A DNA stretch of 29,682 bases from positions 1-29,682 of IMG/VR virus record IMGVR_UViG_3300023184_000396; one strand, written 5' to 3'. The notes beneath the pieces are model-generated. The model did no database searches. It saw only the letters and a list, made by a program, of their open reading frames with translations, and had not been told where the DNA came from. The DNA is from a virus (Duplodnaviria > Caudoviricetes). Numbering within the stretch: position 1 is the first letter of the stretch; every line of letters starts with the position of its first letter. The translations under genes were made by a program, and so were the position numbers. Below are positions 1-29,682 of this stretch, one piece after another.

Positions 1-17
1 ATCGCGACGCCGGCCCT

Positions 18-31
18 CCCCCCCCCCCCCC
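18..31. repeat. poly-C homopolymer (C14)
   Basis: Run of 14 C ending ~10 nt upstream of the GGAG RBS of the ORF at 52. Confidence 0.85.
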
Positions 32-51
32 TCACCAATCCGGAGACCACG

Positions 52-435
52 ATGACCGACGTTGCTGCCGCCGAAGAGACCGCCCCGAAGCCGAAGCGCG
101 CCCGCAAGCCGGCCGCCAAGAAGGCCGCCAAGAAGGCCGCCAAAAAGGCCGCGAAGCCGAAGGCCGAACCGATGACGCCCGAGCAGCGCAGCAAGGCCGT
201 CGCGAAGTCGTGGGAAGACCCGGACGTTGCCGCCGCGCGCGCCTGCCGGTACAACATCAGGGCGTCCGGCACGCTCTACCGCTCGATGAATGCCGCATTC
301 ACCGAGCTTGGCCTGCCGATGGGGCGTTACATCGCCTTCCGGACCGCGCTCGTCAAGGGCGGCGTCCCGGTCGTTTTCGAGTACGAAGGCCGCAAGCTCA
401 AGTTCGAAGCCATCCCGGTCGTGAAGGAGGAATAG
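52..435 (+). CDS. Histone H1-like Lys/Ala-rich DNA-binding protein
   Basis: KPAAKKAAKKAAKKAAKPKA repeats encoded by 12-bp tandem units (gccgccaagaag); GGAG RBS; C-terminal globular part. Confidence 0.7.
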   Translation: MTDVAAAEETAPKPKRARKPAAKKAAKKAAKKAAKPKAEPMTPEQRSKAVAKSWEDPDVAAARACRYNIRASGTLYRSMNAAFTELGLPMGRYIAFRTALVKGGVPVVFEYEGRKLKFEAIPVVKEE

Positions 436-490
436 CCTTCATCGCCCGCCCCGCGCTCCGGTTTAAGGGAGGCGGGGCTAAGGCGTCACA

Positions 491-570
491 TAATACCGCT
501 TGCGCCGTCCGTCGATCCGTAGTTCAAAGTGAATGCCGGGTCGATCCGGCGAACGCAGAAAGGATAGCAA
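491..570 (+). promoter_or_regulatory. Repeated early promoter/leader module, copy 1
   Basis: TTGCGC(500-505)-17 nt-TTCAAA, then GTGAAT-GCCGG hairpin-GAACGCAGAAAGGATA before ATG 572. Confidence 0.7.
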
Positions 571-571
571 G

Positions 572-703
572 ATGAATACGAAAATGACCGCCGCCAACCT
601 CCGGACTATCGCCACCTACGGCGAGGCCGCGATTTCCGAACTAGATAGCGCCATCGGTGATATCGAGAATGTCATTTCCAGCCTCGAAACCGCGAAAGAA
701 TAG
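572..703 (+). CDS. Small acidic helical protein (43 aa), not in ORF track
   Basis: AGAAAGGA RBS, then MNTKMTAANLRTIATYGEAAISELDSAIGDIENVISSLETAKE*. Confidence 0.6.
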   Translation: MNTKMTAANLRTIATYGEAAISELDSAIGDIENVISSLETAKE

Positions 704-706
704 CGC

Positions 707-868
707 GTGCCCGTCGTCTGGTACGATATCGGTTGCTCCCCGGCCGCTGCCGCGAAGGCCTACGGCTTGCGAGTCGGCTCTTGCTCTTGCTGCGGCCGGG
801 AGCTTACGGACCCGGTGAGCATCGCGGCCGGCATCGGCCCCATCTGCGCCGGCAACTACGGTTTCTAG
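707..868 (+). CDS. DUF6011-like Zn-ribbon protein or remnant, not in ORF track
   Basis: Reads ...AKAYGLRVGSCSCCGRELTDPVSIAAGIGPICAGNYGF*, the CxxCGRxLTDPxSxxxGIGPxC signature; GTG start with no clear RBS. Confidence 0.65.
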   Translation: MPVVWYDIGCSPAAAAKAYGLRVGSCSCCGRELTDPVSIAAGIGPICAGNYGF

Positions 869-877
869 CTAGCCCTC

Positions 878-960
878 AAAAATACCTCTTGCTCCCACCC
901 TCCGGCGGGAGTACAAAGTGAATGCCGGATCGATCCTGCGAACGCAGAAAGGATATTGTA
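878..960 (+). promoter_or_regulatory. Repeated early promoter/leader module, copy 2
   Basis: AAAAATA, TTGCTC(889-894)-17 nt-TACAAA, GTGAATGCCGGATCGATCCTGCGAACGCAGAAAGGATA before ATG 961. Confidence 0.75.
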
Positions 961-1179
961 ATGGGCATAGTGATCCCCCGCCCCGCAATGCGCTCCCGCG
1001 AAGAGCGGATGATTCGTGCGCGGCTCCGCCATTTCGATACCCGGCACGCAGAGCTTCTCGCGTCCGGCGCGACCGATGACGATGCTACGGCGATTGCCTA
1101 CAAGGAAGCGCGTTCGCTGCGCTTCAATCGCAAGGGGGAAGTATGCAACCGCGCAACCCTTCCGAGCTTCGCGCCGTGA
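961..1179 (+). CDS. Hypothetical early protein
   Basis: ATG follows module RBS; start revised from 922. Confidence 0.65.
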   Translation: MGIVIPRPAMRSREERMIRARLRHFDTRHAELLASGATDDDATAIAYKEARSLRFNRKGEVCNRATLPSFAP

Positions 1180-1352
1180 CCCCCGCAGAACGCCGCCGGC
1201 TGGCCCGGTATCACCGCGACGTCGCGCGCAACTATGATAGGCTTGCGACGGACCGGCGCAATATCGGGGCCGATCTAGCCGGCATTTATCGAGACATGGC
1301 CCGGCAGTCGCGCGCGCTGGCGAAAAAACTGGAGGACGGCAATGGCGAATAA
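1176..1352 (+). CDS. Hypothetical basic protein
   Basis: GTGA overlap with previous stop; MTPAERRRLARYH... Confidence 0.55.
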   Translation: MTPAERRRLARYHRDVARNYDRLATDRRNIGADLAGIYRDMARQSRALAKKLEDGNGE

Positions 1353-1536
1353 GCGCCTCAAGGTCGGCCCCGGCGGCCGGCGCTGCGCCTGCTGCTTTCC
1401 GCCGCCCCGGAGCCGCGAGCGCCGCGCGATCTATCGTCGGGCGAAGCGCGTTGAGCGGCAAGCCGCGCTCCGGGAAGCCCTCACCGATGCAGCCGCGGAG
1501 GAAGCCCGGGCAGCGGAGTTGCCGCATGATCCTTAG
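1342..1536 (+). CDS. Small basic protein with GPGGxxCxCC motif
   Basis: GGAGG RBS; MANKRLKVGPGGRRCACCF. Confidence 0.65.
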   Translation: MANKRLKVGPGGRRCACCFPPPRSRERRAIYRRAKRVERQAALREALTDAAAEEARAAELPHDP

Positions 1537-1711
1537 CTTCAACGCGCGCACTGAGCACATATATCGCGATGGCGCGGCAGTCGGCAGGATCACCCGCTGC
1601 CCGGGAGGCGTGCGCTACACGCCGTTTAGCTTCGATCCGGAGCCTATTGAAGCACCTTCGCTAACAAAGCTGTTAGCGAAGGTGCGACAGGCTCTAGAAG
1701 GCCAAAAATAG
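1526..1711 (+). CDS. Hypothetical protein
   Basis: GGAG RBS before ATG 1526; overlaps previous gene. Confidence 0.55.
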   Translation: MILSFNARTEHIYRDGAAVGRITRCPGGVRYTPFSFDPEPIEAPSLTKLLAKVRQALEGQK

Positions 1712-1786
1712 CCCTTGCGCCCCGGTCCGCGAAGGACTACAGAGTGAATGCCGGAGACGATCCGGTGACGCAGAAAGGATAAGACA
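1704..1786 (+). promoter_or_regulatory. Repeated early promoter/leader module, copy 3
   Basis: AAAAATAGCCC-TTGCGC(1715-1720)-17 nt-TACAGA, GTGAATGCCGGAGACGATCCGGTGACGCAGAAAGGATA before ATG 1787. Confidence 0.75.
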
Positions 1787-2128
1787 ATGAATAACCAAGC
1801 AACCCGCCTCGGCATAGGCCGCGCAACGACTCCGGCCAATAACGAAATTACTGCCATCCGGCATCGCGGCTATACCGATGCCTCGCGCAGCCTGCCCTAC
1901 CCGGCCGACTATGACCGCAAGATGTCCCCCGTCGAACAACTCGCCTACGAACGCGGCCGGCACCAGTGGGCAATCGCGAGCGCGGAGACGGCTGGCGCCG
2001 CGCCGAAATGGAAGCGCAACGAGCGGTTTCCGACCGCTCTTTCCCGAGCCGGGCGCGCGCTCCGCGATTCGGTTCTCATCCAAACGTCGATGCGCGCCGG
2101 CTTCTATGCCTTCCGGCGGGAGGCATAG
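1787..2128 (+). CDS. Hypothetical early protein
   Basis: ATG after module RBS; abuts next gene. Confidence 0.7.
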   Translation: MNNQATRLGIGRATTPANNEITAIRHRGYTDASRSLPYPADYDRKMSPVEQLAYERGRHQWAIASAETAGAAPKWKRNERFPTALSRAGRALRDSVLIQTSMRAGFYAFRREA

Positions 2129-3112
2129 ATGAGCGCCCAGAAAGAGCTAACCGCCGATCAGCTTGCGATCATAGAAAAGGTCCGCAAGCTTCTCGCCCTC
2201 GCGGAAGCCAACGACAACCCCAACGAAGCCGCGGCAGCGGGCGCGAAGGCGCAAAAGCTGCTGGCCGACTACAATCTGGAAAGCGCTAACGTCGAGGGCG
2301 CGACGCAGGACGACGCCCGGGAAGCGGTGAAGCTCGATGGCGGCACGCACGCCTTCCAGCGCGATCTTTGGCGGGCAGTCGCGGAGCTTAATTTTTGCTC
2401 CTACTGGGCGCAGGAATACACCGCGACTGAGACCAAGCACGTCTGGTCGAAGGCCGGCGCCTCGCTCGGCACTCAAACCAAGCAGGTAAAGCGTCATCGC
2501 CACAACCTTATCGGTCGAATCGTCAACGCCCGTATGACAGTCGCGATGGCGACTTACTTGCTGGAAGCGATTGAGCGCGTCCTGCGCGAGCGCTTGAACG
2601 GCGCCCCCGCCGGCTCTAACTGGGCGTGGAGCTTCAGGAAGGGCGCCGCGTCCACCCTAGTCGGCAAGCTTTACGACCGGCGCGCGGAGTACATCGCGGA
2701 AGAGAACGAAAGGGCGCGACGTGCGGCAGCGTCGAGTGGGCCTGCCTCCGGCTCCACCGCGCTCACCCTCACGACCTTCGCGAAGAGCGAGAAGGAACGC
2801 AACGATGACTTCCGCTTTGGCGAAGGCTGGAGCGCGCGGCAGGCAATCGCGGCAGCAAAGGCCGTCGCGGCCCACGACAAGATGCGCAAGGCGTTCACGG
2901 AGTGGCGCGAGAAGCATCCCAAGGCGCCCGCTAGCAAGTTCAAGTTCACCGACGAGAACGGGACCGAGTGGCGCTACGGTCGCGCCTCCAGCGGACGCAG
3001 CGCCCGCGATACTTCGATCAATGCCGATGCCTACGATGACGGCCGGCAAGCCGCGGAGGATATCGGGCTGGACACTCAGGTTGCGCACGCGCCGCAGGGG
3101 AGGCTTGGGTGA
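2129..3112 (+). CDS. DUF2786 domain protein
   Basis: N-terminal IIEKVRKLLALAEANDNPNEAAAAGAKAQKLLADYNL; GGAGG RBS. Confidence 0.85.
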   Translation: MSAQKELTADQLAIIEKVRKLLALAEANDNPNEAAAAGAKAQKLLADYNLESANVEGATQDDAREAVKLDGGTHAFQRDLWRAVAELNFCSYWAQEYTATETKHVWSKAGASLGTQTKQVKRHRHNLIGRIVNARMTVAMATYLLEAIERVLRERLNGAPAGSNWAWSFRKGAASTLVGKLYDRRAEYIAEENERARRAAASSGPASGSTALTLTTFAKSEKERNDDFRFGEGWSARQAIAAAKAVAAHDKMRKAFTEWREKHPKAPASKFKFTDENGTEWRYGRASSGRSARDTSINADAYDDGRQAAEDIGLDTQVAHAPQGRLG

Positions 3113-3369
3113 AGCTCTTCTCCACCAACTTGGGCGGCAATCTGCATGACGCCACTAATTTTGTGAACCGGATGGGATGGGCAACAAACGTCGTTCACTT
3201 CCATTGCACAACCGGACACAACTCTATCATCATCCTCCGGTTCGCGGACGACTACGACCCGGAGGCTGCGATGCGCGCGACCGACCGCACGACGCCGCCG
3301 CGATCTAACGCAGCGGCGTATTTTATGAATCCTAGAAACATGAAGAAAGGAGAACCGCCACCGTGGTAA
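3109..3369 (+). CDS. Hypothetical protein
   Basis: GTGA overlap, GGAGG RBS. Confidence 0.6.
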   Translation: MKLFSTNLGGNLHDATNFVNRMGWATNVVHFHCTTGHNSIIILRFADDYDPEAAMRATDRTTPPRSNAAAYFMNPRNMKKGEPPPW

Positions 3370-3542
3370 ACCAAAAAGAAACCTACCTAGGCGACGGCGT
3401 GTATGCGTCGTTCGACGGATATCAAATCTGGCTGCGAACGCTGGAAGGCAACCGCATCGCGCTGGAGTCCGTTGCCTACCTAGCGTTGCTCGCTTATGTC
3501 AAACAACTCCGCGTTGACCCTCCGGCAGAACTCGCGGAATAA
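3363..3542 (+). CDS. Small phage protein (59 aa), not in ORF track
   Basis: AAAGGAG RBS, GTG start; MVNQKETYLGDGVYASFDGYQIWLRTLEGNRIALE... Confidence 0.7.
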   Translation: MVNQKETYLGDGVYASFDGYQIWLRTLEGNRIALESVAYLALLAYVKQLRVDPPAELAE

Positions 3543-3600
3543 TCCCCTTGCCTCCCGCGACGCGAGAGGCGACGATAGCAACCACAGAAAGGATATCGAC
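3538..3600 (+). promoter_or_regulatory. Early promoter/RBS module, degenerate copy 4
   Basis: AATAAT, TTGCCT(3548-3553)-17 nt-GACGAT, CAGAAAGGATA before ATG 3601; no leader hairpin. Confidence 0.55.
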
Positions 3601-3855
3601 ATGACCGCTCATAGCATTCAGAGCCACGCAGGCGGGGCGCGACCGTGGCCGCCCGGCCGCAACTACTTCGTTTACAATGCCGGGACCGGCACCTATTACG
3701 CCGGCACCGTCACGGAAGGCTATGCCCCCGCGCTGCGCCTCGCGCGCGACCGCGCGACCGCGGCAGCCTTCACCTTGAAGTCAGAGGCGAGCAACGTGCA
3801 ACGCCGCCTTGTCCGCCGTCAGCGCGGCTGGATCGTGGTAGGAGCTTCGCCGTGA
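3601..3855 (+). CDS. Hypothetical early protein
   Basis: ATG after AGAAAGGA RBS; start revised from 3496. Confidence 0.65.
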   Translation: MTAHSIQSHAGGARPWPPGRNYFVYNAGTGTYYAGTVTEGYAPALRLARDRATAAAFTLKSEASNVQRRLVRRQRGWIVVGASP

Positions 3856-4244
3856 ATTGGAAATATTGTCTAAGCGTGCCGCCCGGCTTCACCGAGGAAG
3901 AATTGCGCGACTTCATGAAAGGGCGTCTAGGCGTTAGCCCCGTTTTCTTAGAGCCTGCTAAGAAGCGCATTTTGGTCGGCGGGAGTACCAACGAGATGGC
4001 AATTGAGGAGGCGCAAGATTTGTGGCGCGCTATGTCGCTTCGCGGGATCGTTAGCCGTCTCACGGCCTATGCCCTGCCGCGCTGCCCGTTCTGCGGCGGC
4101 GAGAACACGGAAACCGGAGCCTATCCGGTTCCCCGTATTAACCAAGGGTTTTACGTCACGTTCTGTCGCGATTGCGGGGCGGGCGGGCCGAACAAGCCCA
4201 CCGCCGAGGCCGCGGAAGCCGCATGGGAGAGGCGCGCGCAATGA
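3852..4244 (+). CDS. Protein with C-terminal Lar-family (restriction alleviation) Zn finger
   Basis: CPFCGG...CRDCGAGGP...AEAAEAAWERRA; AGGAG RBS and GTGA overlap. Confidence 0.7.
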   Translation: MNWKYCLSVPPGFTEEELRDFMKGRLGVSPVFLEPAKKRILVGGSTNEMAIEEAQDLWRAMSLRGIVSRLTAYALPRCPFCGGENTETGAYPVPRINQGFYVTFCRDCGAGGPNKPTAEAAEAAWERRAQ

Positions 4245-5167
4245 TTGGACAATCCCCTCAACTGATTGTCGGAGCCGGCCTAGCGGGCCTGCTAGCGGCG
4301 CATGCGTGGCCGGGGATACCTCTCTTGGAGGTATCCCCGGGACCGGGCGCCGGCCACCGCGCGCTGCTCCGGTTTCGCAGCGACGCCGTGAGCCGTCTAA
4401 CCGGAATCGACTTCCGCAAGGTGATCGTCCGCAAGGGCATCTGGTCCAACGGCCGGTTCGTCGCGCCCACCATCGCCCGCGCTAACGCCTATTCGTTTAA
4501 GGTGCTAGGAGAATACACCTCCGACCGCTCAATCTGGAATATCGACCCGGTGACGCGCTTCGTTGCGCCAGAGTCGTTCTATGATCAGCTAGTCGAGTAT
4601 GCCGGCAGCCGCATTCAATGGAATACGCCGTGCGACTTCTCGTCCCCGAATATCGCGTCGCCGATCATCTCGACGGCGCCGCTCGATAGCACCCTAGCCG
4701 CATGCGGGATGCGCCCGTTGGAAATGAAGCGGGCAGCAATCGGCGTTGCGCGCTTCCGCATCCCGGGCGCCGATCTATTCCAGACGGTCTATTTTCCGGA
4801 CGCAGAGTTAGGCGTTTATCGCGCCTCGATCACTGACGATCTTCTTATCATCGAGACGGCGGACGGCACCCCCGGTGTGCTTAGCGCCGAAATTGCGGCA
4901 GTCGAGCGCGCGCTGGGCATCCCTTACGACCGCTGGCGTGTTCTCGATGAAAGCAAGCAAAAATACGGCAAGATCATCCCGTTGCAGGATGAAGTGCGCA
5001 AGTCGATCCTTTTCCAGCTAACCCACGATCATGGGATATACAGCCTAGGCCGGTTCGCGACGTGGCGAAACGTCCTGCTAGACGACGTGGTGGACGACAT
5101 CGTAGTTATCAAGCGTCTGCTGCGCTCCGGCGATAAGTACGACGTTGCCCGGGCACGCGCATCGTGA
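4241..5167 (+). CDS. FAD/NAD(P)-dependent oxidoreductase (UDP-galactopyranose mutase-like fold)
   Basis: LIVGAGLAGLLAA dinucleotide-binding motif; C-terminal YSLGRFATWRNVLLDDVV resembling the UGM GR motif; ATGA overlap. Confidence 0.75.
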   Translation: MIGQSPQLIVGAGLAGLLAAHAWPGIPLLEVSPGPGAGHRALLRFRSDAVSRLTGIDFRKVIVRKGIWSNGRFVAPTIARANAYSFKVLGEYTSDRSIWNIDPVTRFVAPESFYDQLVEYAGSRIQWNTPCDFSSPNIASPIISTAPLDSTLAACGMRPLEMKRAAIGVARFRIPGADLFQTVYFPDAELGVYRASITDDLLIIETADGTPGVLSAEIAAVERALGIPYDRWRVLDESKQKYGKIIPLQDEVRKSILFQLTHDHGIYSLGRFATWRNVLLDDVVDDIVVIKRLLRSGDKYDVARARAS

Positions 5168-5418
5168 ACGCCCGGTGGCGCTGCCGGTTTTGCGCGACGA
5201 CCGGCTGGGGTAATATCGTGCCGCATGATCGCCCGGACGGCGATAGTTGCCGGCCCTCCGGGCAGCTATCGGAGGCGAAGAGCAAGGCCGCGCTCGCGCG
5301 ACGGCTGAGAGATAGTGACGGGGTGAAGCATCCCGTTACCGCGGCCCGGATTACGGCTGAGACGACCACTATAGTCGCACCGGGCCGCCCCTATTTGAAG
5401 GAGACGAACGATGGCTGA
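5164..5418 (+). CDS. Small Cys-containing hypothetical protein
   Basis: GTGA overlap; CRFC...H...C. Confidence 0.5.
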   Translation: MNARWRCRFCATTGWGNIVPHDRPDGDSCRPSGQLSEAKSKAALARRLRDSDGVKHPVTAARITAETTTIVAPGRPYLKETNDG

Positions 5419-5575
5419 TGAAAAGACGGAAGCGCGCGGCGAAGATACCGGCGAGTCGATCATGCTGATCGATAAGGACGGAAATGAAGTTCCGGTGCCG
5501 CCGATGTCGAAAAAGAAAAACGTCACCCTCCATATCTATCTGCCGAAAGACGGCGGCGATGAGGCGATGTCATGA
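5411..5575 (+). CDS. Small acidic protein (54 aa), not in ORF track
   Basis: AAGGAG RBS; MADEKTEARGED...NVTLHIYLPKDGGDEAMS*; ATGA-coupled to the ART gene. Confidence 0.65.
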   Translation: MADEKTEARGEDTGESIMLIDKDGNEVPVPPMSKKKNVTLHIYLPKDGGDEAMS

Positions 5576-6912
5576 TCCGGGCCGTGATGGTGTTTGACGA
5601 CGCTTCCTTTAAGGAAGGTGAGCACAAACGCGATAAGGGCGGGAAGTTCTCCACAACAGGCGGCGGGGGCGGCTCCTCCTCCGCTTCGCCTTCGTCAACC
5701 GCCGAAGGCGAAGCGGAGACGAAAGGCGGCGGCAAGTATCACGTCCATTACAAGATGGTATCGCTGCTGAAAGACAACGGCTTCAAGCAGGCGAAGGGCG
5801 GCCCGACTCCGGACAACAATTTTCATTTCGATCACCCGTCCGGCGCGAAGGTAGTCATCCATCCGCATCCGGAGGGAAAGAAAAGCTCCACCGAGTACAC
5901 GCTAGAGAAGCCGGGCAGCGAGCCGCTAAAGGGCAGCGGCCTAGCCCTTAAGAAGCTCCTAGACCTCGCGGTGGAGAAGCAAACCGCCGCTAATCCGCCG
6001 GCCGCGGAACCGCCGAAGGCCGAACCGCCTGCGACTATCGAGAAGCTCAATGAAGCCCTCGCGGCGCCAACCGCGAAACCTAAGGATCTCGCGGCAACGC
6101 TTATCGATAAAGGCTACAATTTCGAGAAAGCAATCGGAGACAAGCAGCACGTATCCGTGTTCAAGAAAGGTGACGCGAAGGTTGAGTTCGATCTAGACAA
6201 GGACACTTGGCTTGCATCAACGCCCGGCTACCAGACGAAGGAAGGCAGCGGCGCGGAGAACCTCGCGGACTTGCTCGCGGGCGGCAAGGCCACCGAGAAG
6301 AACGGTGAGTTTACTTGGAAAAATTCCTCCAAGACAACCTTGGCCGCAGGAACGTCGAGCGGCGGCGCTGCGCCATCGGGCAACACGGCGAACGAGCCGC
6401 CGGAGAACGCCACTCACAAGATGCTCGCGAAGGCCGCGCCCGCCGCGAGCGACGCGGAAGAGAAGGCGATCAGCGACTACACCGGCAGTTCGTACAAAGC
6501 TTGGAATAACAGCCTGCGACATGATCCGCATTTCGCCGCAACGGATATGCGGACTAAGCGGCTCGATCAATACCTCGCGCGCGCAACGATCCCGGAGGAC
6601 GTTACGCTATATCGCAAAATCGGCGGCGAGTTCGCGCAACATCTATTCTCTGTCCTGTTTGAGGGCGCAAAGTATAGCGACAAGGGATACAGCAGTACGT
6701 CCACGCACGAAGAGGTGTGGCACGGCGAAGTGAAAATGATTATCGATGTCAAGAAAGGAGCGAAGGGCGCGAGCGTTAAGGCAATCTCTGCGCACGGCAA
6801 GGAAAATGAAGTATTGCTGGCGCGCGATACTCGATACATCGTTAACAAGATCGATCACGCAACGAAAACCCTGCACGTTTCGATAGACCAAGACCACGTC
6901 CCGAAAGGATAA
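5572..6912 (+). CDS. ADP-ribosyltransferase (VIP2/Alt-like, R-S-E clade) with N-terminal repeats
   Basis: YTGSSYKAWNNSLR, LYR, YSSTS and ENEVLL motifs in the C-terminal domain. Confidence 0.88.
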   Translation: MIRAVMVFDDASFKEGEHKRDKGGKFSTTGGGGGSSSASPSSTAEGEAETKGGGKYHVHYKMVSLLKDNGFKQAKGGPTPDNNFHFDHPSGAKVVIHPHPEGKKSSTEYTLEKPGSEPLKGSGLALKKLLDLAVEKQTAANPPAAEPPKAEPPATIEKLNEALAAPTAKPKDLAATLIDKGYNFEKAIGDKQHVSVFKKGDAKVEFDLDKDTWLASTPGYQTKEGSGAENLADLLAGGKATEKNGEFTWKNSSKTTLAAGTSSGGAAPSGNTANEPPENATHKMLAKAAPAASDAEEKAISDYTGSSYKAWNNSLRHDPHFAATDMRTKRLDQYLARATIPEDVTLYRKIGGEFAQHLFSVLFEGAKYSDKGYSSTSTHEEVWHGEVKMIIDVKKGAKGASVKAISAHGKENEVLLARDTRYIVNKIDHATKTLHVSIDQDHVPKG

Positions 6913-6917
6913 CCATC

Positions 6918-7640
6918 ATGAAAGCTACCCTAATCTCCTACACCCCGCACGCCGTCGAGCTTTTGCTATTCACAAAATCGACTCGTTTGAATATGGCACC
7001 GTCGCTGCTAAACGAAATCCACGAATGGTCGCCCAAGAAGAAAGCCGCAGAGCTAGATTATATGGCGCGCACCATTCCTAGCTCGTGGGAGTTTGTGGAC
7101 TACGTGTTTTTGCTGGAAGGCGTTAGCCGCGCCTTCACCCATCAGCTAGTGCGGACGCGCCACGGTTCCTATGCGCAACAGAGCTTGCGCGTCGTGGACG
7201 CGGGGGCTTTCGATTACGTGCATACCGCGCGGAGCAGGGCGGACGAAACCACGGCCCAGACTATCGAATATGCAATGGGCAATGTCCAAGCCGCGTATCG
7301 TAAATTGCGAAATTGCGGACTGCCGACAGAGGACGCGCGCGGCATCCTGCCCACGAACATCGCCACGAACATCGTAGCCAAGTTCAACCTCCGGACCTTC
7401 GCGGAGCTTGCCCGCTCGCGGACCGGCGGCCGGACGCAGGGCGAGTATCAGGACGTATTGAACGCCATGGCAGACGCGGCGGTTGCCGTCCACCCGTGGC
7501 TGCCGCTCTTCCTTTTCCCGAAGGGTCGTGACGCCTTCGCGGAAATCGAGGCTTTCGCGACGCGCACCTTCCCCGATGACCTCGCGAAGAAGGGCGAGCT
7601 TTTGAAGATCGTTGACGCGATGCGCAAGGGGGAATCGTGA
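6918..7640 (+). CDS. thyX: FAD-dependent thymidylate synthase (ThyX)-family protein, atypical
   Basis: SRAFTHQLVRTRHGSYAQQSLR (RHRxxSxxxxSxR variant), EDARGILP, NLR. Confidence 0.85.
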   Translation: MKATLISYTPHAVELLLFTKSTRLNMAPSLLNEIHEWSPKKKAAELDYMARTIPSSWEFVDYVFLLEGVSRAFTHQLVRTRHGSYAQQSLRVVDAGAFDYVHTARSRADETTAQTIEYAMGNVQAAYRKLRNCGLPTEDARGILPTNIATNIVAKFNLRTFAELARSRTGGRTQGEYQDVLNAMADAAVAVHPWLPLFLFPKGRDAFAEIEAFATRTFPDDLAKKGELLKIVDAMRKGES

Positions 7641-7831
7641 TGCGCGGCGATCTAATCGATATCACCGTGATGATCGAACGGGAGACTGAGAAGGCATGGG
7701 GCCTGAATAACGGCACGGCGCCGCTTATCTGGATTCCGAAAAGCATGAGTGAAGTGGACGACCGCAAGCCGAACGGCCTAGCAACGATGACGCTGCCGGA
7801 AAACTTCGCGAAAGAGAAGGGGTTGATATGA
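7637..7831 (+). CDS. Small phage protein
   Basis: RETEKAW...WIPKS...EKGLI; overlaps both neighbours. Confidence 0.7.
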   Translation: MMRGDLIDITVMIERETEKAWGLNNGTAPLIWIPKSMSEVDDRKPNGLATMTLPENFAKEKGLI

Positions 7832-8277
7832 GTACGGTGGAATACGATAGAAACGGAAATATAACGGCGTACCGCGCGCATGAGCCGCCGGTCGTGGAAA
7901 CTTACGGAGAGCAGGCGACAGGAAAATCGGCGGGGAAGATAGCCGCGCCTAAGCGTTCACCGACTGTCCCGGAGATACTAGAGGCAGCGGCCGAGACGTA
8001 CCGCGCGCGCAACGCGATATACGGCGACAACTACAAGAACACCGGCGCCGTCATGCGGGCGCTTTTCCCGGACGGCGTGAAGCTCGTAACGGAGGACGAT
8101 TTCAACCGTTGGTGTCTATTCGAGCTAGTGATCGTGAAGCTAACGCGCTTCACCAACTCCGGCCTAACGCATATCGATTCAATGCACGACACGGCAGTCT
8201 ATGCCGCGATGCTCGAAAGCATGACACCGCCCGACGCTGCCGCAGTCTTTTCCCTTCCTAGAAAGGAAACCAAATGA
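7828..8277 (+). CDS. DUF6378/nucleotide-modification-associated all-alpha protein (putative dNTP pyrophosphatase)
   Basis: RNAIYGDNY...KLTRF...HIDSMHDTAVYAAM pattern. Confidence 0.65.
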   Translation: MSTVEYDRNGNITAYRAHEPPVVETYGEQATGKSAGKIAAPKRSPTVPEILEAAAETYRARNAIYGDNYKNTGAVMRALFPDGVKLVTEDDFNRWCLFELVIVKLTRFTNSGLTHIDSMHDTAVYAAMLESMTPPDAAAVFSLPRKETK

Positions 8278-8957
8278 GCCGTGTTCTCGTCACCGGATCA
8301 GCATCCGGCCTAGGCTCCGAGATTGTCGTGGCGCTGCGCTACGCGAATCACAACGTGATCGAGTTCGATTACATCTACGGGCGCGATGTTCGCGACCCTG
8401 TGAGAACATGGGGCGAAACTCCGCCCAACGACCTAGACGTGCTCATCAACTGCGCCGGGGTAAACCGTCTAGGCTGGCTGGAGAATTTCGCAGAACGCGA
8501 CTGGGACGACGTTATGGATACGAACGTCAAGGGAATATTCAAAATGGTGCAGTGGTGCCTGCCGTCCCTGACCGATACGAAAGGCACGATCATCAACATC
8601 GTCTCGAATGCCTCGCACGTCCCGATGACGTGTAGCTCGGCATACAACGCGAGCAAGGGCGCCGCGCATATCCTCACGCTCCAGATGGCGCGCGAGCTAG
8701 GCAAGCGGCACGGTATCACCGTTTTCGGAATCTCTCCCAACAAGATGGCTGGCACAGAGATGAGCCGCGCGCTTGAGCCGCAAGTCGAAGCCCTTCGCGG
8801 CTGGACGCCGGAGGAAGCGCGCGCCTATCAGCTTGCCGCGCTGCCGGCGGGAGCCGAGACGCCGCCCGCGCTCATCGCGGAGTTTATCGCCTTCCTGCTC
8901 TCTTCTAAGGAGCGGCATCGGTTCCTCGCAGGTACGGTGATTCCATATGGTGCATGA
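8274..8957 (+). CDS. Short-chain dehydrogenase/reductase (SDR)
   Basis: TGSASGLG, DVLINCAG, IINIVS, YNASK catalytic motif. Confidence 0.92.
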   Translation: MSRVLVTGSASGLGSEIVVALRYANHNVIEFDYIYGRDVRDPVRTWGETPPNDLDVLINCAGVNRLGWLENFAERDWDDVMDTNVKGIFKMVQWCLPSLTDTKGTIINIVSNASHVPMTCSSAYNASKGAAHILTLQMARELGKRHGITVFGISPNKMAGTEMSRALEPQVEALRGWTPEEARAYQLAALPAGAETPPALIAEFIAFLLSSKERHRFLAGTVIPYGA

Positions 8958-9144
8958 TGCGCGCCTGACTAGCTGGATGATAATCGAGAGAGCAACGCGC
9001 AAGGTTATCTGCGAAACATTTAAACCTGTCGTGGTTTCTTCGATCAATATCTCGAAATACGAAGCGGTCCCTATTCTTCAATATTTGCAGTCGTTAAATA
9101 TGCCCTTGCCGCGCCCGAAGGCGACGGCTAAGCTGGACGCATAA
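8947..9144 (+). CDS. Small phage protein
   Basis: SWMII...ETF...INISKYEAVPILQYL; fills the intergenic gap. Confidence 0.6.
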   Translation: MVHDARLTSWMIIERATRKVICETFKPVVVSSINISKYEAVPILQYLQSLNMPLPRPKATAKLDA

Positions 9145-9156
9145 AGGAGAAAAAGG

Positions 9157-9828
9157 ATGGCTAGATTCACGATAGACGCAATCGCGCTTGCGCCGCCGAG
9201 CGCGGCAAAGGCGATTGAGCTTCTAACGATGCTGGGCCTCGATGAATGGTCGTCGGATATCGCGAAGGCAGGCGGCGTTACTCGCGGATCGATTGAAGAG
9301 TTGTACGAAGCGGAATTGCATTTCAACACTCAGGCGACCGGCGGTGCCCCTTTGCTGGAAATCGTAGACTACAAAAAAGGGGCGCCTTGGTTTGACGCGA
9401 GCTGCGTTAGCCATCTCGGCACGCATTGTTCAGAAGAAGAGCTAAAGGAATGGAAAGCGAAATTTACCTTTTTCGGCATCCCGGTGGCGAAAGAAGCGTT
9501 CACCTATTCTCACACCAACCCCGCTATCGCAGGGAAGCGGCGATATCATTACGTGATATTCGACACACGCGCCGTGCTGGGCGTCGATCTGGAGTTCATC
9601 GTTAGGAGAGATGCGCGAACGCAGCGGCGCGTCAAATATATCGGCTCGGCTCCGGGGTTGGTTGGGAAAACCGCGTTAGCCGCCAATACGGATTACGGAG
9701 ATGCGGGAAACATTATTCGCGTTCAATTTGACGATCCGGAATTGGTTTATCACGATGTGCGACTAAGCGTAGGCTGGCATGCTTGGCCTAGGTCGTTGTT
9801 CAAGTATATCGATGAGGACGATTCATGA
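9157..9828 (+). CDS. VOC/glyoxalase-superfamily protein (methylmalonyl-CoA epimerase-like) with extra C-terminal domain
   Basis: LLEIVDY, SHLGTH, YVIFDTRAVLGVDLEFI; AAGGAG RBS. Confidence 0.65.
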   Translation: MARFTIDAIALAPPSAAKAIELLTMLGLDEWSSDIAKAGGVTRGSIEELYEAELHFNTQATGGAPLLEIVDYKKGAPWFDASCVSHLGTHCSEEELKEWKAKFTFFGIPVAKEAFTYSHTNPAIAGKRRYHYVIFDTRAVLGVDLEFIVRRDARTQRRVKYIGSAPGLVGKTALAANTDYGDAGNIIRVQFDDPELVYHDVRLSVGWHAWPRSLFKYIDEDDS

Positions 9829-10361
9829 AAAACGTCCTAGTTTGGGATACGGAGACAACGGGATTACCGTTGCACCCGGCGGCGGCCCTCGCGTTGCAGC
9901 CTCACGTTATCGAGTTTGGCTGCGCGATCCTGAGCGGCAAGACCGGCAAGCTTATCGAGACGCGCGAGTGGCTAATTAACCCGGGTGTCCCACTGCCGCC
10001 GATCATCACGAAAATCACCGGGATCACTAGCGAAGACTTGCAGGGCAAGCCTTCGTTTGCTGCCGCGTGGCCGGCTATCGCGGCGACGTTCACGGAGTGC
10101 GGTTTAGCGATTGCCCACAATGAGCCCTTCGACCACAGCATGATAGAGTTTGAGTTAACTCGCTTAGGCCAGACGGATTTTATCTGGCCTAAGCGGTTGT
10201 GCACTATCGGCCTGTTCCGCGGCGCCTTCGGGTATGACATGAAACTCACCGATCTATACGCAAACGTGACCGGGCGAACGCTAGACCAGAAACACCGCGC
10301 GGCCGGCGACGTTTCCGCACTCGTGGAAATCGTGCAGGAGGGCGGATTGTGGAAGCTGTAG
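9825..10361 (+). CDS. dnaQ: DEDDh 3'-5' exonuclease (Pol III epsilon-like)
   Basis: WDTETTGL, AHNEPFD, HRAAGDV. Confidence 0.92.
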   Translation: MKNVLVWDTETTGLPLHPAAALALQPHVIEFGCAILSGKTGKLIETREWLINPGVPLPPIITKITGITSEDLQGKPSFAAAWPAIAATFTECGLAIAHNEPFDHSMIEFELTRLGQTDFIWPKRLCTIGLFRGAFGYDMKLTDLYANVTGRTLDQKHRAAGDVSALVEIVQEGGLWKL

Positions 10362-10525
10362 TTAGCGACGAAGGCGCGGCATGGGCATTAGGATACAGCG
10401 CGTGGAAATTGCGAATGCCTGCCATATCGCCTTTCCTTCCCGGAACGAGAAATCACTCAAAATGGGGCGAAGGTTGGGAAGCCGCGAATCGCGAGCATAT
10501 CCGCCGCGAAAAGAGGAAGGCATGA
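10349..10525 (+). CDS. Rmf/CrpP-like small protein (58 aa), not in ORF track
   Basis: AGGAGG RBS, GTG start, ATGA overlap with dnaE; AWALGYSA...PF...KWGEGWEAA. Confidence 0.6.
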   Translation: MEAVVSDEGAAWALGYSAWKLRMPAISPFLPGTRNHSKWGEGWEAANREHIRREKRKA

Positions 10526-13311
10526 AACTCGCGCAACTCCGCATCCGCACTGAGTTTAGCTTTCGGCAGGCTTTCGGGCCGTTGCCCCGGGTAGCCTCCG
10601 CGCTGGAGGCTACCGGCTGCCCGGCGGCCGGGATCGTGGACGATAGCACTTGGGGACACGTCCGGTGGGGTGCTGCGCTGGCTGCCGTGGGCGTAAAGCC
10701 CCTATTCGGTACGACCGTGGCCGTCCCTAGCCCGGACGGCGCCCGACGCCCTCTAGCGTGGGCGCTAGCCCGGGAAACTCGGGCCTTCTATCGGTTCTCG
10801 ACGGCAGCACGGCTGCCGGGCGCAGACGTGCAAGCCCTATTCCGGGCCGGCGGAGGTGCTGCCGTGCGCTTCGCAGGGGCGGCCCTCACGGACCCGGAGG
10901 ATTTCGACTATATCGATATCAATCCGGGCAGTCCCGTAATGACGGCCCGGGCGCTAGCCCTCGCCAAGAAGACCGGAAAACCTCTAGTCGTCACCTCCGA
11001 CAACCTCTATCCGACGCCCGCAGATAAGGCGGCGTTTCAGGCGATGGGCGGGCGCGAACGGACGACACCGCAACATATCCTTTCCCTCGATGAGCTTCGG
11101 ATTGCGCTGCCGGAACTATCTAAGGCTCAATTCAACCGCGCCATCGAAAATAACCTAGCGGTCGCGGAAGCGTGCGCGAGCGTCCTGCCGGCTGCGCCCC
11201 TAATCAAGGTGAAGGGTGATTTCCGAAAGATGGTCGAGGCCGGACGCAAGTCGCGTCTCGCCCGTGGCCATCTCCCGGGCTGGCCTCCCGAATACGCAGC
11301 ACGACTAAAGCGGGAAATCCTCGCCATTGAAGCGAAGGAATATCAATCGTACTTTCTCGTTGTGGCGGACCTAGTGCAGTGGGCGAAGAAACATATGCTA
11401 GTCGGCCCGGGCCGCGGTTCGTCTGCCGGCTCCCTGCTTTGCTACCTCGTCGGCATCACGGAGGTGGACCCTATCCCGCACGGCCTGCTGTTCGAGCGCT
11501 TCATCGATTTAACGCGAAAGGACTTGCCCGATATCGATATCGACTTCAACGACAACAAACGCGAGATGGTGTTCAAATACCTCGCAGAAAAGTACGGCGC
11601 CGCGAACGTCTCCCGCATCGGAAACATATCGACGCTTCAGGCTCGCAGCGTCCTCGCGGAAGCGTGCAAGCGCCTAGGCATCCCGGACCGCGAGAAGTTC
11701 GACCTGTTCAACGTCCTTATCGAGCATAGCAGCGGCGACGCTCGTTACGGCAAGGGCGTCGAGGACACCCTAACCGAAACCGAGGTGGGACGAAGCTTCG
11801 CGCGACGCTATCCAGAATCGGCTATCATCACCAACCTCGAAAACCATTCATGGCATACCTCCGTCCACGCCGCGGGGGTGATCGTCTCTAATGAAGCGGT
11901 AAGCGACTATTGCACTGTCGTGGACGGGGTTGCCCAGATCGATAAGCCGGACGCCGAAAAGCTAAACCTGTTGAAGATCGACGCGCTGGGCCTGCGCACA
12001 TTAGGGATTATCGAGGACGCGGGAGTCGTTACGCCGGAGGAGCTTTACAGCCTGAAGCTCGATGACCCCAAGGTGATGGATATTTTCAACGCGCATCGTT
12101 ATAGCTCCATCTTCCAATTCGAGGGTTTCAGCCAGCGTCGCGTTGCGTCGCTAGTCCACATCGATAGCTTTCGCACTATCGATCATATCACGGCGCTCGC
12201 GCGGCCCGGGCCGCTGGGCGGCGGCGCGACCGACAAATATGTTCTGCGCAAGGCCGGCAAGCAAGAGATAGAGGCCGCACACCCGCTTATCGCGAAGATG
12301 CTAGAAGACACTTACGGTGTCGTCCTGTACCAAGAACAGGTGATGAAGATCGTCCGGGAGATAGGGAAATTTTCTTGGGAGGACACGACCGTTATCCGCA
12401 AGTCTATGAGCGGCAGCAAGGGCGTCGAATTTTTCAACCGTTACGAAGAGCAATTCGTGAAGGGGGCCGCGGGCGACGATATTAGCGACGGCACCGCACG
12501 GATCATCTGGCGGGAAATATGCGCCTTCGGAGCTTGGGGCATGAACCGCGCTCATACCTGTTCATACGCCGTCATAAGCTATTGGTGCGCGTGGATGAAA
12601 GTTTATCACCCCCTAGAGTTCGCCGCGGCCTGCCTTCGCGGCGCGAAAGACGACGACGGGGCGGTATCGGTTTTGCGCGAGATGGCGACTGAACATATCG
12701 GGTATATTCCGTTCGACATCGAGCGCAGCGCGGAGGACTGGAGCGTCATCGACGGGCATCTAGTCGGTGGGTGGAAAAACTTAGTCGGCATCGGGCCGGC
12801 GAAGGCGAAGGCGGCGCTAGAGGCCCGGGCCGGGGGGAAGCTGGACCGGGCGAAGTATGCAAAGCATGAGGTGAAATTCTCGGAGCTTTACCCGCTGAAG
12901 ACCCGGTACGCCGACTTGATCGCTAACCCGGAAAAGTATGGGTGCCGTGAAGGGTCTCAAGTCGTAACCGCCGACCTGTTTCCGGAATCGGGCGACGTGC
13001 TTTACATCGGACGCCTCATCGAGAAGCGACAGAACGATAGCAACGAAGGCCGCCGCGTGCAGAAACGGGGCGGCAAGTTGCTGAAAGGCCCCACCCTTTT
13101 CGTGGACCTGATCCTGAAAGACGACTCTGGAATGGTTTTTATGTTCCGCATAGGCCGATTCGATTTCATGCCGCTCGGAAAGATCGCTTTTGAGAACCTT
13201 AAGGAAGGTGACGACTTGCTAGTGCGCGCCCGGCGCATTGCGAACTATCATTTCGCGGTAATCGAACGGCTTAAGTGCCTCAACCGACCGGAGGCGCTCG
13301 ATGGCGCGTAA
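10522..13311 (+). CDS. dnaE: DNA polymerase III alpha subunit (family C)
   Basis: GPGRGSSAGSL, LLFERF, DLPDIDIDF, HAAGVIV, KIDALGL, YQEQVM; start revised to ATG 10522 after GAGGAAGG. Confidence 0.96.
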   Translation: MKLAQLRIRTEFSFRQAFGPLPRVASALEATGCPAAGIVDDSTWGHVRWGAALAAVGVKPLFGTTVAVPSPDGARRPLAWALARETRAFYRFSTAARLPGADVQALFRAGGGAAVRFAGAALTDPEDFDYIDINPGSPVMTARALALAKKTGKPLVVTSDNLYPTPADKAAFQAMGGRERTTPQHILSLDELRIALPELSKAQFNRAIENNLAVAEACASVLPAAPLIKVKGDFRKMVEAGRKSRLARGHLPGWPPEYAARLKREILAIEAKEYQSYFLVVADLVQWAKKHMLVGPGRGSSAGSLLCYLVGITEVDPIPHGLLFERFIDLTRKDLPDIDIDFNDNKREMVFKYLAEKYGAANVSRIGNISTLQARSVLAEACKRLGIPDREKFDLFNVLIEHSSGDARYGKGVEDTLTETEVGRSFARRYPESAIITNLENHSWHTSVHAAGVIVSNEAVSDYCTVVDGVAQIDKPDAEKLNLLKIDALGLRTLGIIEDAGVVTPEELYSLKLDDPKVMDIFNAHRYSSIFQFEGFSQRRVASLVHIDSFRTIDHITALARPGPLGGGATDKYVLRKAGKQEIEAAHPLIAKMLEDTYGVVLYQEQVMKIVREIGKFSWEDTTVIRKSMSGSKGVEFFNRYEEQFVKGAAGDDISDGTARIIWREICAFGAWGMNRAHTCSYAVISYWCAWMKVYHPLEFAAACLRGAKDDDGAVSVLREMATEHIGYIPFDIERSAEDWSVIDGHLVGGWKNLVGIGPAKAKAALEARAGGKLDRAKYAKHEVKFSELYPLKTRYADLIANPEKYGCREGSQVVTADLFPESGDVLYIGRLIEKRQNDSNEGRRVQKRGGKLLKGPTLFVDLILKDDSGMVFMFRIGRFDFMPLGKIAFENLKEGDDLLVRARRIANYHFAVIERLKCLNRPEALDGA

Positions 13312-13708
13312 GCCGGAGCAACTACTGTGGGACCGCAAACGGCGGGCATTGCCGCGCGCTATCCATATTGAACGCATTGAGAACCTAGTCGGCGCCGGCA
13401 CCCCGGACCAATGCGCGATCTATTGCGGCCGGGTGACGTGGATGGAAGATAAGATTGCTCACACGCCGAAGCGCTCTAGCACCCGTCTCCAGTTTAATCA
13501 CCCGTTGGAGCCGGAACAATGCAACTGGCACCTAAACTGGTATCAAAAGGGCGGAACGAGCATCATCGTTATTGATGTTATCGCGCGAGGGATTTTCATG
13601 GTGCCCGGCTTCGCGGCGGACGAAGTGAATGAGATGACTGCCGAAAGCATCGCGCGCTACGCCGCGACGTGGACGAGCATTGACCGATATCTGAGGAATC
13701 ACCGATGA
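13301..13708 (+). CDS. VRR-NUC / PD-(D/E)xK nuclease (Holliday junction resolvase-like)
   Basis: RIEN...GTPD...WMEDK...PEQxxWH...GG. Confidence 0.75.
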
Positions 13709-14371
13709 AGCCGCTGGCGCTTGATCTTTTTTGCGGCGCGGGCGGCGCGTCGATGGGGCTACATCGCGCCGGTTTCACCGTGATCGGCGTCGATATAAAG
13801 CCTCAGCCGCGCTATCCGTTTTCGTTCATCCAAGGTGACGCGCTGCGCTATCCGTTAACCGGCTTCGATCTAGTTTGGGCATCGCCGCCGTGCCAAGGGT
13901 ATTCCGAAATGAGGCACGCGCCGGGCGCGCTAGGCACCGCACCGAAATTGATTGGGAAAGTGAGAGACAGATTGCAGTCGGTTAACGCTTTATACGTTAT
14001 CGAAAATGTCCGGGCCGCGGCAGCCGAAATGCGCGCGCCAATTACGCTTTGTGGATCGATGTTTGATCTAGGCGCACAAGGTTGCCAATTGCAACGGCAT
14101 AGATTGTTTGAAATCAATTTCAAGATCGCGGTGCCGCAATGCGCCCATCGCGGCCCGGCAATTGGGGTTTACGGCGGCCACGCGCGAAAGCGCTCCGCTG
14201 CCCACGGCGGACGCGGCACTAAAGACGCCTTGGAAAGGCGGGCATCGCGCGGCGGAAAGCGAGGCATTAGGAATAGACTGGATGACGCTGTCCGAAATGA
14301 GCGAATCGATCCCGCCCGCCTATGCGGAGTATATCGGCAGGGCCGCGAGGAAGGAGCTTGAGACGAAATGA
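13705..14371 (+). pseudogene. DNA (cytosine-5) methyltransferase, frameshifted near 14230
   Basis: [24 protein letters not shown] in one frame; GIDWMT...[13 protein letters not shown] in the +1 frame. Confidence 0.8.
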
Positions 14372-15867
14372 AAACAAAAGGCATGAAGCACCAGCTAGAG
14401 GCCATGCGGCGCATGCGCGGCCGGAAGTTTTTTGCGCTCTTCATGGAACAGGGCACGGGCAAGACGTGGTGCTATTTGAAGAAGGCTGAAGAACTATATA
14501 CCGCCGGGGAAATCGACGCGGTGCTAGTCATCGCCCCGAAGGGCGTCCACACCAATTGGGTGCGGCGCGAGATACCGGCACATTGGGAAGGCAAGATCAT
14601 CGCCCGCGCGTGGCAGAGCGGCGCCGGGGTGAAGGCTATGGCGCTGCTGCAAAAGCTATTCGAGCCGCGTGACCGGGGCGAGCAACCGCCTATGCGCGTC
14701 CTCTCGATGAACATCGACGCCCTCAATACGAATGCTGGTTTCGAGTATGCCGCGAAGTTTCTGCGGGCAACGCGGGCCATGATCGTCTTTGATGAGTCGA
14801 GCCGCGGCAAGAATCCGAAGGCAGAGCGGATGAAGGCCCTCATGAAACTCCGGACGCTCGCGGGATACGTGCTGATAGGGTCGGGCACGCCGATCACCAA
14901 CGCGCCCACCGACGTTTTCGCGCCTTTCGAGTTCATGGAATCGGGCCTGCTTGGGACCGATAGCCACCGGGCCTTCATCGCGGAATATTCTTCGATCATG
15001 TCCCCGGATCATCCGATGATGAAGCGCATGGTGCAGAAGAACCCGCGCATTGCCTTCGCCCAGATCGTAGAACGCGATAAGGACGGCGCCCCGATCTGGC
15101 GTAACCTTGAAAAGCTGCAAGCGCTAATTGCCCCGCATTCGTACCGGGTGCTCAAACAGGACTGCTTGGACCTCCCGGAGAAAATTTACAAACAGGTTTA
15201 CTTCGACCTAGCTCCGGCGCAGAAACGGGCCTATGCCGTAATGGAAAACCAATTCCGCATCGAGCTGGGGAACGATAGCATCGAGGCGGTAAGCAAGCTC
15301 AACTCAATAACGAAGCTGCAACAGATCACCTCCGGCTTCGTCATGTCGAAGACGATGGACGGGACTATCACGATTGGAGACGATAACCCGCGCTTAGCGG
15401 CGTTATTGTCTCTAATCGAAGACATCAATGGCCAATTCATTATATGGGCACGCTTCCGCGAAGAGTTGCGTATCATCGCCGCCGCGTTGCGCGAGGCCGG
15501 AATAACGACCGTCGAATATCACGGTGGTATCACGTCGAGCAAGGCGCGAGACGAAGCGGTGGACGACTTTCAGGCAGGCCGCGCGCGCGCCTTCGTCGGG
15601 CAACCGCAATCCGGCGGCATCGGGCTGACCCTCACCGCCGCGGAGAACGTCATTTATTATTCCAACGACTACAACCTAGAGACTAGGTTGCAATCGGAGG
15701 ATCGCGCGCACCGCATCGGGACGAAGCGCAACGTAGTCTACACAGACATCGTTGCGGAAGACACGATTGACGAACCAATCGCGCAGGCCCTCCAACGCAA
15801 GGCGAACGTCGCCGCGATTATCCTTAACGACCCGGCTTGCTTTCTCGACGAGCGACGGGCAGCCTAG
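14368..15867 (+). CDS. SNF2-family helicase/ATPase
   Basis: [34 protein letters not shown]. Confidence 0.93.
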
Positions 15868-15891
15868 GCTTTGCAAAGAAAGGATACAATT

Positions 15892-16227
15892 TTGGCCAGA
15901 GTATTTGTTCCCCAGAAGCCTAGCCGCTTCGACAAGGCATCCAATCTGTGGGTGCCGACCGTCGATCTTAGCGCGGCAGAAAAGTATGGCGTTCTAAACG
16001 TCATGCTGCCGCCGGAGGCTAACCGCCTGCACACCGTTCCTCTTCTCGCTGCCCTGCGGGAGAAGATGAGCGAGTATAGCCGCGAAGACTATTTCGTGGC
16101 GATGGGCGACCCCACGATCATCGCCGCCGCGGCCTGCCTCGCGGCGATCAAAACCGGCGGCCTATTGCGCATGCTGAAATGGGACCGGCAGTCCAGCGAC
16201 TATATCGCCGTGGAGTTCCAGATATGA
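15892..16227 (+). CDS. Hypothetical replication-region protein
   Basis: AGAAAGGA RBS then TTG start; GDP...LKWDRQ...Y. Confidence 0.7.
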   Translation: MARVFVPQKPSRFDKASNLWVPTVDLSAAEKYGVLNVMLPPEANRLHTVPLLAALREKMSEYSREDYFVAMGDPTIIAAAACLAAIKTGGLLRMLKWDRQSSDYIAVEFQI

Positions 16228-16808
16228 GCAAGCCCAAGACCGGCGCGGCGCCTCTACACTTCACGCCCGCGACCGTCGATCCCGGCGACGCACTCGCCCG
16301 CATAACGGCCATGTCGGAGGCCCTGCGGGACGCGCAAGCGCGTGTCGCGACGGCGGCAGTGGTGCTAGCAGCCGCACAAAAGGACCAGTCGCGTATCGAA
16401 CTAGAAGACCTCCCGGACCTTATGAAGGAATTGCGCCTCAAGGAAATTATGCTTGAGGACGGCTCTAAGGTTCTCCTCACCGAGGAAGTCCAATGCGGCA
16501 TAACCGCTGCCAACCGGGAGGCCGCGCTAGAGTGGCTGCGCGCGAACGGGTACGGCGGCCTGATTAAGACCGACCTTTCTCTAGAGTTTGGCAAGGGTGA
16601 GGAAGAAGAAGCGCGGAGCCTTCTAGGCAGCATCCAGAAGCTGACGAACCGCCCTGTTGAGATTGGCGAAGGCGTTCACCACTCGACGCTCAAGAGCTTC
16701 GTTAAGGAACGCCGTGAGGCGGGCACGCAACTCCCCGCCGATCTATTCTCAATCCATCCTTTCGCTAAGGCGACCCTCAAGGCGCCGAAGGCGGCTAAGG
16801 TTAAGTGA
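16224..16808 (+). CDS. Phage protein of the type found upstream of SSB-like genes
   Basis: LPDLM...LEDG...ALEWLRANGYGGLIK...VHHSTLKSFVKE; ATGA overlap. Confidence 0.7.
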   Translation: MSKPKTGAAPLHFTPATVDPGDALARITAMSEALRDAQARVATAAVVLAAAQKDQSRIELEDLPDLMKELRLKEIMLEDGSKVLLTEEVQCGITAANREAALEWLRANGYGGLIKTDLSLEFGKGEEEEARSLLGSIQKLTNRPVEIGEGVHHSTLKSFVKERREAGTQLPADLFSIHPFAKATLKAPKAAKVK

Positions 16809-16844
16809 TAGGGCATTCCGCCCGCGGCCCTAACTAACGCGGGC
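16809..16844 (+). promoter_or_regulatory. H-type RNA pseudoknot in the leader of the SSB-like gene
   Basis: TAGGGC(16809-14)/GCCCTA(16827-32) and GCCCGCG(16820-26)/CGCGGGC(16838-44) are perfect interleaved stems ending 3 nt before AAAGGAG. Confidence 0.6.
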
Positions 16845-16862
16845 AATAAAGGAGAATACACT

Positions 16863-17711
16863 ATGGCTAAAGCTAAAATGACTGAGGTTGCGCGGCGCCC
16901 GGCCGCCGGACTGCCTGTAAAGGGCGGCGCGATGGACTTCGCGGCGGAAGCCGGGCGCGGCATGGAAGGGACGACTAACGATAGCTTCGCTATCCCCTTC
17001 CTGTCGATCCTGCAAAAAGGTTCGCCGCAAGTCGATGAGGCGTCGGGCGCCGTGCTTAAGGGCGCGAAGGCCGGCATGATCTATGAGACCGTCTCAAAAA
17101 AGCTGCACGACGGCAAGGCGGGCGTGATCATCCTGCCGTGCGCCTATAAGCGCACCTTCCTGCGGTGGGGCGCGCGCGACAACGGCGGCGGTTTCAAAGG
17201 CGAGTTCACCCCGGAAGCGGTCGCGAAGATGCGCGGCGACGGCACGATAAAGGATTTGGAAAACCGGCTTTACTTCCCGATGCCGGACGGATCTATCAAC
17301 CTCAAGAAGTGCGACCTGATTGCCGATCACCGCAATCATTTCGTGCTGCTGATCGATGAAGACGAAGGCACGGCGTTGAAGTCTCTGCTGTCCTTGAAGT
17401 CCACCCAGATCAAGAAGTCAAAGCACCTCATGTCGGTCCTCGCGGATATCCGCATCGGCCCGGCTGGCGGCAAGTTCTGTCCGCCGACCTATGCCAACAA
17501 GATTGGCATGGTGACTGTCCCGGAAAAGAACGACGACGGGACGTGGTACGGCGTTGAGTTCGACTTGCGCGGCCAGCTCGTTGCCGGCGAGGAAAACTAC
17601 TATGAGATGGCCCGCGATTTCCATGCCTCCATCGCGAAGGGCGAGGCGACCGTTAAGTATGACGACATGGACGAGCGCGGCGAACTCAACGCCCCAACAC
17701 GCGGCTTCTAG
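16863..17711 (+). CDS. Putative ssDNA-binding/annealing protein
   Basis: FAIPFLSILQKGSPQV...GAKAG; acidic C-terminal segment ending in F; replication context; strong RBS. Confidence 0.6.
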   Translation: MAKAKMTEVARRPAAGLPVKGGAMDFAAEAGRGMEGTTNDSFAIPFLSILQKGSPQVDEASGAVLKGAKAGMIYETVSKKLHDGKAGVIILPCAYKRTFLRWGARDNGGGFKGEFTPEAVAKMRGDGTIKDLENRLYFPMPDGSINLKKCDLIADHRNHFVLLIDEDEGTALKSLLSLKSTQIKKSKHLMSVLADIRIGPAGGKFCPPTYANKIGMVTVPEKNDDGTWYGVEFDLRGQLVAGEENYYEMARDFHASIAKGEATVKYDDMDERGELNAPTRGF

Positions 17712-17713
17712 CA

Positions 17714-17896
17714 ATGGCAACGCAGCGCATGCCGGATTGCATGCGCTGCCCCGCCTGCGGCGCTGCCATGACGCATTACGAGACCGAGGCCGAAGGCAGC
17801 AGCGACGTTCTATTCCCCGTCGCCTATTGGGCCTGCGACGAATGCCCTAAATACGTCCACGATTGGGACGACGATTATGAGGAGCCGCGTGCGTGA
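17714..17896 (+). CDS. Small Zn-ribbon protein
   Basis: CPAC...CDEC. Confidence 0.6.
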   Translation: MATQRMPDCMRCPACGAAMTHYETEAEGSSDVLFPVAYWACDECPKYVHDWDDDYEEPRA

Positions 17897-18159
17897 AAGA
17901 TCGCATCACTATCACCCTAATCATCGCGCTCGCCGCCGTGCCTATCGCAGGCATCTGGGGCAGCGTCGAGATGCGCAAGCTTGCGCGCCGCGCGCCCCTT
18001 AGCGAGACGGAGGCCGCGCTAGCCTATGCCTGCGGCTACCGGACCGGGCAGTATGCCACCATGCGGGCAATGCCTGCCCTCTTCCCCTCCCCGGAGCCGC
18101 CGGACGAGGCATGCGCCCGCTGGACGGTTATCGCCGCGCAGAAAGGTTTTAATTCATGA
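17893..18159 (+). CDS. Hypothetical membrane-anchored protein
   Basis: N-terminal hydrophobic helix; GAGGAG RBS. Confidence 0.6.
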   Translation: MKDRITITLIIALAAVPIAGIWGSVEMRKLARRAPLSETEAALAYACGYRTGQYATMRAMPALFPSPEPPDEACARWTVIAAQKGFNS

Positions 18160-18404
18160 CGAACGACGAAGCGGATTTCGCGTTGCTCTCGTATACGAAC
18201 GAGAAACTCAAATTTGCTATACCTTTCGACGCCGGCCTTGCCCCCGAAACGCAGGCCACATTCGAGCGCGGTATCGATAACGATTGGTTTACGTTTGTCG
18301 ATTTTTATGAAATTAACTCGATGCCGTGCGTGCCTATGCGGATTTTCAAATTGACTCCTGCCGGTGTCGCGCGGCGAGCAACGCTCATGAAAGGCACGCT
18401 ATGA
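18156..18404 (+). CDS. Hypothetical protein
   Basis: ATGA overlaps on both sides. Confidence 0.6.
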   Translation: MTNDEADFALLSYTNEKLKFAIPFDAGLAPETQATFERGIDNDWFTFVDFYEINSMPCVPMRIFKLTPAGVARRATLMKGTL

Positions 18405-18667
18405 TCGAGATTGAAAGAATGTCTGAAGAGAACGCCGAAGCTTGCTTTGTGCTGCCGGCGATGCGAGTGAACCGGGTATACGTTCACATCGACAATTCGC
18501 TAACCGTGCGGCTCGCGTTCTTCGATCAGCGGTCGGCGGATAGCCCGTTACACCCGCGCGCCTCCATCGATATGTCGATGCCCGATATCGTGAATATGCG
18601 AGACCTTTTATCAAACATGATCGACTCCATCGAATCCGGACGGGCAGTGATGGGTACCATACAATGA
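18401..18667 (+). CDS. Hypothetical protein (possibly DUF3467-like)
   Basis: NRVYV...VRLAFFDQ; start revised to 18401. Confidence 0.55.
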   Translation: MIEIERMSEENAEACFVLPAMRVNRVYVHIDNSLTVRLAFFDQRSADSPLHPRASIDMSMPDIVNMRDLLSNMIDSIESGRAVMGTIQ

Positions 18668-18882
18668 AAGGCCTAGCCGCGCGCGCCACGTCAACCAATT
18701 CGATAGACGTTTACACTATCGACCAGTGCGCCGCTTTCCTAGATGAAAGAGGGTTCAAGATGGCGGCGAAAGCGCTCCACGAAGAAGTGGCTAAGATCAT
18801 GCGCGCCGTCGAGAAACAGGAAGTGGAGCGGGCTAAGGTAGCTGCCGCGCGGCGCGATTTGGAAAAGGGGCGGGCGACATGA
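18664..18882 (+). CDS. Hypothetical protein
   Basis: ATGA overlap chain. Confidence 0.55.
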   Translation: MKGLAARATSTNSIDVYTIDQCAAFLDERGFKMAAKALHEEVAKIMRAVEKQEVERAKVAAARRDLEKGRAT

Positions 18883-19067
18883 GCCCTTATCCTAAGCCGC
18901 TTCACTATGAAGATTTACCCGGCCGTGGTCCGTCGATGCGATTCCGGGTAGGTGACGCGAACGACAATTTTGTTCGCGATTTCCGGACGGAGGAAGAGGC
19001 TAGAACGTTCGTGCGCCGAGCGAACGCGCAAGCGATTCTCGACGCCGCGCCTTCGTGGAGATATTGA
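18879..19067 (+). CDS. Hypothetical protein
   Basis: ATGA overlap chain. Confidence 0.55.
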   Translation: MSPYPKPLHYEDLPGRGPSMRFRVGDANDNFVRDFRTEEEARTFVRRANAQAILDAAPSWRY

Positions 19068-19636
19068 TGAATCGAGTCTGCGGTGATTGCACCTTGTGCT
19101 GCCGGCTCATCCCTGTCGAGGCGCTGGGCAAGGCCGCGGGGAAGCGCTGCAAGAGCCAGCGCGCAACCGGGTGTGCGGTCTATGCGACCCGGCCCCTATC
19201 GTGCCGTGCGTGGTCCTGCCGGTGGCTGCTAGGCGACGCCCTGCCGCGGCCCGACCGCGCGGCCTACGTCGTGGACCCTTCCCCGGATTACGTCGAGGTG
19301 AATGTTTTGGACTCGGAAGAAGTGCGACGGATTCCGGTTATTCAAATATGGGTCGATCCTCGCTACCCCGATGCCCATCGCGACCCGATGCTGCGCGCCT
19401 ACCTCCTAGCGGCGTCTGAGGAAGGGCTAGCCGCGGTCGTGCGCTACGATGCAACCCGCTCGCTTGCGCTCTTCGCGCCCGTCTTTACGGGCACTGGCGA
19501 ATGGCGCGAGCATCCGGCTAACGTGGTGGATCGCGACCCCGCGATGATGGATAAGGTTTTGCAAAGGAGGGATTTATTTTCGCTGGTTGACCGTGCTATA
19601 CTCGCTCCTAGAAAGGATACATTTACAAAATGTTGA
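19067..19636 (+). CDS. YkgJ-like cysteine-cluster (Zn/Fe-S) protein
   Basis: CGDCTLCC...C...CAVYATRPLSCRAWSC. Confidence 0.8.
   Translation: MNRVCGDCTLCCRLIPVEALGKAAGKRCKSQRATGCAVYATRPLSCRAWSCRWLLGDALPRPDRAAYVVDPSPDYVEVNVLDSEEVRRIPVIQIWVDPRYPDAHRDPMLRAYLLAASEEGLAAVVRYDATRSLALFAPVFTGTGEWREHPANVVDRDPAMMDKVLQRRDLFSLVDRAILAPRKDTFTKC
19573..19620 (+). promoter_or_regulatory. Possible extended -10 promoter plus RBS
   Basis: TGC-TATACT at 19594-19602 followed by AGAAAGGATA; -35 poor. Confidence 0.4.
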
Positions 19637-19989
19637 AAATGCTGATACGTCAAGCAATCGAGGCGATGTGGGCTAAGGCATTCCGCGGGCTGCCCGTCGC
19701 GGAGCGCATGCCGGAGCCCACCGAAGAGCAACGCGCATGGTACGGCCGGCGCCCGACGAAGGTCCGGGCAATGTCGGATATCGGTTGCCGCTCGATGATG
19801 GCAAGCAACGCCTTCCACGATACCGGCCGCAGCGTCGCTATCCCGGGAGGCGTCCCGTTTGCGGAACCGTTCACGACAAGGCATGCTGCGCACGCGATGC
19901 CGAAGGCGCGGATCGTTTGGACCGGAACGCCGGAGCCTGCGACCCTTGCCGCGACGAAAGCGGTTATGAAAAGAAAGGTCCGGAAATGA
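19630..19989 (+). CDS. Hypothetical protein
   Basis: AGAAAGGA RBS. Confidence 0.6.
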   Translation: MLKMLIRQAIEAMWAKAFRGLPVAERMPEPTEEQRAWYGRRPTKVRAMSDIGCRSMMASNAFHDTGRSVAIPGGVPFAEPFTTRHAAHAMPKARIVWTGTPEPATLAATKAVMKRKVRK

Positions 19990-20069
19990 TTATTATAATC
20001 CCCTGCCTTTTCCTCGCCGGTTTGCTGGGCGCCTTTTTTCTTATCCATCTAACCCGGAGGTTTCCGTGA
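19986..20069 (+). CDS. Small hydrophobic membrane peptide (27 aa)
   Basis: MIIIIPCLFLAGLLGAFFLIHLTRRFP; 4-nt overlaps on both sides. Confidence 0.5.
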   Translation: MIIIIPCLFLAGLLGAFFLIHLTRRFP

Positions 20070-20452
20070 TTGCCCGTTGGATTGGCATGATTATGACTAT
20101 CGCGGGATTTCTGATCACTACCCTAGGTGTGTTTCTAATCTTCACCGAGGCGCGCGCGGCGGATTGGCGACGAGTAGACTCGATTGACGGGCGGGTATTC
20201 GGTGTTGATTTCGACACGATCACCGCAGACGGCGGCGGTATCGAGGCGAACGTGTACGAAGACGCCGGGCGCTTCGATCCTGCGAAGCTGCGCCGGTTCC
20301 GGTTCGATTGCCGGACAGGCTGGCACGTCGATCTAACGGCCTTCGTGCAGGCCCGCGCGGCCCCTCTCTCCGGGGCAGGCCGCATGGCTGCTCTAGCGTG
20401 CGCCGAAGGCCGGCGCCGCCGCCTTATCCCTTCTGCGGACCGCATGCCATGA
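20066..20452 (+). CDS. Exported/membrane-anchored hypothetical protein
   Basis: Hydrophobic N-terminus ending ARA-ADW; GGAGG RBS. Confidence 0.65.
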   Translation: MIARWIGMIMTIAGFLITTLGVFLIFTEARAADWRRVDSIDGRVFGVDFDTITADGGGIEANVYEDAGRFDPAKLRRFRFDCRTGWHVDLTAFVQARAAPLSGAGRMAALACAEGRRRRLIPSADRMP

Positions 20453-20727
20453 AGGGCCATGCCTCGTTTGAGGATTTGACCCCGGAAGACCAAGCCGCGG
20501 CAGTCGCCTATTGGCGCGACCAGTCAGTGAAGCTAGACGCCGCGCACCCGCTAATCCGGTGGATCGTTAACCATGCGGATCGTCCGGAGGAAGTGAATAA
20601 AATCGTCCGTGGCTCCTCCGTGACGCCTATCCGGCAGGGCGGCCGGCGGGTCGCGGTCATCCGGATAAGCACCCTCACCTATTTGCACATCGAGATGGAC
20701 CGGCGGGCGCCGATGCCGCCGCGCTAG
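20449..20727 (+). CDS. Hypothetical protein
   Basis: ATGA overlap; its 3' end is duplicated at 21303-21389. Confidence 0.6.
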   Translation: MKGHASFEDLTPEDQAAAVAYWRDQSVKLDAAHPLIRWIVNHADRPEEVNKIVRGSSVTPIRQGGRRVAVIRISTLTYLHIEMDRRAPMPPR

Positions 20728-20756
20728 CGCAACCGATAATTTTATCCACCGACCAC

Positions 20757-20827
20757 AAAATAGTTGTTGAACACCGGCTAGGACAGGACTACATTCTGAA
20801 TATCGAAACGCAGAAAGGAATACGGAA
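20757..20827 (+). promoter_or_regulatory. Early promoter/RBS module, copy 5
   Basis: AAAATA, TTGAAC(20767-72)-17 nt-TACATT(20790-95), TGAAT...AACGCAGAAAGGA before ATG 20828. Confidence 0.75.
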
Positions 20828-21010
20828 ATGACGAACAACAGCAAAGTCGGCGACCGCGTGATCTGCAACGGCTACCCGGGCACCGTCACCCGGACGAAGG
20901 ACTCAGCCGGCTCCGCTTGGATGGGCGGCATGATCGAAGTCCGGCTTGCAAGCGGCACCGTCTGCGTCTCCGATTCGGCCCCCGACGTGACGCCGCTTCG
21001 TGCCGCCTAG
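20828..21010 (+). CDS. Small KOW/SH3-like protein
   Basis: KVGDRVICNGYPGTV...EVRL; after module RBS. Confidence 0.65.
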   Translation: MTNNSKVGDRVICNGYPGTVTRTKDSAGSAWMGGMIEVRLASGTVCVSDSAPDVTPLRAA

Positions 21011-21043
21011 CCCCTTCCCCTATCGGACCAACAGGAGAGAGAC

Positions 21044-21280
21044 ATGAGCAAGCGCCAAAAGAACTACCAAGACTTCCTCGCCATTGCGCGCCGTCAATCG
21101 ACGGGCTGGTTGCAGCGGTGCGCGGCGGAACCCAGCGAGGGAATGAACCGCGTTGCCATCGTTCGCTTGGCCCTGCGCACCGTTCTGCGGGAGCGGACAG
21201 GCGTCCCTTACCGCGATATCAGCCATGTGACCGAGTATGGCGTGACATCTCGCGTGCAGAACGCCATCCGCGTTTTCTGA
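21044..21280 (+). CDS. Hypothetical basic protein
   Basis: AGGAG RBS. Confidence 0.65.
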   Translation: MSKRQKNYQDFLAIARRQSTGWLQRCAAEPSEGMNRVAIVRLALRTVLRERTGVPYRDISHVTEYGVTSRVQNAIRVF

Positions 21281-21302
21281 CCCTCCTACATCCGCCGCTC
21301 AC

Positions 21303-21392
21303 GGGCGATGGATCGCGGTCCTGAAAATGGGGACGATCACCTATCTGCATATCGAGATGGGCCCGCGCGCGCCGATGCCGCCGCGCTAGCGC
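21303..21392 (+). repeat. Diverged duplicate of the 3' end of gene 20449-20727
   Basis: GRWIAVLKMGTITYLHIEMGPRAPMPPR* versus GRRVAVIRISTLTYLHIEMDRRAPMPPR*; identical GCGCCGATGCCGCCGCGCTAGCGC. Confidence 0.85.
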
Positions 21393-21419
21393 TACGATAA
21401 AAATAATTGAAGAAAAGAC

Positions 21420-21460
21420 AAAATAGCCCTTGCGCGCCGGGCGCGGCCTGTCGATCTATA
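21420..21460 (+). promoter_or_regulatory. Early promoter module, partial copy 6
   Basis: AAAATAGCCCTTGCGC identical to 1705-1720; -10 uncertain; no AGAAAGGA RBS downstream. Confidence 0.5.
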
Positions 21461-21550
21461 GCGGCGTCGAGACCTTCAAGCCTTTCGGCTCCTACTCGAT
21501 GGCCGCCAGCATTCACGCCGACGACAAAGACCTACGCGCCGCCTAACGCG

Positions 21551-21584
21551 AAACGAAAAAGGGCGGCCCTCGCAGGCCGCCCTT
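21551..21584 (-). terminator. Rho-independent terminator at the strand convergence point
   Basis: AAGGGCGGCC-ctcgca-GGCCGCCCTT stem; upstream A-tract gives a U-tract on the - strand. Confidence 0.8.
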
Positions 21585-21634
21585 AGTCGGTAGACTCCCG
21601 CGTCCGGGGAGGGAACCGGGCGGGTTTACCGAAC

Positions 21635-21901
21635 TCACCCCTTATCGGAATCAATCAACGCTTGCGCTTCCGCCGCGCGATCATCTAGCGCCGCCTGCTG
21701 GTCCTGCATCATCTTGTTGATTTCGTCCATCTCCGCGGCATTCGGGCCGCGATCTTCCGCCAGCATGTTCTTGATGTTGGCGTAAAAAAGTTCCGCGACC
21801 GAATCGACGGCGCCGCCGATTTTGATGGCGGCGGTGACGATAGTGCTAGCGAGGCTCGCATACTCCGCGATGCTCACGATGATCGCCGCGATAGCGCCCA
21901 T
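21635..21901 (-). CDS. Lysis-module accessory protein
   Basis: Hydrophobic N-terminus, acidic coiled C-terminus; GGAGG RBS; last gene of the late operon. Confidence 0.6.
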   Translation of the reverse strand: MGAIAAIIVSIAEYASLASTIVTAAIKIGGAVDSVAELFYANIKNMLAEDRGPNAAEMDEINKMMQDQQAALDDRAAEAQALIDSDKG

Positions 21902-22297
21902 CTACTTGCCTCCCAGCTTGATGTTATACGACGACATGATAGAAACGACTGCTTCCACCGCGCGTTCAACCGCGATCACCTTGTCTAGGATCGTCGCGCT
22001 ATCCGACGTGGTCGCCGCGACGACGCCTTGCGCGGCCTTGATCGCCGTCACCCCGGCATCGCCTGCCCGGGCGATCCGGACCACGACGGCAGGGCTTGCG
22101 CAGGCGGGCGGGGCCGGTGCCCCCGCGTCGCTGCACCACGGCTGCTGGGCGTAGGCAATCGCCCCGGATTGGGCAGAGACGAGGGCCGCCTGCGCTTCGT
22201 AAATCCGCTGGGCCGGCGTCTTAGCTGCCGTCACCACCGAGAGAGGGGTGCAGGCCGTGAAAGCGAGGAGGGCGAGCGTCGCGAGGAAGGCCCTCAT
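21902..22297 (-). CDS. Lipoprotein (spanin-like candidate)
   Basis: Signal peptide with lipobox-like FTAC; Ala-rich helices; lysis context. Confidence 0.65.
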   Translation of the reverse strand: MRAFLATLALLAFTACTPLSVVTAAKTPAQRIYEAQAALVSAQSGAIAYAQQPWCSDAGAPAPPACASPAVVVRIARAGDAGVTAIKAAQGVVAATTSDSATILDKVIAVERAVEAVVSIMSSYNIKLGGK

Positions 22298-22626
22298 TTC
22301 GGCACCACGTTTTTGTTGGCCGGGTCTTTCGCGACCGCGACAACCTCTGGCTGGGCAACCGTGGTATCGACTTGCACCTTGACGCCCGGGACGTTGCCTG
22401 CCGCCGTCGTGATCGCGGAATCGCTCTTGCTATTCGCGCCCCAGATCGCCGCGCCGACAATCGTGGCGAGCGGGACGAGGGCGGTCACGATGTCGGTGAT
22501 CGATGTCATAAGCGCCGATGCCTGAGCGGTCGTTAGCGTGCCTTTCGCAACCATGTATCCGCAGACGCCCGATAGGAGCGGCGGCCCGACGTTGCGCAAA
22601 ACCGATTTCCACTGTTCAATATTCAT
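22294..22626 (-). CDS. Putative holin (2 TM)
   Basis: MNIEQWKSVLR..., two hydrophobic segments; GAGGAAGG RBS; start revised. Confidence 0.65.
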   Translation of the reverse strand: MNIEQWKSVLRNVGPPLLSGVCGYMVAKGTLTTAQASALMTSITDIVTALVPLATIVGAAIWGANSKSDSAITTAAGNVPGVKVQVDTTVAQPEVVAVAKDPANKNVVPK

Positions 22627-22675
22627 ATCTTCCTTCCTCTCTTTTAGGCCGGAGGCCGCGCCGGCCGCGCGTTCG

Positions 22676-23020
22676 TTAACCGCCGGTGTCCGGCGGAACA
22701 AAACAAATAACGCCGCTCGCGGGGGACCAACAAAGGTGGGCTTCTACTACATTCGGGTTTCGCTCCCGGATGATGCGCGAATCCGGTATCTCGATCCAGC
22801 GCCCTTCCTGCCTCAGCCAAGCAACCCATCGCCCCGCGTGCATAACCGCTTGCGTCGGCTCACAGTCACCGACTTCGATACCGCCGTTTTCAATTCGGGC
22901 ATCGCAGCACGACAGGCTAGAGCCGGGTTGCTTCCAGTACCGATAAAAGTCATTGTGGAACGGACTATGCTGTTGCGCGAGCGCGGGCGCCGCGAAAAGC
23001 AAAAGCGCCACGCGCCACAT
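22676..23020 (-). CDS. Secreted Cys-rich protein
   Basis: Signal peptide ALA-Q; SCC...DC...HLC...CFVP. Confidence 0.7.
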   Translation of the reverse strand: MWRVALLLFAAPALAQQHSPFHNDFYRYWKQPGSSLSCCDARIENGGIEVGDCEPTQAVMHAGRWVAWLRQEGRWIEIPDSRIIRERNPNVVEAHLCWSPASGVICFVPPDTGG

Positions 23021-23845
23021 TTAGATGCCTAGCGCCGCCTTCACGGCGGGGCCTGCGATGCCGTCCGGGTCTAGGCGCTTCGCTCGCTGGAACGCGACTA
23101 GCGCGCGGTAGGTGTTAGCGCCGAACCATCCATCGCTGCCCAACGGAAAGAAGCCGGCCTTTTGCAAGGCGCGCTGTAGGAACACAACGTCATCGCCGTG
23201 GCAACCCTCGAACAAGAGGCGCGCACCGATAGGCGCGGCCGGCGCGTCGATGATAGGGAGCTTAGGCCAGTCTGCTGCCGGCTCCGCGGTGTCTTTCTTC
23301 CCGTTCTTTACCGGCTTGCCGTTCGCCAAATCTTCCGGTGACGTGAACGGCACGGCGCCGAAACGGCGCGAAGCGTCGAGGCCGAAGAGCGCGCGCCAGT
23401 CGTAGACCGGGCAGGGCCGCGGGTCTATTTCCGTATGTCCCCAGACCGTCACCGGGCGACCGAGCGCGACATAGGCCGCATCGATAGAACGGACGAGCGC
23501 TAGGGTGCCTGCAAGGCCCTCCGGCGTCCACGCCTTGCTGCCTTGCGTCGAGATAGCGATGGTGGCGACGTTGCCCCTCCCGCCCTCTCCTAGCTGCGCA
23601 GCCGGTAAAAGCTCAAGCGGCCTTCCGCTTGAGCTTGTCCCTGCCTTATCGACCACGAAATGATAGCCGATGCCTGCCCAGTTGCGCGGCGGTGCCTTAT
23701 GCCATTCGTCAATCGTCGCGGCGAGCCGCGGGCCGCGATACTCTTCCGTATCCGCGTCACTATCGGTGCAGTGCATGAATACCCGCGTCACGTCCCGCGC
23801 GGGCGGCCGGAACGTCGAAGGGTCGAACGTCGAAAATTTCCACAT
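23021..23845 (-). CDS. Endolysin: Amidase_2 (N-acetylmuramoyl-L-alanine amidase) plus C-terminal peptidoglycan-binding domain
   Basis: MHCT, IDEWH, WAGIGYHFVV, GHTE...CP; DGWFGANT...FQ...LDPDGIAGP. Confidence 0.9.
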   Translation of the reverse strand: MWKFSTFDPSTFRPPARDVTRVFMHCTDSDADTEEYRGPRLAATIDEWHKAPPRNWAGIGYHFVVDKAGTSSSGRPLELLPAAQLGEGGRGNVATIAISTQGSKAWTPEGLAGTLALVRSIDAAYVALGRPVTVWGHTEIDPRPCPVYDWRALFGLDASRRFGAVPFTSPEDLANGKPVKNGKKDTAEPAADWPKLPIIDAPAAPIGARLLFEGCHGDDVVFLQRALQKAGFFPLGSDGWFGANTYRALVAFQRAKRLDPDGIAGPAVKAALGI

Positions 23846-23855
23846 AACAGTTTCC

Positions 23856-24257
23856 TTACGGTGGGCGGCGATTCGGGGCCGGCAATGACCAGACGCGCTC
23901 CTTGAGCTTATCAAGCTCATCGGTGTTCCGGTTCGTCGCGCGCTCTTGAGCTTCTATGCGCGATGACATCAATTTGTTCATCCCCTCTATCGTTGAAAGA
24001 GAAATATCTATTCTGTTCACCGCGCGCTGAGTCTCCTTGACTATCGCCCAGACCTCCGTCCCGAGGATACCACCGAGCCCGAGAAGAAGCGGCATTCCTA
24101 TGGCCATCATGGAGCGAGCGAGGAGCCGCAGGCCGGCGTTCTCCGCTGCGCGGTTTAATCGATCCCCTTTCCCGGTAGCCTGATCAGCCACGGCATGAGC
24201 GCGATCTGTTGCGGCGTTATCGCCCGAGGAACGCCCGTTTTTGTCTACGCCCCACAT
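23856..24257 (-). CDS. Single-TM coiled-coil protein (holin/antiholin-like)
   Basis: One hydrophobic helix then coiled coil; immediately upstream of the endolysin. Confidence 0.55.
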   Translation of the reverse strand: MWGVDKNGRSSGDNAATDRAHAVADQATGKGDRLNRAAENAGLRLLARSMMAIGMPLLLGLGGILGTEVWAIVKETQRAVNRIDISLSTIEGMNKLMSSRIEAQERATNRNTDELDKLKERVWSLPAPNRRPP

Positions 24258-24261
24258 GGCG

Positions 24262-26262
24262 CTACGCAAAAACGAGAACGTCAAAATAAACCGGATCGTG
24301 ATACCCTGTAGGGGATTCGCCAAATCCGATGGCAAAACTAGTGCTGGTCCGCGCCACGTCTGCGTTTATCGACCCGTAAAGCAATTGTATGGCCAAGGAA
24401 GCTTCCGCGGTAATCACGGTGACGTAAGAAGCATTCGCGGCGGCGGCGGTCATCGTTATTGTATATTTTCCTAACGCGGTACGGACCGCGTTATTCATGT
24501 TGAATCCGCTTATCAGCGCGCCCGTGCTGCCGTTGAATAATCCTTTCGCGATAGGCCCGGCGCTTCCCGAACCAGACTGACTAATGCTATTCGTCATCCC
24601 GGTCAGTGCGACGCCTACGTTAAAGAGCGCGCCCGCGGTTCCGGCCGGTGTTGATCCTACATGGCTAAAAGAAACGCCGGACGTGCCGCCGATTGCGTTG
24701 CTAGGGTACTCGCCCTGCCCGGGGTTAACCGCGAAGGCGACGCCCACTTGCCCCGCGGCGATGCCGGATAGCGCGACGCCCACGACCGCCGACGCCTCCA
24801 CCTTCTGGATGCCTAGCAGGGTCGCGGCAGCCGATTGCTGGTCATAGACGAAGATCGCGGTGAAGTCTCCGTTATGCGTCGGATTGACCGGCTGCCCCGT
24901 GGGCGGGCTAGTCCCGGTATAGAGGCCGCCGCCGCCCGATAGGACGCGCGGCCAGAGCGTTCCGGTGGTCCCTGCCGCCGTTCCGAAGGCCGTAGGAGCG
25001 GTCCGGACGTAGGGCGCAACGGTGCCCAAGGAGGCGTCGGGAAGCGCTACGCTCATCCAATACTGCCCTGCCGTTGCGCTGCTAGCCGCGAGGACGACGA
25101 GTAGGCCGTTAATTACCCGGGCATCTAGGGCATAGGTGCTGGCCGATAGGGTCGCGACGCCTAGCCCGCTGCCGGCCGCCCCGGAGACGCCTGCCGTCGA
25201 GATAGGGACGACGTAAAGCCCGTTCGCAGCCGAGGAAAACCAAGCGAGCCAGAATTGCGAGCTATCGGAGGTGAGCTTAGTCTGCGGGTAGGTAGTCGAG
25301 TTGAGCGTATTGCCTACGCTGTAAGGCGTTCCTTGCACGGCGCCCGCGTTAGAGTAGACGCCACAAATAAGGTTGGTTCCGTTCGCAACCGCGATGGCGA
25401 AAAATCCGGTGATCTCTATATCCAATTCTAGAAAACCGAGCGTCGCGGTCGTATCGAGATTAGTGGCGGAGACAACGCCCGCGCCCGCGACCGAAACGAC
25501 GACAAAACTAGTGCCTGCGATGCCTCCGGCAGTCATCGTGCCACGGAAGGCGCAAACGAGATTGCCGTTGCTGATCTGGCCGAGCTTTAGGAACTCTTGC
25601 GCAGCGCCGCCCGCGAGCGTCGCAATAGAGATTGCTGTCTGGACTGCGGCGCCCGTGTTGCTATAGGTGACGAGATTGATTGCCGTGCCTGCCGAAGTCT
25701 GAAACGCAATCGCGAAACCGCCGCCCGTCAGGACGCATGCCGAATGGTAAACAACGTTCGTTGCCGTGCGCTCCGTTCCGACCGAGCTAGGCCCGGCCAC
25801 GAGAGTTAGCGCCGCGTCGAAAATAACGAAGTACAGGGCGCCCGCCGCGCGCGCATAGACGCAAGCGTAGGCCCCGCTCTGGAGTTGAAACATCTGCGGG
25901 TTGTTATTCGCGTTCGCGTTTGCGTCGAGGGTCGCGGAAGAGATAAGGACACCGGCAGCGGAGTATTTGTAAGCGACGAGATAACCGCTGGAGTTGGTCC
26001 CAACAATATAGATGTTGCCTAGACGGTCGCGGGCCGCGGGCATGCGCGAACCGGCCGCCGGCAGGGCCGCGGCAACAAGCGAGGTTTGCGCTCTTACGAT
26101 CCCGGCGTTGGCAATCGCGGCATAGTCCGCCGTTGCAACGGTCCACGCTTCGTTGCCCGGTCCGCCGATTTCCACCACGTCATTGATATTGACGATAGAG
26201 GAGCCGCCCGCAACCGAGATGCGCTGACCGTTCTTAATGTTGTTCGATAGTCCGCCACTCAT
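24262..26262 (-). CDS. Tail fibre / receptor-binding protein with beta-repeat body
   Basis: A/G/S/T/V-rich; recurring YSxxGAV-like units; C-terminal FNG...GFN...RTALGKYTITM tip-like domain; TAATG coupling. Confidence 0.7.
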   Translation of the reverse strand: MSGGLSNNIKNGQRISVAGGSSIVNINDVVEIGGPGNEAWTVATADYAAIANAGIVRAQTSLVAAALPAAGSRMPAARDRLGNIYIVGTNSSGYLVAYKYSAAGVLISSATLDANANANNNPQMFQLQSGAYACVYARAAGALYFVIFDAALTLVAGPSSVGTERTATNVVYHSACVLTGGGFAIAFQTSAGTAINLVTYSNTGAAVQTAISIATLAGGAAQEFLKLGQISNGNLVCAFRGTMTAGGIAGTSFVVVSVAGAGVVSATNLDTTATLGFLELDIEITGFFAIAVANGTNLICGVYSNAGAVQGTPYSVGNTLNSTTYPQTKLTSDSSQFWLAWFSSAANGLYVVPISTAGVSGAAGSGLGVATLSASTYALDARVINGLLVVLAASSATAGQYWMSVALPDASLGTVAPYVRTAPTAFGTAAGTTGTLWPRVLSGGGGLYTGTSPPTGQPVNPTHNGDFTAIFVYDQQSAAATLLGIQKVEASAVVGVALSGIAAGQVGVAFAVNPGQGEYPSNAIGGTSGVSFSHVGSTPAGTAGALFNVGVALTGMTNSISQSGSGSAGPIAKGLFNGSTGALISGFNMNNAVRTALGKYTITMTAAAANASYVTVITAEASLAIQLLYGSINADVARTSTSFAIGFGESPTGYHDPVYFDVLVFA

Positions 26263-27416
26263 TATACCAACTCCCAATTGCCGGACTTAAAGGTGATGAC
26301 GGTTTCGGACCACGACACGTCTAGCGATAGGTCCGCCGCCTGCCCTAGGATCGTATTGCCGTTGCGCGCGAGGACGCAGGCATTTGTGCCGAACGTCCCG
26401 TAAATGTCGCGGAAGAGATAGTTGTCGCCTAGGATGCCGCCCGCCTCCAGCGTGATCGTTATCGATGACGCGGAAGTATCCACGTCATAGACACCGGGCA
26501 CTAGTGAGGAGCTAGTCGAGACGTAAACCGCTTGCGCCGAGAAGACACGCGGCACGGGTACTGCCGTCATAACGAAATTGCCAGAGGCATCGGCATTGAT
26601 CGTTACGTTCTGATTCGGGCCTAGGGTTATCGTCCCGTCCACCACGCCGTTGAGCGAGCGCCCGGACGGAACCGAGATAACGTCATTCGCTGAAACGTCT
26701 TCATTGATGATCGAAACGGACCAACCGTTAGCGACCGTCCCGAGGCCGGGGAGCGTATCCGTCATCGCGCTCGCGCCGTTGCTGCGCACGATTACCCGGC
26801 CGGAATCCGCGACAACAAACGGATGGGAGGCGCCGGAAACGTAGGCCACCCGGAAGAGGATAGAGAGAGGCGCCCAGACCGCGGCAGCCGCGAGCCCGCT
26901 AGTCGTGCAAACCCAGAACACCGAGTTGGTGCTATCCCAACAGAGCGACGGCGCGCTAGTCGCGCTCGCGGCCTGCCCTGCGACGTGCGTGTTAGGGTCT
27001 CCTGCCCAGACCTGTTCGATTGCAACGAAGAGCCAGCCGGCGCCGCCGGTATCCGGGTCCGTTACGTTGCTGTCGGTAGTCGAAATCCACCACCCTAGGC
27101 CGTTTGCGGCGAGAAGAGCCGCGCCGGCAGGATAGCCGCTAATCTCCGCGGAGAAAGTCGCGTCATAAGAGACCGGGCCGCCCGCGCCCTGCCACTTAAG
27201 CCAAGCGGAGATGGCGTTGAGAACGCCGTTCATGTCCTCGCCAAACGGCGGAATGCCGCCGGAGGCAGTCGGCTGGAAGTTGGCCGCGACAAACCCCGCA
27301 AACCAAGATGCTCTGCCGGGGACCGCAGTAGTCGGCGGGATAGTCGTTATTAGTGACGGGTCCGCGAACGCGGCGAACGGCGTCGGAATTTTTACGGGAA
27401 TGTCTGCCGCGAGCAT
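26262..27416 (-). CDS. Baseplate-proximal tail fibre protein
   Basis: IPTPFA...GRASW..GF...GGIPPFGEDMNGVL...GYPAGA N-terminus typical of PB1/Bcep781-type fibres; VDTSASSITITL collar-like motif. Confidence 0.8.
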   Translation of the reverse strand: MLAADIPVKIPTPFAAFADPSLITTIPPTTAVPGRASWFAGFVAANFQPTASGGIPPFGEDMNGVLNAISAWLKWQGAGGPVSYDATFSAEISGYPAGAALLAANGLGWWISTTDSNVTDPDTGGAGWLFVAIEQVWAGDPNTHVAGQAASATSAPSLCWDSTNSVFWVCTTSGLAAAAVWAPLSILFRVAYVSGASHPFVVADSGRVIVRSNGASAMTDTLPGLGTVANGWSVSIINEDVSANDVISVPSGRSLNGVVDGTITLGPNQNVTINADASGNFVMTAVPVPRVFSAQAVYVSTSSSLVPGVYDVDTSASSITITLEAGGILGDNYLFRDIYGTFGTNACVLARNGNTILGQAADLSLDVSWSETVITFKSGNWELV

Positions 27417-27418
27417 AT

Positions 27419-28051
27419 TTACACCACGCTGTATAGCACGCGCACGCCAGTAGGGCGCGGCAGGACATTGGAAGTCTCGATGATCGAAAGCTCCACCGGA
27501 GTCGGCGTGAAGCCGAAAGTGTAGGTCATAGTCATGTTCTGGTTATCGGTGACGTAGCACGGGCCGCGCTCCGGGAAGAGCAATTGCAGGATTGCGTTAA
27601 TCCCGGGAACCGAACCAAAACATATATTGTGCAGAGCCTTCGCGAGGATAAGGACGCGGTAGGCAGTATCGGACAATGCAACGCTAGTCGTTAGATTGTT
27701 GCCGCTATAGAACGGCGAGACGTTGAAAGGGTCGTAATCCGGCAACCCTTCCTCGAAACCGAAAAAGCGGGTTGTCACCGAGAGAACGCGATTGACAACT
27801 ACGATCCGGCCCCAGACATCTAGCCCGAAGGTTTCGCACGTCGCGATATTCCAGACCTTATCGTAAAAGGTATCAAACAAGGCTTTCTGGTCTAGGGCCG
27901 TGGCGAATCCGGCGATGATCGTTAGCAGCCTATCGCTGTTGCCGTACTGGCTTATAATCGTCGCTTCCCAATCAAAGGAATCGCCACCAATGACGATTTC
28001 CCCGGCGCCTATCGCGCCGGAGCCTACGGTATGGGGAAAGAAATCGGTCAT
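27419..28051 (-). CDS. DUF2612 baseplate wedge protein
   Basis: TIISQYGNS...VWNIAT...GLDVWGRIV...LSD.AYR.LI..KA..NI...LPRPTGV. Confidence 0.85.
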   Translation of the reverse strand: MTDFFPHTVGSGAIGAGEIVIGGDSFDWEATIISQYGNSDRLLTIIAGFATALDQKALFDTFYDKVWNIATCETFGLDVWGRIVVVNRVLSVTTRFFGFEEGLPDYDPFNVSPFYSGNNLTTSVALSDTAYRVLILAKALHNICFGSVPGINAILQLLFPERGPCYVTDNQNMTMTYTFGFTPTPVELSIIETSNVLPRPTGVRVLYSVV

Positions 28052-28284
28052 TTATTTGCAGGAGAAACCGGCTTAGGTTTCGCGGCTTCCTTCAATTCGG
28101 CAAGCTCTTTCCGGACGGCAGCAAGCTCGCTCGTGGCCTGCTGCGCTTGGAGCGAGACGCGAGCCACGCGAGTATTAGCTTCGTTGAGAAGCTCGGAGAA
28201 CGGGGCGCACGCCGCGAGCGGGTCTGGCGCCTGAGCGAGCGCGACGGAAGGAAGCAAAAGCGTAACGAGAAAGAAACGTTTCAT
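28048..28284 (-). CDS. Small secreted coiled-coil protein
   Basis: MKRFFLVTLLLPSVALA signal peptide. Confidence 0.6.
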   Translation of the reverse strand: MKRFFLVTLLLPSVALAQAPDPLAACAPFSELLNEANTRVARVSLQAQQATSELAAVRKELAELKEAAKPKPVSPANK

Positions 28285-28347
28285 GAACAACCACCCTTTG
28301 TTTGTAGATCGCGCATGATACTATTAAAGAGGGACGCGCGCACGTTT

Positions 28348-28746
28348 CTAGAGCAACGATGCGCGAACAAATAATTTGTCTAAATCTCTATCCGAAATGC
28401 CTACATCTTTCGCGACTTTAATCAATAAAGGATCATCGCGCTCGAAAAGCGACGCACGGTTCCATAAAATTTCAGTAAGGCCACCTATCTTTTTGACCGT
28501 CTCGGAAACCTTTTCGTATAACTCTTTATCACAAAGCACTCTTATAAACTTTCCTGCGAAAACAGGGAGAACAATAGTCTCCCTTGGTGGATTCGGGTTT
28601 GAAGGTTTTCCGTCATTCCAAGTCCATCCAAGAGAAACAGTGCCGCCGAATTTATAATCCTTCGTTCCTTTCGGCGACGGCGGATCGTAAAGATTTTCCG
28701 GGATGATATCTTCAACGATATTGTCGCGAACAATTACGATGTTCAT
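28348..28746 (-). CDS. Tail fibre assembly/chaperone-like protein (AT-richer)
   Basis: MNIVIVRDNIVEDII...VSLGWTW...W.RA..FERDDPL...LDKLF..A; ATGA overlap. Confidence 0.55.
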   Translation of the reverse strand: MNIVIVRDNIVEDIIPENLYDPPSPKGTKDYKFGGTVSLGWTWNDGKPSNPNPPRETIVLPVFAGKFIRVLCDKELYEKVSETVKKIGGLTEILWNRASLFERDDPLLIKVAKDVGISDRDLDKLFVRASLL

Positions 28747-29519
28747 TGAAAATATCCCCCGTCCATACAACCGCCCGGCTTGTCTCCCGGGAAAAACGTT
28801 TGCGCGGCAGGATCGCCTTTCGATAATCCAGTGAATACCCGCGCATTAGAAAACGATCCGTAACGATTCCCCGTCGCCGCCCCGTGCGAAACCTTCGCCC
28901 CCGTTGCATCAATTCCGCCACCTAGGTCCGCTTGCGCGAAAGCGCCCGAGAAATTAGGGGCGCCGGAAATAATAAGATTACAACTCAGGTTTATCTGGCC
29001 GCCGCACTCCGCGGTTGCCGCCGAACGAAACGGACGATGAAGCCAAAACAGATCACCGATCCCGACAATCATCGAACGTGGACTGCATACGTCTAGGCTT
29101 ATGTCCATTTCGTCAAAAAACAAATCACCTACCTTAACAACGCCTTCGGACGATACGACGCCCATGCCTCCGGGAGACCTCAACGTCATGCCCTGCACCG
29201 CGAAGCGCGCGTCGTCTCCGGCCATGAATAAAAACGCTGCGTTAGGCGACGATACGATGAACTGGCTTGGCGAACCGCCGTGAAATGCGAAATCTTCCGG
29301 AGCCTTTATGCCCGTCATCGGGCCAAGCAACGTACTACCGCCAGCAAGATTCCCGACCATTTGAATAGTTATCTTGCGGCCGCCCAAATCTAGTTTGTCT
29401 CGACACCAATCATAGGCATGCTGATTCGTGCGCCACGGACGCGCGGCAGAGCCGTCACCGTTATCGTCGCCCGTGGTCGCGACGTAATACGTCCGGTTAG
29501 AAGTAAGATATTCGCGCAT
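28743..29519 (-). CDS. Tail-spike-like beta-helix protein
   Basis: TYYVATTGDDNGDGSAARPWRTNQHA motif found at the start of pectin-lyase-like folds. Confidence 0.7.
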   Translation of the reverse strand: MREYLTSNRTYYVATTGDDNGDGSAARPWRTNQHAYDWCRDKLDLGGRKITIQMVGNLAGGSTLLGPMTGIKAPEDFAFHGGSPSQFIVSSPNAAFLFMAGDDARFAVQGMTLRSPGGMGVVSSEGVVKVGDLFFDEMDISLDVCSPRSMIVGIGDLFWLHRPFRSAATAECGGQINLSCNLIISGAPNFSGAFAQADLGGGIDATGAKVSHGAATGNRYGSFSNARVFTGLSKGDPAAQTFFPGDKPGGCMDGGYFQ

Positions 29520-29680
29520 CAGTAATTATAATGAATTTTAACGAGCCATCGCCCCGAACCGCTCGCGCCGCCCGCCGTTCCGCCGGTTCCCGCCGTTCCG
29601 GCAGTGGCCGACGTTCCAACCGCATAGTCGTAGCTCGCGGCTGGATTACTGATAATAGCGTAACATCCACCGCCGCCGCC
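29519..29680 (-). CDS. Glycine-rich tail-fibre C-terminus (partial, runs off window)
   Basis: GGGGGCYAIISNPAASYDYAVGTSATAGTAGTGGTAGGASGSGRWLVKIHYNY*; TGATG coupling. Confidence 0.65.
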   Translation of the reverse strand, partial: GGGGGCYAIISNPAASYDYAVGTSATAGTAGTGGTAGGASGSGRWLVKIHYNY

Positions 29681-29682
29681 GC

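What the first reader, a model, noticed from the sequence alone, without database searches (positions are those of the whole stretch)
4241..13311. Candidate undescribed DNA base-modification pathway: atypical ThyX + FAD enzyme + SDR + VOC + pyrophosphatase-like protein feeding a phage DnaE
Seen: a co-oriented, largely overlapping gene run with a UGM-like FAD oxidoreductase, a ThyX homologue, a DUF6378/all-alpha protein, an intact SDR and a VOC protein, directly upstream of dnaQ and dnaE. Established: dTMP synthesis by ThyX needs no SDR, VOC or second flavoenzyme, and phages with modified bases typically combine a thymidylate-synthase homologue, a dNTP-removing pyrophosphatase and their own polymerase. 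Inference: SDR/VOC/FAD enzymes build or tailor a non-methyl (possibly sugar- or aldehyde-derived) substituent on a pyrimidine nucleotide that DnaE then incorporates.
Basis: partly seen in the sequence, partly recalled or inferred. Interest (0 to 1): 0.9.

Follow-up and report, generated by a model that had tools for sequence, protein, structure and literature searches.

The report
Phage sugar-thymine gene cassette
This bacterial virus carries, beside its DNA polymerase, a conserved set of enzyme genes whose core it shares with therapeutic Pseudomonas phages reported to have a sugar-bearing thymine in their DNA, and the set likely makes such an unusual DNA letter by joining a sugar chain to uracil, a step that is inferred and untested.

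Summary
The gene run is real and conserved. A UGM-fold flavoprotein, an altered ThyX and DUF6378 form the core; SDR+VOC is an optional pair, gained and lost together (39 of 59 spanning loci, always in this order). The core is that of Pbunavirus F8/14-1, whose DNA a 2025 preprint reports to carry sugar-derived thymidines (362/390 u); my paper searches found no genes assigned. This ThyX clade keeps dUMP-side arginines but lacks the folate-stacking His53 and catalytic Tyr91 (0 of 84). F8's 362 u equals tetrahydroxypentyl-dU, extending the SP-15/Carin-5 (+88) and YerA41 (+104) series; those three phages carry a different divergent ThyX plus SDRs. Best reading (0.45): a pentose chain is coupled to dUMP C5 through a flavin adduct, and SDR+VOC remove hydroxyls. 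Against: TG-specificity in F8, no dTMP kinase, and in this phage no HAD phosphatase, a drifted VOC (12 of 56 conserved columns) and TG-site avoidance like unmodified controls. Corrections: pyrophosphatase role of DUF6378 is unsupported; an ADP-ribosyltransferase gene interrupts the run. The scan noted this module before on four other genomes.

The parts
4241..5167 (+). Flavoprotein of the UGM/protoporphyrinogen-oxidase fold, 308 aa, GxGxxG at N-terminus; ortholog of F8 gp65 / PB1 gp68 (44% identity); core gene
   Evidence: phrog_4828 E 5e-87; AlphaFold pLDDT 92; fold searches; blastp to F8 (95)
5164..5575 (+). Two small unknown ORFs (5164-5418, 5411-5575), not conserved in the module
5572..6912 (+). 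ADP-ribosyltransferase-domain protein (C-terminal PF03496) inserted between flavoprotein and ThyX; not part of the conserved module
   Evidence: no hit in any of the 87 loci searched
6918..7640 (+). Atypical ThyX: His53->Ile, His79->Thr, Tyr91->Val (T. maritima numbering); Arg78, Arg80, Ser88, Arg90, Arg147, Arg174 kept; clade-specific Lys20, Thr22, Arg172; core gene
7637..7831 (+). Small phage ORF (phrog_8389), present in 3 of the loci clustered
7828..8277 (+). DUF6378 all-helical domain, stand-alone here; fused to or next to a HAD phosphatase in most relatives; function not established; core gene
8274..8957 (+). Classical SDR with intact TGxxxGxG, Ser111, Tyr124-x3-Lys128; accessory, travels with VOC
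   Evidence: 1 deviation in 86 conserved columns
8947..9144 (+). Small phage ORF (phrog_25603)
9157..9828 (+). VOC (glyoxalase-fold) protein, residues 1-152, plus a 70-aa tail absent from relatives; deviates at 12 of 56 conserved columns including Gln8->Ala and Lys146->Glu
9825..10361 (+). DnaQ-like 3'-5' exonuclease
   Evidence: PF00929 E 1e-20
10349..10525 (+). 58-aa ORF filling the gap between dnaQ and dnaE
   Evidence: phrog_6189, E 0.011, weak
10522..13311 (+). Phage DnaE (Pol III alpha), 929 aa from the ATG at 10522 that follows a purine-rich ribosome site; 43-47% identical to F8, Bas99, XcP1 polymerases

Best explanation
This is a Pbunavirus-type (Lindbergviridae-like) replication module carrying a conserved flavoprotein-ThyX-DUF6378 core plus an optional SDR-VOC pair, and it likely builds a sugar-chain thymidine substitute by coupling a pentose to C5 of dUMP. 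Shown: gene content, order, linkage, folds and the altered ThyX site. Inferred step 1: the UGM-fold flavoprotein and/or the ThyX flavin would hold an aldopentose (probably ribose 5-phosphate or a nucleotide-sugar) as a flavin-N5 adduct, in place of the formaldehyde-level carbon that ordinary ThyX takes from folate. Inferred step 2: uracil C5 would attack it and FADH2 reduce the link, giving 5-(tetrahydroxypentyl)-dUMP, 362 u as nucleoside, the mass reported for F8. Inferred step 3: the HAD enzyme, absent from this contig, would remove the chain's terminal phosphate. Inferred step 4: VOC (dehydration or isomerisation) and SDR (NAD(P)H reduction) would strip one or two hydroxyls, towards 346 or 330 u. 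Inferred step 5: after phosphorylation by unidentified kinases, DnaE/DnaQ would place it at a fraction of T positions, protecting against restriction. I put 0.75 on the core making a modified T in this clade and 0.45 on this particular route; in this phage the VOC step may be altered or decaying.
For: Linkage: flavoprotein in 52 of 53 ThyX loci with at least 3.4 kb upstream; of 59 loci spanning ThyX to DnaQ, 57 have DUF6378, 56 a HAD, 39 SDR+VOC, 3 SDR alone, none VOC alone (best 80 of 236 IMG/VR matches, near-duplicates not removed). SDR+VOC needs at least 6 gains or losses on the ThyX tree; L022 and L033 have 96% identical ThyX, one with and one without the pair. Other loci carry a carbamoyltransferase, a methyltransferase or radical-SAM+FkbM gene in the same place, enzyme types that act on hydroxyls or small metabolites (own knowledge). 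ThyX site: His53 and Tyr91 absent in 84 of 84 clade sequences; His53 in 0 of 98 and Tyr91 in 1 of 99 among the best 100 cluster representatives, reappearing in the weakest third, which checks the alignment. PMC11940539 calls His53 the folate-stacking residue, Tyr91 strictly conserved, and describes a flavin carbinolamine made from free formaldehyde. F8 and 14-1 share the core and carry sugar-derived T, 362 and 390 u; F8, Bas99, XcP1, PY059YO380 and RHph_TM3_3_6 have no ThyA-family gene (0 of 5), so the known hmdU route is missing. Mass series T+88, +104, +120 equals di-, tri-, tetrahydroxypentyl-dU; SP-15's side chain takes label from ribose and is made as a triphosphate (titles and text in 28); SP-15, YerA41 and Carin-5 each encode a divergent Thy1 and an SDR, adjacent in SP-15. 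TG-containing 6-bp palindromes are not avoided in kin (median O/E 1.03 against 0.71 for other T sites, higher in 33 of 34 loci; F8 1.05), while 4 control phages give 0.57-0.85. Bas98-101 resist most R-M systems with no known mechanism; native nanopore sequencing failed for 10 Pbunaviruses.
Against: No experiment ties these genes to the base. F8's modification is reported in a TG context at about a quarter of T, matching TG/T = 0.27: this suits a DNA-level enzyme better than a pooled nucleotide. No thymidylate-kinase gene over cut-off in 5 of 5 kin genomes. F8 and 14-1 have 94% identical ThyX and 97% identical flavoprotein yet different reported masses. 362 u fits an O-linked tetritol on hmdU equally well. 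The SP-15-type Thy1 is a separate family (hhalign probability 19%, E 0.001) and those phages have no detectable flavoprotein or VOC homologue (searches lacked a positive control). In this window TG palindromes are at 0.80, below all 34 kin and inside the control range, with 4 of 12 strongly depleted; XcP1 shows no TG contrast either (0.86 vs 0.86). The VOC is the most drifted of 40 and no HAD was found. The ThyX still passes the TIGR02170 thyX cut-off, narrowly (91.9 vs 87.9). The UGM fold is shared with oxidases and desaturases, so fold does not give function.
Confidence: 0.45

Rival explanations
1. The same genes make the modification, but on DNA after replication: one of the core proteins reads TG steps, and the UGM-fold flavoprotein acts as a flavin-dependent sugar transferase onto T, U or hydroxymethyl-U, with ThyX supplying a precursor base; SDR+VOC rework the sugar donor.
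For: TG context and about 25% substitution in F8; no kinase gene; the flavoprotein has many invariant Arg/Lys (51); 390 u fits an hmdU-O-pentoside; flavin enzymes acting on DNA bases are known from PaMx11 gp47.
Against: No 5-hmdU DNA kinase, aGPT-Pplase or glycosyltransferase is annotated in the 50 kb of F8 read (the first 16 kb not read, no profile search run); ThyX model is an ordinary ThyX fold without a DNA-binding addition; SP-15's polyol chain is made before replication.
Confidence: 0.25
2. The ThyX makes plain dTMP by a variant route (the second flavoprotein supplies reduced flavin or a non-folate one-carbon unit), SDR+VOC are unrelated metabolic extras, and the modified T of Pbunaviruses comes from other, unrecognised genes.
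For: Passes TIGR02170; dUMP-side arginines and RxR motif kept; no ThyA in kin, so this is their only thymidylate-synthase-like gene; the window avoids many T-containing restriction sites as unmodified phages do.
Against: Loss of His53 and Tyr91 throughout the clade and Ser88->Ala in 27 of 146 representatives; fixed pairing with flavoprotein, HAD and DUF6378 and swappable tailoring-type genes in the same slot; a parallel set (FAD protein, HAD, SDR, His53-less ThyX, DnaE) in Gordonia phage Sadboi.
Confidence: 0.15
3. The clade makes a modified T as proposed, but in this phage the pathway is partly decayed or redirected, so its DNA is little modified and it relies on site avoidance.
For: VOC deviates at 12 of 56 conserved columns, median 0; no HAD in 29.7 kb; TG-site O/E 0.80; TG dinucleotide depleted (0.79) unlike kin (0.97-1.27); an unrelated gene splits the run.
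Against: Flavoprotein, ThyX and SDR deviate at only 2 of 63, 2 of 69 and 1 of 86 conserved columns; all frames are open; the contig is a fragment; Lys146->Glu could restore a usual VOC metal ligand (recalled), suggesting changed specificity rather than decay.
Confidence: 0.15

Closest known systems
TG-context hypermodified thymidine of Pbunavirus F8 (362 u) and 14-1 (390 u), bioRxiv 10.1101/2025.03.31.646159
   Same: Orthologous ThyX (41%), flavoprotein (44%), DUF6378 (40%), DnaQ, DnaE, helicase in the same order.
   Different: The window adds SDR+VOC, lacks the HAD domain, and shows no clear TG-site signal; the passages read assign no genes to the base.
Wifcevirus (Bas98-101), Carpasinavirus (XcP1), Myosmarvirus, Kyle, Pluto, Gekk3-15 replication modules
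   Same: Same five-gene set and order; VOC found in 51 phage records, none from Pseudomonas.
   Different: They keep a HAD-DUF6378 fusion; no nucleoside analysis found in my searches; window VOC is drifted.
5-(4',5'-dihydroxypentyl)uracil of Bacillus phage SP-15 and the +88/+104 linkers of Carin-5 and YerA41
   Same: Partial T replacement by a polyol chain at C5; genomes encode a divergent Thy1 and SDRs; masses form one series with F8 (89).
   Different: Their Thy1 is a separate 390-410-aa family (108, 112); no flavoprotein or VOC homologue detected; PolA-type polymerase, kinases and glycosyltransferases present.
Canonical flavin-dependent thymidylate synthase ThyX (T. maritima TM0449, PF02511, TIGR02170)
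   Same: Fold (TM about 0.7), family cut-offs passed, Arg78/80/90/147/174 and Ser88 kept.
   Different: His53, His79 and Tyr91 replaced; new invariant Lys20, Thr22, Arg172; fixed partner flavoprotein.
UDP-galactopyranose mutase (flavin-N5 sugar adduct chemistry)
   Same: Best fold match by two programs.
   Different: 12-20% identity, about 60-160 residues shorter, no Pfam GLF hit; virus-restricted (8 loci in 185,579 prokaryote genomes, all on short MAG contigs).
5-hmdU-based post-replicative hypermodification (M6, ViI, PaMx11, phiW-14)
   Same: Partial T modification, restriction defence, a flavoenzyme in PaMx11.
   Different: Needs a ThyA-family hydroxymethylase, absent in 5 of 5 kin, and amino-acid transferases not seen here.

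Membership tests
ThyX (canonical dTMP synthase) | Thy1 fold and family score | tested here: met
   PF02511 111 bits vs 24.8; TIGR02170 91.9 vs 87.9 (122); Foldseek E 4e-12 (68)
ThyX (canonical dTMP synthase) | RHRx7S motif | tested here: not met
   RTRx7S in the window; T/S/N at the His in 84 of 84 (100). His survives in 31 of 147 wider representatives. Motif name recalled.
ThyX (canonical dTMP synthase) | Folate-stacking His53 and catalytic Tyr91 | tested here: not met
   Ile53 and Val92; 0 of 84 keep either; roles from PMC11940539. T. maritima numbers assume a 12-residue tag on chain 3n0b.
ThyX (canonical dTMP synthase) | dUMP + methylene-THF -> dTMP activity | not testable with these tools
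   needs assay or thyA complementation
UDP-galactopyranose mutase | UGM/PPO fold with FAD-binding GxGxxG | tested here: met
UDP-galactopyranose mutase | Sequence family membership (GLF) and UDP-sugar site | tested here: inconclusive
   no Pfam, NCBIfam or PDB sequence hit; active-site residues not mapped on the model
All-alpha NTP pyrophosphatase (MazG/dUTPase-like) | Profile or structural match to MazG-type enzymes | tested here: inconclusive
   only DUF6378 in Pfam; no real PDB hit; Atlas neighbours all DUF6378 or unnamed; not folded against PDB. Kin encode a separate MazG (13-15).
Classical SDR | TGxxxGxG, Ser and YxxxK | tested here: met
   below every specific NCBIfam cut-off, so substrate unknown
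VOC superfamily | Glyoxalase-type profile | tested here: met
   through relatives L097 and L107 (47) aligned at 49% and 35% identity; the window protein itself has no hit
VOC superfamily | Four metal ligands (H/Q, E, H, E; recalled) | tested here: inconclusive
   family Q8, E68, H86, K146; window A8, E68, H86, E146 (100); ligand assignment by position, no model
Pbunavirus-type T-hypermodification locus | Flavoprotein + His53-less ThyX + DUF6378 beside DnaQ/DnaE | tested here: met
Pbunavirus-type T-hypermodification locus | HAD phosphatase | tested here: inconclusive
   not in the 29.7-kb contig (95, 96); the genome is incomplete
Pbunavirus-type T-hypermodification locus | Relaxed avoidance of TG-containing restriction sites | tested here: not met
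   0.80 vs kin minimum 0.84 and controls 0.57-0.85; indirect test, only 4 controls
SP-15-type dihydroxypentyl-uracil system | gp130-type long Thy1 | tested here: not met
   separate family (48, 82, 112)
SP-15-type dihydroxypentyl-uracil system | Polyol chain on C5, made as a triphosphate | not testable with these tools
   needs LC-MS and labelling

The most novel reading that the evidence does not exclude
A virus-specific ThyX branch has become a reductive sugar C-transferase: with a UGM-fold partner it joins a pentose to dUMP C5, and swappable SDR+VOC, carbamoyl- and methyltransferase genes set how many hydroxyls remain. One chemistry would then explain the therapeutic Pbunavirus base (362 u) and, through a second ThyX branch, the SP-15 dihydroxypentyluracil whose enzymes have been open since the 1970s; SDR+VOC phages would carry an unreported 330- or 346-u base.
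Probability: 0.35. Interest if true: 0.9.

Novelty: new variant of a known kind. Interest (0 to 1): 0.68.

Why it matters
Pbunaviruses are widely used therapeutic phages, and their modified thymine decides sensitivity to restriction and END nucleases, but I found no genes assigned to it. This locus names three candidate core genes and predicts a different base in cultured, easily grown phages (Bas98-101, XcP1, MyoSmar). If ThyX can carry a sugar instead of one carbon, that is a new C-C-forming flavin reaction on a nucleotide, and it offers a route to the long-open SP-15 biosynthesis.

Tried and rejected
ThyX-flavoprotein complex prediction gave no answer (ipSAE 0.00); not used either way. IMG/VR scan with the SDR found nothing because its patterns failed; SDR counts come from ThyX- and VOC-anchored loci. 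DUF6378 as pyrophosphatase: no support; a likeness to Nmad1/DUF1599 is recalled only, and the paper that defines it was not held. Direct orthology to SP-15 gp129/gp130: rejected. Orthology of Sadboi gp70 to the flavoprotein and gp75 to the VOC: not shown, though the gene set is parallel. VOC profile against PDB sequences: no real hit. Apparent ThyX fusions among representatives were inteins, endonucleases or probable chimeras. A difference in the core genes explaining 362 vs 390 u: none obvious. No tRNA or Rfam hit. Paper searches for a published gene assignment found none; the library lacks most subscription journals. PMC13307970, PMC4913046 and PMC12908700 held nothing of use. Rows dropped: three from the VOC alignment A3 (one had a stop, two were phage-record rows); the tree used 61 distinct rows.

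Full report
Setting. The window is a 29,682-base virus record, the whole of what is held. Early and replication genes run on the + strand and lysis and tail genes on the - strand (1, 4, 5). The replication block (DnaQ, DnaE, VRR-NUC-like, SNF2 helicase, Pam3 gp32-34-like) is 40-49% identical to that of Pbunavirus F8/PB1, Wifcevirus Bas99 and Carpasinavirus XcP1.

Observation. A 446-aa ADP-ribosyltransferase-domain gene and small ORFs lie inside the run; the former had no hit in the 87 loci. DnaE most likely starts at 10522.

Linkage. The flavoprotein matches 362 phage records, the VOC 51, none from Pseudomonas. XcP1 has the five genes back to back in the same order. In the best 80 of 236 IMG/VR ThyX loci (near-duplicates not removed), the flavoprotein is present in 52 of 53 with at least 3.4 kb upstream. 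Of 59 loci spanning ThyX to DnaQ, 39 have DUF6378+SDR+VOC, all in this order; 15 have DUF6378 only, 3 SDR without VOC, 2 none; 56 have a HAD phosphatase, which the window lacks. On a 61-row ThyX tree SDR+VOC needs 13 changes, at least 6 forced by well-supported branches; two loci with 96% identical ThyX differ in having the pair. Other loci place a carbamoyltransferase (3 loci, 2 of them near-identical), a methyltransferase, or radical-SAM plus FkbM genes in the block. So the core is flavoprotein, ThyX and HAD/DUF6378, with exchangeable tailoring genes. In 185,579 prokaryote genomes the flavoprotein occurs in 8 loci, all short MAG contigs and all beside this ThyX. Gordonia phage Sadboi has a parallel set with a His53-less ThyX and a related SDR; its FAD protein, found in 126 actinophage records, is not demonstrably orthologous.

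Proteins. The flavoprotein model (pLDDT 92) is closest to UDP-galactopyranose mutase (Z 20.4, rmsd 3.7 over 294 residues), with protoporphyrinogen oxidases close behind. That UGM works through a flavin-N5 sugar adduct is own knowledge, consistent with the title of 5hhf. The ThyX has the ThyX fold. Aligned to T. maritima ThyX (numbering assumes a 12-residue tag), it keeps Arg78, Arg80, Ser88, Arg90, Arg147 and Arg174 but has Ile, Thr and Val for His53, His79 and Tyr91. None of 84 clade sequences keeps His53 or Tyr91. Among 150 representatives from 1.84 billion proteins, His53 occurs in 0 of 98 and Tyr91 in 1 of 99 of the best 100, and both return in the weakest 50. PMC11940539 (passages) gives His53 as folate-stacking, Tyr91 and Ser88 as strictly conserved, and a flavin carbinolamine as the carbon carrier. 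The SDR is intact. The VOC family has Gln8, Glu68, His86, Lys146; the window copy has Ala8 and Glu146, deviates at 12 of 56 conserved columns against a median of 0, is the most divergent of 40, and has a 70-residue tail. DUF6378 could not be linked to pyrophosphatases.

Literature. bioRxiv 10.1101/2025.03.31.646159 (passages and section 8) reports thymidine derivatives of 362 u in F8 and 390 u in 14-1, about a quarter of T, in a TG context inferred from ten enzymes, read as a tetrose sugar alcohol and a cyclic aldopentose; its extended data were not seen. PMC11990801 (passages, section 16): Wifceviruses resist most R-M systems with no known mechanism. 10.64898/2026.07.08.737226 (passages): ten Pbunavirus native nanopore sets failed. 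PMC5977210 (passages): SP-15 has dihydroxypentyluracil made before replication, gene 129 an SDR, gene 130 a divergent Thy1; the ribose-labelling paper was seen only as a title in its reference list. PMC12686479 and PMC13697223 (passages; 71, 29): linkers of +88 (Carin-5) and +104 (YerA41) with a phosphate. PMC8989533 (passages): hmdU routes. PMC11385102 (first of two parts): gene table of a DV phage. Searches found no gene assignment for the Pbunavirus base.

Synthesis. T+88, +104 and +120 are the formulas of di-, tri- and tetrahydroxypentyl-dU. SP-15, YerA41 and Carin-5 each encode a long divergent Thy1 and at least one SDR; that Thy1 is a separate family from the window's, and by eye also lacks His53 and Tyr91 (inference). 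F8 and four kin have no ThyA-family gene (102). The simplest common chemistry is ThyX-type reductive alkylation with a pentose in place of formaldehyde, then removal of hydroxyls by an SDR with a dehydratase or isomerase. Every chemical step is inferred.

Results against. The TG context, matching TG/T of 0.27 in F8, and the lack of a thymidylate kinase (0 of 5 over cut-off) favour a DNA-level step, unless DnaE/DnaQ are context-selective. F8 and 14-1 differ in reported mass despite 94-97% identical core enzymes. Flavoprotein and VOC homologues were not found in SP-15-type phages (no positive control). The restriction-site test supports the clade (TG palindromes O/E median 1.03 vs 0.71, 33 of 34 loci; controls phiKMV, LUZ24, Xp10, T1 0.57-0.85) but not this phage (0.80; 4 of 12 TG sites depleted) or XcP1. 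The ThyX narrowly passes the canonical equivalog cut-off.

Verdict. A real, widespread, uncharacterised cassette, probably responsible for a modified thymidine already measured in relatives (0.75), most likely by sugar-to-C5 coupling (0.45), with SDR+VOC as an optional tailoring pair that may be altered in this phage. It is a new variant of a known kind, with a categorically new reaction as the upside. Four earlier notes of this scan describe the same module on other genomes; I tested their main claims here and do not count them as support.

Noticed in passing
window 5572-6912 (+): ADP-ribosyltransferase-domain protein (PF03496) with a long Gly/Lys-rich N-terminal part, inserted between flavoprotein and ThyX; probably a host-takeover or anti-defence enzyme acting on the bacterial host.
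   Followed up: partly
window 13705-14371 (+): C5-cytosine methyltransferase-like gene whose PHROG match (phrog_363) continues in a second frame (14108-14371): a frameshift or assembly error; no relative in my loci.
   Followed up: partly
window, whole: Strong avoidance of 6-bp restriction sites: 19 palindromes absent, e.g. CGATCG 0 vs 31 expected; GC-only sites barely avoided, CTAG not depleted, TA less depleted (0.89) and TG more depleted (0.79) than in kin.
   Followed up: partly
window 492-566, 881-955, 1707-1781 (and 3578-3604): Three 75-nt intergenic repeats ending in a ribosome-binding site, with an internal inverted segment; likely early promoter/operator units.
   Followed up: no
window 20640-20733 and 21302-21395: Two 94-nt copies, 79% identical, 662 nt apart, at the ends of small ORFs.
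   Followed up: no
window 9607-9828 (+): 70-aa tail on the VOC protein, absent from all aligned relatives; only a weak PHROG hit.
   Followed up: partly
L057/L059 6221-7933, L078 5537-7366: Carbamoyltransferase gene between flavoprotein and ThyX in loci without SDR+VOC: predicts a carbamoylated variant of the base.
   Followed up: partly
L105 5179-6859; L074 9793-10290: Radical-SAM/SPASM plus FkbM methyltransferase between SDR and VOC; a methyltransferase after DUF6378 in another locus.
   Followed up: partly
L030 5724-6086, L079 1955-2440: Pyrimidine-dimer glycosylase (PF03013) genes sit next to ThyX in 35 and 9 of the clustered loci.
   Followed up: no
L004 7865-17959 (Gordonia phage Sadboi): Parallel set in actinophages: FAD protein, HAD, small helical protein, methyltransferase, SDR, DnaE, MazG, His53-less ThyX; candidate unrecognised modified base.
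   Followed up: partly
L005 12645-19507 (Rhizobium phage RHph_TM3_3_6): A 207-kb phage carries the same core (flavoprotein, ThyX at 51%, HAD-DUF6378) without DnaE nearby; its relative RHph_TM30 is listed among SP-15-like polymerase phages.
   Followed up: partly
L007 25730-33106 (SP-15): Genes 127-135: nucleoside deoxyribosyltransferase-like protein (a possible source of sugar phosphate), SDR, divergent Thy1, kinase-like and HAD genes in one run; candidate dihydroxypentyluracil operon.
   Followed up: partly
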